Position numbers and translations under genes: made by a program. From a virus, in IMG/VR virus record IMGVR_UViG_3300035670_000018, positions 1 to 64,000 of that record: DNA of 64,000 bases. The stretch is one strand, 5' to 3'. The notes under the pieces are model-generated. The model saw only the letters and a list, made by a program, of their open reading frames with translations, did not search any database and was not told the DNA's origin. Shown here piece after piece: positions 1 to 64,000 of this stretch. Positions within the stretch are counted from its first letter, which is position 1. Each line of letters starts with the position of its first letter.

Positions 1-13
1 CTACGGAGTGAGT

Positions 14-154
14 ATGAGTTACAGTAAAGAGTGTTTAGATTACATAAAAGAATGTTTAGTCAAAGAAGATCGTAAGCCTATTGGCATGTATGGAACGTGG
101 GCATATTATGCTGCAAAGAAAAAAGAGTACGAGAAAAACAAATGCCAAGATTAG
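14..154 (+). CDS. Small hypothetical protein (46 aa, MSYSKECLDYIKECLVKEDRKPIGMYGTWAYYAAKKKEYEKNKCQD)
   Basis: Read manually; GGAG RBS at 5-8, ATG at 14, TAG at 152-154 overlapping the start of the next gene. Confidence 0.55.
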   Translation: MSYSKECLDYIKECLVKEDRKPIGMYGTWAYYAAKKKEYEKNKCQD

Positions 155-573
155 TTCTCATTACAGGTGGATTTGATCCAGTACATTCAGGTCACATAGA
201 GTATATCAATGCGGCCAAGGAACTCGGAGACTACCTGTTTGTAGGACTGAACAGCGATGATTGGCTTACTCGCAAGAAGGGTAAGCCTTTCATGCCTTGG
301 ATGGAACGACATATGATACTATCAAACCTAAGGAGCGTGGACGATGTATTTGCTTTCGATGACTCTGATAACACTGCTATTGACGCTATCCGTCGTATTC
401 GTGAAGAGAACCCAGACCAAACGATTATCTTTGCAAACGGTGGCGATAGAACTCAAGAAAATATTCCCGAGATGAGTTGTGGTGTTGATGATGTTGAGTT
501 TGTCTTTGGTATTGGTGGGCAAGACAAGAAGAATAGTTCTTCTTGGATTCTAAAAGCGTGGAACGAGAGATGA
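142..573 (+). CDS. Cytidylyltransferase-like protein (HIGH-family, TagD/RfaE-C-like)
   Basis: ITGGFDPVHSGH HxGH motif, GLNSDDWL.RKKG, FANGGDR, KNSSSWIL; ATG at 142 more plausible than GTG at 97. Confidence 0.9.
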   Translation: MPRLVLITGGFDPVHSGHIEYINAAKELGDYLFVGLNSDDWLTRKKGKPFMPWMERHMILSNLRSVDDVFAFDDSDNTAIDAIRRIREENPDQTIIFANGGDRTQENIPEMSCGVDDVEFVFGIGGQDKKNSSSWILKAWNER

Positions 574-899
574 AAACATTCAAAGAATATCTCAATGAGA
601 ATACGCTTGATGACGTTCATGCTTATGCCAAAGAAAAAGGTGTGCATTTAGACATTGATAAGTATCATCGCACAAATGCATATCATCTATCTTGGATAGA
701 TCGTGGTTCAGGTAACAAAGGTGCCGGTCGTGAAGTTATGAATAAACTGCACGATCACGCAGACAAAAATAAAAAAGAGATTCATCTTGTGGCACATGAA
801 TCTCATCCAAAGTTGATATCTTATTACAAAAAGATGGGATACAAATCACGTGGTGAAACAGATGATGGCACACTCATGGTAAGAAAGCCGAAAAAGTGA
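570..899 (+). CDS. GNAT-fold acetyltransferase-like protein with capsid-targeting-like leader MKTFKEYLNE
   Basis: GSGNKGAGREVM (motif A-like), LISYYKKMGY (motif B-like); ATGA overlap with the upstream gene. Confidence 0.6.
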   Translation: MKTFKEYLNENTLDDVHAYAKEKGVHLDIDKYHRTNAYHLSWIDRGSGNKGAGREVMNKLHDHADKNKKEIHLVAHESHPKLISYYKKMGYKSRGETDDGTLMVRKPKK

Positions 900-1567
900 A
901 AAAGTTTAAGTATGTTGATGGTCTGCCAACGCTTCATTCACTTGATACAGACGAAAGCACAGGCGAGAGATTCTATATCACACCTAATGGCGTGAAGCTG
1001 CCTTCCGTTACAACTGTTCTTGGTCATTTCAAGAAGAAGTCTCTCATTGAATGGCGCAATCGGATTGGAAATGAAGAAGCAGATAAGGTAATGTATCGTG
1101 CTTCCAATCGTGGCACAAGATTCCACAACATGATGGAAGGTTATCTCCGCAATGAGGATGACTTTCTCAATGGTGTAATGCCTGATATGAGACAAGCTTT
1201 CAACGATATGAAAGAAACGCTTGACTTGATTGACAATATACGCTATATTGAAAGTCCTCTCTTCAGTGAGAAGCTTGGTGTTGCAGGAAGAACAGATGTT
1301 ATCGCAGAGTTTGCTGGCTTACCTTCCATCATAGACTTCAAGACTTCCACCAAAGAGAAGAAAGAACACTGGATTGATAACTACTTTGAGCAGGGCACAG
1401 CCTATGCTCTAATGTATGAAGAACTTGTAAAAGAGCCGATAAACCAGATTGTCATTCTCATATCGGTTGACTTTATGGAACATCCACAGGTTTTCATTCG
1501 TGATAAGAATCAGTATGTTCAAAACTTGTTGGAAAAAATTCACTTATACAAACAGGAAAAACTCTAA
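896..1567 (+). CDS. PD-(D/E)xK exonuclease of T4-like phages
   Basis: PSVTTVL, RGTRFH, E.PL, AGRTD, IIDFKTS, YFEQ..AYA motifs. Confidence 0.85.
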   Translation: MKKFKYVDGLPTLHSLDTDESTGERFYITPNGVKLPSVTTVLGHFKKKSLIEWRNRIGNEEADKVMYRASNRGTRFHNMMEGYLRNEDDFLNGVMPDMRQAFNDMKETLDLIDNIRYIESPLFSEKLGVAGRTDVIAEFAGLPSIIDFKTSTKEKKEHWIDNYFEQGTAYALMYEELVKEPINQIVILISVDFMEHPQVFIRDKNQYVQNLLEKIHLYKQEKL

Positions 1568-1779
1568 TGTGGCTAGATACATGGATGATTGTTCTACTCA
1601 TTCTTTCTTTTGGTGCGTGTGCCTATGTTAGTGGCCGTAGAGGATTTGCAGCAGGTGGTGAGTTTGCATTACAGTTGCTTGTAGAAAAGAGAATGATCAA
1701 GATTACAGACGAAGGTGAGATCCTTCGTTGGACTCCATATGATGATAAGCCAAAGAGGGCTACAAGAAAGCGAAAGTGA
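1567..1779 (+). CDS. Small hypothetical membrane protein
   Basis: N-terminal hydrophobic segment, basic C-terminus, TAATG coupling to the upstream gene. Confidence 0.65.
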   Translation: MWLDTWMIVLLILSFGACAYVSGRRGFAAGGEFALQLLVEKRMIKITDEGEILRWTPYDDKPKRATRKRK

Positions 1780-1780
1780 A

Positions 1781-2452
1781 ATGAAACGTTATGTGATTGG
1801 TGATGTGCATGGTTGCTATGATGAACTTCATGAATTGATGAATAGAATTCATGATCATGCTAATGGTGAAAAGATCAAAGTGATTTTTGTCGGCGACTAT
1901 GTTGATCGTGGTCCTGATTCAAAGAAGGTTGTTGATTTGATCATGTATCTAACTTCAATGCATGATCATGTTGCACTGATGGGCAATCATGAAGATATGT
2001 TGCTTGACGGCGATTTCACTTATGCTGAGGCTACGCTTCGCAGTTTCAACAGCAAGCTTACCCCACTTATGGAACTGCCTGATTATGTGACTGATTGGAT
2101 GCGAACTCTGCCGAAGTATTATGAAGATGATACAATCATCGTTGCTCATGCTGGTGCAAACCCTGCATGGCCAATGGATCAGCAGACAGATCAAATGCTT
2201 TTGTGGATGCGATATGAAGAATATCATCACGCACAGTTGCCAAAGCATTTCTATCACGGTCATACACCACGATTGGGCAAGATTGAACAAATAGATGATC
2301 GCACAAACGTTGATACTGCTTGTGTATATGGCGGGCATTTGACTGCTGCGATTGTAGGAGATGATGGCAAGCCTGAAGGTTTCATTCAGGTGCCACAAAA
2401 GGGTGGTGTATATGATATGAGTGATGCTCAATCGAAAGGTTGGGAAGTCTAG
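1781..2452 (+). CDS. Calcineurin-like metallophosphoesterase (PPP Ser/Thr phosphatase family, lambda NinI/PrpA-like)
   Basis: GDVHG, GDYVDRG, GNHE, HAG, HGHTP, NVDTACVYGG motifs. Confidence 0.92.
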   Translation: MKRYVIGDVHGCYDELHELMNRIHDHANGEKIKVIFVGDYVDRGPDSKKVVDLIMYLTSMHDHVALMGNHEDMLLDGDFTYAEATLRSFNSKLTPLMELPDYVTDWMRTLPKYYEDDTIIVAHAGANPAWPMDQQTDQMLLWMRYEEYHHAQLPKHFYHGHTPRLGKIEQIDDRTNVDTACVYGGHLTAAIVGDDGKPEGFIQVPQKGGVYDMSDAQSKGWEV

Positions 2453-2466
2453 TATCATATATACTA

Positions 2467-2815
2467 TGTTATCGGTGAAGGAAAACGAAAAACGAACTGG
2501 ACTGGGGTTCAAATCCCCACACCTCCACCAAAGACACTAGCAAGTGGCCATTGAGTGTTATGGGTAACACTCTTGAATAAAAAACCCAAGTCAAGCCGAG
2601 GGCGTAATGCGGCGACATATAAAAAAGGCTAGTGTCTCTGATGGGGGTGTTACTGGGAATCGACAGGCGTGGAATAGTGGACTGGAGATAACCGTAGGCG
2701 ACTACGTACAAGCGCAAAACTCTAAATGCAAATGATAACAACATTGCATCTAAGGCTTACGCTCTAGCAGCGTAATACCTGTGGGTATGGCTCCACCTAG
2801 AAACAGAACGGGCCA
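2467..2815 (+). ncRNA. ssrA: Circularly permuted (two-piece) tmRNA gene; tag peptide ANDNNIASKAYALAA
   Basis: Acceptor piece first: T-arm TGGGG-TTCAAAT-CCCCA (2503-2519), CACCTCC-A-CCA ending 2530. Coding piece starts GGGGGTG at 2643 and gives a 7-bp acceptor stem with G3.U70. Tag ORF 2728-2775. Outer ends approximate. Confidence 0.93.
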
Positions 2816-2845
2816 CCTTAACACACATGACACAGGAGAAATATC

Positions 2846-3097
2846 ATGTCAAAGAACCCTTACGAAATCCGTCTAGAACTTCTTCATATTGCGCGAGATT
2901 TTATTATTGAGCAAAATATGAACGAACGCATCCGTCTTGAGAATGATTGGGGCCTTGAAAGAGAAAAGGCTTCCATTGCACTATCTCAAGGACAGGATGT
3001 AACGTTGCCTCCGTTTCCAAGCGTGCCTAATATGGACGCAGAAGCTATCATCAAGCTGGCTGAAAAGCTGAACGGGTTCGTATCCAAGAATGAATAG
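2846..3097 (+). CDS. Hypothetical phage protein (83 aa)
   Basis: Strong RBS CAGGAG; MSKNPYEIRLELL N-terminus resembles a small protein seen in T4-like phages; followed by a terminator. Confidence 0.75.
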   Translation: MSKNPYEIRLELLHIARDFIIEQNMNERIRLENDWGLEREKASIALSQGQDVTLPPFPSVPNMDAEAIIKLAEKLNGFVSKNE

Positions 3098-3103
3098 AAA
3101 ATC

Positions 3104-3133
3104 AGAGGGGAGTATTGAAACTCCCCTCTTTTT
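3104..3133 (+). terminator. Rho-independent terminator
   Basis: AGAGGGGAGT-ATTGAA-ACTCCCCTCT stem-loop followed by a T run. Confidence 0.8.
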
Positions 3134-3146
3134 AAGGAAGATAAAA

Positions 3147-4118
3147 ATGAAATTCTTATCTGTAAGTCTACTATCACTTCTGCTTCTTGGTTGCAATAAT
3201 ATCTCTACAGTGAACATTGCTCAACAGGGTGTTTCTGGAACAGTGTTAATCAACAGCCAAATTGATCTTACCACAGGAGCAACAGGAACAGGATTCTTCA
3301 TTGGTGATAATCAAATTCTTACGAATCATCATGTCGTATCAGGAAGAAGTGATATCTACATCTATTCAAGCAATAGCAACAGAAAGTATGCTGCAAAGAT
3401 AAAGCATACAGATCCTGTTTCTGATATTGCCATTTTAGAATTGATTGATTGGGAAGTATTCAAAAGAAACGAACTTCCTAAGAATATGGAATTTGATAAC
3501 AGTGACTCGGTTGGCGTTGGCAGTAAAGTTGTAGTTATTGGTCATCCTTCAGGTCTTGTCTGGAGTGTATCTGAAGGTATCATTTCTGGCGAAAATCGCA
3601 GAATTGGAATGAATCCTAAGTTCATGAATCAGGTAGATGCTAATCTTTTCCAAGGCAACTCTGGCGGTCCTGTATTTGGATCAAACGGAAAAGTTGTATG
3701 TGTAAGCACTATGATGCTGACAATTGAAGGCGGTTCTTATGGTTTTTGTATTCCTTCAAATCTTGTAAAGAAGGTTCTAAACGATTTTGAACTTTTTGGT
3801 AAAGTACGTTGGAGAGTGTTAAACATAACAGCAGGATTGACAGATGACGGATCTTCTGTTATAGTACAATCATTAGAGCCTGATGGTGCGGCATACAAAG
3901 CAGGAATTAAAGAGGGTGATAAGATACTGGAAATATACACACCAAAAAATCATCCTGGTGGTATCACGGTAAAAAACATGGACACTTTAGTTACTGAACT
4001 TGCTCTACTGAACGGCGATGATATTGATGTTAAGCTAATGATTGATAGGAATGGTAGCAAGATGCTGATTGATGTTACAACAAACTATAAACTCTCTTCT
4101 GATTATACGGCGGATTAA
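3147..4118 (+). CDS. HtrA/DegP-like trypsin serine protease with one PDZ domain, predicted lipoprotein
   Basis: GTGFF, TNHHV (His), SDIA (Asp), GNSGGP (Ser); PDZ-like GAAYKAGIKEGDKI; signal peptide MKFLSVSLLSLLLLGC with lipobox. Confidence 0.9.
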   Translation: MKFLSVSLLSLLLLGCNNISTVNIAQQGVSGTVLINSQIDLTTGATGTGFFIGDNQILTNHHVVSGRSDIYIYSSNSNRKYAAKIKHTDPVSDIAILELIDWEVFKRNELPKNMEFDNSDSVGVGSKVVVIGHPSGLVWSVSEGIISGENRRIGMNPKFMNQVDANLFQGNSGGPVFGSNGKVVCVSTMMLTIEGGSYGFCIPSNLVKKVLNDFELFGKVRWRVLNITAGLTDDGSSVIVQSLEPDGAAYKAGIKEGDKILEIYTPKNHPGGITVKNMDTLVTELALLNGDDIDVKLMIDRNGSKMLIDVTTNYKLSSDYTAD

Positions 4119-4120
4119 TC

Positions 4121-4348
4121 ATGCCTACAAAAGAAGAGATTACAACGTTCTCTCTGAAGATTGAAACATTAGTCTCAGAGAAGAACATTCCATATATGGA
4201 CGCAATCGTCATGCATTGTGAAAGCACAGGTCTTGAAATTGAACTTGCTGCAAAGCTTATTTCAGGCGCATTAAAATCTAAAATTCAAATTGAAGCTGAA
4301 GAACTTAACTTCTTACCAAAGTCAAACACAACAAAACTACCTTTTTGA
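4121..4348 (+). CDS. 33: Late transcription co-activator gp33
   Basis: FS..IE......YMDAIV..CE..G.E.E.AAKLIS..LKSKI..EAE.LNFL pattern; position near gp59/gp32. Confidence 0.85.
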   Translation: MPTKEEITTFSLKIETLVSEKNIPYMDAIVMHCESTGLEIELAAKLISGALKSKIQIEAEELNFLPKSNTTKLPF

Positions 4349-4350
4349 GC

Positions 4351-5061
4351 ATGATATACAATCTGAGTCCTCTTTACAATTTGTCTGTTCCTAATATTGA
4401 TACGTGGAACGAACGATTCTCACAATTCTTTAGTAATGAGGAATATGATCCTGTATTGCAAGACTGGTATTACAATAAACTCATTGACAATATGAGTGAG
4501 GTTGAAACACTATTGAATGCAGGATATTTCGTTGATCCTTACACTGGGTTGTTCTCAATACCATCACCATATATTGAGGCTACACACTCATTCAATCTTG
4601 CACACTTTATTGGTAAGCATCCACAACACTTCTTTGGTAAGAATATTCTGACTGTGTGTGCTGACTTTGGTATTCTGAATATACAGGCTAAAATGTCCGG
4701 GCTTAACATTGTCAGTTCTGTACAGAAAGAATATTACAATGTAGGAACAGTTCTGACTTGTATAGGTAACAACTCTCCTCCATATCCTATCAATGTCTTT
4801 GACTTTCCTGAAGAAGATGTTGTGTTTATGTCTTGTGTTTTTCAAGAAGATGACCTTGCATACAAGAATTGGGAAATGATGATAGACATGAGAATATCCG
4901 GAAAAGAGGTGTTCTTCACTTCCAATTCATATTTCTATCTTCGCAGATATATGAACTATGATAGAATAGAACTTGTAATTGATCCAAGAACAGTGTATAA
5001 TGAAGAAGATTATGCAGACATAGCATATGGATACATGAACAGAATCTACAGGATGAAGTAA
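4351..5061 (+). CDS. Divergent class I SAM-methyltransferase-like protein (Methyltransf_16/METTL20-like, degenerate motif I)
   Basis: LAHFIGKHPQHFFGKNILTVCADFGIL aligns by eye with LARYILDHPE.VRGK.VLDF.SGSGL; DVVFMSCVFQE resembles DVVLAGDIFYE. Confidence 0.45.
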   Translation: MIYNLSPLYNLSVPNIDTWNERFSQFFSNEEYDPVLQDWYYNKLIDNMSEVETLLNAGYFVDPYTGLFSIPSPYIEATHSFNLAHFIGKHPQHFFGKNILTVCADFGILNIQAKMSGLNIVSSVQKEYYNVGTVLTCIGNNSPPYPINVFDFPEEDVVFMSCVFQEDDLAYKNWEMMIDMRISGKEVFFTSNSYFYLRRYMNYDRIELVIDPRTVYNEEDYADIAYGYMNRIYRMK

Positions 5062-5717
5062 TGGACATTAATGATGTTTTTAAGTCTTCTGAGAGGGACA
5101 AGATCCTGCATATGAAGAGCATGGCCAAGTCATATATCGGTATGATATTTGATTATGATATTGATGATTTTAGTCATTATCTTGTTGTGTCTGGTGGCGC
5201 TTTCCCTGATTGGTTTCACGGTAAAGATCCAAAAGACATTGATGTTTTCGTGCTGCATGATGACACAGCAAAGAACAAGCTCCGTTCATATCTTGGCGGC
5301 AGGGGCTTTGTACTTAAGAGTATAGACTATCTAAAGCAGACAAATCCTGGTGCTACTCATGTCCAAGAGATTTGGGAAGGTACTTCTCATCCCAACGGCA
5401 GAAAGTATCAATTCATCTTTACTGATTATTGGTCGCGTGAAGAACTAATCAAGGGCTTTGATTACAAGCATTGTATGGTGTCATATGATGTGGGCAAGAA
5501 TCAGATTTACACCACTCGTCAAATCTATGATGCCATTGCTAACAAGCACCTCATTGTGAACAATCAGAACAGAGTTGCTGAATGGCGCCGCACAAAGTTC
5601 TTGGATCGCGGCTATACTGTGCCTGTAAGAGAAGTGGTTGCTTCTACAACTATGCAAGAATTATATGAAAAACATCGTGATCGTCTTATGAAGGAACTAA
5701 AAGTGAATGGACAATGA
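5061..5717 (+). CDS. Nucleotidyltransferase (class II CCA-adding/polyA-polymerase head-like)
   Basis: VVSGGAFPDWFHGKDPKDIDVF (GG...DxD) and FDY..C motif. Confidence 0.7.
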   Translation: MDINDVFKSSERDKILHMKSMAKSYIGMIFDYDIDDFSHYLVVSGGAFPDWFHGKDPKDIDVFVLHDDTAKNKLRSYLGGRGFVLKSIDYLKQTNPGATHVQEIWEGTSHPNGRKYQFIFTDYWSREELIKGFDYKHCMVSYDVGKNQIYTTRQIYDAIANKHLIVNNQNRVAEWRRTKFLDRGYTVPVREVVASTTMQELYEKHRDRLMKELKVNGQ

Positions 5718-6313
5718 AGCTTACAGGATACGAAACGTACTGTACCTATCTTGCACTGAAGCAGCACTTTACCAAAGAGAATTATGACTACTTTCGTTAC
5801 AATGGTAAGGTGCATGTCAGCAAGGAATCATTCCTGAACCGCAGAGATAGGTTTCAGTTTGAGAAGCTGGCCAGAAAGTGTGATGATGTAAAGTCACACA
5901 TGATAGCTTGCTTCATGTGTGATAAGACATGGATTGGCGATATGTTAGATCATGATGCCTTTGAGTTTGCAAAGGGTAAAGCGAAGAACCGTCAGTCCAT
6001 GTCTTACATTTTCAAGAATGAAATTGGACAATACGATGATCTCAGACAACTCTTCAAGAAAGAAGATGGAAGACCTGATGGTTATCCAATGATATTAAAT
6101 GAATACATGCGAGGCGATGTGACACTGGAAACAGTGATCATTCTAGATCACTTCGTTGGGTTCATTAACAAGTTTGATGCTAAACTCAAGAACGACTTTC
6201 TGTGGTCTAAGTTTAGCTTCAAAGCACGGAAGTACGCGCCGTTCCTGCTCCAAGACTTAGACAAAAAAAAGTTTGCTAAGATACTAAAAGAGCATGCCAA
6301 AGCATATATATAG
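5714..6313 (+). CDS. 59: Helicase loader gp59
   Basis: YLALKQHFT...YDYFRYNGK, RRDRFQFEKLA, LETVIILD; upstream of gp32. Confidence 0.9.
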   Translation: MKLTGYETYCTYLALKQHFTKENYDYFRYNGKVHVSKESFLNRRDRFQFEKLARKCDDVKSHMIACFMCDKTWIGDMLDHDAFEFAKGKAKNRQSMSYIFKNEIGQYDDLRQLFKKEDGRPDGYPMILNEYMRGDVTLETVIILDHFVGFINKFDAKLKNDFLWSKFSFKARKYAPFLLQDLDKKKFAKILKEHAKAYI

Positions 6314-6342
6314 TTGACAGGGCGAGATTGTCCTGCTATTAT
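6314..6342 (+). promoter_or_regulatory. Sigma70-type promoter for gp32
   Basis: TTGACA-17 nt-TATTAT. Confidence 0.75.
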
Positions 6343-6388
6343 ATACAAATTATACGCTGACATACAACGACATATAGGAGAACATACA

Positions 6389-7306
6389 ATGTCAAACTTT
6401 GCATCCCTCAAGAAGTCCTCAACCGATATTTCCCGCCTTACTAAGGAAATTGAAAAGATCAACGCACCGCAAGGTAATAACGACCGCGAAGAAGATACTC
6501 GCTTCTGGAAGCTGGATCGTGACAAGGCTGGCAATGGCATGGCTGTCATTCGCTTCCTTCCTGCGCCTGCTGTTGATGGTGATGATGCACTTCCTTGGGT
6601 ACGTTACTTCGATCACGGCTTCAAGGGTCCGACTGGTAAGTGGTATATTGAGAACTCACTTACTTCTATCGGCCAGAAGGATCCTGTAGGCGAATATAAC
6701 TCTTCTCTTTGGAATGCTACATCCGACGAGAACTCTTGGCAGCGCAAGCAGGCCCGTGAACAGAAGCGCCGTCTTCACTACGTTACCAACATCTATGTCG
6801 TAAAGGATCCTTCAAATCCTGCAAACGAAGGTAAGGTGTTTCTTTATAAGTTCGGTAAGAAGATTTTTGATAAGCTTACCGCAGCCATGAACCCTGAGTA
6901 TGAGGGTGATACTCCAATGAACCCGTTTGATCTTTGGAACGGTGCTAACTTCAAGCTTCGCTCACGCATGGTTGCTGGCTATGTCAATTACGACACTTCG
7001 TCGTTTGACAATGCTTCGCCTCTTCTTGATGATGATGCAAAGCTTGAGCAGATTTGGAAGTCTGAATACTCACTCAAGGAGTTTCTGGATCCCAAGAACT
7101 ATAAGACTTATGATGAGTTGAAGAAGCGCCTTGATGAGGTGCTTGGTGGTTCAGCGACTGGTGCAGTAAACGACCAGATCACTGATTCAGTGACTCAGAA
7201 GCCTTCGTTTGAAGCTTCAAAGCCGCGCAAGTCTGTTGAAGATACTGCGCCGTTTGATACAGACGATGAGGACTTGGACTATTTCAAGTCCCTTGCTGAT
7301 CAATAA
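6389..7306 (+). CDS. 32: Single-stranded DNA-binding protein gp32
   Basis: FWK...DKAGNGMAVIRFLPAP, HGFKGPTGKWYIENSLT, FGKKIFDK, acidic tail DLDYFKSLA; RBS AGGAG before ATG 6389. Confidence 0.96.
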   Translation: MSNFASLKKSSTDISRLTKEIEKINAPQGNNDREEDTRFWKLDRDKAGNGMAVIRFLPAPAVDGDDALPWVRYFDHGFKGPTGKWYIENSLTSIGQKDPVGEYNSSLWNATSDENSWQRKQAREQKRRLHYVTNIYVVKDPSNPANEGKVFLYKFGKKIFDKLTAAMNPEYEGDTPMNPFDLWNGANFKLRSRMVAGYVNYDTSSFDNASPLLDDDAKLEQIWKSEYSLKEFLDPKNYKTYDELKKRLDEVLGGSATGAVNDQITDSVTQKPSFEASKPRKSVEDTAPFDTDDEDLDYFKSLADQ

Positions 7307-7310
7307 AGAT

Positions 7311-7343
7311 GAGAGGGAGAGTTTCGGCTCTCCCTTTTCTTTT
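7311..7343. terminator. Terminator between convergent gp32 and the minus-strand block
   Basis: AGGGAGAG-T-TTCG-G-CTCTCCCT hairpin followed by TTTCTTT. Confidence 0.85.
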
Positions 7344-10173
7344 ATGCTGTTCTTGATGACGGAGTAGAATATCCTGTATGATGAAAACCCTCAGGTAAGA
7401 ACTTAATACGCGCAAATGCTCTAGGCTGGGTGCCTTGTTCATATTGAGCATTAGCTACTGTTTCTTGCCATCTCTTGTCTTCGTCCATCATTTTGTTCTC
7501 TACACGAGGAATAGGAATCTGTCTTGCTTGTGTCTGACTCTGTTCATTCTGTTCTTCCATGCCTGTTTCAATCTCATCCATTCTATCTGACATATCGTAC
7601 ATGTCGTTTAGTTCATCGGCCTTAAGCTTGGATGCAGATGTTATTTGTAGTGCAGAACCTTGCTTTATCAGCCTTTCATTGTTGTTTACCTGAGCGATAG
7701 GAATACCTGTCTTGGTATCCATGATTGTAAGGTCTTCATTAACACCATACATGTTACCACCAAGAAGCTTTTGTTCAACGGGTTGTTCTACGCTGGCTTG
7801 AGCAGTTTTATTCTCTTCATCAAGTTTTTTCTTGTGTATCATAAACTGTAATTCTTCGTATTTTCTGCCAAGTTCTGCATTCTTTTTTTGATAGCTACTA
7901 TCTTTCAACTCATGTGTTTTTGATTCTTCATTATATTGCCAAAGTGCATCCATCTGTTTACCCGTATCAACAAATTCTTTTTGCAAATCTTTTACACTTT
8001 TATTAGAATATTTTTCAGATGCAGATGCTTGGCTGACAGCCTTATCATTTAGTTGCTGCAATTTTTTATCTAGAACAGCATTTTCTTCCTCAGAGTTTAT
8101 TTCTGCCCTCTTCTTCTCAAGTTGTTTATACTCTTCAAATTCATTGTCTGATAGATATTCATATCGGATACTGTTAGGTGTATCTTCATAAGGAAAATCT
8201 GATGATTCACTATCAATTTTAGATGTATCTTCTATTGCTGTTGTGTCTACTTCAACTTCTTCATCTGATTCAGGATCTACGCCAACAGATTGAGGAACAG
8301 ACATAGGTTCTTCTTGAGCAATCGCGGTTGTTCCATCTTGTGATAGCTTTAATGATGCTGCCTGTGACAATTCTGGATACAGTTCAGAGCCTCTTTCAGA
8401 AAGAAGCTGCAACTCTTTCTGTGATATATCATCTAAAACAGAAGGATCATCAGCAACTCTTTCTTGAAGGGCCAAATACTTTTCACGTAAAGCCATCTGC
8501 TGTTGTTCATAATCCTGCCAATAGTCTCTTGGGTTGGATCTGTAAAGAAGACCCTTCTCTGTCTTTGAACCCATACCAGCACTCATTCTGTACAGTTCAT
8601 CGGCCGTATATTCTTTGCCGTTGATTGTCTTTGGTAACCACACTTCAGCATGAGCATGAGCCCAACCACTTCTTACGCCGGAAGCTCCAACCTTGAAAAC
8701 AGTATCTCCTTTTTCAAATCTGCCTTTTTCTACGTTTTCATCATTGTGTGCATATCTATGAATTGATCCGTCATCAAATTTAACGTCGATATAATATCCA
8801 TATCCTTTTCCTTCTCTACCAACACTATAACCACCACCAATTACTTGGCCGCCCATATGTGCTTTCCAAGGTGTTCCTGTTTTAAAACCTTGTTCTGCTC
8901 CGAAATCTGTTCCTGCATGTCCGGGCGTTTTATTATTTGGTCTAATAGGATATTGTTTTCCTGTTTTCGGATCAGTATATATTCTTCCAAATTCACGGCT
9001 TCCAACTGTATTACCGGATGTCGGTATTGCATCAATTTCACTTATTCCTCCAAGATACGTTTCTTCTTCTCCTGGTGCAAATCCTAAACCTTGAGCGGCA
9101 GTCTGAACTGGTGCAACTGTAGCCGTTTCTTGTTGTTCTATTTGTGTTTGTTCAGCAACATTTTGAACAACGTCCATCGCATTTGGCACTTCAGTAGATT
9201 CTTCTTCGTCAGCATAACCTGTGATATTTTCAGGATTTACTTCATTAGCATACTGATCCAATGTGTTAAATGTTACTGCATTTCCACCTATTGCTGTTGC
9301 TTGTTGTGAAGCAATGATAAAATTTCCGTCTTTATCTTTGAGATTGCGTCCTGATCCTAATTGATTTGCCATAAGCATAGTAAAGTTTTGATTGGTATCA
9401 CCTTCAACTATGTTGGTTCTCGCTGAGAAGTTTACACTTTCTAACCAATCACCCCAGACCTTTGTCTGTTGTGCAGCAGACATTTTTAGATACTCACTTG
9501 AAGACAGACCTAAAGATTGAAGTTCTGTTGGGCCCATCTGAAATAGACCAGCATATCTACTATTGGTGCCACCCATAATGGCAGGATTCAGATTACGATT
9601 CTCTACTTTTAGAATCATGGCAATTGCAGCCGGAGTTATACCAAATCTCGCTGCTTGCTCATTTATGGCATTAACAAGATCAGGATTTTTAGCAAGTCCA
9701 GGAAGAATTGATGCTAACTTAGAAGCACTAGCCGTTACACTCGTTTTTCTTTGTGTAGAATCAACTGTACCAGCTAACATGGTATTTTCAACTGCTCTAA
9801 ATTGACCCGCAGTTATCTTTGGTGGTTTTTTTCCAGGAGAAGCAGGTGTAGCATCAGGATCTAACGTTGCTGGTCCATCATATTCATGTGCAGTATACCC
9901 TTGATTACCACCGCCTGTCTGATTCCAAGACTGACCACGACCACTCAACTTGTTCTGAATGTTGGATGTAATGAAGTTTGAGATATCTGGTAGCTGTCTT
10001 CTGTAATAGTCAGGAAAAGCCTGTGCTATCTGAGATGGTGTCAGCGATGACATTATGGCCTGAGCAAATTCAGAACTCGTTGCAGCACCACCGACACGAT
10101 TACCAATAGGTATACGCATCAAACTCTTATAGTCTATTGTGAGTGATTCGCTGGTAATAGGATTTACTGCCAT
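7342..10173 (-). CDS. Baseplate hub/tape-measure candidate with lytic transglycosylase (SLT-like) and M23 peptidase domains
   Basis: AIAMILKVE...YAGLFQM (SLT Glu and GLxQ); GHAGTDF (HxxxD), GYGYY, RYAH, AHAHAE (HxH); coiled-coil C-terminal part; directly downstream of gp51/gp26. Confidence 0.7.
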   Translation of the reverse strand: MAVNPITSESLTIDYKSLMRIPIGNRVGGAATSSEFAQAIMSSLTPSQIAQAFPDYYRRQLPDISNFITSNIQNKLSGRGQSWNQTGGGNQGYTAHEYDGPATLDPDATPASPGKKPPKITAGQFRAVENTMLAGTVDSTQRKTSVTASASKLASILPGLAKNPDLVNAINEQAARFGITPAAIAMILKVENRNLNPAIMGGTNSRYAGLFQMGPTELQSLGLSSSEYLKMSAAQQTKVWGDWLESVNFSARTNIVEGDTNQNFTMLMANQLGSGRNLKDKDGNFIIASQQATAIGGNAVTFNTLDQYANEVNPENITGYADEEESTEVPNAMDVVQNVAEQTQIEQQETATVAPVQTAAQGLGFAPGEEETYLGGISEIDAIPTSGNTVGSREFGRIYTDPKTGKQYPIRPNNKTPGHAGTDFGAEQGFKTGTPWKAHMGGQVIGGGYSVGREGKGYGYYIDVKFDDGSIHRYAHNDENVEKGRFEKGDTVFKVGASGVRSGWAHAHAEVWLPKTINGKEYTADELYRMSAGMGSKTEKGLLYRSNPRDYWQDYEQQQMALREKYLALQERVADDPSVLDDISQKELQLLSERGSELYPELSQAASLKLSQDGTTAIAQEEPMSVPQSVGVDPESDEEVEVDTTAIEDTSKIDSESSDFPYEDTPNSIRYEYLSDNEFEEYKQLEKKRAEINSEEENAVLDKKLQQLNDKAVSQASASEKYSNKSVKDLQKEFVDTGKQMDALWQYNEESKTHELKDSSYQKKNAELGRKYEELQFMIHKKKLDEENKTAQASVEQPVEQKLLGGNMYGVNEDLTIMDTKTGIPIAQVNNNERLIKQGSALQITSASKLKADELNDMYDMSDRMDEIETGMEEQNEQSQTQARQIPIPRVENKMMDEDKRWQETVANAQYEQGTQPRAFARIKFLPEGFHHTGYSTPSSRTA

Positions 10174-10376
10174 TACTTTCTCTTCTTATGCTTTGCAGCC
10201 GCTGCGCGGTCGCGTCTGTCTTGCTCTTGTTTTCTAAGGAACTCGGTCAGCAAATCAATGTATACATACTTTTCCCATGGTATCATGTTCTCAAGTTCGG
10301 CTAGTGAATATTTATGATGCTGCATCAATGCAAAGTTGGTCTTGTAATAGTTGAAGATGCTATCATAGCCGAACAT
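10173..10376 (-). CDS. 51: Baseplate hub assembly catalyst gp51-like
   Basis: NYYKTNFALMQHHKYSLAELENMIPWE motif. Confidence 0.88.
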   Translation of the reverse strand: MFGYDSIFNYYKTNFALMQHHKYSLAELENMIPWEKYVYIDLLTEFLRKQEQDRRDRAAAAKHKKRK

Positions 10377-11101
10377 TACTGAAAAAAACTTATGAAGTCT
10401 TTATACCTCACAGTATGTTGTTTGCCACACTTGTTACATTGGGCTGAGGCTTTAACGACAAAGCTAGGGAAGTTCTGTGTGAATTCTTCTAGCTTCTGGT
10501 ACTGCTGTTGTGTCAGATTTTCAATGAAGTTATGCAGTTCTTCTGGTGTGAAGTCTTTGCTGGTATAATACTGACCCTTTGTGAAGATCCTGTCCACACA
10601 TGATGCAATAATCTTAATGTTATTGTCCAGTTTGTCAGCGTTCTCGTCTAGCGACTTCATGATTGAATATGAAGGATATTTCATGGTAAAGATAAGGTCA
10701 TCATAGAACTTTATTGTGAGCGCACTCTTATCGTTGTTTGAGACTTCTATGTTGGCAATATCAAGCTTTACAGGGAATTTGTTTCCACACTTGCCGGCTT
10801 CTGTCTGATTTTGGCATATGAAATTTAATTCAACTGTTTCACCAACTGATTTAGCACGAAGCGCAATGAACAGATAGTCTATATCAAAGAATGGCAGTGT
10901 GTCCACGTTTATCTCTGGTGAGATGATGCAGTTAGTAATAACCTGCTTTGTCGCACGGATTATCTCTTGTGCATCATTACTCTTGACTGCCATAAGCAAT
11001 AGCTTTTCTTCCTTGACAAGAAAAGGTCTGACAGTCACTTCCTGATTATTGGAAGGCAAATGAAGTGTGTATGTAGGTAAGTCTATCTTCGGTAACATCA
11101 T
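10376..11101 (-). CDS. 26: Baseplate hub subunit gp26
   Basis: LPKIDLPTY.L.LPS....RPFLVKEEKLLL, FDIDYLFIALRAKSVGE, CxxC near the C-terminus. Confidence 0.9.
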   Translation of the reverse strand: MMLPKIDLPTYTLHLPSNNQEVTVRPFLVKEEKLLLMAVKSNDAQEIIRATKQVITNCIISPEINVDTLPFFDIDYLFIALRAKSVGETVELNFICQNQTEAGKCGNKFPVKLDIANIEVSNNDKSALTIKFYDDLIFTMKYPSYSIMKSLDENADKLDNNIKIIASCVDRIFTKGQYYTSKDFTPEELHNFIENLTQQQYQKLEEFTQNFPSFVVKASAQCNKCGKQHTVRYKDFISFFQ

Positions 11102-11130
11102 ATATTCCTTTGGTCAATTTTAAGCGATGA

Positions 11131-11826
11131 TTATCTAAGTCCACCAGGTGTGTCAGAATTTCTGAATGTGTTTGGTTTACCTGCTACAAGATCAGGATTA
11201 TTGCTGACAGACGGATCTCTTCCAACTCTTTTCCACTTGTGATATGTGAATGTCACAGCCAGTCTTTGCACTTGGTCATCGGCCCATGTTACCGGCTGTG
11301 GATTGACAAGGGTAGGATAAGCATTGAACAACGTGATCTTGTATGTTTCTTTTGGATATGTGGCTGGTGTCGTATTTGGACCAGAACCGGTTGAGATACC
11401 ATATTCTGCATATTGCATAATTTCAATCGTTGTCTCATAATCTTTTCTGTAATTAAAGTCATATGTGTTGGTAGGATTTATTGCTTCCATCCAGTCATCA
11501 AAGAACTGTCTCTCATAAGACTCAGAACGGCAAAGAAAAGTCATTGTGGTATCTTCATATTGTGTCTGATATGGTAGCTTTTGATTTGGACCATAGTAGC
11601 GTACATCCAGACTTAGAAAACCACGACCAGGCAATTCAGCAGCTTCACATAGATAAGTGAAGTCGCGCATGATCTGTCCATAACTCATGTCTAAATGAAC
11701 TCTGGCTGGCATGATACGAACAGCAAATCTTGTAGATTTGGCCAGTCCACCATAACGTGAACTTTCTGTCTTGAAGTCATTCATTGACAGCTTGGTTATT
11801 GGATTGGTTACAGGAAGCGAAGACAT
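11131..11826 (-). CDS. 54: Tail-tube-fold protein (gp54-like baseplate-tube initiator)
   Basis: GGLAK..RF, LCEAAELPGR, FFDDWM..I, L.NAYP, LAVTFTY tube-fold motifs; position next to gp26/gp2. Confidence 0.7.
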   Translation of the reverse strand: MSSLPVTNPITKLSMNDFKTESSRYGGLAKSTRFAVRIMPARVHLDMSYGQIMRDFTYLCEAAELPGRGFLSLDVRYYGPNQKLPYQTQYEDTTMTFLCRSESYERQFFDDWMEAINPTNTYDFNYRKDYETTIEIMQYAEYGISTGSGPNTTPATYPKETYKITLFNAYPTLVNPQPVTWADDQVQRLAVTFTYHKWKRVGRDPSVSNNPDLVAGKPNTFRNSDTPGGLR

Positions 11827-11832
11827 TTGTTA

Positions 11833-12339
11833 CTAACTCTTTCTAATGAATAGTTCTAAAGATAACTGAGCAGCTTTGTCCCATTCAGTGGCTGGTATCT
11901 CAATAAATCTAGACCTAACATGGCCATAGAGATAACGCTTTACTGCTGGAGCCATTACTGAATTGACACTCTTAGATGAACTCAGTAGGTCATACGATAT
12001 TTTCAGTCTGGTTCTTGGTGTGTATTTCTTGGATGTAGCGTATTCCTGAAGACGGTTCAAAAGACCTATTCTCGCACCGACATCCAGATAATGAATATTG
12101 ATGCCAAGAAAGCCGTCGTGATAATCTTCCAGCGGAAATACCAGTGGATAAACGTCATATACAGGCAGCTTATCTTTTGTTTTGGGATCATACTTGAAAA
12201 AGACCATTCTACCTATTGTCGCATATGCTCTCTGTTGCTGTTGCATACGGAATAGATTATCACGCATAGAAGACGCGCTTCTTGCTTTTTCAGTCATCCA
12301 GTCAAATAATTCTTTGGGTGTATATTTCTTTGTGGCCAT
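11833..12339 (-). CDS. 2: DNA end protector gp2
   Basis: GRMVFFKYDPKTKDKLPVYDVYPLVFP, GFLGINIHYL, KRYLYGHVRSRF. Confidence 0.9.
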   Translation of the reverse strand: MATKKYTPKELFDWMTEKARSASSMRDNLFRMQQQQRAYATIGRMVFFKYDPKTKDKLPVYDVYPLVFPLEDYHDGFLGINIHYLDVGARIGLLNRLQEYATSKKYTPRTRLKISYDLLSSSKSVNSVMAPAVKRYLYGHVRSRFIEIPATEWDKAAQLSLELFIRKS

Positions 12340-12344
12340 AGAAG

Positions 12345-12352
12345 TATTTATG
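12345..12352 (-). promoter_or_regulatory. T4-type late promoter variant (CATAAATA) for gp2
   Basis: Reverse complement of TATTTATG immediately upstream of the gp2 start. Confidence 0.55.
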
Positions 12353-12361
12353 TGAATTTAC

Positions 12362-12390
12362 TTGACAAGTGCTTGACATAGCTGTAATAT
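12362..12390 (+). promoter_or_regulatory. Sigma70-like promoter oriented antisense to gp4
   Basis: TTGACA (12362) -17 nt- TAATAT (12385); second TTGACA at 12373. Confidence 0.55.
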
Positions 12391-12419
12391 GGCTATGCCA
12401 GCGATGATAAGCACTACTG

Positions 12420-12857
12420 TTATATACCTAATTCATCTTCTGTAATCAGCTTAAATATCCAGCCTCTATCAAGACAGTATTCAGTGGCTGACTTCCATTT
12501 TGCAGTATTCTTACCCCATGTCATGACTTCAGTGATATACTGCTTTGTTATTCGCTTCTTCTTTTTAGGTTCTCTTGTTTCTTTCTTAGGCTTTACTTCC
12601 AGCATCATAGTCTGAGTATTTCCGTCTTTTGTTCTAGCCTTGACGATAAAATCAGGAAAATATCTATGTCTGCGGTTATCTGTTGGGCAGATATATGGTA
12701 TTGCTATTTCCTCTGAACTCCATTCCAGTACACTATCATTGGTATCCAAATGCTTCATTACTCGCAACTCCCACAGAGAGCGATAAATGATGTTTGTTGG
12801 ATCCCCCTTGTATTTCTGAGGATTCTTTGGAGAGAAGCGACCTTTGTATGTTTTCAT
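12420..12857 (-). CDS. 4: Head completion nuclease gp4 (TnsA-like fold)
   Basis: YKGRF.PKNPQKYKGDPTNIIYRSLWE, WSSEE, RYFPDF, EVKP, N.AKW..A. Confidence 0.93.
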   Translation of the reverse strand: MKTYKGRFSPKNPQKYKGDPTNIIYRSLWELRVMKHLDTNDSVLEWSSEEIAIPYICPTDNRRHRYFPDFIVKARTKDGNTQTMMLEVKPKKETREPKKKKRITKQYITEVMTWGKNTAKWKSATEYCLDRGWIFKLITEDELGI

Positions 12858-12864
12858 ATAAATA
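12857..12864 (+). promoter_or_regulatory. T4 late promoter TATAAATA (gp48 operon)
   Basis: Exact consensus ~28 nt upstream of the gp48 start. Confidence 0.75.
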
Positions 12865-12891
12865 TATAGAAAACAATCACAGGAACTAAAA

Positions 12892-13902
12892 ATGACTGAA
12901 CCAAGTACAACGGATGGCTTTGAAATTGTTGGAGGTGTATCTGATGTTAATGATAATCCATTTAGTGGGCTGACAGATGTTGCCAGTGAACTCGGCGGCA
13001 GATTTGTTGATATAATTACAGGACCACCTGAAGCAAATGATCAAGACTTAGAGCAAAGTAAGTATGATTTTACTTATCGTGTGTTTCCTGAGGATCTTAC
13101 ACTTTCTGACAGCGCACACTATATGGTCATCAATATTAACGTGCCAACAACCAGAAGCGGGCAGAATAGATCAGCTTTCTCACCTGGTGAATTATTGTCT
13201 GATGATTTCTCAAAGGTAGATAATCTGAGATTTAGTTCAGCATTTGCACCACGCACAAATACTCCTCAAAAAGAATTTCTTTCTATACCAAGAAATACTC
13301 GCAGAATAGCACAGTCCATTGCGCTTCATATGCCTAATGGTGGCTTAGTCTATACTGAAGATAACAAGTATGAGGAAGCGTCTCTGACTTCCATGGCAGG
13401 TAGTATTGTTGGTGCTGCTGGTAGTCTGCCAGGTAGATTTGGTGGTGCTGCGGGTATTGTAGGCAGAATAGGTCAAGCTGTAACTGGTGGATCTAGACTT
13501 GTTGGATATCCTGTTAATCCTCGCGTAGAGGTACTATTTGCAACAAGACCACAAAGACAGTGGATGTTTGAAGTGTTTTTAGCACCACGCTCAGTTGATG
13601 AAGCATTGACAGTCAAAGAAATAATCAGATTGCTCCGTTATCATGCTGCACCTGAACTGGAAGGAGCAGGCTTCTTCTTTATTCCACCAGCTGAATTTGA
13701 TATTACATTTTATAGGCAGGGTGTGGAAAATCGCAATTTACCTCGCATCAATACATGTGTTCTGGAAAAAATTGATATTGATTATGCACCACAGGGAGTA
13801 TATTCAACATTTAGAGACGGTACTCCTGTGGCTGTTCGTCTGAGCATGGGTTTCAGAGAGATTGAAATTGTTCACAAACTCAGAGTTTTACAGGGCTTCT
13901 AA
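12892..13902 (+). CDS. 48: Baseplate tail-tube cap gp48
   Basis: FPEDL, SIALHMP, NPRVEVLF...R.W.F, P.EFDI.F, CVLEKIDIDYAP, MGFREIE. Confidence 0.85.
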   Translation: MTEPSTTDGFEIVGGVSDVNDNPFSGLTDVASELGGRFVDIITGPPEANDQDLEQSKYDFTYRVFPEDLTLSDSAHYMVININVPTTRSGQNRSAFSPGELLSDDFSKVDNLRFSSAFAPRTNTPQKEFLSIPRNTRRIAQSIALHMPNGGLVYTEDNKYEEASLTSMAGSIVGAAGSLPGRFGGAAGIVGRIGQAVTGGSRLVGYPVNPRVEVLFATRPQRQWMFEVFLAPRSVDEALTVKEIIRLLRYHAAPELEGAGFFFIPPAEFDITFYRQGVENRNLPRINTCVLEKIDIDYAPQGVYSTFRDGTPVAVRLSMGFREIEIVHKLRVLQGF

Positions 13903-14801
13903 TGTCTAGATTTTTTGATAAGTTTCCTCTTGTTAGATATACAGTAGATAAAAAGCTGCTGAACGAGTATGATACAGTTCGCAATGTGCTGTTTCGTGTT
14001 GGTATCATCAAAGAGGTTATGGATAATAATATCGATTCCTATTATCTCTATACGATAAAAGACTCTGACAGACCAGAAACTCTATCAGATAGAATATATA
14101 ATGACCCAGAAGCACATTGGATTATTTTATACGCAAATAATATATATGATCCATATTATGACTGGCCTATGGATGCGCGTACATTTGAGAAGTATATCAT
14201 CAAAAAATACGGTTCCCTAGAATTTGCAAAGACAAATTATCATCACTACGAAAAAGTAATTACCAGAGAAAATCCAGCTGCTCAGGTTGTCAGCACTACA
14301 AGATTTGAAGTAAACGAGAAAAAACTGACAGATGGTATTTTGACAATTATTGATGCTGAATTAGACTATGGTATCGGTGAGATAGTCTATGTCGGTCCAT
14401 CTAATGCATCAAATACATTCTCAGGCCAAGTGACTGCATGGAGTAATTCTAACGGGCGTATTGTTCTAGCCAATACCAATGGCACAGCCCTAGCATATCA
14501 GTTTCTTATTGGTTCATCTTCAGCAGTCAATGGCACAATTCTAAAGACTGATCTACCAACAGCACCTATGGATGCATATAATACGCTGACAGATACTACA
14601 GGTTTCTCTACATATACAGTAGCAGGACGCACCGTATTTGAGACTATTTCCCGTGACAAAATATCATACTTTGATTACGAGGAAAGAATAAATGAGGAAA
14701 AGCGCCTTATTCGTATAATCAAGCCTCAGTATTATCAGCAGATTACTGGTGAGTTGGAAGACATTACAAATCAAAGAACATTTTTCAGAAGACCTAGATA
14801 A
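13902..14801 (+). CDS. 53: Baseplate wedge subunit gp53
   Basis: FF.KFP...Y, DRPETLS..IY.DP..HWIIL..N.I.DPY.DWP, YEE..NE.KR.I.IIKP. Confidence 0.9.
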   Translation: MSRFFDKFPLVRYTVDKKLLNEYDTVRNVLFRVGIIKEVMDNNIDSYYLYTIKDSDRPETLSDRIYNDPEAHWIILYANNIYDPYYDWPMDARTFEKYIIKKYGSLEFAKTNYHHYEKVITRENPAAQVVSTTRFEVNEKKLTDGILTIIDAELDYGIGEIVYVGPSNASNTFSGQVTAWSNSNGRIVLANTNGTALAYQFLIGSSSAVNGTILKTDLPTAPMDAYNTLTDTTGFSTYTVAGRTVFETISRDKISYFDYEERINEEKRLIRIIKPQYYQQITGELEDITNQRTFFRRPR

Positions 14802-16030
14802 TGGAAGCACCAAGAGAAATAGAAAATCCATATTCGTATGATATTTCATCAACATCATTTGAAGTAAACTTTGATGGTGTGAGTGACCCTATTTTTGAAG
14901 ACCTAAGCGCAAAAGAAATCACAATGACCGAGAGCCTTTTGACACCAGGTTTGCAGACAACGATCAAGCTCCATAGTTTTTTTCACAATCCAACAATCAA
15001 AGTATTAAATGAATTCAAGAACGCTATAGCTAATATCAAGGTATACAGACCAATTCTACAGCAATTTGGTATGATGGATGAGTTGAACGCATCAGCGCGA
15101 ATTTATCGTCTGGACAATAGAAAGATGATTAATCATAACGTAGAAGAATTTACTGTTCAAGGTTGTGATGATACTCTGCTAAATGACGCAAGAAATCTGG
15201 TATCAAAGTCATGGAAATGCGTCAGCCCGTCTTCTGTGGTAGAAGAAGTATTAAGAACATGTGCTGGCGCAAAGACAATAGATTTAGAGAGTTCAGGTCC
15301 AGCGCGTGATTATATCGCTGAGAATATTCATGCGTTTCAGGTTGTCACACAACAGGCCGATGTTGCATTAGCTGGTGGTGATGATCCGTCATTTATTCAT
15401 TACATGACATACAGAAATTTTAGTAAAGGTGATCCACGCGGTACACACCATTTTAGATCACTGAAAAGCCTTACTGCACCAAATAATGGTGTGGCCAGAT
15501 TTTTCTTCCAAGAGACAGGTATATATGCAGGTATCGGTCATCCAGAATCAATTTTGACATATTCATTTCCTTGTGATTTTGATTATTTGTCAGATATTCT
15601 CAATGGTCTAAGGTCATCACTCGTTACAGTAAATCCTATGTTAAAAACATTAAGTCTGCTAGGTAATAAATCAAGCACATGCGGTATGGGTGAAGGCCAG
15701 TATATGGTAGCATTTACCAATTTCAATTCAGCCCAGCGTCAGGATTCATGCAATACAGATGTAGAAAAGCATTTGCTTCTTCGTCAAGCACGTATGGGAT
15801 TGCTAGAACGCGACAAGATAGCACTTAGACTAACAGTACCATGGAATCCTGTATTACATGCTGGTGATATCATTGAAGCATATTTTATCAATAAAAACAC
15901 AAAGAAATATGATAATTTTGGCACAGGTTTGTACTTGATACATAGTATGACACATAACATAAAAGCTGGTGGCTATGGCACAACGACATTGGATTGTGTG
16001 GCTGATACAGTAGGCGAGGGAATAGTATAA
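14801..16030 (+). CDS. Baseplate hub protein (gp27-like)
   Basis: Between gp53 and gp5; ESLLTPGL, VPWNPVLHAGDII, GLYLIHSMTHNI C-terminal pattern of hub proteins. Confidence 0.55.
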   Translation: MEAPREIENPYSYDISSTSFEVNFDGVSDPIFEDLSAKEITMTESLLTPGLQTTIKLHSFFHNPTIKVLNEFKNAIANIKVYRPILQQFGMMDELNASARIYRLDNRKMINHNVEEFTVQGCDDTLLNDARNLVSKSWKCVSPSSVVEEVLRTCAGAKTIDLESSGPARDYIAENIHAFQVVTQQADVALAGGDDPSFIHYMTYRNFSKGDPRGTHHFRSLKSLTAPNNGVARFFFQETGIYAGIGHPESILTYSFPCDFDYLSDILNGLRSSLVTVNPMLKTLSLLGNKSSTCGMGEGQYMVAFTNFNSAQRQDSCNTDVEKHLLLRQARMGLLERDKIALRLTVPWNPVLHAGDIIEAYFINKNTKKYDNFGTGLYLIHSMTHNIKAGGYGTTTLDCVADTVGEGIV

Positions 16031-17289
16031 TGAGTTATCCATATCAAGGTGAGATTTGCTATGGCATTGTGTGTGGTGGTAATTTAAATGACCCTGATCC
16101 AACAATGTCTGGTGGTGTGCGTGTTATTCAACCACACTTGCATAATCCAAAAAACGTAAAAATAAAAGACTTGCCTTTCGCGCGCACGATGGCACAGGGC
16201 ACACAAAAGGGCATGACAAATATGAACATGCCAGCCGAACACGGCTCAGGTGTATTATGTCTAAAAATGCCCGGACAAGTTGGTACCGGACACCTAGCCG
16301 TTATATGTACTGTGTCGGGTGATATTCCTGAAGATATAGGTACACCAGGAAACAATAATCCATTTTCTGAATTTCTTCAAAAAGTTCTCAGCGAAAGTGC
16401 CGGCATTAATATTCCACCTAGCGTGGGTTCTGGACCAGCAGGATCAAAGCCTCCTGTAGAAAAAGGTGAAGAGTGGAAACACGAACTAACTAAAAATTTG
16501 CCATCTCATCTTGCACTCGCACCATTGATTGGCATCAAAATACCTCAGTTAAAGAATGTAGCGACAGCCATTCAATCATTTTCTAGTATATTGACTGGTG
16601 ATATGCTGAGTAAATTACCTGGTGTTAATATGACGCTTGGTTCATTATTGACAAATATGCCAAGCAACCTATTAAATGATTTGGCTAAGAATATGTCACC
16701 AGATATGTACAGAGCCTTGAATTCCATGAATAAGCTAATGCAGACAATGGAAATTGTTGAAGAGGGTGGCTTTAATACAGCAGCAAAAATCAATCCAGAT
16801 GTATTCTTCAATAATGCAGTAAATCTGTTAGTTGATGTTCGCACAATATATGATTTGGTTGGCTCATATCAAAAACTTCAGTATGATACATCGCTTTTTG
16901 GTCTGGAAAGCTTGCCGCCTGTAGACTTGTTAATGTCTGGTGGACCATTTGGTGATATACCTATGCAGTTGGACTCTTTTGGTAATCTGACAAGCAATGC
17001 ACCAGAAGGTGTTCAGAAACTTATAGAAGCTTTCTCATCACTCATGAAAGATACTTCTGGTGGTTTTCCTGGTGTATTTCCAGATAAGAACATGTTTGGT
17101 GGTTCTGCTGGTGTATTGAATGATATGTTTAATAGACTGCCTAACGCTGAGTTAAATGAAGCTGTTCAGCAGATGCAAAAGCACGTAGCACCTGGAACAA
17201 ATCCAAGAGACAATGGAAACAAGCTTGTGAGTACCACGATGAAAGCTGGTATGCTTGCATTATCACTATTAGACTCATTGAAATCTTAA
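16030..17289 (+). CDS. gp5 N-terminal (OB-fold-like) hub protein with unknown helical C-terminal region
   Basis: YGIV....NDPDP..SGGVRV...LPFA resembles gp5 GVVE...DP...GRVRVR...LPWA. Confidence 0.5.
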   Translation: MSYPYQGEICYGIVCGGNLNDPDPTMSGGVRVIQPHLHNPKNVKIKDLPFARTMAQGTQKGMTNMNMPAEHGSGVLCLKMPGQVGTGHLAVICTVSGDIPEDIGTPGNNNPFSEFLQKVLSESAGINIPPSVGSGPAGSKPPVEKGEEWKHELTKNLPSHLALAPLIGIKIPQLKNVATAIQSFSSILTGDMLSKLPGVNMTLGSLLTNMPSNLLNDLAKNMSPDMYRALNSMNKLMQTMEIVEEGGFNTAAKINPDVFFNNAVNLLVDVRTIYDLVGSYQKLQYDTSLFGLESLPPVDLLMSGGPFGDIPMQLDSFGNLTSNAPEGVQKLIEAFSSLMKDTSGGFPGVFPDKNMFGGSAGVLNDMFNRLPNAELNEAVQQMQKHVAPGTNPRDNGNKLVSTTMKAGMLALSLLDSLKS

Positions 17290-17306
17290 AAAAGGAATAA
17301 TATAAT

Positions 17307-18131
17307 ATGGCCATAGCTTATAAACAAGATCAAGAAAATACTGTGCCAAAATATGACACCCCACCGGACGCAAATGGTATAGACGGTGCTTTGGTATATC
17401 CTAACTTTACCTGTCAAAGAACAAGAGGTGGTCATACAATTACATGTGATGATAGTAAAGGTGCGGAAAGTATTACCATCAAGCATCGCTCAGGATCCAT
17501 GGTCCAGTTTTTGCCTGATGGTGCTATTCACTTTGTATCACATAATGGCCAATACACCACAGTATTTGGTGAAAATCGTATGACTGTGACTGGTGCATTT
17601 GATGTTGTAGTACAAGGTGGTGGTTCATTAAAAGTAGATGGTGACTACAACATGACTGTCATGGGTAATCATAATACCACAGTCAATGGTGATATGAACG
17701 TTACAGCCAAAAACATGAATCAAGTTATTCGTGGTAATATGGATACATCAGCACAGAATATGACAATGAAAGTTGCAGGATCAACTGAAGTAACTACAGA
17801 GGGAGTAACAACCATTTCATCTGATGGCGGTTTGTCACTGGCCTCTACTGGTGCGCCTGCATCTATTCTTTCAAAAGGTGACTTAGGCATCGGCACAACA
17901 GGTAAACTCATGATACATGCTGGAGGTGCAGCACATATTAAAACAGACACAAACATGGTTATGTCATCTGGTGGTACATTCCGTATGAAAGGTTTTGGAC
18001 AGATGGCATTTGATGGTGGTGCAGAAATTCGCATGAACGAAGGGATTGCAGGTGAAGCAGACAGTATGGCAATTAGTATGCCTGTTCCAAATAATCCTAA
18101 TCCAATAGCCGGCGGCTCAACTGTAGCATAA
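17307..18131 (+). CDS. 5: gp5 C-terminal beta-helix cell-puncturing needle
   Basis: YP.....TRGGH....DDSKGAE.I...HRSG......PDG motif and repeated VxGxxxxx octapeptides. Confidence 0.8.
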   Translation: MAIAYKQDQENTVPKYDTPPDANGIDGALVYPNFTCQRTRGGHTITCDDSKGAESITIKHRSGSMVQFLPDGAIHFVSHNGQYTTVFGENRMTVTGAFDVVVQGGGSLKVDGDYNMTVMGNHNTTVNGDMNVTAKNMNQVIRGNMDTSAQNMTMKVAGSTEVTTEGVTTISSDGGLSLASTGAPASILSKGDLGIGTTGKLMIHAGGAAHIKTDTNMVMSSGGTFRMKGFGQMAFDGGAEIRMNEGIAGEADSMAISMPVPNNPNPIAGGSTVA

Positions 18132-18139
18132 ATAAGAAC

Positions 18140-18541
18140 ATGGTAAACATAATCTCAAGAAAAAATGACTACTCAGATTTAGATTTGGACTTCATGCCAC
18201 ATCCAACAACAAAGGATGTCATGAAGAAAACAGGCATTGAAGCAATCAAGAGGTCAGTAAGAAATCTCATTCTTACAAACTTCTATGATAGACCATTTCA
18301 ACCGTATATCGGTTCAAATGCGCTAAAACTATTGTTTGATAATGCAACACCAATTACAGCCAATTTCCTAAACAATGCTATTCGTGAGACAATAACAAAC
18401 TTTGAACCGCGTGTTCGTTTAGAAGACTTGAGAGTTAACTTTGATCTTGATAACAATGGATATAACGTCACTCTTTATATTGTTATCCTAAACAGAAACG
18501 AACCAGCCGTCATAAACCTATTTCTAGAGCGTATTAGATGA
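18140..18541 (+). CDS. 25: Baseplate wedge subunit gp25
   Basis: YSDLDLDF..HP, AIKRSVRNLILTNFYDRPFQP, NFEPRV, LFLERIR; CATAAATA at 18127. Confidence 0.95.
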   Translation: MVNIISRKNDYSDLDLDFMPHPTTKDVMKKTGIEAIKRSVRNLILTNFYDRPFQPYIGSNALKLLFDNATPITANFLNNAIRETITNFEPRVRLEDLRVNFDLDNNGYNVTLYIVILNRNEPAVINLFLERIR

Positions 18542-20616
18542 GTACAGCAAACACTTCATTAAGAATAGCAGAGTTAGATTTTGATTCAATCAAGCTAAAT
18601 CTAAGAAACTATCTTCGCAGTCAGTCTGAATTCCAAGACTTTGATTTTGAAGGTTCGGGTATGAATATTCTAATAGACCTATTGGCCTATAATACTCACT
18701 ATATGGGTTATTATCTGAATATGGTAGGCAATGAATCATTTCTGGATACAGCACAGCTTAGAGAATCAATGATATCTGTGGCCAAGTTGATGAACTATGT
18801 TCCTAGAAGTAGTGAAGGAGCAACAACAAAACTGAATATAACAATCACACCAACAGCAGGTTCTGAAGATACAACAGCACAAGCAGTTACACTTGATCGC
18901 TACACAAAGCTTCTTGGCGCCGATATCAGTGGCGTAAACTATCCGTTTGTTACACTATATTCAAATACATCTATAAAGACAAATGGCAGCTTTAAGTTTG
19001 CAAATGTTGTTATCAAGCAGGGTGAAGTTGTTACACGCCAGTTTGAAATGGATGCTCAAAATACGCGCCGCAGATTTAAGATTCCATCTGCAAACGTAGA
19101 TGTTTCCACACTGCAAGTCTCAGTTCAGGAATCAAGCACAAATACCTATACCACTGTGTATAATCTATATGATGACATTACTTTGGTACAGGGCAATACA
19201 GCCGCATACTTTGTTGAGGAAGACACAGACTCAAACTATGTTGTGTATTTTGGTGATGACATCATTGGTAAAAAACCAAAGAACGGTAACATCATTAATC
19301 TGACATATCTTGATACGGTTGGTTCAGCAGCTAATAGTATTAATGCATTCTCGTTCATAGACAGAATTGGTGGTAAATACAGCAGCAATGTCATTGTCAA
19401 CTCAACTGGACCAACTTACGGTGCAGCACAGAAAGAGTCAGTAGAAGATATTCGTTTCCGCGCACCATATCACTATACTGTGCAGAATCGTGCTGTTACT
19501 AAAAATGACTATGAAACTTTAATTCTGAGAGATTTTCCTTTTGTAGATTCGGTATCGGTTTGGGGTGGTGAAGATAATGATCCTGTTGTTTATGGTAAAG
19601 TTTATATGTCTCTCAAACCAAGAACAAACTTCATTCTGACAACAGCACAAAAAGAAGAAATTAAAAACACTCTGATTAAGACCAGAAATGTTCTGACAAT
19701 CATTCCTGAAATTGTTGATCCAGACTTTGAATATGTGACAATGATTTGTAGAGTAAAGTATGATCCAAAGAAGACCACGCTTACAGCCGATCAGATTTCT
19801 ACTCTTGTTTTAGCTGCTATCTCAGATTATAACGATAGAGAACTTGAAAGATTTAACTCTATATTCAGAGAATCAAAACTTCAGTCTTATATTGAGAATG
19901 CAGAAAGATCCATTACTGGTTCTGACCTTGAAATCTATCTACAAAAGAGAGTTATTCTTCAGTTCAATAGACCGCAAAACCTTCGTGTAAAGTTTGACGT
20001 TCCTCTAAGAAAAGGTGACTTTCTGGCCAAACTCTTTACATTCCCGGAAGTTAAAATCTCAGATTTGGAAGGTGTTGTCAGAAACGCTTTTATTGAAGAA
20101 GTTCCAGAATCATTTACGGGTGTTGAAAGCATTACTATTGAAAATCCAGGCAGAAACTATTCATCAATACCAACAGTGAACATTCGTGGCGATGGTATCG
20201 GTGCTACTGCTGTGGCTAAAGTGGTTAACGGTAAGATTTCTACGATAGAAATTACAAACAAAGGTACCAACTATAACAGAGCCATCATATCAATTGAGGG
20301 CGGTGGTGGCACAGAAGCATCTGCTACCGCTGTTTTAGAAGCAAAAACAGGCACACTAAGAACATTCTATTATAGACCAAATGGTGAAAAAGTCATACTT
20401 AACGAAAATGCAGGATCTATTGATTATGATATAGGCGAAATTTTTCTGGAAAACTTTAATCCTGTTTCACTGACACCAAATGAATACTATCCTAATGATG
20501 TTCTAACATTTAATGTTCCTTCACAAGATGAAATTATTTATCCATTGAGAAATCGTGTTCTCTTGATAGATGAAGGCGACTCATATGCAACTCAGATTAT
20601 CGTAGAACCAGAATAA
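18538..20616 (+). CDS. 6: Baseplate wedge subunit gp6
   Basis: ELDFDSIK.NL..YL.SQSEF.DFDFEGSG...LIDLLAYNTHY, QNRAVT..DY, WGGEDN.P..YGKV. Confidence 0.95.
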   Translation: MSTANTSLRIAELDFDSIKLNLRNYLRSQSEFQDFDFEGSGMNILIDLLAYNTHYMGYYLNMVGNESFLDTAQLRESMISVAKLMNYVPRSSEGATTKLNITITPTAGSEDTTAQAVTLDRYTKLLGADISGVNYPFVTLYSNTSIKTNGSFKFANVVIKQGEVVTRQFEMDAQNTRRRFKIPSANVDVSTLQVSVQESSTNTYTTVYNLYDDITLVQGNTAAYFVEEDTDSNYVVYFGDDIIGKKPKNGNIINLTYLDTVGSAANSINAFSFIDRIGGKYSSNVIVNSTGPTYGAAQKESVEDIRFRAPYHYTVQNRAVTKNDYETLILRDFPFVDSVSVWGGEDNDPVVYGKVYMSLKPRTNFILTTAQKEEIKNTLIKTRNVLTIIPEIVDPDFEYVTMICRVKYDPKKTTLTADQISTLVLAAISDYNDRELERFNSIFRESKLQSYIENAERSITGSDLEIYLQKRVILQFNRPQNLRVKFDVPLRKGDFLAKLFTFPEVKISDLEGVVRNAFIEEVPESFTGVESITIENPGRNYSSIPTVNIRGDGIGATAVAKVVNGKISTIEITNKGTNYNRAIISIEGGGGTEASATAVLEAKTGTLRTFYYRPNGEKVILNENAGSIDYDIGEIFLENFNPVSLTPNEYYPNDVLTFNVPSQDEIIYPLRNRVLLIDEGDSYATQIIVEPE

Positions 20617-20617
20617 T

Positions 20618-23239
20618 ATGGCAAATACCAATACGGGCATTTCTACTTTTGTTTCATCACAATCTCCTTTCTTTGTAAGGAACGATCATCCTAACTTTGT
20701 TCGTTTTGTTGAAGCATACTATGAGTATCTTGAACAAGAAGGTAAAACAATCAATCGTGCAAAAGATTTCAGAAACGCTTTGGATATAGACCGCAGTATT
20801 GATCTATATACCGAAAAGCTTTATTCACAGTTTCTTAGCAACATTCCAGAAGAAGTTATAGCAGATAGAAATCTAATTCTTAAACATGCTAAAGATTTTT
20901 ATAGAGCCAGAGGTACCGAAAAATCAATTAAGTTTCTTTTGGCCATATTGTTTGATCAGGACACAAATTTCTACTATCCTAAAAGAGACATTCTAAAAGC
21001 ATCTGATGGCAAGTGGTATCAGGAAAAGTCTCTTAAAGTCTTTGATGTTCAAGTAAATAATACAAGTGATCCTGGCATCTTTACTGTTAAGAATTTTACA
21101 GGTAGACAAATTCGTGGTCAAACATCCAATGCGACAGCTACAGTGGAATCTGTTGACGTTTACTATGAAACCGGTGTTGTTGTTAAAGAACTGAAAATTT
21201 CTAATCAGATTAGAGATTTTACAGCAGGTGAAATCATTCGGGCTAAATTTGAAGAAGAAGGACAAGTAAAAGATATATCTGCAAATGTGTTCTCAGGAAT
21301 CATTGTTCGTGCAGATATCATTAATCGTGGTAACAACTATGTCGTAGGTCAAACAGCCAACGTTGAAAGCAATACAGGTTCAGGTGCTGTAATTGTTATT
21401 TCCGAAGTTTCAAGAGCAGCTATCAAGACCATATCGCCTCTTGATGGTGGTGCTGGATTCCAAAATAGCAATCTGATCCTTGTCAGTGGTGGTCTAGGTT
21501 TAGGCGCTAATGCAAACGTTGCTCTTGTTAACACAGATGAAACATATCATCCAAACACATACAACATTGGAATATCTCTGATTGGTTCGGAAGCAAATAC
21601 AATTATCGGGAATGTATCAACATCAAATTACGAAACTTTTGCTTATCCTAACTTAGATGTTGTTCTGGTAACTGTTCCTGCAAACACTTCAAATCTTGTG
21701 GCCAACACAGTATCAGGTACGCTTGTTAGTCAGCTATATTTTGATCAGAATATTGCAAACTCAAACGTATTTTTCCAAACAGGAGATTCGTTAAACGTCT
21801 ATAACGTTCTGACTGACTCAAACTATGTGCTTTACATTTCATCTAATACAGTAAGTACCTCAAACATACAGTTTACACCACAGATAGCAGGTAATCTTTC
21901 GTTTGAGCGTGTTGTAGTTCTTAAAGCTCCATTCTCTGCATGGTCTAATCTGACAATAAGTTGCGGCGCAGGCACATCAACATTATTAAATCTTTCAGCA
22001 TGGAAAGCAAACTCTAACGTCTTCTTTGAGACATATGATAACATATTCTGTTTTGGCACAAATGTTATGATCATGTCTTCTAACAGTATTAGCAATACTA
22101 TAACAGTAAGTCCTGGTTTGTCTGGTCCACTAGTAAATGAACCTTTCCAAGTAATAAAGAAGCCTAATGCATATACAACTTTGGCCAATTCAATGTTGTT
22201 CTTTACATATGCAAACACAGGTCCTATTCAGCGCGTTGTCGTATTGAATGGTGGTAATAACTACACAGGTAACATATCACTAACTGCTGTCGCAAACACA
22301 AGAGTAACCAATCTAGGTATTCTTGGTAGAATGGCAATTATAAATCGTGGTAGAGATTATGTTGTTGGAGATGAGATTGAATTCATCAATAAACCTGGAG
22401 CTACTATTGGTGCGGGTTCCGGTGCAAGAGGTTATGTAGCTTCTGTTAACGCAAGTGGCTCAATAGAAAGTGTAAAGTTCAAAGAAGTGCCTGGCAATTA
22501 TATTGGCGGATCAGGATATAACATGCTTGAACTACCTACAGCCAATATCATATCTGCAACAGGAATTGGTGGAAATGTAGTTGTCACAGCAATATTGGGT
22601 GCTGGTGAAAAACTGGTTAGTACCTCTGATGATATTGGTGCAATTCTAAGAATTCAAATTCTTTCTGGCGGTTCAGGATATCTAACACCACCAACAATCA
22701 ATCTTAAGGGATTTGGTTCTGGTACAGCACAGGTAGTACCAACTCTTGTACAGGGTGTGTTCTCTTATCCAGGCAGATATCTAAATGATGATGGGCATCT
22801 AAGCAGCTATAACTTCTTGCAAGATGGAAAGTATTATCATAATTATTCTTATGTTGTTCGTATACAACAAGCAATATCCAAATATCGCAATGCATTAAAG
22901 AGCCTTATTCATCCTGCAGGTATGAGTTTGTTTGGTGAGTATCTTAGAGTAGACGACGGCAATACATTAAACGTTCAAGTCAGATCAGTCAACAGTACAT
23001 TTAAGATAATATACAATCTTGCACAGTACAATGCAAATCTCGGCAATATTCGTATACACAAAACAGATCATGGTTTAGAAAACGGAAACACTGTTTATCT
23101 AGAATTCCAGTCAGGAAATACTATAAATATAATGAATGGTATATTCACTGTTGCAACCTCAAATGCCAATACATTTTTTGTATTGCAGGCAAACACGGTT
23201 AACACTTCTGGTAATGTCTATTATGGAAAAACAATATAA
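20618..23239 (+). CDS. 7: Baseplate wedge initiator gp7-like
   Basis: FVRFVEAYYEYLE, KDFYRARGTEKSIKFL, LQDGKYYHNYSYV, LIHPAGM.LFG. Confidence 0.85.
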   Translation: MANTNTGISTFVSSQSPFFVRNDHPNFVRFVEAYYEYLEQEGKTINRAKDFRNALDIDRSIDLYTEKLYSQFLSNIPEEVIADRNLILKHAKDFYRARGTEKSIKFLLAILFDQDTNFYYPKRDILKASDGKWYQEKSLKVFDVQVNNTSDPGIFTVKNFTGRQIRGQTSNATATVESVDVYYETGVVVKELKISNQIRDFTAGEIIRAKFEEEGQVKDISANVFSGIIVRADIINRGNNYVVGQTANVESNTGSGAVIVISEVSRAAIKTISPLDGGAGFQNSNLILVSGGLGLGANANVALVNTDETYHPNTYNIGISLIGSEANTIIGNVSTSNYETFAYPNLDVVLVTVPANTSNLVANTVSGTLVSQLYFDQNIANSNVFFQTGDSLNVYNVLTDSNYVLYISSNTVSTSNIQFTPQIAGNLSFERVVVLKAPFSAWSNLTISCGAGTSTLLNLSAWKANSNVFFETYDNIFCFGTNVMIMSSNSISNTITVSPGLSGPLVNEPFQVIKKPNAYTTLANSMLFFTYANTGPIQRVVVLNGGNNYTGNISLTAVANTRVTNLGILGRMAIINRGRDYVVGDEIEFINKPGATIGAGSGARGYVASVNASGSIESVKFKEVPGNYIGGSGYNMLELPTANIISATGIGGNVVVTAILGAGEKLVSTSDDIGAILRIQILSGGSGYLTPPTINLKGFGSGTAQVVPTLVQGVFSYPGRYLNDDGHLSSYNFLQDGKYYHNYSYVVRIQQAISKYRNALKSLIHPAGMSLFGEYLRVDDGNTLNVQVRSVNSTFKIIYNLAQYNANLGNIRIHKTDHGLENGNTVYLEFQSGNTINIMNGIFTVATSNANTFFVLQANTVNTSGNVYYGKTI

Positions 23240-23247
23240 GGTAGAAA

Positions 23248-24588
23248 ATGGTCGTTTCTGTTTACTCTAAAAATTTAAACGTATTCAATGCCGAACAGTT
23301 TAAGGAATCTGTAGCTGAAGAGGCCAATAACAGCATATATTTCACTATCGGCAAGACAGAATCATGGGCAAATGATGCAGAACCGCTACAAGCGAACAGT
23401 TCCATAACATCATTATATGAAATATACAGAAACATGATTGGAGCAAAGAAAATCACAGGTAATGATCTGTATCACTGTATTCCAAGAATAGATTGGACAC
23501 AAGGAACAATTTACGACCAATACGATCATTGCACATGTTCTTTGATTTTGTTCAATGCAAACACAAAATTCTATATTGTGACACCAAATTGGGATGTATA
23601 TAAGTGCATATCAAACAACAATGGTGCTCCATCACAGAACGTTCCTATACAAAAAATAACAACAGGAACAGTTACAGAAGTTGATGGTTACACATGGAAA
23701 TACATGTATACTATTACGCCAGCTGAACAGCTAAGATTTACAACAGAACAGTTCATACCTGTGAAAACACTTGAAAAAGACGATGGTTCACTTCAATGGG
23801 ATGTTCAAGAAAACGCAATTAATGGTGGACTAGAATATATTGAAGTAAGAAATGGTGGAAGTGGTTATACAGATAACACAAAACTTTGGATATCAATCAC
23901 AGGTGATGGAACAGGCGCTAATGCTTTTCCACAAACAAATGCATTGACAGGTCAGATATCAACAATTGTTATTGATATTCCAGGTTCAGGATATACATAT
24001 GCAGATATTCAAGTCTATGATGATTCAACATCAGGCGTTGGAGCAGAACTGAGAGCAATCATAAGTCCGCCTGGTGGACATGGTTCAGATCCTTTGCGTG
24101 AGTTAGGTGGTAGTAACATTATAATAAACGCAAGACTGAGATATGACGAAGATGGTAAATTGCCAGTTACAAATGATTTTAGACAGATTTCTCTAATAAA
24201 AGATCCGATTGCATATGGTACAGAAGTGATTAAGACTAATACTGCAATTTCACAACTAACAACATTAACACTATCAGGTGTAGGTGATGATAACTTCATT
24301 GAAGACGAAACTGTATATCAAGGTCTTTCTGTTTCCAATGCTTCGTTTACAGGAACAGTTGTAGAGTGGACAGATACAAATCTGATTAAGTTATCAAACG
24401 TTACAGGCGTACCAGAAGCAAGAACGTTAATAGGCGACACATCAGGCGCGACAGGTACAGTTATTATTCCATATACTGTGCCTGAGTTGAAGTTGAATTC
24501 AGGACAGTTGCTATATATTGATAACATCAAACCTGTTTCAAGATCATCCGACCAAATTGAAGACTTTAAGATAGTATTAAAATTTTAA
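23248..24588 (+). CDS. 8: Baseplate wedge subunit gp8
   Basis: VYKCISNNNG, DGYTWKYMYTI, PPGGHGSDP..ELG, DFRQISLIKDP, LYIDNIKP.SR..DQIEDFKIV. Confidence 0.92.
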   Translation: MVVSVYSKNLNVFNAEQFKESVAEEANNSIYFTIGKTESWANDAEPLQANSSITSLYEIYRNMIGAKKITGNDLYHCIPRIDWTQGTIYDQYDHCTCSLILFNANTKFYIVTPNWDVYKCISNNNGAPSQNVPIQKITTGTVTEVDGYTWKYMYTITPAEQLRFTTEQFIPVKTLEKDDGSLQWDVQENAINGGLEYIEVRNGGSGYTDNTKLWISITGDGTGANAFPQTNALTGQISTIVIDIPGSGYTYADIQVYDDSTSGVGAELRAIISPPGGHGSDPLRELGGSNIIINARLRYDEDGKLPVTNDFRQISLIKDPIAYGTEVIKTNTAISQLTTLTLSGVGDDNFIEDETVYQGLSVSNASFTGTVVEWTDTNLIKLSNVTGVPEARTLIGDTSGATGTVIIPYTVPELKLNSGQLLYIDNIKPVSRSSDQIEDFKIVLKF

Positions 24589-24607
24589 GAAGATTTAGGA
24601 TATAAAA

Positions 24608-27600
24608 ATGGCTAAGGCAAATGTAGCGAATACGCTTGTAGTTCCAACAGAAACAAAAGTATTTCCTTACTACGACGATTTTGACGAAGATAAAAACTTC
24701 TACCGTATTCTGTTTAGACCTGGATATGCTGTTCAGGCCAGAGAACTTACACAGCTACAAACAATTCTACAAAATCAGATTGAGAGATTTGGTCGTCACA
24801 TCTTTACCAACGGATCATCCGTAATTGGTGGTGAAGTTTATTTTCCGCCTAACACATATGCAACCATAAATCTAAATCCTACTTTTGCCAACACTACAAT
24901 TGACATTAATGAGTTTAACAAGAAAGTTGTTGTTTCTACCGACGCTGCTAATACAATTCAGTTTCGTGTTCTTGATGTGGCTGGTCCTACAGCCAATGAT
25001 CCTCCTGTACTTTTTGGATCATATCTTGGTGATAAAGAATTTACAGAGAATCAAACTCTTGTTGTAAAGAACGGTACATTTTTTGCAAATACAGCTTCAG
25101 CAAACTCAGGGTCTTTCAGTAAGTTTGCAGGTATAAAAGATAGCATTTTCTTTTATAATGGATTCTTCATCAAAGTTCCTTCACAGACGGTCGTTATTAG
25201 CAAGTATGATGTTCTGCCATCATGTCGCGTGGGTCTTGAGATTGATGATGGTATCATTACCGAGCAGTCAGATTCATCACTTTTGGATCCTGCACAAGAA
25301 TCATTTAACTATCAGGCACCTGGTGCAGCAAGATATAAAGCTGATTTGATTCTAACTTCTAGAACATTAGACAGTGTAGACGATAGTAAGTTCATTGAAT
25401 TGGCCAGAATTGAAGATGGTGTAATCAAGAACCTTGTAAAGTATCCTGTTTATTCAGAAATTGAAGAGGTATTTGCACGTAGAACATATGACGAGTCTGG
25501 CAACTATGTTGTAAAATCATTTAACATTACATTACAGCAAAGCACAAGAGATCCGGAAAATAACTTTACCGCTGTTCTTTCACCTGGTAAAGGTTATGTA
25601 TTTGGATATGAAATTGAGACAGCAGGCACAACAGAACTTGAAATTGAAAAGGGCAGAACACTCAATCGCGTTGATACCTATGATTTGAACATGAACTATG
25701 GTAACTATGTATACATAGACACACTTAGAGGTTTATTTGACACAACAGCCATGGATCTGTTTGATATTCATTGTGTATCTTGGCCACTGGTAAATACTAC
25801 AAATACACAAACATATAACAGAACAAAGATTGGTACCGGTCGTATCAAAGATTTAGAATTTTTCTCTGGTGACGTTGATGTGGATGCTCGCAAGTATGAA
25901 TTTTATCTATTTGATACAAACTTCATTAACATTACATCCAACATTGCATATTCAGACAATACAACAATAGTTAGATTATTTGCTAATAACTTGACAACAA
26001 ACGTCTCAAATGCATATAGCGGTGCTGTTCTTAGATTAGTAAATGGACCTGGTTCTGGATATGCTTATACAATTGAAAGTTATGACGCAGCAGCCAGAGA
26101 ACTAACACTGTCTACACCATTATTTGAGAACGTTTCTCCTGCAACAAATGCAGCAATTGAGTTTAGCTTTGGTAGTTCAGATTCATTTGTAAAGCAAGTA
26201 CCATATACATCAGGTGCAACAACAAATGCTTATGCTGAAATATCTACTCTAAGTAAGTCGGGCGGCAGAGCAAACGGACTTGCATTTATCAGCGAATCTT
26301 CATTAGAAACACTACTATTTCCTCTTCCAGATGAGTATATTGCATACGGCGCAAACGGTCTGCAAAACATGACATACTCATACAGAAGAAAATTTACCAC
26401 AACATTTACTGCTGGTGTATCAACACCTATTCAGGTAGACAACAATGAGGATTTTATTGGTACAACAGCATCAAGCAATATAGCTTCTACAATCACAGAT
26501 AACTTTTTAATTATCTGCACAGACAAGCAAGTTAGTGCTAGAGCAAATGGCGACATTATTAAGCCAACTGTGTCTGTATCAGGTTCTCCAGAACAAGCTA
26601 TATTTGACACTGGTAACACAGATCCAAACGATACATTTAGTGCTACTGTTTTTGCCAAAGTTGAATTTGATCCCGGTGTGGTTGCAAAACAGAAAGTTCT
26701 TCATCTGATGAACTATCAAACACTGACAAGCAATACACCAGTTACTTTGACAGGATGGAATACAGGAAGCAGTGCAAATGTTTACTTGCCTGATGGACAA
26801 GTTGTTATCACAAATCCGACAAGACAAATTGGTGTACCAGAAACTCTATACATATCGGATGTAACGGCAGTTCGTGTGTTTGATTTGAACGGATCAGCAG
26901 TTCCTTCTGGTGGTACTCTTCTATCAAACTACAATGATGTTACCAACAGATTTGAATTGGATAATGGACAAAGAGACAACTACTATGAACACGCTTCAAT
27001 CAAGCTGAAGCCTAACTATGCTTCATGCCGTGGTCCTCTACTTGTCTGCTGCCGATACTATGAGCATTTAGATATTGCATCTGGTGGTGGTGGTTATTTC
27101 TCTGTAGATTCATATCCGGATTTGAATGTTCAGATTGTTGAAAACGAGGTTAACTTGGGTGATGGATATTCAATTATTCCTCAACATGTTAGAAATGATG
27201 GTTCAGTGCTTGAGTTAAGAGATTGCATTGATTTCAGACCATCTAGACAGAATGCATCCAATACATCTCCAAACTCTACGTTAAGAGGAGTGAAGATTCC
27301 TTTACCGACAACAGACTTTGAATTGGACTATGAATACTATCTTGGCCGTAGAGCATTGATTGCTCTTGACAAGACTCGTCAGTTCTTGGTAATCAATGGC
27401 ATTCCTTCAAAGTTCCCACAGGATCCTTCTGCTCCTGCAAGTGCTATGGTTCTATACTCATTGGGCATTTCACCGTATACAGAATATCCAAGCAACGTAA
27501 AAGTTCGTTATGTGGATAACAGAAGATATACCATGCGTGATATTGGTAAAATTGACAAGAGAGTTGAAAATCTAGAATATTATGTATCTTTGAACACATT

Positions 27601-28069
27601 GGAAAAAAATGCTCTTGATTTGAACATTCCAGACGTTGATGGTTTGGATAGAGCAAAGTTAGGTGTGTTTGTTGATAGCTTTACATCACACTTGTTGGGC
27701 AATCCAACACTCGCAGATTATGCTTGCTCAATGAATTTCCAAGAAGGATGGCTACAAAATCAGAGTGAGACTGTTGGTGTCAAGCTTAAAGCCAATTCTT
27801 CTACAAGTTCAGATGTTATTATTGGTAAAGATAAGACAACTTTGAACTATTCTGAAACAGAATATCTTTCACAGAAATCAGCAACAAAGTTTTCACCTGT
27901 GGCTGAGTTCTTATATGCTGTTTTTGATGGTAATATCATTACATTGCCTGATGCTGATATTTGGTATAATACGAAACAAAGTCCAGACATTGTTGTGACA
28001 GATGAGGGTATTGATAAGTTTACTCTTGACAAGATATATCAAAGCATAGTCAACTCGCAGCAAAGATAG
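24608..28069 (+). CDS. Large virion structural protein, VrlC/DUF4815-like N-terminal part
   Basis: PYYDDFD..KNFYRILFRPG.AVQARELTQLQTILQNQIERFG, APGA.RY, ARRTYDESGNY, YTMRDIGK..KR..NLEYY. Confidence 0.85.
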   Translation: MAKANVANTLVVPTETKVFPYYDDFDEDKNFYRILFRPGYAVQARELTQLQTILQNQIERFGRHIFTNGSSVIGGEVYFPPNTYATINLNPTFANTTIDINEFNKKVVVSTDAANTIQFRVLDVAGPTANDPPVLFGSYLGDKEFTENQTLVVKNGTFFANTASANSGSFSKFAGIKDSIFFYNGFFIKVPSQTVVISKYDVLPSCRVGLEIDDGIITEQSDSSLLDPAQESFNYQAPGAARYKADLILTSRTLDSVDDSKFIELARIEDGVIKNLVKYPVYSEIEEVFARRTYDESGNYVVKSFNITLQQSTRDPENNFTAVLSPGKGYVFGYEIETAGTTELEIEKGRTLNRVDTYDLNMNYGNYVYIDTLRGLFDTTAMDLFDIHCVSWPLVNTTNTQTYNRTKIGTGRIKDLEFFSGDVDVDARKYEFYLFDTNFINITSNIAYSDNTTIVRLFANNLTTNVSNAYSGAVLRLVNGPGSGYAYTIESYDAAARELTLSTPLFENVSPATNAAIEFSFGSSDSFVKQVPYTSGATTNAYAEISTLSKSGGRANGLAFISESSLETLLFPLPDEYIAYGANGLQNMTYSYRRKFTTTFTAGVSTPIQVDNNEDFIGTTASSNIASTITDNFLIICTDKQVSARANGDIIKPTVSVSGSPEQAIFDTGNTDPNDTFSATVFAKVEFDPGVVAKQKVLHLMNYQTLTSNTPVTLTGWNTGSSANVYLPDGQVVITNPTRQIGVPETLYISDVTAVRVFDLNGSAVPSGGTLLSNYNDVTNRFELDNGQRDNYYEHASIKLKPNYASCRGPLLVCCRYYEHLDIASGGGGYFSVDSYPDLNVQIVENEVNLGDGYSIIPQHVRNDGSVLELRDCIDFRPSRQNASNTSPNSTLRGVKIPLPTTDFELDYEYYLGRRALIALDKTRQFLVINGIPSKFPQDPSAPASAMVLYSLGISPYTEYPSNVKVRYVDNRRYTMRDIGKIDKRVENLEYYVSLNTLEKNALDLNIPDVDGLDRAKLGVFVDSFTSHLLGNPTLADYACSMNFQEGWLQNQSETVGVKLKANSSTSSDVIIGKDKTTLNYSETEYLSQKSATKFSPVAEFLYAVFDGNIITLPDADIWYNTKQSPDIVVTDEGIDKFTLDKIYQSIVNSQQR

Positions 28070-28101
28070 TAGATAAATAGTTAAAAAGGCAATTTTGACA
28101 A

Positions 28102-31100
28102 ATGAGCAGTAAATCAACAAGAAATAAACTAGTAACAAGTGCTTCTACAAGTATACCTAATAAGCAACCAACACAGACGCAAACTCAAACTCTTGTGCAA
28201 AATGCACAGGTTGTAACAAATACTACGACCGTTACACCAACTAGAGTTGTTCAGACTGTAGTACCTTCAACTACAACATCAGCCAGTTCGTCTGCGACAA
28301 CAGGTCAAATAGCATCTGTTGCTACAAAAACTGTTACTGAAACTGTAGTAGGAAATGTTCTAACAGATGTTTCTATTATTCCATATATGAGATATCTACC
28401 AATAGATTTTGTTGGTTACAGATTGCGTCCTAACAGACAGGTATGGTTTTATTTTGATGACAAGAGTGTGGATAAGTACATTCAAAAACCTAACATAATT
28501 GAGGTTAACACTTCCGCTCGCGTGGATGATATTAGAAGTGGCCCACAAAGAAACTTCAGAATTGGTTCTTCTACAGCTAGAATTCTACATGTAGAAAGAA
28601 ACGAAACTTCAGGAAATACAAGATTCTATGTGTCTGAGTTTACCAATCCTGCGTCATTTGCTGTAGGAGCTTCTGTTACTGTTCCTGGTGTTAGCTTCTC
28701 GTCAACGCTAAAAGCATATGACCATTATTCAGGAATTGTACAAAGTGGATCATCAAATACAGCAATCAAGTTTACGGCCGACGCTAATGGCACAACGGCA
28801 GATTACTATGTCGGTAATACCATCACAATTGTAAATGGAACAAATGCTGGACAGACAGCAGAGATTATTGGATATAATGCTACAAACAAGACAGCAAACG
28901 TAAGTCCTGCATTTAGAATTTCTTCAAGAGAAGATAGACTGATCTATACAATTGGTGACTACAGAAGTTGGTATGCGGCCAATACATTCCCAGCTGGATT
29001 TGTAACATCAAGAGGTCTGATTTCAGGTGTATTTCACGTTCCAGATCCAAACAAGAATCCGAATATAAAATTTAGAACAGGTGATAGAATATTCCGCATT
29101 CTTGATAATCCAAGAAACGACACAAGTTCATACACAACAAGAGCCGATTATCGCTTCACATCCAATGCTCTAGATTTGTCTAAGGCTCAGATCATTGAAC
29201 GTGATACAAACTATGATATCCCTATTGTACCTGTGCCTTCTCCTACTCCATCACCTACGAGAACACCAACGCCTACTCGCACACCTACTGCGACAAGTTC
29301 TCCTACACCAACACCAACATCTTCAAAGACACCGACACCTACAATTTCGTCGGCCGTTCCTAATAACTGTGCAGCACAAAGCACATCAGAAGCAAATGTT
29401 TTGAGTTGGACAAAACCACCTACTGGATACAAAGGATTTTCAATTCAGTTACAAAGAGACCGCGCAGCATATTGTGATAGAACTGGTGTTATCAGCACCA
29501 CACTTAATACAACCGTTAGCGGCTCACCAAATTCAACACTGAATGGAAAAAGAAGAGTTGGTAACATTTCATCTGCAACTTCAGCTGGAACAATATTCAA
29601 TACACCTACAGATCCTAATGGAAGAACATACATCATGTTCTGGACATTTGTGGGCAAAAAGTATGAAGGACCATTTGATGTAACAGGACTTTTTGTCTTT
29701 GAAGTTCTATATCAGACTGGCCTATCACTGAACTGTTTGAGATTGCCACACGATCCTATTGCACAGACATTCTATGTTTCTGCTGTTGATCATCCAGACG
29801 GTGTGTTCGTTACATCCGTTGACATGTTCTTCAAGAACAAGGGTGAATTGCTTCCAATTGAAGTGCAGTTGCGTCCAGTAGTTAATGGTGTTCCAAGCAG
29901 TAATACTGTTATTCCTGGAGCAACCACAACTTTGGATTCTGAAGATATTAACGTATCTAACTTTCCTGATGCAGCAAATGCAAGTACAAAAACAACGTTT
30001 AAGTTTTCAAGTCCTGTGTATCTCAACTCAGGATACGAATATGCCATAGTTGCCATTACTGATGATTTTGGATATGATTACTATGGTGCTGCTAAGGGTG
30101 AAAAGATAATTGGTACAGATAGAGTTGTTTCTATTCAACCTTTCTTAGGTTCATTGTTTAAGTCACAGAATCAAATGACCTGGACACCAATTCAAGATGA
30201 AGATATGATGTTCGTTCTTAACAGAGCAACATTTGATCCTCTTGAAGGTAGCGTTATCTTTGAAGAAGATAAAGAAGCATTGTATAGAGAAGTAACATCA
30301 AATACTGATTATAATTCATTTGATAGCATTAAGGCCAACACATACTATGATTCGTTTGAACTTAGATCAGATGCAATTGAGTTAAACAATACACAACTAG
30401 TTTATTACTATAAAGGTATGACAAATACCTCAAGAACAATGGCTACAGCCTATACAAACTTTTTACCAGATAATAGATTTGATTTGTCTGACAGAAATGT
30501 AATCATCAATCCACAACTTGATGAAAAGTCATTTGATATGCGTGTGGATCTAAAGACTAAGAATCCTGATGTATCACCTGTTGTATTCCATGAAAGACAG
30601 AATCTGGTTACAATTGAAAATCTGATTAACAATACAGGTTTGACAGCAGATAGATTTGTCATTACAAATCCTGGTTCCGGTTATACTACAACCAATGCTG
30701 CGATTACAATTACAAGTAATACTGGTTATGGAGCTAATGCCTATGCTATAGCTAATGCAACAACAGGAAACATTGTTTCTATTATTGTTGATAGTGAAGG
30801 CGTAGGTTATGTTGATGATGTAACAGCAACAATCGTTGGTGGTGCAGGTACAGGTGCAACATTGTCTGTATCAACTGAAACTGAAATATCTGGTGGTCCA
30901 GCTTTGGCCAGATATATTTCAAAAACAATTACACTTCTAGATGGATTTGATGCTGGTGATTTGAGAGTGTATCTAACAGCAGTAAAACCACCTGGTGCAA
31001 ACGTAAACGTATATTACAAGGTTCGTAACTCTTTTGATCCTGCGCGTATTGAAAATCGTAAGTGGGTAAGAATGATTCAAAAGACAAGTGAGTTTACGTT

Positions 31101-31305
31101 CTCAACAAATAGAACTCCTGTTGAATATGAATATAGACCGTCACTTACTTCAAATAACATTACATATTCAACAGACACAACAACATACAAGACGTTCAAT
31201 CAGTTTGCGATAAAGATTGTTCTTTCTGCACAAAATACAGTTGCTAACGCAATTCCATATGTTTTGGATGTCAGAGCAATTGCGCTTCCTGAGGACGCTT
31301 ACTAA
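28102..31305 (+). CDS. Large virion structural protein, VrlC/DUF4815-like C-terminal part with Pro/Thr linker and inserted domain
   Basis: IIPYMR, FRTG.R.FR, DPIAQTF, GVFVTSVD.FF, GSLFKSQN..TW...Q.ED, FAIKIVL....P...D.RAIAL. Confidence 0.8.
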   Translation: MSSKSTRNKLVTSASTSIPNKQPTQTQTQTLVQNAQVVTNTTTVTPTRVVQTVVPSTTTSASSSATTGQIASVATKTVTETVVGNVLTDVSIIPYMRYLPIDFVGYRLRPNRQVWFYFDDKSVDKYIQKPNIIEVNTSARVDDIRSGPQRNFRIGSSTARILHVERNETSGNTRFYVSEFTNPASFAVGASVTVPGVSFSSTLKAYDHYSGIVQSGSSNTAIKFTADANGTTADYYVGNTITIVNGTNAGQTAEIIGYNATNKTANVSPAFRISSREDRLIYTIGDYRSWYAANTFPAGFVTSRGLISGVFHVPDPNKNPNIKFRTGDRIFRILDNPRNDTSSYTTRADYRFTSNALDLSKAQIIERDTNYDIPIVPVPSPTPSPTRTPTPTRTPTATSSPTPTPTSSKTPTPTISSAVPNNCAAQSTSEANVLSWTKPPTGYKGFSIQLQRDRAAYCDRTGVISTTLNTTVSGSPNSTLNGKRRVGNISSATSAGTIFNTPTDPNGRTYIMFWTFVGKKYEGPFDVTGLFVFEVLYQTGLSLNCLRLPHDPIAQTFYVSAVDHPDGVFVTSVDMFFKNKGELLPIEVQLRPVVNGVPSSNTVIPGATTTLDSEDINVSNFPDAANASTKTTFKFSSPVYLNSGYEYAIVAITDDFGYDYYGAAKGEKIIGTDRVVSIQPFLGSLFKSQNQMTWTPIQDEDMMFVLNRATFDPLEGSVIFEEDKEALYREVTSNTDYNSFDSIKANTYYDSFELRSDAIELNNTQLVYYYKGMTNTSRTMATAYTNFLPDNRFDLSDRNVIINPQLDEKSFDMRVDLKTKNPDVSPVVFHERQNLVTIENLINNTGLTADRFVITNPGSGYTTTNAAITITSNTGYGANAYAIANATTGNIVSIIVDSEGVGYVDDVTATIVGGAGTGATLSVSTETEISGGPALARYISKTITLLDGFDAGDLRVYLTAVKPPGANVNVYYKVRNSFDPARIENRKWVRMIQKTSEFTFSTNRTPVEYEYRPSLTSNNITYSTDTTTYKTFNQFAIKIVLSAQNTVANAIPYVLDVRAIALPEDAY

Positions 31306-31544
31306 TGAAAAAACTGGCCAAGATTGAAGAAAGAGAAGAACTGCTCAAGGACATAAATTCTGGTGCGGTTCTTCTTTCGGATAAAAATGTAATGAATGAA
31401 TATCGGTCAAAGAAATCCATGATGAAAAATGTTCGGGATGTAAGTCTAGAACTAAATACAATAAAAGAAAGATTGTCTAAAGTGGATAAACTTGAAACCG
31501 ACATGCAAGAAATAAAAGAACTTCTAAGAGGATTGACAAAGTAA
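31305..31544 (+). CDS. Small coiled-coil protein
   Basis: L.KD..SGAV pattern and heptad C-terminus; translationally coupled. Confidence 0.7.
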   Translation: MKKLAKIEEREELLKDINSGAVLLSDKNVMNEYRSKKSMMKNVRDVSLELNTIKERLSKVDKLETDMQEIKELLRGLTK

Positions 31545-31545
31545 A

Positions 31546-33558
31546 ATGTCTATTGCAAACGTTACGCTAAACAATACATTTGATGAATGGCGCACAGTTA
31601 CCAATCAATTAATTCACTTTGTCAATGATGTTGATTCAGGAAATCTTACTAAGTTTTATTCAAATAGTGCTGTTCTCACTGTTACCGAAAACGTTGCGCG
31701 TAATGGTAAAAACTTTATCACTTTAAATGTTTCAAGCAATGTTCTAGACACATCAACTTTAAATCTTGCGACAGCCAATGCTGTAAATGTTGTATTTGCT
31801 GCATTAGCCAATACAGACGCAACAATTGTTTTACTATCTGATGCTGCTAACGTTATTAATGATAAAACAAATTCAGCATTCATTGTATCCAATATTGCAT
31901 TTGTACAGGCCAATACAGGCAGGGATCATGCTAATGCAAGTTTTGAGCAAGCTAATACTGGTAGAATCCATGCTAATTCATCTTTTGAACAAGCTAATAC
32001 AGCAAGAGTTCATGCTAATTTAGGATTTGCACAAGCTAATACTGGTAGAATTCATGCTAATAATGCATTTGAAAAAGCAAACGCAGCTTTTACATTAGCA
32101 GAAGTTGCTTCAGGAAACAGTTCAAATACAATCATCTCAAATAAAGCAGCTTTTGATACTGCAAATCTTGGTTTCCATCAAGCTAATACAGCAAGAGTTC
32201 ATGCAAATGCAAGTTTTGAGCAAGCTAATACAGCAAGAGTTCATGCAAATGCAGCATTTGCGGCCGCTAATAACGTTGCGCCTCAGATAACACCAACATT
32301 CATTCAAGCCAACACAGCGAGAGACCATGCAAATGCTGCATTTGCAGCCGCTAATACTGTTGCACCTCAAATAGCACCAGTTTTTTCTCAAGCTAATACA
32401 GCTAGAATTCATGCTAACAATGCTTTTGAGAGAGCAAATGCAGCCCTGCCAAACACATCTGGTGTATCATTTGCAGGTAATCTACAAATTCCAACAGGCA
32501 ATCTTACCCTTGGCGCAGGAACAAATCAAGGTATAAGACTTCATGTAAATCATCTCAATACTGTTGCAAACGTTGATCCTCAGATAAGAATTCTAAACGG
32601 TTCACAGTTTGTAAACTTCAATGCAAATACCAGCGCTGGTGCATGGAATGATTTGATGTTGAATAGAGACGCATCAATCATCTATAGTAGAGGTACATCA
32701 GATGATGACGCAAATCTTGTAATAGGTCCATGGACAGATAGTTCGTTTGGTTATAAGCAAGATGGCGAAGGTCGTCATGGCTTCAATACACTCAATCCTA
32801 GATTTACGATTGATGCTAACGGCTCAGCAAACATCGCTGGCTCTTTACTTGTTGGAAATCAAAATGTTATTCCAACACTGACTGCAAGCTTTATTCATGC
32901 TAACACTGCACATGTTTCAGCAAATGCTGGACTTACACAAGCTAACACAGCGAGAGACCATGCTAATGCTGCTTTCAATAAAGCTAACTCTACTACATTT
33001 ACTTCTAATGTAGTTATTAGCGTATCAGACAATGCAAATGCTGCTCTGAGAATTACGCAACTAGGCACAGGCGAAGTTTTAAGAGTAGAAGATGATTCTA
33101 ATCCGGATGCTACACCATTTGTAATTGATGCAACTGGTAATGTGCTGATTGGTCGTTCTACATCAACTGTAGGAAATGATGTTAAACTTGATGTTGCAGG
33201 TGGCATAAATGTTGCTGCAATTCTAATCAATGGTTCATATTCTCAGAGCATTATAACTCTGAATGGAGGTGGTAGTGCAGGCAACACAATAGATTGCAGC
33301 ATAGGCAATTATTTCCGTAAAAACGTTGCAAATGCAAACACATTCTTCTTTTCTAATGTTGTATCATCAAGAGCATATGCGTTTACATTTGAATTAAATT
33401 TGAGTGGTTCAGCCGTTATCACGTGGCCAGCAAGTGTAAGATGGCCTGGCGATGTTGCTCCAACTTTATCAATTGATAAAACTCACATATTGACATTCTT
33501 GACGGACGATAGCGGCTCAACATGGCGCGGTTCATCAATCTTGAACTATACAACATAA
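31546..33558 (+). CDS. Tail fibre protein with AN-heptad repeats
   Basis: N-terminal NTFDEWR..TN; repeated ANTARVH/ANASFEQ; C-terminal ITWPASVRWPG..APTLS domain. Confidence 0.75.
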   Translation: MSIANVTLNNTFDEWRTVTNQLIHFVNDVDSGNLTKFYSNSAVLTVTENVARNGKNFITLNVSSNVLDTSTLNLATANAVNVVFAALANTDATIVLLSDAANVINDKTNSAFIVSNIAFVQANTGRDHANASFEQANTGRIHANSSFEQANTARVHANLGFAQANTGRIHANNAFEKANAAFTLAEVASGNSSNTIISNKAAFDTANLGFHQANTARVHANASFEQANTARVHANAAFAAANNVAPQITPTFIQANTARDHANAAFAAANTVAPQIAPVFSQANTARIHANNAFERANAALPNTSGVSFAGNLQIPTGNLTLGAGTNQGIRLHVNHLNTVANVDPQIRILNGSQFVNFNANTSAGAWNDLMLNRDASIIYSRGTSDDDANLVIGPWTDSSFGYKQDGEGRHGFNTLNPRFTIDANGSANIAGSLLVGNQNVIPTLTASFIHANTAHVSANAGLTQANTARDHANAAFNKANSTTFTSNVVISVSDNANAALRITQLGTGEVLRVEDDSNPDATPFVIDATGNVLIGRSTSTVGNDVKLDVAGGINVAAILINGSYSQSIITLNGGGSAGNTIDCSIGNYFRKNVANANTFFFSNVVSSRAYAFTFELNLSGSAVITWPASVRWPGDVAPTLSIDKTHILTFLTDDSGSTWRGSSILNYTT

Positions 33559-33573
33559 CTTGGAAATTTTGAT

Positions 33574-35448
33574 ATGGAACCTACAGCACAAAGACTTATG
33601 TTTACATCGTCTGGAATTTCAGGCTGGGAAGTTATAAACTATTTACAAACAAACGCCGTGGCTGATGGTACAAACATTGATTTTCCTGTTGGTTATCAAG
33701 CAGGAGATTCAGTCTTTGCTGTATTTCTTTCTAGAGCGTCTAACGCATCTTCAACACCCTCTACTCCAACTTTACCTTCTGGATATAGAAACGTCCAAAA
33801 TACAAGTTTTGGCGGTAGTGAAGGTAGTGATAGAGGAAGACTGACTGTTTACATGTTAAATGAGATAACAACAGAAACATCATTTCCATACACAGGAGAC
33901 AACGGAACAGCAAATCATATTGTTTTGATTATTTTAAGAAAACCAGCAGATTTTGATTTAACTAAGATGGTTGTTTCTAACATAGACTATGCAAAATCGG
34001 TTGATATTGATGACCCTGACGAAGGAGATAATACGCCTACTTTACCATCAATAACTACCGATTTAGATGAAAATTTTATATTTGCAATAGGACTAACTAC
34101 CGATACCGGTGGTGCAGTATTATCAACACCCACCAACTACACCAGTTTGGTAAGAGTAAGTTCCGGTATAGCTTATAACATTACATACAGAAACGGTGTT
34201 GGAATAGGCACTGTTAATCCAGCTGATATGACAGCTTCTATATCAAGAACAAGTGCCGATGCTTCTATAGGTTCAACAATTGCTCTTCGTTCAAGACTTT
34301 ATGAATACAAAACAAATTTTACTAACTTTACAACTCAATCAGTAGATATTGGTGGAATTGTCCAAGAAAGCACACAACAAACATTTAATGCAGAAACACT
34401 AGATGATACTTCTTCTTCTTTTGCAATATCCATATCTGGCGGTAACAGTGCAGAGTATCAAATTAATGGTGGTTCATGGACTAGTTCTTCAGGAACAATA
34501 ACAAAAGGCGATACAGTTAACGTTCGTCAAACTTCTGTTACAGGTACTTCAGGCACAACTACAGCATCAACATGCACTCTAACAATCAACGGATTGGACT
34601 ACACATACACACTAAATACGCGAAGAGAACTTGTCGTCAGTGGTAGTGCAACGATTACACTTCCACTTCCTAACGGTGTAAATTCAATCTATGTTGTCGG
34701 TACCGGTGCTGGTGGTTCTGGCGGAGGCGCTAGTTCAAGTATTCGTGGTGGAGGTGGTGGTGGCGGCGGAGCAATGTCTATTATTCCATCACTCTCTGTA
34801 TCAAATGGACAAAGCTTAGTCATAACCGCAGGCCAGAGAACCACTAGTGCAAATGGTAAAGGTGGCAATAGTTCCATAACTATTTCAAGCACGACAGTAT
34901 GGAGAGCAGTAGGTGGTTGGGGTGGTCAGACAGCAAATTCTACACATGCTGGTGTTGGTGGACTAGGCGGAACAGCAGAAGGAAGTATAGGCACTATAAA
35001 GTTTTCGGGTGGCAATGGTGGTGATGGCGTAGTCTCTTCAAATACCGGCGCTGTTATCGGTGGAGGTGGTGGCGGCGCTGGAGGTTATAGTGCAAATGGT
35101 GGCGCTGGCGCTTCAGGCAATACATTACCTTCTAATGATGCGACTGGAGGAGTAGCAAACGTTACACCTAGTGCAGCAGCTACAGGTGGCGCAGGATCCG
35201 GAGGAGCATCTGCTTGTGGAGGTGGAGGTACTGGTATTTCCGGTGAAGGAACTTCAGGTGCGGCTGCAACAAGAGGTGGTAATGAAGGTTCACCTGACGC
35301 ATATGCATCCTCAGGTACTGCCTTTGTTGGTAATGGGTCATCATACAGAGACGCTGGTGACGGTGGTTTTTCTGGCGGTGGTGGTGGTGGATCTCCTGAT
35401 AGAGCTATAGGTAACGGTGAAGACGGTAGAATACGTATAACTTGGTAA
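33574..35448 (+). CDS. Glycine-rich adhesin/receptor-binding tip protein
   Basis: Ser/Thr-rich beta domains then poly-Gly motifs (GGGGGGA) ending GRIRITW; followed by a chaperone. Confidence 0.65.
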   Translation: MEPTAQRLMFTSSGISGWEVINYLQTNAVADGTNIDFPVGYQAGDSVFAVFLSRASNASSTPSTPTLPSGYRNVQNTSFGGSEGSDRGRLTVYMLNEITTETSFPYTGDNGTANHIVLIILRKPADFDLTKMVVSNIDYAKSVDIDDPDEGDNTPTLPSITTDLDENFIFAIGLTTDTGGAVLSTPTNYTSLVRVSSGIAYNITYRNGVGIGTVNPADMTASISRTSADASIGSTIALRSRLYEYKTNFTNFTTQSVDIGGIVQESTQQTFNAETLDDTSSSFAISISGGNSAEYQINGGSWTSSSGTITKGDTVNVRQTSVTGTSGTTTASTCTLTINGLDYTYTLNTRRELVVSGSATITLPLPNGVNSIYVVGTGAGGSGGGASSSIRGGGGGGGGAMSIIPSLSVSNGQSLVITAGQRTTSANGKGGNSSITISSTTVWRAVGGWGGQTANSTHAGVGGLGGTAEGSIGTIKFSGGNGGDGVVSSNTGAVIGGGGGGAGGYSANGGAGASGNTLPSNDATGGVANVTPSAAATGGAGSGGASACGGGGTGISGEGTSGAAATRGGNEGSPDAYASSGTAFVGNGSSYRDAGDGGFSGGGGGGSPDRAIGNGEDGRIRITW

Positions 35449-35457
35449 GGTAGAAAC

Positions 35458-35925
35458 ATGAAATACGCAAAAATAGTAAACAAAAAGATAACAAAATATC
35501 CATATCTTAGTCTTCAGACTGATTATCCAAACGTCAGTTTTCCTTCTCCTTTATCGGAAAGTATTCTTGCTGAGTATGGTGTTTACATTGTTCATGAAAC
35601 AGAAATGCCTGAAAAAAAGTGGAATGAAACTGTAGTAGAAGATATGCCTGTCTATGAAGGTGGTAAATGGATTCAGAAATGGAAAATACTTCCTATAGAT
35701 AAGGAAGAAAGACAAAAGAGACTTGATAACGAACTAAAAAACATCAAGAGCATTAGAAACAAGTTGCTGGCCGATTGTGATTGGACACAGTTACCTGACG
35801 CTGACCTTTCAGGAAAGAAAAAAGCTGAGTGGTCTGAATACAGAAAACAGCTTAGAGACCTTCCTAACAAATCAAGTGTTATTAAAAATCCATTCTCAGT
35901 CAAGTGGCCTAAGGTTCCAGAGTAA
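35458..35925 (+). CDS. Tail fibre assembly chaperone
   Basis: RNKLLADCDWTQLPD...W..YRKQLRDLP...WP..P. Confidence 0.85.
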   Translation: MKYAKIVNKKITKYPYLSLQTDYPNVSFPSPLSESILAEYGVYIVHETEMPEKKWNETVVEDMPVYEGGKWIQKWKILPIDKEERQKRLDNELKNIKSIRNKLLADCDWTQLPDADLSGKKKAEWSEYRKQLRDLPNKSSVIKNPFSVKWPKVPE

Positions 35926-35929
35926 ATCT

Positions 35930-35937
35930 TATAAATA
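35930..35937 (+). promoter_or_regulatory. T4 late promoter TATAAATA
   Basis: Exact consensus upstream of 35956. Confidence 0.75.
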
Positions 35938-35955
35938 CAAGAAAAAGGAATAAAA

Positions 35956-36294
35956 ATGGCAGCGTATACCGAACTGATAATGGATCAAGGATCAACGTTC
36001 AATAACATCATCAATCTGACCGATGATGTTACAAACGCAACATTGAACATCATCGGTTATGAAGTTCGCAGCCAAATGCGCCGCTCGTACTATTCAGCAA
36101 ATGCGACGGCAAACATCACTTGCACAATTACAGACTATGCAAATGGTGAAATAACCATGTCAATGACAGCAGCCAATACAGCAGCTATAAAAGCGGGTAG
36201 GTATCTGTTTGATTTGGAAACTGTTGACAGATTAAACACGACAGTAAGGGTTCTTGAAGGAATTATTACCGTAACACCTCAGATAACAAGGTAA
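35956..36294 (+). CDS. Small virion structural/adaptor protein
   Basis: L..DQG.TF, SQMRRSYYS, GRYLFDLE, RVLEGIITVTP. Confidence 0.7.
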   Translation: MAAYTELIMDQGSTFNNIINLTDDVTNATLNIIGYEVRSQMRRSYYSANATANITCTITDYANGEITMSMTAANTAAIKAGRYLFDLETVDRLNTTVRVLEGIITVTPQITR

Positions 36295-36301
36295 AGAAAC
36301 A

Positions 36302-36535
36302 ATGGGAACAAAGGTAATAGTAAACTCAGTATCTCCAAACAGAGTTTCTATAAACAATCAACAGAGAACAACTATTAGAACAGTAGGCATATCAACTTCA
36401 TCTGTCAGAAGAATTGGTGATCTAGTAGACGTTGATGTTTCTGATGCAGACAACAATGAAACTCTGGTATACGATAGCACAATAAATAAATATGTAGTAA
36501 AAACTTTACCGGGGATAGACGGAGGAACGTTCTAA
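36302..36535 (+). CDS. Small fibre-associated protein ending in DGGTF
   Basis: L.DVD......LVYD motif and C-terminal IDGGTF. Confidence 0.65.
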   Translation: MGTKVIVNSVSPNRVSINNQQRTTIRTVGISTSSVRRIGDLVDVDVSDADNNETLVYDSTINKYVVKTLPGIDGGTF

Positions 36536-36536
36536 A

Positions 36537-38045
36537 ATGTCTAATACTTTAATTCAAATCAAGAGAAGTATAGTTACTGCTACTCCTCCAAACGGCTCTC
36601 TTTCTTCTGGTGAACAAGCATATTCATATTCATCAAACACTCTATTTATAGGTACACCAGATGGAACTGGTGTTATCGCTGTTGGTGGTAAATACTATCT
36701 TGATACAATCACTTCTGCTTTTGCTGCTGCCAATGCTGCATTTTTAGCTGCTAACTCTGGTGCAACAGTAAGTGCTGCCTTTGCAACAGCTAATGCAGCT
36801 TTTGCTGCTGCTAACGGCGCTTTTGCTTCAGCTAATGCGGGACAATCAACAGCTAATGCGTCATTCAATCAAGCAAATACTGCAAGAATTCATGCTAACG
36901 CTGCTTTTTCTTCAGCTAATGCAGGTCAAGCAACAGCTAATGCTGCTTTTGCTGCTGCTAATGGAGCATTTGCTTCAGCTAATGCGGGTCAAGCAACTGC
37001 AAATGCGTCATATGCTTTCGCTAACTCTGCTCACACAACAGCTAACTTAGCATTTACTCATGCTAACGCTGCGTATGCTAAAGCAAATGCTGCTCTTCCT
37101 TTAGCTGGTGGAACAATTACTGGTGACTTGTCTGTTACAGGAAATATTGTTATTTCAGGTACGACAACCTATGCTAATACACAGACGCTTCTCATTGGTG
37201 ATAATATTTTTGTTGTTAATGCAGATTTGCCTAATAATGTTGCTCCATCTGAAGATGCAGGTTTTGTTGTCAATCGTGGCAATTCTGCAAATTCCGGTCT
37301 TATCTGGCTTGAAAATGTTGATAAGTGGGCACTTACAGATGGTACAGGCTATAAATATCTGGCCACAAATACAGATATTGAAGTTCTAACAGCGTTAAAT
37401 ATAGCATCGTTTGCTCACGCCGCCGCAGCCATGGCTACTGCTAATGGAGCATTTGCTTCAGCTAATGCGGGACAATCAACAGCCAATGCATCATTTAATC
37501 AAGCAAATACTGCAAGAACTCACGCTAATGCTGCTTTTGCTTCAGCTAATGCGTCATATGCTTTTGCTAACTCTGCTCACACAACAGCTAACTTAGCATT
37601 TACTCATGCTAACGCTGCTTTTGCTTCAGCTAATGCGGGTCAAGCAACTGCAAATGCGTCATATGCTTTCGCTAACTCTGCTCACAGAACAGCAAATCTT
37701 GCATTTACTCACGCTAACAATGCATATGCTCTGGCCAACTCTGCAACAGCACAAGCAGCTAATGCTGATTTTCTAACAAGCGGCACTGTCAATACCAATC
37801 GTATCTCTGGTTCATATACAGGTATTACTGGTGTAGGAACACTAACTGCTGGCACATGGAATGCTAATACAATTAAAGTTCCATATGGTGGCACTGGAAT
37901 GGTTTCATTCACAACAAACGGTATTCTATATGGTAACAGCACAGGGGATTTGAAGGCAACATCTGCTGGCACAGAAGGTCAAGTGCTACAAGCATCCGAT
38001 ACTGGTATTCCTCAGTTCGGTATGTTAGATGGAGGGGTTTTCTGA
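36537..38045 (+). CDS. Tail fibre protein with Ala/Asn heptad repeats
   Basis: N-terminal IQIKRS...L..GE.AYS; ANAAFAA repeats; V.YGGTG; C-terminal LDGGVF. Confidence 0.75.
   Translation: MSNTLIQIKRSIVTATPPNGSLSSGEQAYSYSSNTLFIGTPDGTGVIAVGGKYYLDTITSAFAAANAAFLAANSGATVSAAFATANAAFAAANGAFASANAGQSTANASFNQANTARIHANAAFSSANAGQATANAAFAAANGAFASANAGQATANASYAFANSAHTTANLAFTHANAAYAKANAALPLAGGTITGDLSVTGNIVISGTTTYANTQTLLIGDNIFVVNADLPNNVAPSEDAGFVVNRGNSANSGLIWLENVDKWALTDGTGYKYLATNTDIEVLTALNIASFAHAAAAMATANGAFASANAGQSTANASFNQANTARTHANAAFASANASYAFANSAHTTANLAFTHANAAFASANAGQATANASYAFANSAHRTANLAFTHANNAYALANSATAQAANADFLTSGTVNTNRISGSYTGITGVGTLTAGTWNANTIKVPYGGTGMVSFTTNGILYGNSTGDLKATSAGTEGQVLQASDTGIPQFGMLDGGVF
36969..37686 (+). 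repeat. Direct repeats within the fibre gene (~66-nt exact copy at ~36969-37035 and ~37620-37686, plus partial copies)
   Basis: tttgcttcagctaatgcgggtcaagcaactgcaaatgcgtcatatgctttcgctaactctgctcaca occurs twice. Confidence 0.85.
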
Positions 38046-38067
38046 TAATTGAAAGGATACTATTGTT

Positions 38068-38511
38068 ATGGATCAGAACAAGTTTATTAACACCTATATT
38101 GATATTGTCGTAGCTAATCTCGTAGAACAAATAAAGACTAATCTGCAACTACAGACACAAGTGAAAGTTCATGAGTTTGTAGTTGCAGATAAGGAACAAA
38201 TCATTGCATCTCTATCTCAACAATTGAACGAGAACAGAATAGCAGAAGACTGGAAAGTTAAGTATGAATCTGCTGAATCAAACTACAATGCAATACTCGG
38301 TAAACTCAAGCACATGGACACACTGTTAGCCCAAGTTAATGATATGAAGAATATCATCATTGAAAAAGACAGTCAGATTGCGGTCTTGAAGAGTGAAATA
38401 GAAGAATTGAAATTTCCTAAGAAAGTCATAAATACTAAAGTAAAGAAGAAAGAAGAATCTTTATTAGTTGTACAAGATAAACCAACAAAGAATCCTTTAG
38501 ATGACTTTTAA
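38068..38511 (+). CDS. Coiled-coil hypothetical protein (possible fibre chaperone)
   Basis: Heptad-rich charged sequence inside the fibre cluster. Confidence 0.65.
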   Translation: MDQNKFINTYIDIVVANLVEQIKTNLQLQTQVKVHEFVVADKEQIIASLSQQLNENRIAEDWKVKYESAESNYNAILGKLKHMDTLLAQVNDMKNIIIEKDSQIAVLKSEIEELKFPKKVINTKVKKKEESLLVVQDKPTKNPLDDF

Positions 38512-39344
38512 TGGCCAACACAGTAATTGCACTTAAAAAATCAGCTACACCATCGGCAGCACCAGCTGACCTAGCAAACGGCGAGTTGGCTATCAACTAT
38601 GCTGATGGTAAACTATATTACAAACATGCAAACGGTACGATTGCTGTTTTTTCTTCTGGTGGTGCAGGTGGAGATAGTTTTGGTACAGTTAATGCTGCTG
38701 GTACATTAATTGTTGCTGACACTGCTGGTGACATTCTTACACTTGAAGCAGGATCAGGTATCAGTATCACTGGTGATGCTATTAATGATAAGATTACAAT
38801 TGCCGCTACAGGTGGTTCAGGTTCTGTAACAACATCTGATACAGCACCAGGATCACCAAGTGACGGTGATTTATGGTGGGACTCATCTACAGGCAAACTT
38901 TATATATATTATGATGATGGTTCATCTTCACAGTGGGTTGAAGTTTCATCTCCTTCTTATTCAGCTACGACTCAATCTGCATCCAACACTACAATAGGTT
39001 ATGTCATTTCAGGCGGTGGTTCAACGATTACAACAGGAACCATTGGTCTTGGTCTTCGCGTATCTTATAGCTGTACTATAAAGTCTGTTACTCTTTTAGC
39101 CGATCAAACAGGATCAATCGTTATTGATATATGGAAAGATACGTATGCTAACTATCCTCCAACAAATGCTAATTCTATAACAGGATCTTCTCCTCCTACC
39201 ATAACAAGTTCTAATAAGTCTGAAGATACAACTTTATCTGGTTGGACAACTCAAATCAATGAGGGTGATATTTTGTTCTTCAATGTTGATAGTGTTACCG
39301 ATCTTCAGGAAGTATCGTTATTCTTAAAGGTAACAAAAACATGA
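38511..39344 (+). CDS. Fibre adaptor/branching protein
   Basis: IALKKS...L.NGELAINYADGKLYYK; SDTAP.SP.DGDLWWDS..GKLYIYY.DG...QWV; C-terminal beta domain. Confidence 0.65.
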   Translation: MANTVIALKKSATPSAAPADLANGELAINYADGKLYYKHANGTIAVFSSGGAGGDSFGTVNAAGTLIVADTAGDILTLEAGSGISITGDAINDKITIAATGGSGSVTTSDTAPGSPSDGDLWWDSSTGKLYIYYDDGSSSQWVEVSSPSYSATTQSASNTTIGYVISGGGSTITTGTIGLGLRVSYSCTIKSVTLLADQTGSIVIDIWKDTYANYPPTNANSITGSSPPTITSSNKSEDTTLSGWTTQINEGDILFFNVDSVTDLQEVSLFLKVTKT

Positions 39345-40291
39345 GTATTAATGTTCAAGTTTTTACAACAGGTTCTGGTAACTGGACAAAACCAGCTTGG
39401 GCTAATCTTGTCACTGTCATTACAGTCGGAGGTGGCGGAGGTGGCGGTGGTGGTGATGTTGTACCTTTTGGTGTAAATGCTACAGGTGGAGCAGGTGGCG
39501 GAGGTGCAGCAAGAAATGAAAGGATTTATCTTGCTTCTGATCTTGGTGCTACAGAACCATATACTGTAGGTGCTGGAGGAAATGGAGGAATAGCAGGAAT
39601 AGCAAATACTGGAGGCGGCACTGGTGGGCAAGGTGGCAATTCTACATTTGGTGGTAACGTATTAGTCAATATTCAAACAGGTTATGGTGGCGGTGGCGGT
39701 GGCGGTGGTTTTGGAGGAGCCACAATCACTTCTGCTGGTGGAGGTGGTGGAGGACTAGGTGGACCTGGTGGTAATGGAACAACAACCGTTGCCGGTACAG
39801 AGGGTTTTAATGGTGGCGCGGCTGGCGGTAGACCTACTCCTTCATCACAGAACAGTTTGGGAGGTGGTGGAGGCAGTGGATCAAGTACGTCAGTCGGTAG
39901 TCCATCCTCAGGCGCGAATGCTCTTAGTGGAGCAGGAGGTGGTGGATCAGGCTCTGATAAATCAACTACTACAGTACCTAGCGATGAGGGTGGAGGCGGT
40001 GGTTCAGAACTGGGTTTTGCAAGAGACACTAGAACTAGTAGTACCGTTCCTAGAAGCTTAAAAATTCCTGGTAGTAATGTTGACGGTTTAAACGGATTCA
40101 ACTCATTAATCTTGGGTTTTTGTGGAGGTGGTGGAGGTGGCGGTGCTGCGTCAAATACAACACCCGCAGGAAATGGTGGTAACGGTGGATTTCCTGGTGG
40201 AGGAGCGGGCGGTGGTGGTTCTACTTCAACAGGAACAGCAGGAAATGGTGGTAACGGTGGAGGCGGCATTGTTGTCGTAATCAGTGAATGA
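39341..40291 (+). CDS. Glycine-rich adhesin/tip protein
   Basis: FT.GSG.WTKP, multiple poly-Gly runs, ends GGGGIVVVISE. Confidence 0.65.
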   Translation: MSINVQVFTTGSGNWTKPAWANLVTVITVGGGGGGGGGDVVPFGVNATGGAGGGGAARNERIYLASDLGATEPYTVGAGGNGGIAGIANTGGGTGGQGGNSTFGGNVLVNIQTGYGGGGGGGGFGGATITSAGGGGGGLGGPGGNGTTTVAGTEGFNGGAAGGRPTPSSQNSLGGGGGSGSSTSVGSPSSGANALSGAGGGGSGSDKSTTTVPSDEGGGGGSELGFARDTRTSSTVPRSLKIPGSNVDGLNGFNSLILGFCGGGGGGGAASNTTPAGNGGNGGFPGGGAGGGGSTSTGTAGNGGNGGGGIVVVISE

Positions 40292-41292
40292 CAGAGAGTT
40301 CATCAGTAATAGTTACAAAACTAACAAGCGGTAATGGCACATTTTCAAAAAATCCCAATACACAAAAAGTAAGACTTGTGCTTATAGGTGCTGGAGGAAG
40401 CGGAGGCGGCGGCGGCAAAAGCGTTACTAATTCTGGCGCCGGTGGTGGTGGCGGTGGTGGCGGTGGTTTATTGGACATAACTCTTGAAGCATCACAGTTG
40501 AGTAATACAGAAAGTTATTCTGTGGCAGATTTTTCAATAGGTGGTTTAGGAGCAACAACAAATACCACTTCTGGTGTTGCTGGTGTTGCTGGTGGTAATA
40601 CAACCTTTACAATATCTGGTGGAACAATAACACTTACTGCATATGGCGGCGGAGGGGGTGGTGGAGGTGGTACAGCCTCAGCCGCTGGAGGTCGTGCTGG
40701 AGGTGGTGCAGGAACTTCAGAATTGGGTGGAACAGCAAATGCTACTTTGGCAGGCACAGGAGGTATTGCTGATGGCACAAATGGAGGAACGGTTGGAACA
40801 ACAGGCGTACACTGCAATACTTTTTTTGGTGCTGCTTCAGGAGGCGGTGGTGGTACAGGAACTGGTTCAGGTTCCAGAGGTGGCGATTCTGTTTTTGGTG
40901 CAAGCGGAGGCGGAGGCGGGGGTGGTCTTAACAATGGTGGAGATGGTGGAGCATGTCGTGACTTTCCGAGAGCATCAGGAGGAACAGCAAATGGAACAAG
41001 TATAACTATTCATGGTTCTAATGGAACATCAAGTTTTTCTGCTGCGCCAGGTTCAGGAGGAGGCGGAGGAGCTTTTTCTAATGGCTTTAACTCTTTAACG
41101 AAATCTGGTAATGGTGGACATGGTGGTATTCCAGGTGGAGGTGGTGGTGGAGGTGGCCGAGGACAAAATACAGCATTAACTGATGGTGGTGATGGCGGAA
41201 ACGGAGGACGTGGTGAAATTTGGGTTATTGAATATACCTCATTATCAGTAGGAAGTTCAGCCGGTACATTTGGATACGGAACAATCTTCTAG
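40288..41292 (+). CDS. Glycine-rich adhesin/tip protein (paralog of preceding gene)
   Basis: LIGAGGSGGGG, GG.PGGGGGGG, GGNGGRGEIWVIEY. Confidence 0.65.
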   Translation: MTESSSVIVTKLTSGNGTFSKNPNTQKVRLVLIGAGGSGGGGGKSVTNSGAGGGGGGGGGLLDITLEASQLSNTESYSVADFSIGGLGATTNTTSGVAGVAGGNTTFTISGGTITLTAYGGGGGGGGGTASAAGGRAGGGAGTSELGGTANATLAGTGGIADGTNGGTVGTTGVHCNTFFGAASGGGGGTGTGSGSRGGDSVFGASGGGGGGGLNNGGDGGACRDFPRASGGTANGTSITIHGSNGTSSFSAAPGSGGGGGAFSNGFNSLTKSGNGGHGGIPGGGGGGGGRGQNTALTDGGDGGNGGRGEIWVIEYTSLSVGSSAGTFGYGTIF

Positions 41293-41325
41293 TAATCATA
41301 AATAACATAAAACAGTAAAGTAAAA

Positions 41326-42633
41326 ATGGCAATTAATTTTCCAAATACACCTATAGATCAAGAAACATACACAGAGAATGGAATAACATACATCTATTCT
41401 TCTGCTAAAGGTGTATGGAATATTGTTCAACAGACAGTAGCTATTGTATCTGCAAATACCCAAAACAATCAGATACTTTTCAAGAGTAACAGTGAAATAT
41501 CTGGTTCAAATGGTATGATTTATTTGCCAGAATCAAATACAGTATCTGTAAATAATGTTGATGTTACTTTAAACGTTACAGCACAATATTTTTATGGTAA
41601 TGGTGCTTTTCTCCAAGGTATTAGTGGTGATTTAGGTCCTGCTTTTGGTCAAGCAAACACCGCAAGAACACACGCTAATACCGCACATCTAACAGCTAAT
41701 GCTGCTTTTGATAAAGCAAACTCTGCACTACCAAATACATCTGGTATATCGTTTAATGGAAGTCTTAATTTTCCATCAGGCAATGTTAATATTGGTACTG
41801 ATTCTCCATTAACATTGTTTCAAGTTTCTACTGGTTATGATGCTGCTGCTGCTGGTAAATATCCATCTATTGTATCAAGAGGTGGATATGGCGGTGGTAT
41901 CGGTTTCTACGATTCTCCTGTAATGTCTGGTATCTATGCAAAAGATACAGGAAGTAAGCTTGTATTCTTCGTAGGACAAACAGCATCAGATAGTGCAACA
42001 TCTAAAGAAAAAATGTTTATTGATACCAACGGTAATGTTGTTATCGGTCGCACAGATTCTACAGTAGGTCAAGATGTTAAACTAGATGTTGCTGGTGCAA
42101 TCAACGCTTCTGCTGTATTAGTCAATGGCACGCCTCTTACATCTGGAACTGGTGGTGGTTCTCTCAATGTTGCAACTGATGTAGTCAATGCTACTCGTTA
42201 TTTGATGTTTGCTAACGGTGTCTCAGGTTCTGTTCCAACACTCAATGTAGCAACTGGTTTGACATTCAATCCATCTTCAAATACGCTAGACATTAATGGT
42301 CCAATCAACGCTATAACCAAGTCGTTCGTAATCAATCACCCAACCAAACCAGATATGAAGCTACGTTATGGTTCGTTGGAAGGTCCTGAGAATGGTGTGT
42401 ATGTGCGTGGTCGTTTGTATGGACAGAGCATCATTGAATTGCCTGAATACTGGTGGAATTTGATTGATGAAGAAACAATCACAGTCAATCTGACACCAAT
42501 AGGATATAGTCAAGACCTCTGGGTACAGTCAACGTCTTCTCATTTCATTCATCTCAATCAACCGGCAGAGTGCTTCTTCACAGTCTTTGCTGAACGTAAG
42601 GACGTTGATAAGTTAGTTGTGGAGTATTGGTGA
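41326..42633 (+). CDS. Tail fibre protein/adaptor
   Basis: MAINFPNTP N-terminus; C-terminal KSFVINHPTK....LRYGSLEGPENGVYVRG...ERKDVDKLVVEY domain. Confidence 0.7.
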   Translation: MAINFPNTPIDQETYTENGITYIYSSAKGVWNIVQQTVAIVSANTQNNQILFKSNSEISGSNGMIYLPESNTVSVNNVDVTLNVTAQYFYGNGAFLQGISGDLGPAFGQANTARTHANTAHLTANAAFDKANSALPNTSGISFNGSLNFPSGNVNIGTDSPLTLFQVSTGYDAAAAGKYPSIVSRGGYGGGIGFYDSPVMSGIYAKDTGSKLVFFVGQTASDSATSKEKMFIDTNGNVVIGRTDSTVGQDVKLDVAGAINASAVLVNGTPLTSGTGGGSLNVATDVVNATRYLMFANGVSGSVPTLNVATGLTFNPSSNTLDINGPINAITKSFVINHPTKPDMKLRYGSLEGPENGVYVRGRLYGQSIIELPEYWWNLIDEETITVNLTPIGYSQDLWVQSTSSHFIHLNQPAECFFTVFAERKDVDKLVVEYW

Positions 42634-43343
42634 TGGGTGTTAGATACAATACATATTTTGATATGACCGGTCTTGAGTTTTATTATGATGCAACTAATAC
42701 TAAATTGTATTCAGGATCTGGAACATCTCTAATTGATCTTGCAGGAAAGAACAACGGAACACTCGTCAATGCTCCTACATACACATCAGGTAATGGTGGA
42801 TATTTCACTTTTAATGGAACAAATCAAGAGATAACAACAACAACAAATTACACAGGAACAGGTATTAACAGTGGCCCACTAACTTATGTTTGTTGGTTTA
42901 GAACAAGCACATCATCTGGTAAGAAGATTATAGGATTTCAAAACACCCAAACAGGCACAAGTGGTACAAATTTTGATAAACATGTCTATGTGGGCACAAA
43001 TGGCCACTTATATCTTGGCATTTGGAATAGCGGCGGCGAAGCTATATCCTCAGGATTCAGCGTTGCAAATGGTATTTGGCGGTCTTTTGTTGCTGTTATC
43101 AATGATGGTGGAACAAGCAGTTTGTATGTTGATGGTATATTAAGAAATTCTTTTGCAAAAACTTCTGCTGATACTGAAGCATTCGTCCGTATATGTGGTT
43201 ATAGATTAGGAACAAATTGGACAAATGGAACAGATGGATACTATACAGGAGATATCGCAACAATTGGAATGTTTAGAAGAGCGTTCAAGCAAGTAGATGT
43301 TACAGCATTTCATGAAACATTTCGTGGAAGGTTTGGTATCTGA
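42633..43343 (+). CDS. Concanavalin A/LamG-like lectin domain protein
   Basis: YSGSGT...DL...NNGTLVN.PT, FNGTN, W......, LYVDG, C-terminal RGRFGI. Confidence 0.75.
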   Translation: MGVRYNTYFDMTGLEFYYDATNTKLYSGSGTSLIDLAGKNNGTLVNAPTYTSGNGGYFTFNGTNQEITTTTNYTGTGINSGPLTYVCWFRTSTSSGKKIIGFQNTQTGTSGTNFDKHVYVGTNGHLYLGIWNSGGEAISSGFSVANGIWRSFVAVINDGGTSSLYVDGILRNSFAKTSADTEAFVRICGYRLGTNWTNGTDGYYTGDIATIGMFRRAFKQVDVTAFHETFRGRFGI

Positions 43344-44050
43344 TGGGTCTTGCTCATTCTCCTCGCATAGTTACTGATGGAATGGTATTGTGTCTAGATG
43401 CGGGCAATTCCAAGTCGTATCCTGGCAGCGGTACGACATGGACTGATTTGAGCGGAAATGGTAATAATGGCACATTGATAAGTGGTCCAACATTCAATAG
43501 CGATAATGGTGGTAGTATAGTTTTAGATGGATCAAATGATTATGTATCTCACACAACTTCGGATGGAGATTCACTTGATCTTACTACAGAAGGAACTTGG
43601 GGTTGCTGGTTCAATGGCACAAGTATTGCTGTAGGAAGTATATCATCAAGTGCTGATTATCTGATTTCAAAAAATACAAACGGCGGATCTTTAGATCAGC
43701 AATTTTCTATTGCTATATCAACTACAGAATTTGTAGTTGCATTTCACGAAACATTCAGTAATGATGGCAGATACAATTTTTCCAATGGTATTTGGTACAA
43801 CATGGTAGGAAGCTACGATAGTTCAACTATCAAAGCTTATGTAAATGGTGTTCAAGTTTTTGAACAATCAGCAGTTGGATTGAACGCTACACACAAAGCA
43901 AATTTTGCATTGGGTAGAAGAGCAGATGGTGGTTCAGGAACTTTTTATTTCAACGGTAAAATAGCACAAGCATCTGTGTATAATAGAGCATTGAGTGCAG
44001 CAGAAATCCAACAAAACTTCAATGCTCATAGAGGAAGATTTGGAATCTAA
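43343..44050 (+). CDS. Concanavalin A/LamG-like lectin domain protein
   Basis: IVTDG.VL.LDAGN.KSYPGSGTTW.DLSGNGN.GTL, YVNG, YNRALSA.EI.QNF...RGRFGI. Confidence 0.85.
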   Translation: MGLAHSPRIVTDGMVLCLDAGNSKSYPGSGTTWTDLSGNGNNGTLISGPTFNSDNGGSIVLDGSNDYVSHTTSDGDSLDLTTEGTWGCWFNGTSIAVGSISSSADYLISKNTNGGSLDQQFSIAISTTEFVVAFHETFSNDGRYNFSNGIWYNMVGSYDSSTIKAYVNGVQVFEQSAVGLNATHKANFALGRRADGGSGTFYFNGKIAQASVYNRALSAAEIQQNFNAHRGRFGI

Positions 44051-44058
44051 ATAGTACC

Positions 44059-44436
44059 ATGGCAAACACATATAAAAACATAGTTATTACACCTAATAGA
44101 GATACAGATGCGGCCGATGTTCCGTTCATTCGGTTCTCAGGTGGTGATGCTACAACAAACACAGATATCAACGTTAGAGTTTACACAACTCAGAGTGGAA
44201 CATTGTCTTTTGAAGGTTCTGCTGGTCAGTTGTTCTCTATCACAAACGATTTGACCAACTCTATATTCTCAGTCAATGACGTTTCAGGTATTCCATCTAT
44301 TGAAGTATTAGCAAACGGTGCGATTTATCTAGCGCCATATGGTGGCAATGTATATGTAAAAGGTGTTGAGATAGAATCTGGTTCATCAGGCATAACAACA
44401 GGTAAAGCCATCGCAATGGCAATCGTATTTGGATAA
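44059..44436 (+). CDS. Small fibre adaptor protein
   Basis: LSFEGSAGQLFSITN.L...IFSVNDVSGIPSIEV; ends TTGKAIAMAIVFG. Confidence 0.65.
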   Translation: MANTYKNIVITPNRDTDAADVPFIRFSGGDATTNTDINVRVYTTQSGTLSFEGSAGQLFSITNDLTNSIFSVNDVSGIPSIEVLANGAIYLAPYGGNVYVKGVEIESGSSGITTGKAIAMAIVFG

Positions 44437-44445
44437 GAGGAAAAT

Positions 44446-44805
44446 ATGGCACAACCAAACATAGTGAATGTAGGAACCATTCGTGGCAATACTGCGGTAC
44501 AGAATGTATCAACAGTTGCAACAGCAATCGTTACTAACAATGCTGCAAGTAATAAAGTATATAAAATTAATACATTATTGATTTCCAACATTGACGGTAC
44601 AAATCCCGCAGACATTACTGCCGAACTTGTAAGAGGTGGAGCACCATATGATCTTGCTGCCACAATTACTGTACCTGCTGATGCTTCTTTGGTCATAATA
44701 TCAAAAGATACATCAATATACCTTGAAGAAGGTGATAGTATCAGACTGCAAGCAAGTGCTAACGGAGATTTGCAAGCAATTTGCTCTTATGAAGAGATTA
44801 GTTGA
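44446..44805 (+). CDS. Small virion structural protein
   Basis: MAQPNIVNV.TI.G, SNIDGTN, TVPADASL, IYLEEGDSI, SYEEIS. Confidence 0.7.
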   Translation: MAQPNIVNVGTIRGNTAVQNVSTVATAIVTNNAASNKVYKINTLLISNIDGTNPADITAELVRGGAPYDLAATITVPADASLVIISKDTSIYLEEGDSIRLQASANGDLQAICSYEEIS

Positions 44806-45563
44806 TGAAAAACAGTTTGCGTATGAATGGCAGTTTTATTGGCAAAAACAGATTTTTTGCCAATAACTTTGTTGATTCCAATACTTCTTCGGGCATTTGG
44901 AATATAAATGCGATTTATGAAAATCCTTATGTTGAAACAATTATACCATTTTCTTTTAATAGTGAAACGCCAGCATTTGAAGTTAACACAAGAGATGTAT
45001 CATCAATTACAATTCCTGCTGGGGCTTCGGCAGGTCAACTAGCAATACTATTTTGTTCTATAGATGATCCTGCCTCAAGATCGCTGACTTCTAATTGGAA
45101 TGTTATAATCAATGATGTAAATACAACAGGTGTTAATAACTCCGATGTAACGGTGGCATGGAAAATTTTGACTGCATCCGATCCCGGATCATCATTGACA
45201 TGTTATGGTGCTACCAATTCAACATGGTATCTTGCTGTTTTTGATTCTAATTTGAGCAATGTTACCGTTGCTGGATTACAGCAACAGGTTACAACAGGAA
45301 CAGCATCAAATCAGACTATTGCTGCTTCAACAGGAAATGCACCTCTGCTTGTTGTTGCTTTTAAGGTCGCTTCGCAAGATACAGCAGCAACAATATCTGG
45401 AATGACTGGATATACTGCTTTGAGTGGATCACAATCTACGAGTGAACCGGCACAACGTGTTAGGTTTAAGTATTATGCGTCATCACCATCAAATGAAACT
45501 ATCACAACTGTAGATGATGGGTTTGGACAATTATTTGCTTCCTGGTATATGGAATTAAGTTGA
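44805..45563 (+). CDS. Putative receptor-binding tip protein
   Basis: N-terminal NG.FIGK...SGIWNI motif; Ser/Thr-rich beta domain. Confidence 0.55.
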   Translation: MKNSLRMNGSFIGKNRFFANNFVDSNTSSGIWNINAIYENPYVETIIPFSFNSETPAFEVNTRDVSSITIPAGASAGQLAILFCSIDDPASRSLTSNWNVIINDVNTTGVNNSDVTVAWKILTASDPGSSLTCYGATNSTWYLAVFDSNLSNVTVAGLQQQVTTGTASNQTIAASTGNAPLLVVAFKVASQDTAATISGMTGYTALSGSQSTSEPAQRVRFKYYASSPSNETITTVDDGFGQLFASWYMELS

Positions 45564-46495
45564 TGAGTAGAGGAAATTTAATAGGTAAAACAAATAGACC
45601 AAGTGCATTTACAGCCAATGGAGTATGGAATTTAATTGAGCAAAATAATGCAAGACTCATCAATTCATGGCCAACTGCCGATTTGTTATCTGGAGGAATT
45701 ATAACTGAAACTGGTGGTTATAGATATCACACTTTCAATTCTTCAGATACGTTAGTTGTAAATGTTGCTTCTGCAAACGTTGAATATCTCATTGTCGCAG
45801 GTGGAGGTGGAGGTGGTATAGCAACTTTTTCCACTTTAGATAGAGCAGGAGGTGGCGGCGGCGGTGGTGGATATAAAACAGGTTCCATAACATTAACAAA
45901 AAATACATACAGCATAATTGTTGGTAATGGTGGTTCTGGTGCACTTTTTACCACTGGTGACGGTAGTGATGACCCAGATGTGAGAAAGGGAAACAATTCT
46001 TCTGCTTTTGGTATAACTGCTACTGGAGGAGGTGGTGGCGGCGCAGGTGGTGGCGGCGCAGGTGGTTCCGGTGGTTCCGGTGGTGGTTCAGGAAGAAACA
46101 ATTCTACTGTAGCAAGTGGTATAAGTGGTGAGGGTAACAATGGTGGTGCTGGTGCAACCGGAGGAACAACAGGAATATACGGTGCTGGTGGTGGTGGTGG
46201 AGCCAATGCATCCGGTTCGGCAGGCACAACATCTGTTGGTGGCAATGGTGGAGCAGGTATAACAACATTCTTGACTACACACTCCGGCGGTGGCGGTGGA
46301 GCAAGACCTGATGGTTCACCAGGAACAGGTGGAACAGGAGGTGGTGGTAATGGAGCTTCTGGTACCAATGCAGGTGTTTCAGGCACACCAAATACCGGCG
46401 GTGGTGGCGGTGGTGGATCTCAGACACCTAGTACAGGTCCAAGAAATGGTGGTAATGGAGGCTCGGGAGTAGTGGTAGTAAGATATCCTATTTGA
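45563..46495 (+). CDS. Glycine-rich adhesin/tip protein
   Basis: GYRYHTF.SS, EYLIVAGGGGGG, NTGGGGGG, GG.GGSGVVVVRY. Confidence 0.7.
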   Translation: MSRGNLIGKTNRPSAFTANGVWNLIEQNNARLINSWPTADLLSGGIITETGGYRYHTFNSSDTLVVNVASANVEYLIVAGGGGGGIATFSTLDRAGGGGGGGGYKTGSITLTKNTYSIIVGNGGSGALFTTGDGSDDPDVRKGNNSSAFGITATGGGGGGAGGGGAGGSGGSGGGSGRNNSTVASGISGEGNNGGAGATGGTTGIYGAGGGGGANASGSAGTTSVGGNGGAGITTFLTTHSGGGGGARPDGSPGTGGTGGGGNGASGTNAGVSGTPNTGGGGGGGSQTPSTGPRNGGNGGSGVVVVRYPI

Positions 46496-46539
46496 TAGTA
46501 TATTTTAGAAAAGAAACAAAAATAAATTAGGAAAATGAA

Positions 46540-47154
46540 ATGACACTGTATTCATATCAGAGGCAATATCCAAAAGCAATACCATTCAGAATTAATCTTT
46601 CTGACGGTAGAACAAGAACCGATTCAAGCACATTTACAGCAGAAGAAATAGCTGATGCCGGATATACCGCCGTTGATGATATGCCCACTGTTTCACAGAA
46701 TCAGATTGTTGCTTGGGATTCAACAAATATAAATTGGATTGTTCGTGATAAAACACAAGAAGAACTTGATGAAGAACTCAAGTTAAAAAACAAACAATTG
46801 ATAGAAGAAATAACTGAATATAGGAATCATTTGATATCTGATGGTTTTGAATTCAATGGTGTTGTTTATGATAGCAGACCGGAAGATCAAAAGCGAATAT
46901 CAGGTGCTTCTCTTCTTGCTTTCATGGCAATATCGCAAGGAGCGCAAGCTGGTGATTATCTGTGGCATGGCGGAAACGATCCATTTGTTTGGATAGCACA
47001 AGACAATTCAGTAAATCCTATGGACGCTTTTACCGTTATTGAATTTGGCAAAGCAGCAGCATTTCATGAAAGTTCACACATCTTTGCCGCTAGACAACTG
47101 AAAGATATGAATCCTATACCTGATAACTATACAGACCCGATGTATTGGCCATGA
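46540..47154 (+). CDS. Fibre assembly chaperone-like protein (DUF4376-like C-terminus)
   Basis: PFRI.LSDGRTRTD.STFT.EEI.DAGY; GFEFNG..YDS, WIAQDN. Confidence 0.6.
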   Translation: MTLYSYQRQYPKAIPFRINLSDGRTRTDSSTFTAEEIADAGYTAVDDMPTVSQNQIVAWDSTNINWIVRDKTQEELDEELKLKNKQLIEEITEYRNHLISDGFEFNGVVYDSRPEDQKRISGASLLAFMAISQGAQAGDYLWHGGNDPFVWIAQDNSVNPMDAFTVIEFGKAAAFHESSHIFAARQLKDMNPIPDNYTDPMYWP

Positions 47155-47351
47155 AATATCTTTGGAACATACTTATATCTGTAGATCAGCTTGGTAATAC
47201 TCTTTTGGGTGGTGATCCAGATGAAACAATATCTTCCAGATGTGCTAAAATACTAAGCACATGTATTTTATGCAGATGGTTTTGTTGGATAGCTGACAAG
47301 ATAGATCCAAATCACTGTGAAAAATCTATTGAGCATGACGAAGGTACATAA
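47151..47351 (+). CDS. Small phage protein
   Basis: YLWNILISVDQLGNTLLGGDPDETISSR...C......D.NHC..SIE. Confidence 0.7.
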   Translation: MKYLWNILISVDQLGNTLLGGDPDETISSRCAKILSTCILCRWFCWIADKIDPNHCEKSIEHDEGT

Positions 47352-47373
47352 ATACTCTAAAAAGGGGTATTGA

Positions 47374-48114
47374 ATGTCAGTTCCAGCATCCAGAGAACAG
47401 CTAAAAGATTGGTGTTTGCGTCAGCTAGGCCATCCAGTTATTGAAATCAATGTTGATGATGATCAAGTTGAAGATCGCATTGACGAAGCATTTCAGTACA
47501 TTCAGCAATTTCACTTTGATGGTGTAGAACGCTGGTATCTCAAGCATCAGTTTACACAAGAAAACATTACTAATGGTTGGATTCCTATCACAGATAACAT
47601 CATAGGTGTTACTAGAATATTTCCTATCTCATCTTCAAACGCAACTATAAACATGTTTGACCTTCGTTATCAGTTGCGTCTTCATGAATTGTATGACTTT
47701 ACTTCAACGTCATATGTAAATTATGTTTTAACAATGCAGCACATTCGCACACTAGATTTGCTGTTTTCAGGTGAAACACCAGTTCGTTTCAATCGTCATA
47801 CAGACAGACTTTATATTGACATGAATTGGGGAATGATTAGTGCTGGTGAATGGGCAGTTATTGAAGGTTGGGTTATTATTGATCCAGACACATATCCTAA
47901 AATCTATAATGACCGTATGCTCAAAAAACTTTCTACAGCATACATTAAGCGTCAGTGGGGCAACAATCTCAAGAAATATCAGGGTATGCAATTGCCTGGT
48001 GGTATCATGATGAATGGTCAACAAATCTATGATGAAGCTGTGCAAGAAATAGCAGAACTAGAGCAGCTAATACGTGACACATTTGAAGAACCACCACAGT
48101 TTTGTTTAGGCTAA
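47374..48114 (+). CDS. 13: Neck protein gp13
   Basis: LKDWCLR.LG.PVIEINVDDDQVEDRIDEA, K.QWG.NL.K..G.QLPGG..MNG. Confidence 0.95.
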   Translation: MSVPASREQLKDWCLRQLGHPVIEINVDDDQVEDRIDEAFQYIQQFHFDGVERWYLKHQFTQENITNGWIPITDNIIGVTRIFPISSSNATINMFDLRYQLRLHELYDFTSTSYVNYVLTMQHIRTLDLLFSGETPVRFNRHTDRLYIDMNWGMISAGEWAVIEGWVIIDPDTYPKIYNDRMLKKLSTAYIKRQWGNNLKKYQGMQLPGGIMMNGQQIYDEAVQEIAELEQLIRDTFEEPPQFCLG

Positions 48115-48159
48115 GACACTCGGTTTACTATATACTCTTGTAACAACAGGAGTAATAAT

Positions 48160-48834
48160 ATGGAAAAATACGGTTTTATATATCTTTGGTATGACAAGAA
48201 ACATAAAATGTACTATTTGGGCTGTCACTGGGGAACTGAAAATGATGGATATATCTGTTCTTCTAATAGAATGAGAGATGCTTATAGAAGAAGACCGCAA
48301 GACTTCAAAAGACGTATAATACAAAAAAATATTCTTAAGGAAAATCTACTTTCGATAGAGCATAAATGGTTATCTCTCATAGATGAAAGTGAGTTACAAA
48401 CAAAATACTATAATCGATATACAACAAATACTGCATTACGGTTGGCTTGGGCAGCTTCTAAAGGAAGAAAACAAACTCAAGAAGAAATATCCAAAAGAGT
48501 GACGTCTAATACAGGTAAAAAACGCACTGAAGAAACAAAACGCAAGATTTCTGAGAGTAATAAAGGCAAAGTTATGGGTCCTTTATCTGAAGAACACAAA
48601 CAAAAGTTGAGTGTATCTTTATCTGGCAAAAACAATCCGTTTTATGGAAAACAACACGATCCAGAAAAGAAAAAAGAAATGAGTGCTAAAGCAAGCGCAA
48701 CATTGAAAGGTAAGAAACCTAAAAATCTTGATATGTTTGTTGGCAGTTTTTGGTGGAACAACGGCATGATAAATAAAAGAAGCAAACTTTGTCCAGGAAA
48801 TAATTGGACAAAAGGTAAATTAAAGAAAGTTTAG
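48160..48834 (+). mobile_element. Free-standing GIY-YIG homing endonuclease (Seg-like) with NUMOD3 repeats
   Basis: GFIYLW......YYLGCH; R.EETKRKISES, SEEHKQKLS..G..NPFYGK.H; own RBS; inserted between gp13 and gp14. Confidence 0.88.
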
Positions 48835-48836
48835 CC

Positions 48837-49709
48837 GTGGCAACGTCCGTATATCTAAACAACTACTCAGTTGGTGTAATCAACGAACAAAGACTTCTGG
48901 AAGATTTGATTACCGAATCAATTCATCTAATGGGGCATGACTGCTATTACATTCCAAGAGATTCCTACAATGGTGATGACGAGATATACGGTGAGACCAT
49001 AAACGCAAAGTTCTCTCGCGCATACACAATGGAAATGTACATTGCTAACGTTGAAGGTTACGAAGGCGATGGTGACTTCTTCTCTAAGTTTGGCCTAGAA
49101 ATTCGTGATACTTCAAATTTTGTTCTATCACGCAAGACATTCAATAAGTATATTCCAAGCAACATAGCTGCAAGACCTAGAGAAGGTGATCTGATATACG
49201 TTCCTGTTATGCGAAAGATTTTTGAAATCAAGTTTGTGGAAGAAGAATTGCTATTCTTCTCTATAGGTAAGCGTAATCCTTACATGTACGAATTGCGCTG
49301 TGAACTATTCCGCTTTTCTGATGAGAACTTTGACACAGGCGTTGAGGAAATTGATGATGTGGAATCAGAAAACTCATATACAATAGAACTGGCCCTTGGT
49401 ACAGGCACAGGTAACTATCAGTCTGGAGAACTTGTGTATCAGGGTGCTAACGTTGCATCATCTAACACAAAAGCATATGTTACAGATTACAATCCAACGA
49501 CAAAGAAGATTACGCTTCATAATATTGTTGGAACATTTGCAACAGCTACAAATCTACGTGGTGCTACATCTAATGCTGTATATGTTGTAACATCTACGGA
49601 CGTTCTAGGAGACTATGTATTCTATGATCAATCTGATAACAAGAATTTCCAGAATGAGGCAGCATTGTTTATAGACCTATCAGAAATCAATCCATTTGGA
49701 AATCCATAA
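48837..49709 (+). CDS. 14: Neck protein gp14
   Basis: EQRLLEDL..ESI...G....YIPR, GDFFSKFGLEIRD, RPREGDLIY.P, FEIKFVE, E.NPFG. Confidence 0.93.
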   Translation: MATSVYLNNYSVGVINEQRLLEDLITESIHLMGHDCYYIPRDSYNGDDEIYGETINAKFSRAYTMEMYIANVEGYEGDGDFFSKFGLEIRDTSNFVLSRKTFNKYIPSNIAARPREGDLIYVPVMRKIFEIKFVEEELLFFSIGKRNPYMYELRCELFRFSDENFDTGVEEIDDVESENSYTIELALGTGTGNYQSGELVYQGANVASSNTKAYVTDYNPTTKKITLHNIVGTFATATNLRGATSNAVYVVTSTDVLGDYVFYDQSDNKNFQNEAALFIDLSEINPFGNP

Positions 49710-50716
49710 TGTTCGGAACACACTTCTATCATAAGCTAATGAGAAAATACGTTGTACTTTTTGGCACAATGTTCAATAACATCACTCTTGTTCGTACTAA
49801 TACAGATACAAACACTGAGATTGAACGAGTAAAAGTTCCTATTGTTTATGGTCCAAAAGAAAAGTATATCTCAAGACTTCGTTCTGATCCTGATTTACAG
49901 AAGCAAATTCAAGTAAGACTTCCACGCATGTCGTTTGAACTTTCCGGCATATCTTATGACGCATCAAGAAAGCAGAATTCTTTATTAAAAGTGGCTAAAA
50001 GTAGTTCTGGAACAGCAGCACAATCGTCTTACATGGCCGTGCCTTATGATCTAAATTTTGACTTGACAATGTATACTAGAAACATAGATGATGGCAATCA
50101 GATTATAGAACAGATATTGCCAATTTTCAATCCTGACTATACAGTTACCATAAATCCTATTTCATCTCTTGGTGTTCTAAAAGATGTTCCTATCATAATG
50201 AATTCTGTGTCAAATCAAGTTGAATATGAAGGAAACTTTGACAGCGTTAGATTTGTGTTCTGGACACTATCATTCACAATGAAAGCACATTTCTATGGGC
50301 CAGTTACAAATCCAAAGATTATTCGCAAGGTCATCGCAAACATATTCAACGATCCTACACTACAGGCTGGCTATGTTACAAGACTAAATCTTGTCAGTGG
50401 TAACAATGGTAAGTTTCTGCAAGATGACATTGCTTATCAGGGAGATAACTACAACTCTGCAAACGCATACGGCATTGTATTGAGTTGGTCAGCTAATACA
50501 GGAAAACTTGCATTGGGTGGTGTGCAAGGACAGTTCAAGTTAAATAATACCATCAGAGGACTATCATCTAATGCTGCATTTCAGTTGGACAGCTTTGATA
50601 TCGCACCTCTCAAACTTTCAAAGATTACTATTCAACCTGATCCTATCACTGCTGAACCTGGTGATGATTATGGCTATGATATTGACATTGAGGAATGGCC
50701 TGACATAAATGAGTAA
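49709..50716 (+). CDS. 15: Tail sheath stabilizer/completion protein gp15
   Basis: FYH...RKYV..FG..FN.I, VPI.YGPKEK, LPRMSFE, QI.EQILP.F.P. Confidence 0.93.
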   Translation: MFGTHFYHKLMRKYVVLFGTMFNNITLVRTNTDTNTEIERVKVPIVYGPKEKYISRLRSDPDLQKQIQVRLPRMSFELSGISYDASRKQNSLLKVAKSSSGTAAQSSYMAVPYDLNFDLTMYTRNIDDGNQIIEQILPIFNPDYTVTINPISSLGVLKDVPIIMNSVSNQVEYEGNFDSVRFVFWTLSFTMKAHFYGPVTNPKIIRKVIANIFNDPTLQAGYVTRLNLVSGNNGKFLQDDIAYQGDNYNSANAYGIVLSWSANTGKLALGGVQGQFKLNNTIRGLSSNAAFQLDSFDIAPLKLSKITIQPDPITAEPGDDYGYDIDIEEWPDINE

Positions 50717-51131
50717 GACAGATAAAGCACTAAGCGAAGCACTTGGTATTGAAAACGCAATGGAAATCATACCACCAAAGCAAGTAGAAGTCATCAATAC
50801 TCCACATGAAGATGATGATATCAAAGCTGACTATAATCTGTCTCGCAGAACTTTTAGGTCGCTGATAGATAAAGGCAATGCTGCTATGGAAAATCTGACT
50901 GATCTGGCCAAAGAATCTGAAAGCCCACGCGCGTATGAAGTTCTAGCTACCATGATGAGAACCATAGCTGACACCACGAAAGACCTTTACGATTTACAAA
51001 AGAAAACAAAAGATTTGAAATGTGATGATAAAAAAGAACAACCAAATGTTACAGTGGAAAAAGCTGTGTTTGTCGGTTCACCTTCCGATTTGTTGAAAAA
51101 GATTAAGGAAGAGCAAAAGTCAAGTGAGTAA
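50709..51131 (+). CDS. 16: Terminase small subunit gp16
   Basis: DY..SR, LAKESESPRAYEV, AVFVGS.SDL. Confidence 0.92.
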   Translation: MSKTDKALSEALGIENAMEIIPPKQVEVINTPHEDDDIKADYNLSRRTFRSLIDKGNAAMENLTDLAKESESPRAYEVLATMMRTIADTTKDLYDLQKKTKDLKCDDKKEQPNVTVEKAVFVGSPSDLLKKIKEEQKSSE

Positions 51132-52776
51132 AGGTTATAACAATAATCCGAATCTCCCGCGCGAAGACTTTTTACACGCATTCACGCAGGCTGAACTAGA
51201 CGAGTTTATCAAGTGTTCACAAGATCCTGTGTACTTTGCTTGCACATATATGCGTATTATCAACGTTGACCGCGGTCTTATGCCATTTGAGATGTGGGAC
51301 TTTCAGAAAGAAATGCTTACCACATTCCATGAAAACCGCTTCTCTATCTGTAAGCTTCCGCGTCAGGTAGGTAAGACTACAACCAGTGTTGCATTTTTGC
51401 TACACTTCATTCTCTTCAATGAAAATGTCAATGTAGCCATTCTTGCTAATAAGTCCGCAACAGCAAGAGAAATCATGGGCAGACTTCAGCTTGCCTTTGA
51501 GTATCTACCAAGATTCCTACAGCAGGGTGTCAAGGAATGGAACAAGGGTTCTATTGAACTTGCTAACGGTTCACGCGCGGTAGCTGACTCCACATCTGGT
51601 TCGTCTGTTCGTGGTAGATCGTTCAATGTCATTTTCCTTGACGAGTTTGCGTTTGTTCCAAACAATATCGCAGAAGCTTTCTTCATGTCTACATATCCTA
51701 CCATCTCATCTGGTAAGACAACTAAAGTTATTATCGTTTCTACACCTAACGGTCTGAATCTGTTCTATCGTATGTGGATTGAAGCACAAGAACAGCGCAG
51801 TCTATACAAGCCTATTGAGATCCACTGGAGCATGGTGCCTGGTAGAGATGAAGAGTGGAAAGAAGAGACTATTAGGAATACATCTCCGGATCAGTTCCGT
51901 CAAGAATTTGAGTGTGAGTTTATAGGTTCTACAAACACGCTTATTCATCCCGTCAAGCTTCGCTCACTTGTCTGGCACAATCCTATTCGTCAGGAAGGCA
52001 AGCTGGATATCTACAAAGATCCTGTACCAGGCAGAACTTACACAATGACAGTGGACGTGGCCGAGGGACAAGGCTTAGACTATTCTACATTTTCGATAAT
52101 AGACGTTACGGAAATACCATATCGTTTGGTAGCAAAATACAGAAACAACCAGATTTCACCACTGCTGTTTCCGACTATCATAGTACAAACAGCAAAGCTA
52201 TACAATGAAGCTTTCGTATTGGTAGAAATCAACTCCATTGGCCTACAGGTTTCAGACATTATTCATCATGAACTGGCCTATGAAAATCTGATCAAGATTG
52301 AAATGAAGGGTAAGCAGGGTCAGCAGCAAACACCCGGTTTCAAGAAGAAGATAGCATACGGTCTTAAGACCACCAATCAGTCTAAGATGATCGGATGCAC
52401 GAACCTGAAAACGCTCATTGAGAATGATAAACTGATAATCAATGACGCTCAGATGATTACCGAGTTGACTACGTTCTCAGCAGACAAGAAGACGTTCAAA
52501 GCCGAAGAAGGCAACAACGATGACTTGGTAATGACACTGGTACACTTTGGTTGGTTGTCAGCACAGAAGTATTTCCGTGAGAACATCAATAATGACATTC
52601 GTAAAGTCCTACAGCAGGAACAGCTTAATCTGATGGACCAAGACATTGTACCTATTGGAATCATAGATAATGGAATAGATGACCCATTTGATGAGAATAT
52701 GGACAAAGACTTGTGGGTAGAAGATAGGAAAAAGCTATTTCCATTTGATGATTACAACTGGTCATCCAAGCTATAA
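51124..52776 (+). CDS. 17: Terminase large subunit gp17
   Basis: Walker A PRQVGKTT, Walker B IFLDEFAF, STPNG, nuclease DVAEG...DYS and DDLVM. Confidence 0.97.
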   Translation: MSKGYNNNPNLPREDFLHAFTQAELDEFIKCSQDPVYFACTYMRIINVDRGLMPFEMWDFQKEMLTTFHENRFSICKLPRQVGKTTTSVAFLLHFILFNENVNVAILANKSATAREIMGRLQLAFEYLPRFLQQGVKEWNKGSIELANGSRAVADSTSGSSVRGRSFNVIFLDEFAFVPNNIAEAFFMSTYPTISSGKTTKVIIVSTPNGLNLFYRMWIEAQEQRSLYKPIEIHWSMVPGRDEEWKEETIRNTSPDQFRQEFECEFIGSTNTLIHPVKLRSLVWHNPIRQEGKLDIYKDPVPGRTYTMTVDVAEGQGLDYSTFSIIDVTEIPYRLVAKYRNNQISPLLFPTIIVQTAKLYNEAFVLVEINSIGLQVSDIIHHELAYENLIKIEMKGKQGQQQTPGFKKKIAYGLKTTNQSKMIGCTNLKTLIENDKLIINDAQMITELTTFSADKKTFKAEEGNNDDLVMTLVHFGWLSAQKYFRENINNDIRKVLQQEQLNLMDQDIVPIGIIDNGIDDPFDENMDKDLWVEDRKKLFPFDDYNWSSKL

Positions 52777-52779
52777 ATA
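52772..52779 (+). promoter_or_regulatory. T4 late promoter TATAAATA (gp18)
   Basis: Exact consensus upstream of gp18. Confidence 0.75.
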
Positions 52780-52835
52780 CTCATTTTTCTAAATAATGTA
52801 GAGACTTGAATTACTTTTCTTAAAGGAGAAACACG

Positions 52836-54563
52836 ATGGCATTTCAATTGTCACCAGGCGTAAATGTATCTGAAATTGACTTAACAACTATTGTACCTGC
52901 TGTAGGTACAACCGAGGGCGCTTTTGTAGGTAACTTCAATTGGGGTCCTTTAGAAGAAATTCGTACTATTTCTTCGGAAGTTGAACTAGTGGATACATTT
53001 GGTAAGCCAGATAACAACAATTTCGTAGACTTTTTTACAGCGGCCAACTTCTTGGCTTATGCTCGTAATCTAAAGATAGTCCGCGCTGGTGATAACTCAT
53101 CAGCTAAAAATGCTTCTATTGGTAATGGTATTTTGATTAAAAATTCTGATGATTATCTTTCAAACTATATCAATCAGGAAGCAGCTAATACTGCTGGTAT
53201 GTTTGCTGCTAAGTTTGCTGGTGATCTAGGTAACAGCTTGAAGGTTTCTCTATATGCAAATACAGATTATGTAGAAAGAGTAAATTGGAATAGCACAAGA
53301 TGGACTTATGCTGAACAGTTTAACGGTGCACCAAATACTTCTGTTTATGCTGCTGGTGTAAACGGTTTAAGAGACGAAATGCACATTATTGTTATTGACG
53401 AAGACGGTAGATTTACAGGAACAGCAAACAGCATTCTAGAAAAGTTTGCTTATGTATCTAAGGCTTCTGATGCTGTCACAAGCGATGGTTCATCAAACTA
53501 CTATGTAAACGTAATTAATGAACGTTCAAAGTACATCTATATCATTAATCATGCTCTAGATGTTACAAGTAACGTAACTGATACCTCTACATGGGGATCA
53601 TCTGCTGTTGGAACAACATTCACTGAAGGAGCAAGCAGCTATACAGTATCTCTATCAGGCGGTACAAATGGCGAAGTAGGTGATGATCAACGCATTCTTG
53701 GTTACGATAGATTTACCAATGCTGAAGAAGTTGATATTTCACTTGTTGTAACAGGTGGTGCAAACTTGGCTGTTGTTCAGCACTGCATTGACAATCTTGC
53801 AGAATTCCGTAAAGATTGCGTTGTATTCTGCTCACCAACAAGAGCAAACGTTGTTTCTGTAGGTATTTCAGATGCAGCAAACAATGTTATCTCATACCGT
53901 AACGCAATGGGACGTTCAACATCATATGCTGTCATGGATTCTTCTTGGAAGTATCAGTTTGACAAGTATAACAACGTATATCGTTGGGTTCCAATGAACG
54001 GCGACATTGCTGGTCTATGTGTAAGAACAGACTTTGAACGTGATCCATGGTTCTCACCAGCTGGTTTCAATCGCGGTCAAATCAAGAATCTTGTAAAGCT
54101 TTCATTTAATCCTGATAAGACAGATCGTGATGAACTTTACAAAAATGGTATCAACCCAATCGTTACATTCCGTGGAGAAGGTACAGTTCTATACGGTGAT
54201 AAGACAATGCTTACTCGTCCATCAGCATTTGATCGCATCAACGTTCGCCGTTTATTCATCGTACTTGAAAAGGCCATCGCAAGAGCAGCCAAGTATAGCT
54301 TGTTTGAATTCAATGATGAATTTACACGCGCACAGTTTGTTGCTTTGATTGAGCCATATCTACGCGATGTACAGGGTCGTCGTGGTATCTTTGATTTCCG
54401 CGTAGTATGTGATGAAACTAATAACACTCCTGAAGTAATCGACCGTAACGAATTTATTGGCGATATCTACATCAAACCAGCCAGAAGCATCAACTTTATC
54501 CAGTTGAACTTCATTGCTGTAAGAACTGGTGTTGCCTTTGAAGAAGTTGTAGGCAGATTTTAA
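52836..54563 (+). CDS. 18: Tail sheath protein gp18
   Basis: FQLSPGVNVSEIDLT, PWFSPAG.NRG, AFDRINVRRLF, IKPARSINFI.LNF. Confidence 0.97.
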   Translation: MAFQLSPGVNVSEIDLTTIVPAVGTTEGAFVGNFNWGPLEEIRTISSEVELVDTFGKPDNNNFVDFFTAANFLAYARNLKIVRAGDNSSAKNASIGNGILIKNSDDYLSNYINQEAANTAGMFAAKFAGDLGNSLKVSLYANTDYVERVNWNSTRWTYAEQFNGAPNTSVYAAGVNGLRDEMHIIVIDEDGRFTGTANSILEKFAYVSKASDAVTSDGSSNYYVNVINERSKYIYIINHALDVTSNVTDTSTWGSSAVGTTFTEGASSYTVSLSGGTNGEVGDDQRILGYDRFTNAEEVDISLVVTGGANLAVVQHCIDNLAEFRKDCVVFCSPTRANVVSVGISDAANNVISYRNAMGRSTSYAVMDSSWKYQFDKYNNVYRWVPMNGDIAGLCVRTDFERDPWFSPAGFNRGQIKNLVKLSFNPDKTDRDELYKNGINPIVTFRGEGTVLYGDKTMLTRPSAFDRINVRRLFIVLEKAIARAAKYSLFEFNDEFTRAQFVALIEPYLRDVQGRRGIFDFRVVCDETNNTPEVIDRNEFIGDIYIKPARSINFIQLNFIAVRTGVAFEEVVGRF

Positions 54564-54576
54564 TTGATAAAAAGCA

Positions 54577-54584
54577 TATAAATA
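54577..54584 (+). promoter_or_regulatory. T4 late promoter TATAAATA (gp19)
   Basis: Exact consensus upstream of RBS AGGAG. Confidence 0.78.
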
Positions 54585-54604
54585 TTCAGAAGGAGTAAAA
54601 ACAA

Positions 54605-55204
54605 ATGGCTTCATTTAACGTACAAGAATTTAGAGCGCAGATGACAGGTGACGGTGCTCGTCCTAACCTGTTTAACTGTGAACTACCATTCTTAGGAAAT
54701 CTATTAGGCACAGCAGCAGTTAAGTATAACTTCATGTGCCGCGCCGCTCAATTGCCTGGTTCCACTGTGAACCAGGTTCCTGTCAACTACTTTGGCCGTG
54801 AACTAAAGTTTGCAGGAAACCGTACATTCACTGAATGGACAGTTACAATTATCAACGACGAAGACTTTGTTATTCGCAACGCATTTGAACTATGGATGAG
54901 TAGACTGAACTCACACGTATCAAATCTTCGTTCTTCCAATTTTATTAGCCCAGCACAGTACCAGCAAGACGGTATTGTAACTCAGTTTGGCAAAGCTGAT
55001 GAAGTGTTGAAACTATACAAGTTCATCGGTATGTTCCCAATTGACATTTCTCCAATTGAACTTGATTGGGGTGCAAATGATACAATTGAAGAATATGCAG
55101 TGACATTTGCCTATCAGTGGTGGGAATCAGATACAACAGACAGTATTGCAACTTCTGGTGCGCCTTCTGTTCGTACTTCATTTACACCGCCGCTAGTTGG
55201 CTAA
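54605..55204 (+). CDS. 19: Tail tube protein gp19
   Basis: GARPNLF, AAQLPGS, GRELKFAG.RTF..WTVT..NDEDF..R.AFE.W, IEEY.VTF.YQWW. Confidence 0.96.
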   Translation: MASFNVQEFRAQMTGDGARPNLFNCELPFLGNLLGTAAVKYNFMCRAAQLPGSTVNQVPVNYFGRELKFAGNRTFTEWTVTIINDEDFVIRNAFELWMSRLNSHVSNLRSSNFISPAQYQQDGIVTQFGKADEVLKLYKFIGMFPIDISPIELDWGANDTIEEYAVTFAYQWWESDTTDSIATSGAPSVRTSFTPPLVG

Positions 55205-55209
55205 TATAT

Positions 55210-55238
55210 AAAAAGGAGGGGGTTTATTCCCCCTCCTA
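55210..55238. terminator. Stem-loop between gp19 and gp20
   Basis: AGGAGGGGG-TTTATT-CCCCCTCCT; A-tract upstream, no U-tract on the + strand. Confidence 0.6.
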
Positions 55239-55256
55239 TAACATGGAGAATTGTAG

Positions 55257-56993
55257 GTGGTCCAACTTTTTGGCTTTGAACTCTCACGTAAAAAAACGAA
55301 GCAAGAGCAAAATGCTTCACAACAGGATTCTAATAAGTCGTTTGCTTTACCGCAAAACGATGACGGTGCTGTAACTATTCAATCAGGTGCCTATTATGGC
55401 ACCTATGTTGACTTGGACGGTGTTGTTAGAAACGAAATAGAACTCATTACACGCTATCGTGAAATGTCAATGCAACCAGAGTTGGAAACAGCTATTGATG
55501 AGATTGTAAACGAAGCCATTGTAAACACTGCAAAAGACAAAGCAGTTGAAATCAATCTAGATGATTTGAAGCAACCGGAATCGGTAAAGAAGAAAATTCG
55601 TGATGAATTTGATATTGTTCTAAAGCTTCTTAACTTTGGTAACATGGGCCATGAGATTTTTCGTCGCTGGTATGTTGACGGTCGTATGTTCTATCATGTT
55701 ATCATTGACGAAGCAAGTACAGCTAAAGGCATTCAAGAACTAAGATACATTGACCCTCGTCGTATTCGCAAAATCCGTGAAATTCAAAAGACAAAAGATC
55801 CAAGAACTACCATAGACGTTATCAATAAGATTAACGAATACTATCTCTATAATGAGCGTGGTATTATTGGCGCGCATTCCAATCTTGGTGCTAAGATTGC
55901 CATTGATGCAATCATCAACATCAATTCAGGTTTGATGGATTCCAAGAGAGCGATGGTTCTCTCATATCTACACAAGGCCATCAAACCACTAAACAACTTG
56001 AGAATGATTGAAGATGCGACAGTTATATATCGTCTATCACGCGCTCCCGAACGCCGTATATTCTATATTGACGTTGGTAACATGCCAACCATCAAAGCGG
56101 AACAATACCTAAAAGATATCATGACCAAGTATCGTAACAAGTTGGTTTACGATAGCACAACAGGCGAAATCAAGGATGATCGTAAGCATCTTTCCATGCT
56201 TGAAGACTTCTGGTTACCTCGTCGTGAAGGCGGCAAAGGAACAGAAATCACAACTCTTCCTGGTGGTCAAAATCTAGGTGAACTGGAAGACGTTAAGTAT
56301 TTTGAACGTAAGCTATACAAAGCACTTGGCGTTCCTATTGGCCGTCTAGAACAGCAACCAGGTGGTGGTATTCTAGGTCGCTCAACTGAAATTACCAGAG
56401 ACGAATTGAAGTTCTCAAAGTTCATTGATAGACTACGTAACAAGTTCTCAACTTTGTTTGATGATATTCTTCGTGTCCAACTTATCATGAAGAAAGTTTG
56501 TACAGAAGAAGAGTGGAAAGAGTTCAAAGAAGATGTTTACTACGATTTCAAGAAAGACAACAACTTTGATGAGTTGAAAGAGTCTGAACTATTAATGAAT
56601 CGTATTGCTACGCTACAAGCAGTAGATCCATACGTAGGTCGTTATTATTCAATGCAGTGGGTTCGTAAGAATATTCTCATGATGGATGACGATGAGATTG
56701 AAGAAATCCAAGGTCAGATAGAAGAAGAGCAAGCAGCCAATACTCCAGTTGATGATCAGGGTAATCCATTGCCTACAGATGATCAAGGCAATCCATTACC
56801 ACCACAAGCACCGCAACCAAACATAGTTCCTCCTACACCAATTGAAGGAATGCTGCAACAGCAAATGTCTCAGCAGGGCGCACAAGCTGTTTATCAAGAT
56901 GGAACACAAAAAGACACCATGGATCCATTAGAGATGGGGCAAGCTGCTAATCGCAGAAGATTTGTCAATGATACTATGGAACCAGTAAGATGA
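55257..56993 (+). CDS. 20: Portal protein gp20
   Basis: FRRWYVDGR, SYLHKAIKP.N.LRMIED..VIYRLSRAPERRIFYIDVGN, EDFWLPRREGGKGTEITTLPGG. Confidence 0.97.
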   Translation: MVQLFGFELSRKKTKQEQNASQQDSNKSFALPQNDDGAVTIQSGAYYGTYVDLDGVVRNEIELITRYREMSMQPELETAIDEIVNEAIVNTAKDKAVEINLDDLKQPESVKKKIRDEFDIVLKLLNFGNMGHEIFRRWYVDGRMFYHVIIDEASTAKGIQELRYIDPRRIRKIREIQKTKDPRTTIDVINKINEYYLYNERGIIGAHSNLGAKIAIDAIININSGLMDSKRAMVLSYLHKAIKPLNNLRMIEDATVIYRLSRAPERRIFYIDVGNMPTIKAEQYLKDIMTKYRNKLVYDSTTGEIKDDRKHLSMLEDFWLPRREGGKGTEITTLPGGQNLGELEDVKYFERKLYKALGVPIGRLEQQPGGGILGRSTEITRDELKFSKFIDRLRNKFSTLFDDILRVQLIMKKVCTEEEWKEFKEDVYYDFKKDNNFDELKESELLMNRIATLQAVDPYVGRYYSMQWVRKNILMMDDDEIEEIQGQIEEEQAANTPVDDQGNPLPTDDQGNPLPPQAPQPNIVPPTPIEGMLQQQMSQQGAQAVYQDGTQKDTMDPLEMGQAANRRRFVNDTMEPVR

Positions 56994-57919
56994 TGAAGTT
57001 TGGTAACTTTATATCAGAATCGTTAGCTGCTGAAATCAAATCAGAGCCAAAAACAAACGCATCCAGAGAAGCAAGAAGACTTGGACTAACTTATATGGGT
57101 TTTGGCAGATATGCTGACTCTAAAGGTAAAATAGCATATACAGTAGATAACAATAGACTTGTGCCATACAAACATATAGAAGAAATTCAAAGTATGCATG
57201 ACAAAGCTAGAAGCACAAGTAATCCAAATAAATCCAAAGAGTTGATGGCTCAAGTTGATACTCATTCAAAAGTTTTATCAAAAAGAGAAGCAGAAGACAA
57301 TAAGATACTTAGCAAAAAAAGCAAAGAGATAATGGCTCTGAATAAAGAACTATACAAGTTCTATAAGCCTGGAATGTATGATGACGAAGAAATACGAGCA
57401 ATCGAAGAATACACTAATGATGCTTTTGGTCCTATAAATAGATTTCTTTACAAAGGTCATGATCCAGACACAGAACCAGAAGACGCTTCTTTTATAGAGA
57501 GTATGGTAGAAGCACTAGATTCAGCTTTCGAAGAAACACAAGCTCCATTTGCTTATACTGTATACACAGGTCTGAGTGAAAGATATAAAGCTGAAAAAAT
57601 AAAACCTGGTGGTGAATATATCTTCAGAGGTTATTTGTCTACTTCTATAGATTTCAATACAGCCATTGGTGGATTTACCGATTCGGACTGGGGCAATAAA
57701 AAACCTGTAGTTCTTCAAATAGATATTTCGAAGGGTCAAAAATCTATCTATGTTGATCCACTTTCTTCAAATACTGGTGAATTGGAAACTATGTTGCCTA
57801 GAGGATCAAGAGTAAAAATTATATCTGGTCCACATCAAATTGATTATGGTATACTAAATCCAGAAGCAGATCCGGTAACGATAAATCTTTTCCATTGTGT
57901 ATTGGTCGAAGATTTATAA
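56990..57919 (+). CDS. ADP-ribosyltransferase (VIP2/Alt-like fold), probably virion-packaged
   Basis: YT......IN..L, VYTG, GYLSTS, ELETMLPRG (ExE); N-terminal MKFGNFISE capsid-targeting-like leader. Confidence 0.75.
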   Translation: MMKFGNFISESLAAEIKSEPKTNASREARRLGLTYMGFGRYADSKGKIAYTVDNNRLVPYKHIEEIQSMHDKARSTSNPNKSKELMAQVDTHSKVLSKREAEDNKILSKKSKEIMALNKELYKFYKPGMYDDEEIRAIEEYTNDAFGPINRFLYKGHDPDTEPEDASFIESMVEALDSAFEETQAPFAYTVYTGLSERYKAEKIKPGGEYIFRGYLSTSIDFNTAIGGFTDSDWGNKKPVVLQIDISKGQKSIYVDPLSSNTGELETMLPRGSRVKIISGPHQIDYGILNPEADPVTINLFHCVLVEDL

Positions 57920-57922
57920 ATA
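57915..57922 (+). promoter_or_regulatory. T4 late promoter TATAAATA
   Basis: Exact consensus upstream of 57949. Confidence 0.75.
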
Positions 57923-57948
57923 TAAGAAATACGTAGGAGTTAAAACAA

Positions 57949-58251
57949 ATGTCAGTTAACAAAGCATTAAATAACATTCTAGAGAACAATCTAGATGAAA
58001 TGCGCCAAAACTTTTCCGCTGCTCTTTCTACAAAAGCAGTAGAAAAGCTTGAAGAGCGCAAGATGGAAATTGCCAAGAATTACTTTGGCCAGGTAATGGA
58101 ATCAACAGAACAGATTGATGAAGCTTTACCAGTAAAGTATTTTGATCGTCCTTTGCCAAATAAAACGCCGCTTGGTAAATTTGACAATGTTGTAAATAAA
58201 GCGATGAAGAGTGCAAAAAGTAAGAAAATGACTGCTGTAAAGAAGAAGTAA
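57949..58251 (+). CDS. Prohead core protein (gp67-like)
   Basis: F..AL..K..E.LEE.K.EIA..YF motif; position after the portal. Confidence 0.65.
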   Translation: MSVNKALNNILENNLDEMRQNFSAALSTKAVEKLEERKMEIAKNYFGQVMESTEQIDEALPVKYFDRPLPNKTPLGKFDNVVNKAMKSAKSKKMTAVKKK

Positions 58252-58257
58252 TACATC

Positions 58258-59391
58258 ATGAAAAGCATCAAAGGCCTTAGAGAACAATACGATCTAATCA
58301 CAGAGAAAGAAGAAGCAGAAGTTCGTAAACTTTCTGCTCTTGTTCGTGCTGGTCTTTTTGATGCTAAGAAACTAACATCACTGAAACGCGCACTGGAAAA
58401 ACCAGTTGATAAAATGACAGCACAAGAAAAGCGTATGCTTCTTAACTTGCTGGATTCACTTATGTCTGAGGTTCTGTCCAATCAGCCTGTGTATCAAAAG
58501 GTCAAGCAGAATGTGATGAAGGAAAACAAGGATAACTTTGTAAGTGACCGTAGATTTGGTCGTGGTTATCCTTCTCAGAAAGATATGCCTTCCGTATTGT
58601 TACTAAAGCGTAAGGCTATTCGTGTATTTCCTGATGGTCAAAAAGTAGGACTATACTACGCTCAAGCGATAGACAAGTATGTTACCATACCATTCAGTGA
58701 AATTGGAATAAACGAAGAGAATGAATTGGATGAGATAGCTCCCGCTCTAGTTCCTCTTGCAGTAGGTGCAGCTAGAGTTGCAGCTCCTATAATTGCACGT
58801 AATGCTTCACGTATCGGATCAGCCGGCAAAAAAGCATGGGATGCTTGGAAAAAGAGTAGAGCAGTCAAAAAAGCTGAAAAGGCAAAAGACAAAATATCTA
58901 GAGGTGGCACGATAACAAATGCTGATAGATTGGCCAGAAGAAAAGCCATTGCCAAAGGCATAAAAAAAAGAAGCAGTAGTGCTGGTGGCAGATGGAGAAA
59001 TATAGGGCGCCGCACTGCTGAATTGGGTGCAGGAGCTGCCGCAGTCGGTGCAGCACTATCTGGTGGTTCAGGTGAAAAAAAGTATTTTACACCAATGTCT
59101 CCTACACTAAAAGCTACTACAGTAGGACCAAAGAGAGAAGGCGGTTCAGATTCGAGAGCAGAGCGTGAGAGACAAGCCGCTTTCAGAGCATCAAAATCCA
59201 TGGCTACAAATGAGTCTGTAGAAGTAAATCTAGATGGAAATCTATTTGAACTAAATAATAAGGCAGCAAATAAAATTACCAAACTCTATGAGTCATTGAA
59301 CAATAAGAACAAACGCAAGATGATTTCCATGATGAATGAGAGTGGAGAAAGCCTCAACAAGATTGTATCATTTGCATTAGGACAGAAATAA
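58258..59391 (+). CDS. Putative internal head/core protein with basic central segment
   Basis: P.VL.LKRKAIR.FPDGQKV.LYY; many L/I-x-E sites; C-terminal LYESLN..NK.KM. Confidence 0.55.
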   Translation: MKSIKGLREQYDLITEKEEAEVRKLSALVRAGLFDAKKLTSLKRALEKPVDKMTAQEKRMLLNLLDSLMSEVLSNQPVYQKVKQNVMKENKDNFVSDRRFGRGYPSQKDMPSVLLLKRKAIRVFPDGQKVGLYYAQAIDKYVTIPFSEIGINEENELDEIAPALVPLAVGAARVAAPIIARNASRIGSAGKKAWDAWKKSRAVKKAEKAKDKISRGGTITNADRLARRKAIAKGIKKRSSSAGGRWRNIGRRTAELGAGAAAVGAALSGGSGEKKYFTPMSPTLKATTVGPKREGGSDSRAERERQAAFRASKSMATNESVEVNLDGNLFELNNKAANKITKLYESLNNKNKRKMISMMNESGESLNKIVSFALGQK

Positions 59392-59394
59392 GAC

Positions 59395-59886
59395 ATGGCA
59401 AACGTAATAAGAGAACAAAAGCTTATTGATTCCAACAAGCGAGCATTAATTAAGTATGTGATACTTTCTGATGGAACTAACGAGGCAAACACACGTTTGC
59501 TTGATGCGTCTTCATTAGCATTTGCACTAAACGCAACAGGTGTAATATCTCAAACAGATCCAAAGTCAAACTACAGATCAACAATAAGAAAAGTAAAAGC
59601 TTACTCTAGAACAGGTGGTTCTTTTATACTTAAGTGGGAAGGTGATGCAAACTCAGAGATTATCACGTTTGGTTCAGGTTCCGTAGACTTTACATTTGAA
59701 AACGATGGTGCAATCATTCAAAATCCAGAAGCAAACGCAACAGGTGATATTCTTCTAAGCACAGCTAATCTTGTTGCTGGTGATACAACAACGATTTTCC
59801 TAGACATAAGAAAAGACAGTTTGGATTATGATGCTGGTCAGACAGCAGATCCTTACGCATTCAACGCAAAAGGTCCATTTCCATGA
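59395..59886 (+). CDS. Hypothetical virion protein
   Basis: Long ORF in the head gene cluster with RBS; NATGDI motif. Confidence 0.65.
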   Translation: MANVIREQKLIDSNKRALIKYVILSDGTNEANTRLLDASSLAFALNATGVISQTDPKSNYRSTIRKVKAYSRTGGSFILKWEGDANSEIITFGSGSVDFTFENDGAIIQNPEANATGDILLSTANLVAGDTTTIFLDIRKDSLDYDAGQTADPYAFNAKGPFP

Positions 59887-60557
59887 TTAACCTAATAAAT
59901 TCCATTATAGATAGAGACTTCATAGAGGCAGATTTTATTTTGGAAGAATCTGTTCAAGTCATCATGAGTCGCAAGCTTGAAGAAGCAAAGAAGATGTATG
60001 CTGCTAAAATGGCAGAACAGAGTCATTCTATGAATAGAACAGCGTCTAAGCTTGTCAGACTTGGTGTTGTAGAAGAAGACAACATTGAAGAAATGTCAGG
60101 AAATTCAGGATTAGTTGTAAATAAAAAACCAGAATCTGCAAGTGGAAAAACAGATTTGGGTGGACCAGCACCATCTAATTCAAAAAGTATTAGTGATACG
60201 GAAACAGATGATCTAATTAAAAGAAATACAGAAGGTCTTAAGAGAGCAAAACAAAGAGGAATGTTACCTCCTGGTCATCCTATAACAACAAGAATGGAAG
60301 AAGAAACTCTTGAAGAAGCACGTATCAATATAATCAAGGCCCGTATTCGTGGCGGTAAAATTCAACGCCGTAAAAAAGTTTCAAACGTTCCAGGAATGAC
60401 TCTACGTGGTGGTAAGTTACAGCGCATGTCAGCAGCAGAACGCCGCCGTAGAAAATTAGGCGCAAGAAAAGCAGTTCGTAAGAGAATGCCAAAAATGAAT
60501 CGCGCATTGATGAAGCGCAAGAGATCATTAATTAAAAGAAGGGCTTTAGGTCTATGA
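59883..60557 (+). CDS. Prohead core protein (gp68-like, basic C-terminus)
   Basis: R.R.GK.QRRKK...G.....G.L.RMS..ERR.RK..A; directly upstream of gp21. Confidence 0.65.
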   Translation: MINLINSIIDRDFIEADFILEESVQVIMSRKLEEAKKMYAAKMAEQSHSMNRTASKLVRLGVVEEDNIEEMSGNSGLVVNKKPESASGKTDLGGPAPSNSKSISDTETDDLIKRNTEGLKRAKQRGMLPPGHPITTRMEEETLEEARINIIKARIRGGKIQRRKKVSNVPGMTLRGGKLQRMSAAERRRRKLGARKAVRKRMPKMNRALMKRKRSLIKRRALGL

Positions 60558-61204
60558 AGCTTATAAAAGAAGAAGTAAACGAAGTCCGTTTTCTCACAGA
60601 AATGAACGAGAAGACAGGACAAAAGGAAATGTTCATTGAAGGTATCTTCATGCAGGCCGAGACAAAGAATCGTAACGGCCGCGTTTATCCTTTTGGTGTC
60701 TTACAGAAAGAAGTTGACAGATATAACAAAGATTATGTTGACAAGAACCGTGCTTTTGGTGAACTAGGTCATCCTGATTCTCCAACTATTAATTTGGATC
60801 GTGTATCACACATGATTACCAAGCTTTATCCTGATGGTAATAACTTCATAGGTAAAGCAAAGATTATGGATACTCCTAACGGAAAAATTGTGAAAAGTTT
60901 ACTAGACGGTGGTGCTAGTTTGGGTGTTTCTACAAGAGGCGTAGGGTCTCTTAAGCCATCAAATGGCTATCAACTTGTTCAGGACGATTTTCATCTTGCG
61001 ACAGCCGCAGATATCGTTGCTGATCCATCTGCTCCAAATGCTTTTGTTCAAGGCATTATGGAAAATGCGGAATGGATTCTTACAGAAACAGGATGGAAAG
61101 AAGTTCAGTTTGAAGCAGCTAGAAAAGAAATCAAGCAAGCTTCAAAAAATGATATTGAGGCAGTAGCACTGCGTCTCTTTGAGAATTTTATCTCTAAACT
61201 TTAA
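60554..61204 (+). CDS. 21: Prohead protease gp21
   Basis: IEGIFMQAE.KNRNGRVYP, GELGHP, LDRVSH, GVSTRGVGS, DIVADPSAP.AFV.GIME. Confidence 0.96.
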   Translation: MKLIKEEVNEVRFLTEMNEKTGQKEMFIEGIFMQAETKNRNGRVYPFGVLQKEVDRYNKDYVDKNRAFGELGHPDSPTINLDRVSHMITKLYPDGNNFIGKAKIMDTPNGKIVKSLLDGGASLGVSTRGVGSLKPSNGYQLVQDDFHLATAADIVADPSAPNAFVQGIMENAEWILTETGWKEVQFEAARKEIKQASKNDIEAVALRLFENFISKL

Positions 61205-61208
61205 AAAT

Positions 61209-61216
61209 TATAAATA
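61209..61216 (+). promoter_or_regulatory. T4 late promoter TATAAATA (gp22)
   Basis: Exact consensus upstream of RBS AGGAG. Confidence 0.78.
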
Positions 61217-61241
61217 ATACAAGAAAAAGGAGTATACTCAT

Positions 61242-62588
61242 ATGGGTAAGTCATTAACAGAAGTAGCCAAGTCAATTCTCATGAATGAGAATGCTAACAT
61301 GGCCACACTAAAGCCAGGTGGTGGTGCAAAGGATGGTGTTGAACCATCTCCAATGAGCAATCAAGCTACGTTAGTAGGTGATGCACCGAAGAAGCCAGGC
61401 GAAGGCGACAACGTTGGCGCTAAGGCTGCTACAATGAAGCAGGATACATCTCAAGCTTCTCCATCTCGTAAGGGCGTAGTTCCAGCTATGCCTCCTCAGA
61501 AGGAAGTAATGGAAGAAGATGTAGAGATTGAAGAAGAAAATATTGAAGAAGCTATGGGCGATAGCAATGTTCGTGCTGGTATAAAAACAGTTCAAGGTAA
61601 TGCAGCACCAAAGTCACATCCTCTTACACCAGCAATAGGTGAGAAATCAAAGATGGGTTCTTCAAGCACTCAGTCAATGAAGGAAGAAGAAGAACTGGAA
61701 GAAGAAATTGAACTTTCTGAAGAACTAGAGGCTTTCATTGATCAGTGTCTAGAGGAAGGTCTATCAGAAGAAGAAATCGTAGCAGCTATCGATGAAAACT
61801 TTGAACTAATTTCTGAAGAAGAACTAGAAGAAGAAAAAGTTGAGTATGACTACGAAGTAGACATGAACGAACACGTAGAGGCTCTATTTGCTGGTGAAGA
61901 CCTATCAGAGGAATTCAAGCAGAAAGCTGTAACAATTTTTGAAGCTGCTGTTGTAGCAAAGATGCAGTCAGAAATTGCTCGTCTAGAAGAAGCATATGCT
62001 GCTACTCTAGAGGAAGAAGTAGAAACACTTAAGGAAGAATTGTCATCTAACGTTGATGACTATCTAAACTATGTGGTTGAACAGTGGGTATCTGATAATG
62101 AAGTTGCTATTGAAGCAGGACTTCGCACAGAATTGACCGAAGACTTCATCTCAGGTCTTCGTCAGCTATTTGCTGAAAACTACATTGATATTCCAGAAGA
62201 CAAGATTTCAGTCGTTGAAGAATTTGGATCTAAGATTGAAGAACTTGAAGCTAAGTTAAACGAAGAAATCGCACGTAATGTTGAACTTACAAGCATTCTT
62301 TCAGAAAGCAAAAAGACAGAAGTTCTTCATGCTATGACAGAAGGTTTAACAGCAACTCAGGCCGAAAAGCTTAAGCAGCTTGCAGAAGGCGTAGAGTTTG
62401 TTGATGTTGATACCTTTGCTACAAAGGTTCAGACATTACGCGAAAATTATTTCCCTTCTTCAGTAAACGCTCAGACTGAATTGGACAAGATTGAACCTGG
62501 CACAGAAGGCCAGACAATGATTTCGGAAGAGAATAACCCAATGAGCAAGTATGTTCGTGTACTTGGCAAGACTCTTCCAAAGAAGTAA
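61242..62588 (+). CDS. 22: Prohead scaffold protein gp22
   Basis: LSEEFK.KA.TIFEAAV, VDDYLNYVVE.W..DNE.AIE.GLR.E..EDFI.GL..LF.E.YI. Confidence 0.93.
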   Translation: MGKSLTEVAKSILMNENANMATLKPGGGAKDGVEPSPMSNQATLVGDAPKKPGEGDNVGAKAATMKQDTSQASPSRKGVVPAMPPQKEVMEEDVEIEEENIEEAMGDSNVRAGIKTVQGNAAPKSHPLTPAIGEKSKMGSSSTQSMKEEEELEEEIELSEELEAFIDQCLEEGLSEEEIVAAIDENFELISEEELEEEKVEYDYEVDMNEHVEALFAGEDLSEEFKQKAVTIFEAAVVAKMQSEIARLEEAYAATLEEEVETLKEELSSNVDDYLNYVVEQWVSDNEVAIEAGLRTELTEDFISGLRQLFAENYIDIPEDKISVVEEFGSKIEELEAKLNEEIARNVELTSILSESKKTEVLHAMTEGLTATQAEKLKQLAEGVEFVDVDTFATKVQTLRENYFPSSVNAQTELDKIEPGTEGQTMISEENNPMSKYVRVLGKTLPKK

Positions 62589-62592
62589 AAAC

Positions 62593-62600
62593 TATAAATA
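62593..62600 (+). promoter_or_regulatory. T4 late promoter TATAAATA (gp23)
   Basis: Exact consensus upstream of RBS AGGAG. Confidence 0.8.
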
Positions 62601-62630
62601 ATACTAAGATATCTCAAAAGGAGAATTTAA

Positions 62631-63941
62631 ATGTATCTTACAGAACAATTAGAACAGAAGTGGTCTCCAGTACTGGACCACGAAGGTGCAGGAAAGATTA
62701 AGGACTCATATCGTCGTGCTGTTACAGCTATCATTCTTGAGAACCAAGAAAAGGCTATGGCAGAAGAAAGCCGTGTTCTTAACGAAGCTGCTCCAACAAA
62801 CGCAACTGGTTCTGGTATTCAGAACTATGATCCAATTCTTATCTCATTGGTTCGTCGTTCGCTACCAAAGTTGATTGCTTATGACGTTTGCGGCGTACAG
62901 CCAATGACTGGTCCAACAGGACTTATCTTTGCTATGCGTTCACGTTATGACAATCAGGCTGGTACAGAAGCATTCTTCAATGAAGCTAATACCCGCTTTA
63001 CATCTTCTAACAAAGCTGCTAACACTGTTGGTGGTTCACTACAGACAGGTACAGATCCAGTATCAAACGTACTAAACTCTGCTCTATACACAACAGCTAA
63101 CGGTATGTCTACCGCTGCTGCTGAAGCACTTGGTGATTCAGGTGCAAACCTATTCGCTGAAATGGCTTTCAGCATTGAAAAGGTAACTGTAACAGCCCGC
63201 TCACGCGCTCTAAAGGCTGAGTACACAATGGAACTTGCTCAGGATCTTAAGGCTGTTCACGGTCTAGACGCTGAGACAGAGTTGGCCAACATTCTGTCAA
63301 CAGAAATTCTTGCAGAAATCAACCGTGAAGTTATTCGTACAATCTACGAACAGGCTGTTGTTGGTGCTGCATACGGTACTACAACTGCTGGTACATTTGA
63401 CCTTGACACAGACTCAAACGGCCGTTGGTCAGTTGAAAAGTTCAAGGGTCTTGTATTCCAGATTGAACGTGAATGTAACGCAATCGCTAAGGCAACTCGT
63501 CGTGGTAAGGGTAATACCCTAATCGTTTCTTCTGACGTTGCTTCTGCTCTTGCAATGGCTGGCGTTCTAGACTACACACCTGCTCTTCAGGTTAACCTTG
63601 AAGTAGACGATACTGGCAACACCTTTGCTGGTACAATGCACGGCCGTGTAAAGGTCTACATTGATCCTTACTTCGGTGGTTCAGCATCTGGTAACGAACT
63701 AGTTCTAGTTGGTTATAAGGGTACTTCTCCTTATGACGCTGGTCTATTCTACTGCCCATACGTTCCTCTACAGATGGTTCGTGCTATTGGTCAGGATACA
63801 TTCCAGCCAAAGATCGGCTTCAAGACACGTTACGGCATGGTAGCAAACCCATTCGCACAGGGTACAGATGCTGGTCTTGGTGTTCTTACACCACGTACCA
63901 ACAACTACTACAGAATATTCCGTGTCCGCAACCTCATGTGA
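62631..63941 (+). CDS. 23: Major capsid protein gp23
   Basis: KWSPVL, GVQPMTGPTGLIFAMR, SRALKAEYT.ELAQDLKAVHGLDAE.EL, YCPYVPL, FQPKIGFKTRYG. Confidence 0.98.
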   Translation: MYLTEQLEQKWSPVLDHEGAGKIKDSYRRAVTAIILENQEKAMAEESRVLNEAAPTNATGSGIQNYDPILISLVRRSLPKLIAYDVCGVQPMTGPTGLIFAMRSRYDNQAGTEAFFNEANTRFTSSNKAANTVGGSLQTGTDPVSNVLNSALYTTANGMSTAAAEALGDSGANLFAEMAFSIEKVTVTARSRALKAEYTMELAQDLKAVHGLDAETELANILSTEILAEINREVIRTIYEQAVVGAAYGTTTAGTFDLDTDSNGRWSVEKFKGLVFQIERECNAIAKATRRGKGNTLIVSSDVASALAMAGVLDYTPALQVNLEVDDTGNTFAGTMHGRVKVYIDPYFGGSASGNELVLVGYKGTSPYDAGLFYCPYVPLQMVRAIGQDTFQPKIGFKTRYGMVANPFAQGTDAGLGVLTPRTNNYYRIFRVRNLM

Positions 63942-63970
63942 CATATTGTCGCACTTTGCGATATAAGTTT

Positions 63971-63996
63971 GGGGAGCTTCGGCTCCCCTTTCTTTT
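63971..63996 (+). terminator. Rho-independent terminator after gp23
   Basis: GGGGAGC-TTCG-GCTCCCC-TTTCTTTT. Confidence 0.92.
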
Positions 63997-64000
63997 GTTA

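What the first reader, a model, noticed from the sequence alone, without database searches (positions are those of the whole stretch)
2467..2815. Phage-encoded circularly permuted (two-piece) tmRNA
Seen: the tRNA-like 3' half (T-arm, CACCTCC-A-CCA ending 2530) lies upstream of the 5' half (GGGGGTG at 2643). They form a 7-bp acceptor stem with the Ala identity pair G3.U70. A tag ORF ANDNNIASKAYALAA* follows (2728-2775). Known: this permuted arrangement and ANDN...ALAA tags are characteristic of alphaproteobacterial ssrA. Inference: the host is an alphaproteobacterium, and the phage carries its own ribosome-rescue RNA, perhaps to replace host tmRNA cut by defence nucleases or to sustain late translation. 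No smpB is in this window, so it would rely on host SmpB or a gene elsewhere. The ORF track misses this gene entirely.
Basis: partly seen in the sequence, partly recalled or inferred. Interest (0 to 1): 0.82.

Follow-up and report, generated by a model that had tools for sequence, protein, structure and literature searches.

The report
Two-piece tmRNA gene in phage
An uncultured T4-like phage carries a real, intact gene for the ribosome-rescue RNA (tmRNA) written in swapped, two-piece order. This kind of phage gene is already published for close relatives, so it is a sound but ordinary new member.

Summary
Rfam scores 2468-2775 (+) at 100.2 bits for permuted tmRNA (cut-off 47) and 2408-2817 at 56.4 bits for the alphaproteobacterial subtype (cut-off 50). 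The acceptor stem, G3.U70, T-arm, discriminator A, encoded CCA and the tag frame ANDNNIASKAYALAA* (2728-2775) are all present.

The window is the start of a 167-kb T4-like myovirus with 28 tRNA genes, no SmpB and no integrase. Every related IMG/VR contig with enough DNA has the gene at the same place, between a PD-(D/E)XK nuclease and gp33. On 20 phage sequences, 92.5% of pair cells are paired, 18 of 40 pairs show double changes and G3.U70 is kept in 20 of 20. It is therefore a selected, most likely working gene that must use host SmpB, AlaRS, RNase P and proteases.

It is not new as a kind. Buchholz et al. 2022 (PMC9004378) described the two-piece ssrA of phage Melnitz directly upstream of gp33 and counted 53 phages with such genes. 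This scan has also noted phage permuted tmRNAs on many other genomes.

The host inference is unsafe, because phages of OM43 and Stenotrophomonas carry this gene type too. Extras found here: ARAGORN misses this copy, the subtype was not found in cellular genomes, the gene is a recombinant mosaic, and P2 holds a kink-turn-like motif.

The parts
2457..2465 (+). ATATATACT, a -10-like motif just upstream of the first tmRNA base; a possible early or middle promoter element (uncertain)
   Evidence: Present in 9 of the 16 clade sequences aligned, and invariant in the 5. Only 2 copies occur in the window, which is not above chance. It is not the T4-type late promoter TATAAATA, which occurs 10 times in the window and never here. 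The sigma-70 scan found nothing convincing here.
2468..2530 (+). Acceptor piece (63 nt). P2a strand 2468-2473; kink-turn-like bulge plus GA 2474-2478; P2 proximal strand 2492-2499; T-arm 2503-2519 (5 bp, loop TTCAAAT); acceptor 3' strand 2520-2526; discriminator A2527; encoded CCA 2528-2530
   Evidence: Rfam alignment, sequence, pair list, covariation (T-arm 100% paired, acceptor stem 97%).
2531..2642 (+). Intervening segment (112 nt), predicted to be removed when tRNA-processing enzymes make the CCA 3' end and the G1 5' end. Its base stem pairs 2532-2541 with 2628-2637
   Evidence: MFE -32.3 kcal/mol, z -2.9. Only the base stem (AGACAC / GTGTCT) is conserved among relatives. The interior varies from 28 to 493 nt. 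No Rfam family matches even at E<=1. No ORF of 40 aa or more lies wholly inside it.
2643..2817 (+). Coding piece (about 175 nt). Acceptor 5' strand 2643-2649 (G3 = G2645); D-loop analogue 2650-2663; P2 proximal strand 2664-2670; GA plus P2a strand 2685-2692; PK1 hairpin 2693-2706 with a possible second stem to GCGC 2712-2715; 3' domain 2776-2817 with the alpha-type motif GAAACAGAA
   Evidence: Rfam alignments, cofold, pair counts. The second stem of PK1 and the 3' pseudoknot are my inference by eye, not tested. The 3' end is set by the end of the RF01849 match.
2728..2775 (+). Tag reading frame: resume codon GCA, 15 codons giving ANDNNIASKAYALAA, stop TAA. The last codons lie in the P5 hairpin 2759-2773
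   Evidence: Read. Relatives keep in-frame tags ending ALAA. P5 shows compensatory changes at synonymous Ala codon positions (helix 8).
2846..3097 (+). orf83: a conserved small protein gene directly downstream, with RBS AGGAGA at 2835-2840. It is a neighbour, not shown to be part of the system
   Evidence: Phage-only family of about 80 clusters. The model has two helices, pLDDT 88, and no fold or family match. A permuted tmRNA lies directly upstream in 45 of 46 loci that have a homologue of 46% identity or more and at least 900 nt of upstream DNA. The link is not kept in distant homologues.

Best explanation
This is a functional ssrA gene of a lytic T4-like phage, in the circularly permuted (two-piece) form. 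It is probably transcribed with the surrounding + strand early or middle genes; no terminator separates it from orf83, HtrA and gp33. In the precursor, CACCUCC (2520-2526) pairs with GGGGGUG (2643-2649) and closes off the 112-nt intervening segment. Host RNase P would cut 5' of G2643, and host 3' processing would expose the encoded CCA at 2530. That would leave a 63-nt acceptor piece and a coding piece of about 175 nt, held together by the acceptor stem and helix P2. Host AlaRS would charge it through G3.U70. Host SmpB and EF-Tu would bring it to ribosomes stalled on broken mRNAs. Translation would resume at GCA 2728, add ANDNNIASKAYALAA and stop at UAA. The ALAA end would send the product to host proteases. 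The likely benefit is extra ribosome-rescue capacity, and amino-acid recycling, while the phage shuts off the host and mRNA fragments pile up. What is shown: gene identity, intactness, conservation, selection on structure and tag, and the absence of a phage SmpB. What is inferred: processing, charging, tagging and the benefit to the phage.
For: RF04321 scores 100.2 bits and RF01849 56.4 bits, both full-length. All tRNA-like-domain features are present. On 20 phage homologues, 92.5% of pair cells are paired, against 81.2% in shuffles and 36-55% when partners are slid. Eighteen of 40 pairs have double changes, 0 of 500 shuffles reach the observed values, and G3.U70 is kept in 20 of 20. The tags of 32 of 33 distinct clade sequences stay in frame and end ALAA; no tag was parsed for the other one. 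The locus is conserved: PD-(D/E)XK nuclease, tmRNA, orf83, HtrA, gp33 in the IMG/VR relatives, and nuclease, tmRNA, gp33 in Melnitz and HTVC008M. The phage nature is clear: tail sheath, baseplate, gp32, gp59, gp33, 28 tRNAs, and CheckV completeness of 100%. There is no SmpB and no integrase. A published precedent has the same layout (PMC9004378).
Against: There are no expression, processing or tagging data, and the host is unknown. The middle of P2 does not form the model's helix (non-canonical marks), and the alpha-subtype score is only just above its cut-off. No promoter or terminator could be assigned. ARAGORN rejects this copy. Compatibility with the unknown host's SmpB and AlaRS is assumed.
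Confidence: 0.88

Rival explanations
1. The RNA acts mainly as a decoy. Its tRNA-like domain would soak up host SmpB or AlaRS and shut down host trans-translation rather than perform it. This has been suggested for the tRNA-like-domain-only RNA of mycobacteriophage DS6A.
For: The phage has no SmpB of its own. A tRNA-like-domain-only RNA was shown to inhibit tmRNA strongly (PMC4131195; PMC11915505).
Against: The full mRNA-like part is kept: resume codon, in-frame tag, stop, the ALAA end and the P5 hairpin, with compensatory changes at synonymous sites. A decoy would not need these.
Confidence: 0.05
2. It is a passenger: a host ssrA captured by chance, or a remnant of an integration site, that is drifting without function.
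For: tmRNA genes are common integration sites, and fragments occur in prophages (PMC9004378). This copy scores lower on the alpha model than its relatives do (56 against 85-114 bits).
Against: The gene is complete, and there is no integrase in the genome. It sits at a fixed locus across a wide clade, with covariation. Two subtype patterns gave 0 hits in 185,579 species genomes, and one of them gave 44 hits in viral contigs, so this is not a recent capture.
Confidence: 0.03
3. It is a working tmRNA whose main value is counter-defence. It would clear ribosomes stalled by host abortive-infection nucleases (mRNA interferases, anticodon nucleases) or replace host tmRNA damaged by them.
For: The gene travels with a near-complete tRNA set (28 genes) and sits beside a phosphoesterase with weak similarity to polynucleotide kinase-phosphatase. 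That would fit an RNA-damage theme. The tag plus 3' domain has been swapped between lineages.
Against: Nothing in the sequence links it to any defence system, and no cleavage of tmRNA by a defence nuclease is known to me. The general-capacity reading explains the same facts.
Confidence: 0.15

Closest known systems
Two-piece ssrA of Methylophilales phage Melnitz (MZ577097.1, 45984-46436) and the unannotated copies in Pelagibacter phages HTVC008M and Mosig (Buchholz et al. 2022, PMC9004378)
   Same: All are T4-like myophages with a permuted alpha-type tmRNA at the same locus, downstream of a PD-(D/E)XK nuclease and upstream of the gp33 late-transcription coactivator. None has SmpB.
   Different: No glutamine riboswitch is attached here. 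The tag is different and longer. The neighbours here are orf83 and an HtrA-like protease. Sequence similarity is too low for blastn. ARAGORN finds those three copies but not this one.
Permuted tmRNA of Stenotrophomonas phage DLP6 (KU682439.2, 102838-103059; unannotated in the record)
   Same: DLP6 is the closest isolate by tail sheath (56.6%). It scores 136.8 bits on RF04321 and has the same kink-turn-like layout in P2 by eye.
   Different: Its tmRNA sits at the head of the tRNA gene cluster, not next to gp33. Its tag is ANDDSFAPMAIAA. Its host is a gammaproteobacterium.
Bacterial two-piece tmRNA of Alphaproteobacteria, for example Caulobacter (Keiler, Shapiro and Williams 2000; Rfam RF01849)
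   Same: Shared features are the gene permutation, the tRNA-like domain, the ANDN... tag start, the ...ALAA-type end and the GAAACAGAA-like 3' motif. RF01849 is the best-scoring subtype model.
   Different: This gene is phage-borne and has no linked smpB. It has a canonical tRNA-type T-loop rather than the alpha GGCGGUA type. The middle of P2 is replaced by a conserved non-canonical motif. Two signature patterns of the subtype gave no hit in 185,579 species genomes.
One-piece tmRNAs of mycobacteriophages (Bxz1 group) and Bacillus phage G; tRNA-like-domain-only RNA of phage DS6A (Hudson et al. 2014, PMC4131195)
   Same: All are phage-encoded tmRNA genes without a phage SmpB.
   Different: Those have the standard gene order, or are truncated, and come from other host phyla.

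Membership tests
Permuted (two-piece) tmRNA, Rfam RF04321 | Covariance-model score above the curated cut-off over the full model | tested here: met
   100.2 bits against 47, model positions 1-213, E 2.5e-18.
Permuted (two-piece) tmRNA, Rfam RF04321 | Permuted gene order: T-arm, acceptor 3' strand and CCA lie upstream of the acceptor 5' strand and the tag frame | tested here: met
   CCA ends at 2530 and G1 is at 2643, with a 112-nt intervening segment between them.
Permuted (two-piece) tmRNA, Rfam RF04321 | tRNA-Ala-like domain: 7-bp acceptor stem with G3.U70, 5-bp T-arm with 7-nt loop, discriminator A, CCA | tested here: met
   Pairs are listed. G3.U70 is kept in 20 of 20 homologues.
Permuted (two-piece) tmRNA, Rfam RF04321 | Helix P2 joins the two pieces | tested here: met
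   P2a has 6 bp (2468-2473 with 2687-2692). The proximal part has 3+3 bp. All six proximal pairs covary (helices 1 and 2). The middle part is non-canonical.
Permuted (two-piece) tmRNA, Rfam RF04321 | Pseudoknot PK1 just upstream of the resume codon | tested here: inconclusive
   The hairpin 2693-2706 is 85% paired among homologues (helix 7). The second stem (GCG with CGC) is only 3 bp and never varies, so it is untested.
Permuted (two-piece) tmRNA, Rfam RF04321 | Tag frame starting at an Ala resume codon, ending at a stop, with a hydrophobic proteolysis end | tested here: met
   GCA 2728 to TAA 2775, giving ANDNNIASKAYALAA. The end ALAA is kept in 32 of 33 distinct clade sequences; no tag was parsed for the other one.
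Permuted (two-piece) tmRNA, Rfam RF04321 | Maturation into two RNAs, alanine charging, SmpB binding and tagging activity | not testable with these tools
   This needs RNA ends, biochemistry or mass spectrometry.
Alphaproteobacterial subtype (Rfam RF01849) | Best-scoring subtype model, above its cut-off | tested here: met
   56.4 bits against 50, and it outscores the other clan members. The margin is small. Clade relatives score between 52.6 and 113.6 bits, mostly above 85.
Alphaproteobacterial subtype (Rfam RF01849) | Carried by, or infecting, an alphaproteobacterium | tested here: inconclusive
   The host is unknown. Phages of OM43 and Stenotrophomonas carry permuted tmRNAs too. No bacterial genome matched the subtype patterns.
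Phage-encoded tmRNA | The gene lies in a bona fide phage genome and not in a host flank | tested here: met
   It is a virus record of 167,363 bp with CheckV completeness of 100%. T4-like genes lie on both sides. There is no integrase.
tmRNA-SmpB pair | SmpB gene present in the same genome | tested here: not met
   PF01668 gave no match at E<=1 in six frames of the whole genome. The RNA would have to use host SmpB.

The most novel reading that the evidence does not exclude
This clade's tmRNA may be a phage-evolved subtype rather than a borrowed host gene. It was not found in 185,579 bacterial and archaeal species genomes. It carries a conserved kink-turn-like module in P2: C-stem GUUAUC/GAUAAC, a 3-nt bulge, and tandem G.A/A.G pairs. 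Its tag plus 3' domain is exchanged between lineages as a cassette. It may also work with a phage factor, with the always-adjacent two-helix protein orf83 as the candidate. Under this reading the phage would run a partly private trans-translation system.
Probability: 0.12. Interest if true: 0.6.

Novelty: new member of a known kind. Interest (0 to 1): 0.25.

Why it matters
The gene adds one more verified case to a published pattern: aquatic T4-like phages carry their own two-piece tmRNA next to gp33. The practical points are modest but useful. ARAGORN misses 8 of 20 genes in this group, so published counts of phage two-piece tmRNAs are too low, and the Rfam RF04321 model recovers them. A phage's tmRNA subtype is not a safe host marker. 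All six phages checked here, including this one, lack SmpB, so these RNAs must be compatible with host SmpB. That makes them natural probes of tmRNA-SmpB specificity.

Tried and rejected
- **ARAGORN.** It gave no call on the window or the region at default or lowered thresholds. This is a false negative, not evidence against the gene.
- **blastn against phages.** The tmRNA matched only part of Sinorhizobium phage Phosso. Relatives had to be reached through a neighbouring protein and the covariance model.
- **Source or host lineage.** Two signature patterns scanned in genome contigs gave 0 hits each. The host stays unknown.
- **orf83 as a hidden SmpB-like partner.** It has no Pfam, PHROG, NCBIfam or PDB sequence match. 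The model is two helices with no significant Foldseek hit. It is not an SmpB-like beta-barrel. Distant homologues are mostly not next to a tmRNA, so I rejected it as a demonstrated partner and kept it as a weak lead.
- **HtrA/PDZ protease as the tag-reading protease.** It is kept next to gp33, with 0-2 kb of variable DNA between it and the tmRNA. Melnitz and HTVC008M lack it. Its N-terminus looks exported. Coupling is not supported.
- **A second functional RNA or a riboswitch in the intervening segment.** There is no Rfam match at E<=1, and the interior is not conserved.
- **Late-promoter control.** No TATAAATA precedes the gene.

Full report
**1. Observation**

A T-arm (2503-2519) is followed by CACCTCC (2520-2526), the discriminator A2527 and an encoded CCA (2528-2530). 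After 112 nt comes GGGGGTG (2643-2649), which pairs with it over 7 bp and places G2645 opposite T2524, the G3.U70 alanine identity pair. A frame starting at GCA 2728 reads ANDNNIASKAYALAA and stops at TAA 2773-2775.

Rfam's covariance models settle the identity. RF04321 (tmRNA_permuted) scores 100.2 bits over its whole length (cut-off 47, E 2.5e-18). RF01849 (alpha_tmRNA) scores 56.4 bits (cut-off 50) at 2408-2817. A permissive rescan of 2300-3000 gave nothing else; other clan members scored lower.

ARAGORN reports nothing here, even at relaxed thresholds. It finds only 12 of 20 related genes.

**2. Context**

The window is bases 1-64000 of a 167,363-bp virus record that CheckV rates 100% complete. 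It is a T4-like myovirus, shown by:
- a tail sheath, a baseplate wedge, gp32, gp59 and the gp33 late-transcription coactivator;
- TATAAATA late promoters upstream of structural genes;
- 28 tRNA genes at 100-123 kb.

There is no SmpB and no tyrosine integrase anywhere in the genome.

The nearest isolates by tail sheath are Stenotrophomonas phage DLP6 (56.6%), Pelagibacter phages Mosig and HTVC008M, Ochrobactrum phage OC, and Methylophilales phage Melnitz.

The local gene order, all on the + strand, is:
- cytidylyltransferase-like protein;
- PD-(D/E)XK nuclease (896-1567);
- a 70-aa ORF;
- metallophosphoesterase (1715-2452);
- tmRNA;
- orf83 (2846-3097);
- HtrA-like trypsin-PDZ protease (3090-4118);
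- gp33 (4121-4348);
- two unknown genes;
- gp59;
- gp32.

**3. Relatives and selection**

RF04321 finds permuted tmRNAs in DLP6 (136.8 bits), Melnitz (113.4), Mosig (93.6) and HTVC008M (90.6), but not in Ochrobactrum phage OC. Only the Melnitz record annotates the gene. In Melnitz and HTVC008M it lies between the PD-(D/E)XK nuclease and gp33, as it does here. In DLP6 it heads the tRNA cluster. The Sinorhizobium jumbo phage Phosso also has an unannotated copy (113 bits), with an intervening segment of more than 400 nt.

Using the nuclease as an anchor, I fetched 32 IMG/VR loci of the 76-96% identity group. Of these, 22 carry the tmRNA, and in 21 of them the order is nuclease, tmRNA, orf83, HtrA, gp33. 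L043 is rearranged. The loci without a match are short or end at or soon after the nuclease. The two 46%-identity loci (L045, L046) gave no match at all.

I aligned 20 phage sequences and mapped the window's helices onto the alignment. The results were:
- 92.5% of pair cells are standard pairs, against 81.2% in shuffles and 36-55% when partners are slid by 1-3 columns;
- 18 of 40 pairs carry changes on both sides;
- no shuffle in 500 reaches the observed values;
- the acceptor stem switches between GTG/CAC, GCG/CGC, ATG/CAT and CTG/CAG;
- the G.U pair is kept in all 20 sequences.

The P5 hairpin, which holds the last tag codons, shows compensatory changes at synonymous Ala positions. Among 33 distinct sequences of the narrow subtype, 32 have tags that remain in frame and end ALAA; no tag was parsed for the last one. 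They fall into two groups: ANDNFAPR(M/L)ALAA, and 15-residue forms of the ...KAYALAA type, to which the window belongs. This is the signature of a gene kept for both its tRNA-like and its mRNA-like function.

**4. Mechanism**

The gene has everything that a two-piece tmRNA needs, except the protein partners. All of those (SmpB, AlaRS, EF-Tu, RNase P, 3'-end trimming enzymes, tag-reading proteases) would have to come from the host. The proposed sequence of events is given under the best explanation.

The steps after transcription are inferred from what is established for Caulobacter two-piece tmRNA (Keiler et al. 2000, cited in PMC9004378 and PMC11915505) and for tmRNA in general.

No terminator follows the gene, and the orf83 ribosome-binding site starts 18 nt after the model's end. 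Co-transcription with downstream genes is therefore likely, as reported for Melnitz.

The intervening segment folds into a long stem (z -2.9). Only its base (AGACAC / GTGTCT) is conserved. Its interior ranges from 28 to 493 nt among relatives. I read it as a spacer with a processing stem, not as a second functional RNA.

**5. Comparison with what is known**

Phage tmRNAs have been known since the Bxz1-type mycobacteriophages (PMC4131195). The 2025 tmRNA database lists 79 unique phage sequences (PMC11915505).

Buchholz et al. [quoted passage not shown] They counted 53 phage genomes with two-piece tmRNA by ARAGORN, and found 17 of 47 Melnitz-like contigs with one. They also showed that the Melnitz gene is of alphaproteobacterial type although its host is OM43.

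The present gene is thus a new member of a described group. Our own scan index also holds many notes on phage permuted tmRNAs in other genomes.

The subtype is alpha-like, but Melnitz (OM43) and DLP6 (Stenotrophomonas) break the rule. I did not test it. I put an alphaproteobacterial host at a little over even odds.

**6. What is particular here**

(a) *Restricted subtype.* Two signature patterns gave 0 hits each in 185,579 species genomes: one covers PK1 to the resume codon, the other P2a to the CCA end. The second gave 44 hits in IMG/VR. Exact-pattern scans can miss diverged relatives, so this shows restriction of the signature, not of every homologue.

(b) *Mosaic gene.* Positions 2468-2727 are 98-99% identical to contig L017. 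The tag is only 50% identical to L017. The 3' domain is 98% identical to L035 and L040, which are only 75-82% identical upstream. The tag plus 3' domain has therefore been exchanged by recombination.

(c) *Kink-turn-like motif.* Where the Rfam model expects the middle P2 helix, the clade has a conserved motif with the layout of a kink-turn. The C-stem is 2468-2473 with 2687-2692, and the bulge is 2474-2476. G2477 lies opposite A2686 and A2478 opposite G2685. The motif is present in all 33 distinct clade sequences and, by eye, in DLP6 and HTVC008M. I found no paper that links tmRNA and kink-turns in this sense. The fold itself is untested.

(d) *orf83.* It follows the tmRNA in 45 of 46 loci that have a homologue of 46% identity or more and at least 900 nt of upstream DNA. 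It is a phage-only two-helix protein without a match. Some distant homologues sit next to a beta-type permuted tmRNA or inside tRNA arrays. Most do not, and 10 of 12 of their contigs show no tmRNA. The link may be plain synteny.

**7. Verdict**

The core interpretation is supported. The host and role inferences are open. The gene is a new member of a known kind, and the interest is low to moderate.

Noticed in passing
L025:1772-2206 (same gene in L031; a similar ORF in L021), inside the intervening segment of related phage tmRNA genes: In three related IMG/VR contigs the intervening segment is about 490 nt long. It holds a 144-aa ORF with an HNH endonuclease motif (Pfam PF01844, 23.1 bits against a cut-off of 21.4). 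A homing-type nuclease gene therefore sits in the stretch that tmRNA maturation discards. The window's own segment has no such ORF. Earlier reports of this scan describe the same layout on other DNA.
   Followed up: partly
window 2468-2478 with 2685-2692: There is a kink-turn-like motif in helix P2 of the tmRNA: a 6-bp C-stem, a 3-nt bulge, then G.A and A.G. It is conserved in all 33 distinct sequences of the subtype, and by eye in DLP6 and HTVC008M. It is absent from the Rfam consensus of bacterial permuted tmRNAs. The fold is not tested.
   Followed up: partly
window 2679-2689; genome 115029 and 118848 (outside the window): The string GTAACTGGAG(AT) occurs in the P2 3' strand of relatives' tmRNAs (the window has GGACTGGAGAT). 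It also occurs in the genome's two unusual tRNA-Arg genes, and nowhere else in the genome. This could be a shared D-loop-like or protein-binding element, or a coincidence.
   Followed up: partly
window 2846-3097: orf83 is a phage-only, two-helix protein with an invariant RLENDW core (within NERIRLENDW). It always lies directly downstream of the tmRNA in the close clade. Distant homologues in four near-identical loci (L149, L151-L153) sit directly upstream of a beta-type permuted tmRNA (RF01850, 125 bits). In L146 and L166 they sit inside tRNA arrays.
   Followed up: partly
window 3090-4118: This is an HtrA/DegP-like protease: Trypsin_2 plus one PDZ domain, with an N-terminal hydrophobic stretch ending LLGC that looks like a lipoprotein signal. 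It is conserved directly upstream of gp33 in the uncultured clade but absent from Melnitz and HTVC008M.
   Followed up: partly
L041:5900-5989: A skipping-rope RNA (Rfam RF02924, 53.6 bits against a cut-off of 36.7) lies immediately upstream of the tmRNA gene in one related contig.
   Followed up: no
genome 163424-163630 (L047:1426-1632), outside the window: A 68-aa ORF has weak similarity to the RF-1/GGQ domain (PF00472, 20 bits, below the cut-off), with GGL in place of GGQ. It could be a remnant or a variant of a peptidyl-tRNA hydrolase-type rescue factor.
   Followed up: no
L002:2450-3095 (Sinorhizobium phage Phosso PV764938.1); KU682439.2 102838-103059 (DLP6); KC465899.1 145161-145370 (HTVC008M): Permuted tmRNA genes score 90-137 bits on RF04321 but are not annotated in these public phage records. 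Phosso's intervening segment is over 400 nt long.
   Followed up: partly
window 1715-2452: The gene directly upstream of the tmRNA is a metallophosphoesterase. It has sub-threshold similarity to ApaH and to the phosphatase part of bacterial polynucleotide kinase-phosphatase (Pnkp). It is present in only part of the clade.
   Followed up: no

Follow-up and report, generated by a model that had tools for sequence, protein, structure and literature searches.

The permuted tmRNA gene near the start of this phage genome contains a 112-nt spacer between its two pieces, and the question which it raises is whether this spacer is only removed during maturation or whether it forms a second, functional RNA hosted by the tmRNA gene. 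An earlier note on this DNA had proposed the latter, describing the spacer as a long and highly structured segment from which processing could release a stable RNA. The window analysed here, 64,000 nucleotides in length, opens a virus record of 167,363 bp which is rated complete and belongs to a T4-like phage. Rfam placed a permuted (two-piece) tmRNA gene at 2468-2775 (RF04321, 100.2 bits against a cut-off of 47), and the alpha-type tmRNA model RF01849 matched as well (56.4 bits, cut-off 50), whereas ARAGORN found neither tRNA nor tmRNA in the window. The acceptor piece lies at 2468-2530 on the plus strand, as do all features of the gene given below; both models and direct reading of the sequence support it, and the sequence places its T-arm at 2503-2519, the acceptor 3' strand CACCUCC at 2520-2526 and the encoded ACCA at 2527-2530. 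The coding piece, defined by the Rfam alignments, extends from the mature 5' G2643 to 2817 and begins with the acceptor 5' strand GGGGGUG (2643-2649), complementary to CACCUCC, so that a seven-pair acceptor stem with a G:U as its third pair (G3:U70) is formed across the spacer. The Rfam alignment places the spacer as an insertion within the acceptor-stem loop. With the CCA ending at 2530 and the 5' G at 2643, the intervening sequence (IVS) is exactly 2531-2642, and these bounds together with the two model matches bear out its identification as the IVS of a permuted tmRNA. The tag frame, ANDNNIASKAYALAA followed by a stop, was read directly from the sequence at 2728-2775. Alignments of relatives showed a block at 2431-2475, from the end of the upstream phosphatase gene through the 5' end of the tmRNA, which hardly varies among phages with only 67-80% identity in their genes; within it, 2453-2475 has 95.7% identity as against 67% in the body of the phosphatase gene. 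This block is probably the promoter region and start of the tmRNA gene. The T4-type late-promoter box TATAAATA is enriched in the window as a whole, with 11 matches against 4.4 expected, ten of the eleven on the plus strand. When the HtrA-like protein encoded downstream was used as a query, no relative was found in viral contigs.

We examined the fold of the spacer, both for the IVS alone and for the whole precursor. In each case the MFE and the centroid structures contained a closing helix of 10 perfect Watson-Crick pairs, formed by a 5' arm at 2532-2541 (AGACACUAGC) and a 3' arm at 2628-2637 (GCUAGUGUCU), and a hairpin of 8 Watson-Crick pairs at 2553-2560/2565-2572 with the loop UGGG, just as the earlier note had drawn them. 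We estimate the chance of a perfect 10-bp helix anchored at both ends of the IVS at about 1e-5, and that of a perfect 8-bp hairpin within the insert at about 0.01. The remaining elements of the proposed fold did not hold up: the strings for the two 4-bp hairpins TTGA/TCAA and GCCG/CGGC and for a UGGG/CCCA kissing loop are present, but neither the hairpins nor the contact occur in the MFE or the centroid structure, and the only three copies of the insert are so nearly identical that they offer no covariation in favour of these elements. For the whole IVS the folding energy is -32.3 kcal/mol (z = -2.9), a value equalled by 1 of 200 shuffles, while the apical 86 nt between the arms of the helix (2542-2627), taken alone, gave z = -1.34 and 11% of the shuffles folded equally well. 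The apical part is thus not unusually structured, and the description of the spacer as highly structured is true of the helix at its base and of one hairpin only.

To place these elements in a wider context we collected homologous spacers. Relatives were found via the adjacent upstream phosphatase gene, and three more loci via the conserved sequence of the tmRNA 5' end and promoter. This gave 15 related phage lineages, and a permuted tmRNA follows the phosphatase gene in all of those with enough downstream DNA. Their IVSs differ widely in length, being 112 nt in the window, L126 and L262, 111 nt in L270, 96 nt in L130, 90 nt in the L123 group and L129, 83 nt in L121 and L263, 82 nt in L259, 76 nt in L258, 44 nt in L133, 11 nt in L125 and 481 nt in L127. 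Among the clade IVSs of 44-112 nt, conservation is limited to the base of the IVS, where a helix of about 11 bp shows strong covariation. A wider pattern scan of viral contigs yielded about 27 phage tmRNAs of the permuted type, their IVSs measuring 4-134 nt, and helix statistics were taken from 22 phage IVSs of 27-134 nt. In these the helix opens at the first base after the CCA and stops 4 nt short of G+1. Pairs are present at positions 2-9 in 21-22 of the 22 sequences, with 4-6 pair types per position, at positions 10-11 in 18-19, and at position 12 in only 8. When the arms were swapped between IVSs, the mean helix shortened from 9.75 to 5.84 bp in the clade and from 8.1 to 3.0 bp in the broader set, and none of 5000 permutations reached the observed mean length. 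The leader UGAU precedes the mature 5' end in 18 of the 22. The same helix register, with at least 8 bp and the leaders TGAT or TGAC, was found in 41 of 118 distinct cellular alphaproteobacterial IVSs, a sample which the search pattern confined to 10-40 nt and whose length distribution is therefore biased. Judging from these sequences, the basal helix is not phage-specific. The comparison of homologous spacers thus upholds the part of the earlier proposal that ties the fold to tmRNA maturation for the basal helix only, which covaries and keeps a fixed register beside the RNase P site; the inner sequences of the relatives are unrelated. The remark that such a spacer can be very short also proved right, with IVSs of 4-20 nt in other phage tmRNAs and of 11 nt in the clade relative L125. 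The L125 IVS has neither helix nor insert, although the coding piece of L125 closely resembles that of L123, so neither element is strictly required.

Taken together, these results make it likely, in our judgement, that the spacer is a conserved processing hairpin topped by an exchangeable insert, giving the IVS of this permuted tmRNA two layers. The first layer would be a conserved precursor-processing module made up of the helix 2532-2541/2628-2637 and the unpaired 5' leader CUGAU at 2638-2642. A helix of about 11 bp would keep the two acceptor-stem strands paired, with ACCA facing the UGAU leader in an internal loop, and RNase P is predicted to cut at U2642/G2643. For E. coli RNase P the best leader is A(-2)U(-1), and the contacts of the enzyme reach to about N(-4) and fade beyond it (PMC9433436). 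The leader of the window has the optimal A(-2)U(-1), which is consistent with the predicted cut although not proof of it, and the fading of contacts beyond N(-4) fits a helix which stops exactly 4 nt from the cut. After this cleavage the rest of the IVS would remain joined to the CCA and end in a 3' tail of 4 nt, and would have to be removed by 3'-processing nucleases of the host, for which RNases E, III, Z or R are candidates. Permuted pre-tmRNA is known to be cut by tRNA-processing enzymes (PMC11915505), named as 'probably RNase P and tRNase Z' (PMC3985003). We infer the enzymes and the order of the cuts in the phage precursor from this background and from the position of the helix. Removal should require cleavage at or inside the helix, or else an exonuclease proficient on helices, and both would fragment the IVS; since no single-stranded gap separates the helix from the CCA, the IVS is probably cut or degraded in 3' maturation and not freed whole. 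The fixed length of about 11 bp suggests an enzyme that measures the helix. The second layer (2542-2627), which we call cassette A and which includes the 8-bp hairpin at 2553-2572, is the apical insert that fills the loop of the helix; it is not conserved and can be exchanged, would not be needed for tmRNA maturation, and would be one of many unrelated cassettes exchanged by recombination at this site in the clade.

The diversity of the inserts was evident from an all-against-all BLAST of the clade IVSs, in which the common sequence was confined to the basal 10-14 nt at each end, with the exception of the trio formed by the window, L126 and L262. This sharing at the ends alone implies at least 11 unrelated apical inserts in the clade. 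Near-identical copies of cassette A were present in L126 and L262 only, and unrelated sequence occupies its position in the other relatives. A search of viral contigs with exact and gapped cassette A patterns returned L126 only, and one metagenome scan gave one incomplete locus. The cassette is 97-99% identical in the three phages, whereas identity in the mature parts of their tmRNAs is only about 80%. Between the window and L262 the IVS is 97.3% identical (109/112), as against 79% for the acceptor piece, 79% for the start of the coding piece, 87% for the rest of the coding piece and 67% for the phosphatase gene, and Fisher's test of IVS against mature tmRNA identity gave p = 3e-5. In L126, on the other hand, the IVS and the 5' part of the gene match those of the window, but the tag module differs. 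The contrast between the IVS and its diverged flanks, together with this tag swap, indicates that the gene is a mosaic of modules of about 100 nt. It may be noted that the tag-coding module (2728-2775) has been swapped between otherwise near-identical tmRNA genes, the tag read directly from the sequence being ANDNNIASKAYALAA in the window and ANDNFAPRLALAA in L126. The IVS cassette moves as a unit, with the break points in the short invariant strands of the acceptor stem. The high identity of cassette A indicates that the cassette was exchanged recently, although strong selection on the insert would explain it too.

A site with such extreme allele diversity, at which sequence exchange is confined to the IVS, could also be a homing site, with the inserts being cleavage-resistant alleles or scars left by gene loss. 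T4-like phages commonly carry free-standing homing endonuclease genes, and one clade member does hold an endonuclease gene in this place: the 481-nt IVS of L127 (2624-3104) contains a 142-codon HNH endonuclease gene (ORF 2683-3111; Pfam PF01844, above the cut-off), whose stop codon forms part of the tmRNA 5' acceptor strand GGGCUAG. In place of the usual helix at the base and the UGAU leader, a 14-bp hairpin directly follows the CCA. But this is the single endonuclease-bearing allele seen, BLAST found no similarity between cassette A and the L127 IVS, and co-conversion should have homogenised the flanks as well, which are diverged. We therefore give homing little probability as the source of the insert diversity. 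Published IVSs contain a tRNA or a repeat element (PMC11915505), and along with the HNH gene of L127 they indicate that the site tolerates insertions.

We also considered whether the IVS accommodates a small protein gene, so that the excised piece or the precursor would serve as an mRNA too. A 25-codon frame (VLWVTLLNKKPKSSRGRNAATYKKG) runs from GTG 2555 to TAG 2630-2632; it covers 78 of the 112 nt, its stop lies in the 3' arm of the closing helix, and the sole apical change in L262 relative to the window is synonymous in this frame. Frames are likewise present in the IVSs of L127, with its HNH gene, and of L064, with a Cys-rich frame behind AGAGGA. However, one synonymous change has no statistical weight, the frame has no recognisable Shine-Dalgarno sequence, its GTG start is enclosed in the 8-bp hairpin, and in the other clade inserts the frames either have at most 13 codons or extend into the mature tmRNA. 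The one good pairing of a Shine-Dalgarno sequence with a start codon, GAGGG at 2598-2602 placed 4-5 nt before ATG 2607, opens a frame of 42 codons which leaves the IVS and continues into the mature tmRNA (to 2733), and its length differs in L262, where it has 21 codons; this frame is probably spurious or a relic. Neither frame of cassette A reads convincingly as a gene, and a small protein gene in this spacer seems very improbable to us. As a separate observation, the 134-nt IVS of L064 has AGAGGA at its start and an ATG 6 nt later, from which direct reading gives a Cys-rich frame (C..C....CCGTC) that also reads into the mature tmRNA.

Several other identities were considered for cassette A or parts of the IVS and rejected. 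Cassette A occurs as a single copy in the genome and is thus not a repeated element of it. The IVS contains no sigma-70-like promoter, terminator or exact TATAAATA by which the gene would be split into two transcripts, and TATAAAAA at 2618-2625 is not conserved in the other cassettes. A hammerhead core requires A9, and this essential A is missing when CUGAUG at 2638-2643 is read as part of such a core. Rfam matched no family to cassette A even in a search at E<=10, where the best E-values were 4-9 and none reached the gathering threshold, and the same search set aside a known ribozyme or riboswitch in the IVS.

These results bear directly on the possibility that cassette A is a functional RNA module, such as a decoy, a regulator, a protein-binding RNA or a new ribozyme, which is released or acts in cis during maturation. 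Its 97-99% identity in three phages with diverged flanks and its non-random 8-bp hairpin would be expected of such a module, and phage tmRNA genes of the Melnitz type have been reported with a glutamine-riboswitch-like element (PMC9004378). A precedent is a second insert, cassette B, which we found in other phages. It is a conserved cloverleaf-like RNA of about 75 nt. Besides a closing helix it has a T-arm-like hairpin with the loop UUCGANN, an arm whose invariant core is CAAGGACACCC-GNRA-GGGACUAA...ACACUUG, and a variable hairpin whose loop contains GG. Cassette B occurs in the IVS of alpha-type tmRNAs at L130:2214-2309 and L267:831-921 (minus strand), in the IVS of beta-type tmRNAs at L080:1607-1701, L264:3574-3666 and L265:5539-5630, and outside any tmRNA at L266:7770-7858 (L266/L269). 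Compensatory changes were seen in 8 of its 21 pairs, and it matched no Rfam family at E<=1. Being conserved and structured, cassette B indicates that inserts at the IVS site are not always junk. However, a covariance model built from the six copies of cassette B gave no match in the window at E<=1, so cassette A is not a diverged form of it, and nothing comparable can be said for cassette A itself, whose copies are too alike for covariation to be demonstrable, whose apical fold is no better than that of shuffled sequences and which has no Rfam match. Most clade relatives hold unrelated inserts at the site, and one holds none. The abutting of helix and CCA makes it probable that the IVS is cut or degraded in 3' maturation, and the A-rich single-stranded runs at 2578-2584 and 2621-2626 resemble RNase E targets. 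We therefore consider a functional RNA in cassette A quite unlikely. The inner hairpins are not kept in the homologous spacers, which carry at least 11 unrelated inserts or none, and this speaks against a conserved tmRNA-hosted ncRNA of the kind that had been suggested; release of a functional RNA from this spacer is not supported, and as a candidate for a tmRNA-hosted RNA, cassette B is preferable to the insert of the window.

A broader form of the same idea is that phage tmRNA spacers are a general landing pad for small mobile modules, and that cassette A is one functional module, either an RNA or a 25-residue peptide, kept nearly unchanged between phages whose tmRNAs have diverged. Such modules, comprising structured RNAs such as cassette B, small genes and endonuclease genes, may use the tmRNA promoter and the processing of the tmRNA for their expression or release. 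As applied to cassette A we regard this as unlikely. On the preferred reading, a processing hairpin with a swappable insert, cassette A is most likely a tolerated filler or a remnant of earlier insertions, and would have no function of its own.

The spacer of the window is in itself ordinary, consisting of a processing hairpin and filler, and the wider significance would lie in its two layers. The helix, which keeps its length of about 11 bp and its register in many phage and alphaproteobacterial pre-tmRNAs, may be a measured recognition element in the maturation of two-piece tmRNAs, of which the 3'-end enzyme is still only guessed at (PMC3985003). The loop of the helix, in turn, is a hot spot with at least 11 unrelated inserts exchanged as cassettes among related phages. 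Should the inserts have functions, a gene for a stable RNA would serve at the same time as a platform for the expression of accessory modules.

Comparable arrangements are known from other stable RNAs. In bacterial 23S rRNA, helices cut by RNase III have variable and sometimes ORF-bearing apical parts. The spacer of the window resembles these intervening sequences in that a basal helix marks the cut sites and the apical part is variable and dispensable, and here too the pieces would be held together by base pairing after excision. Unlike in the 23S rRNA stems, the 5' cut in the window is predicted for RNase P, and RNase III is no more than a candidate for the later steps. The closest cellular counterpart is the circularly permuted two-piece tmRNA of Alphaproteobacteria, for which the founding papers are reportedly those of Keiler, Shapiro and Williams in 2000 and of Sharkady and Williams in 2004. 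Like the IVS of the alphaproteobacterial gene, that of the window is bounded by the encoded CCA on one side and the 5' G of the coding piece on the other, and about one third of the sampled cellular IVSs have the same hairpin in the same register with the leader YUGAU or YUGAC. The alphaproteobacterial IVSs are removed by tRNA-processing enzymes (PMC11915505, PMC3985003). The IVS of the window differs from them in that its 112 nt far exceed the Rfam consensus loop of roughly 25-30 nt, the extra length being the apical insert found in three phages only. Among phages, aquatic T4-like myophages such as the OM43 phage Melnitz and the pelagimyophages encode two-piece tmRNAs (PMC9004378). The window, too, has an alpha-type permuted tmRNA in a T4-like phage, here one of metagenomic origin. 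Unlike Melnitz, which is reported to have a glutamine-riboswitch-like element in the 3' domain (PMC9004378), the gene of the window contains no riboswitch or other Rfam family. The relatives of the window phage are likewise metagenomic, and its tmRNA adjoins early-type genes as in aquatic T4-like myophages (PMC9004378). An alpha-type permuted tmRNA IVS in an aquatic T4-like phage is an already described combination (PMC9004378), and long IVSs with foreign content are already on record (PMC11915505).
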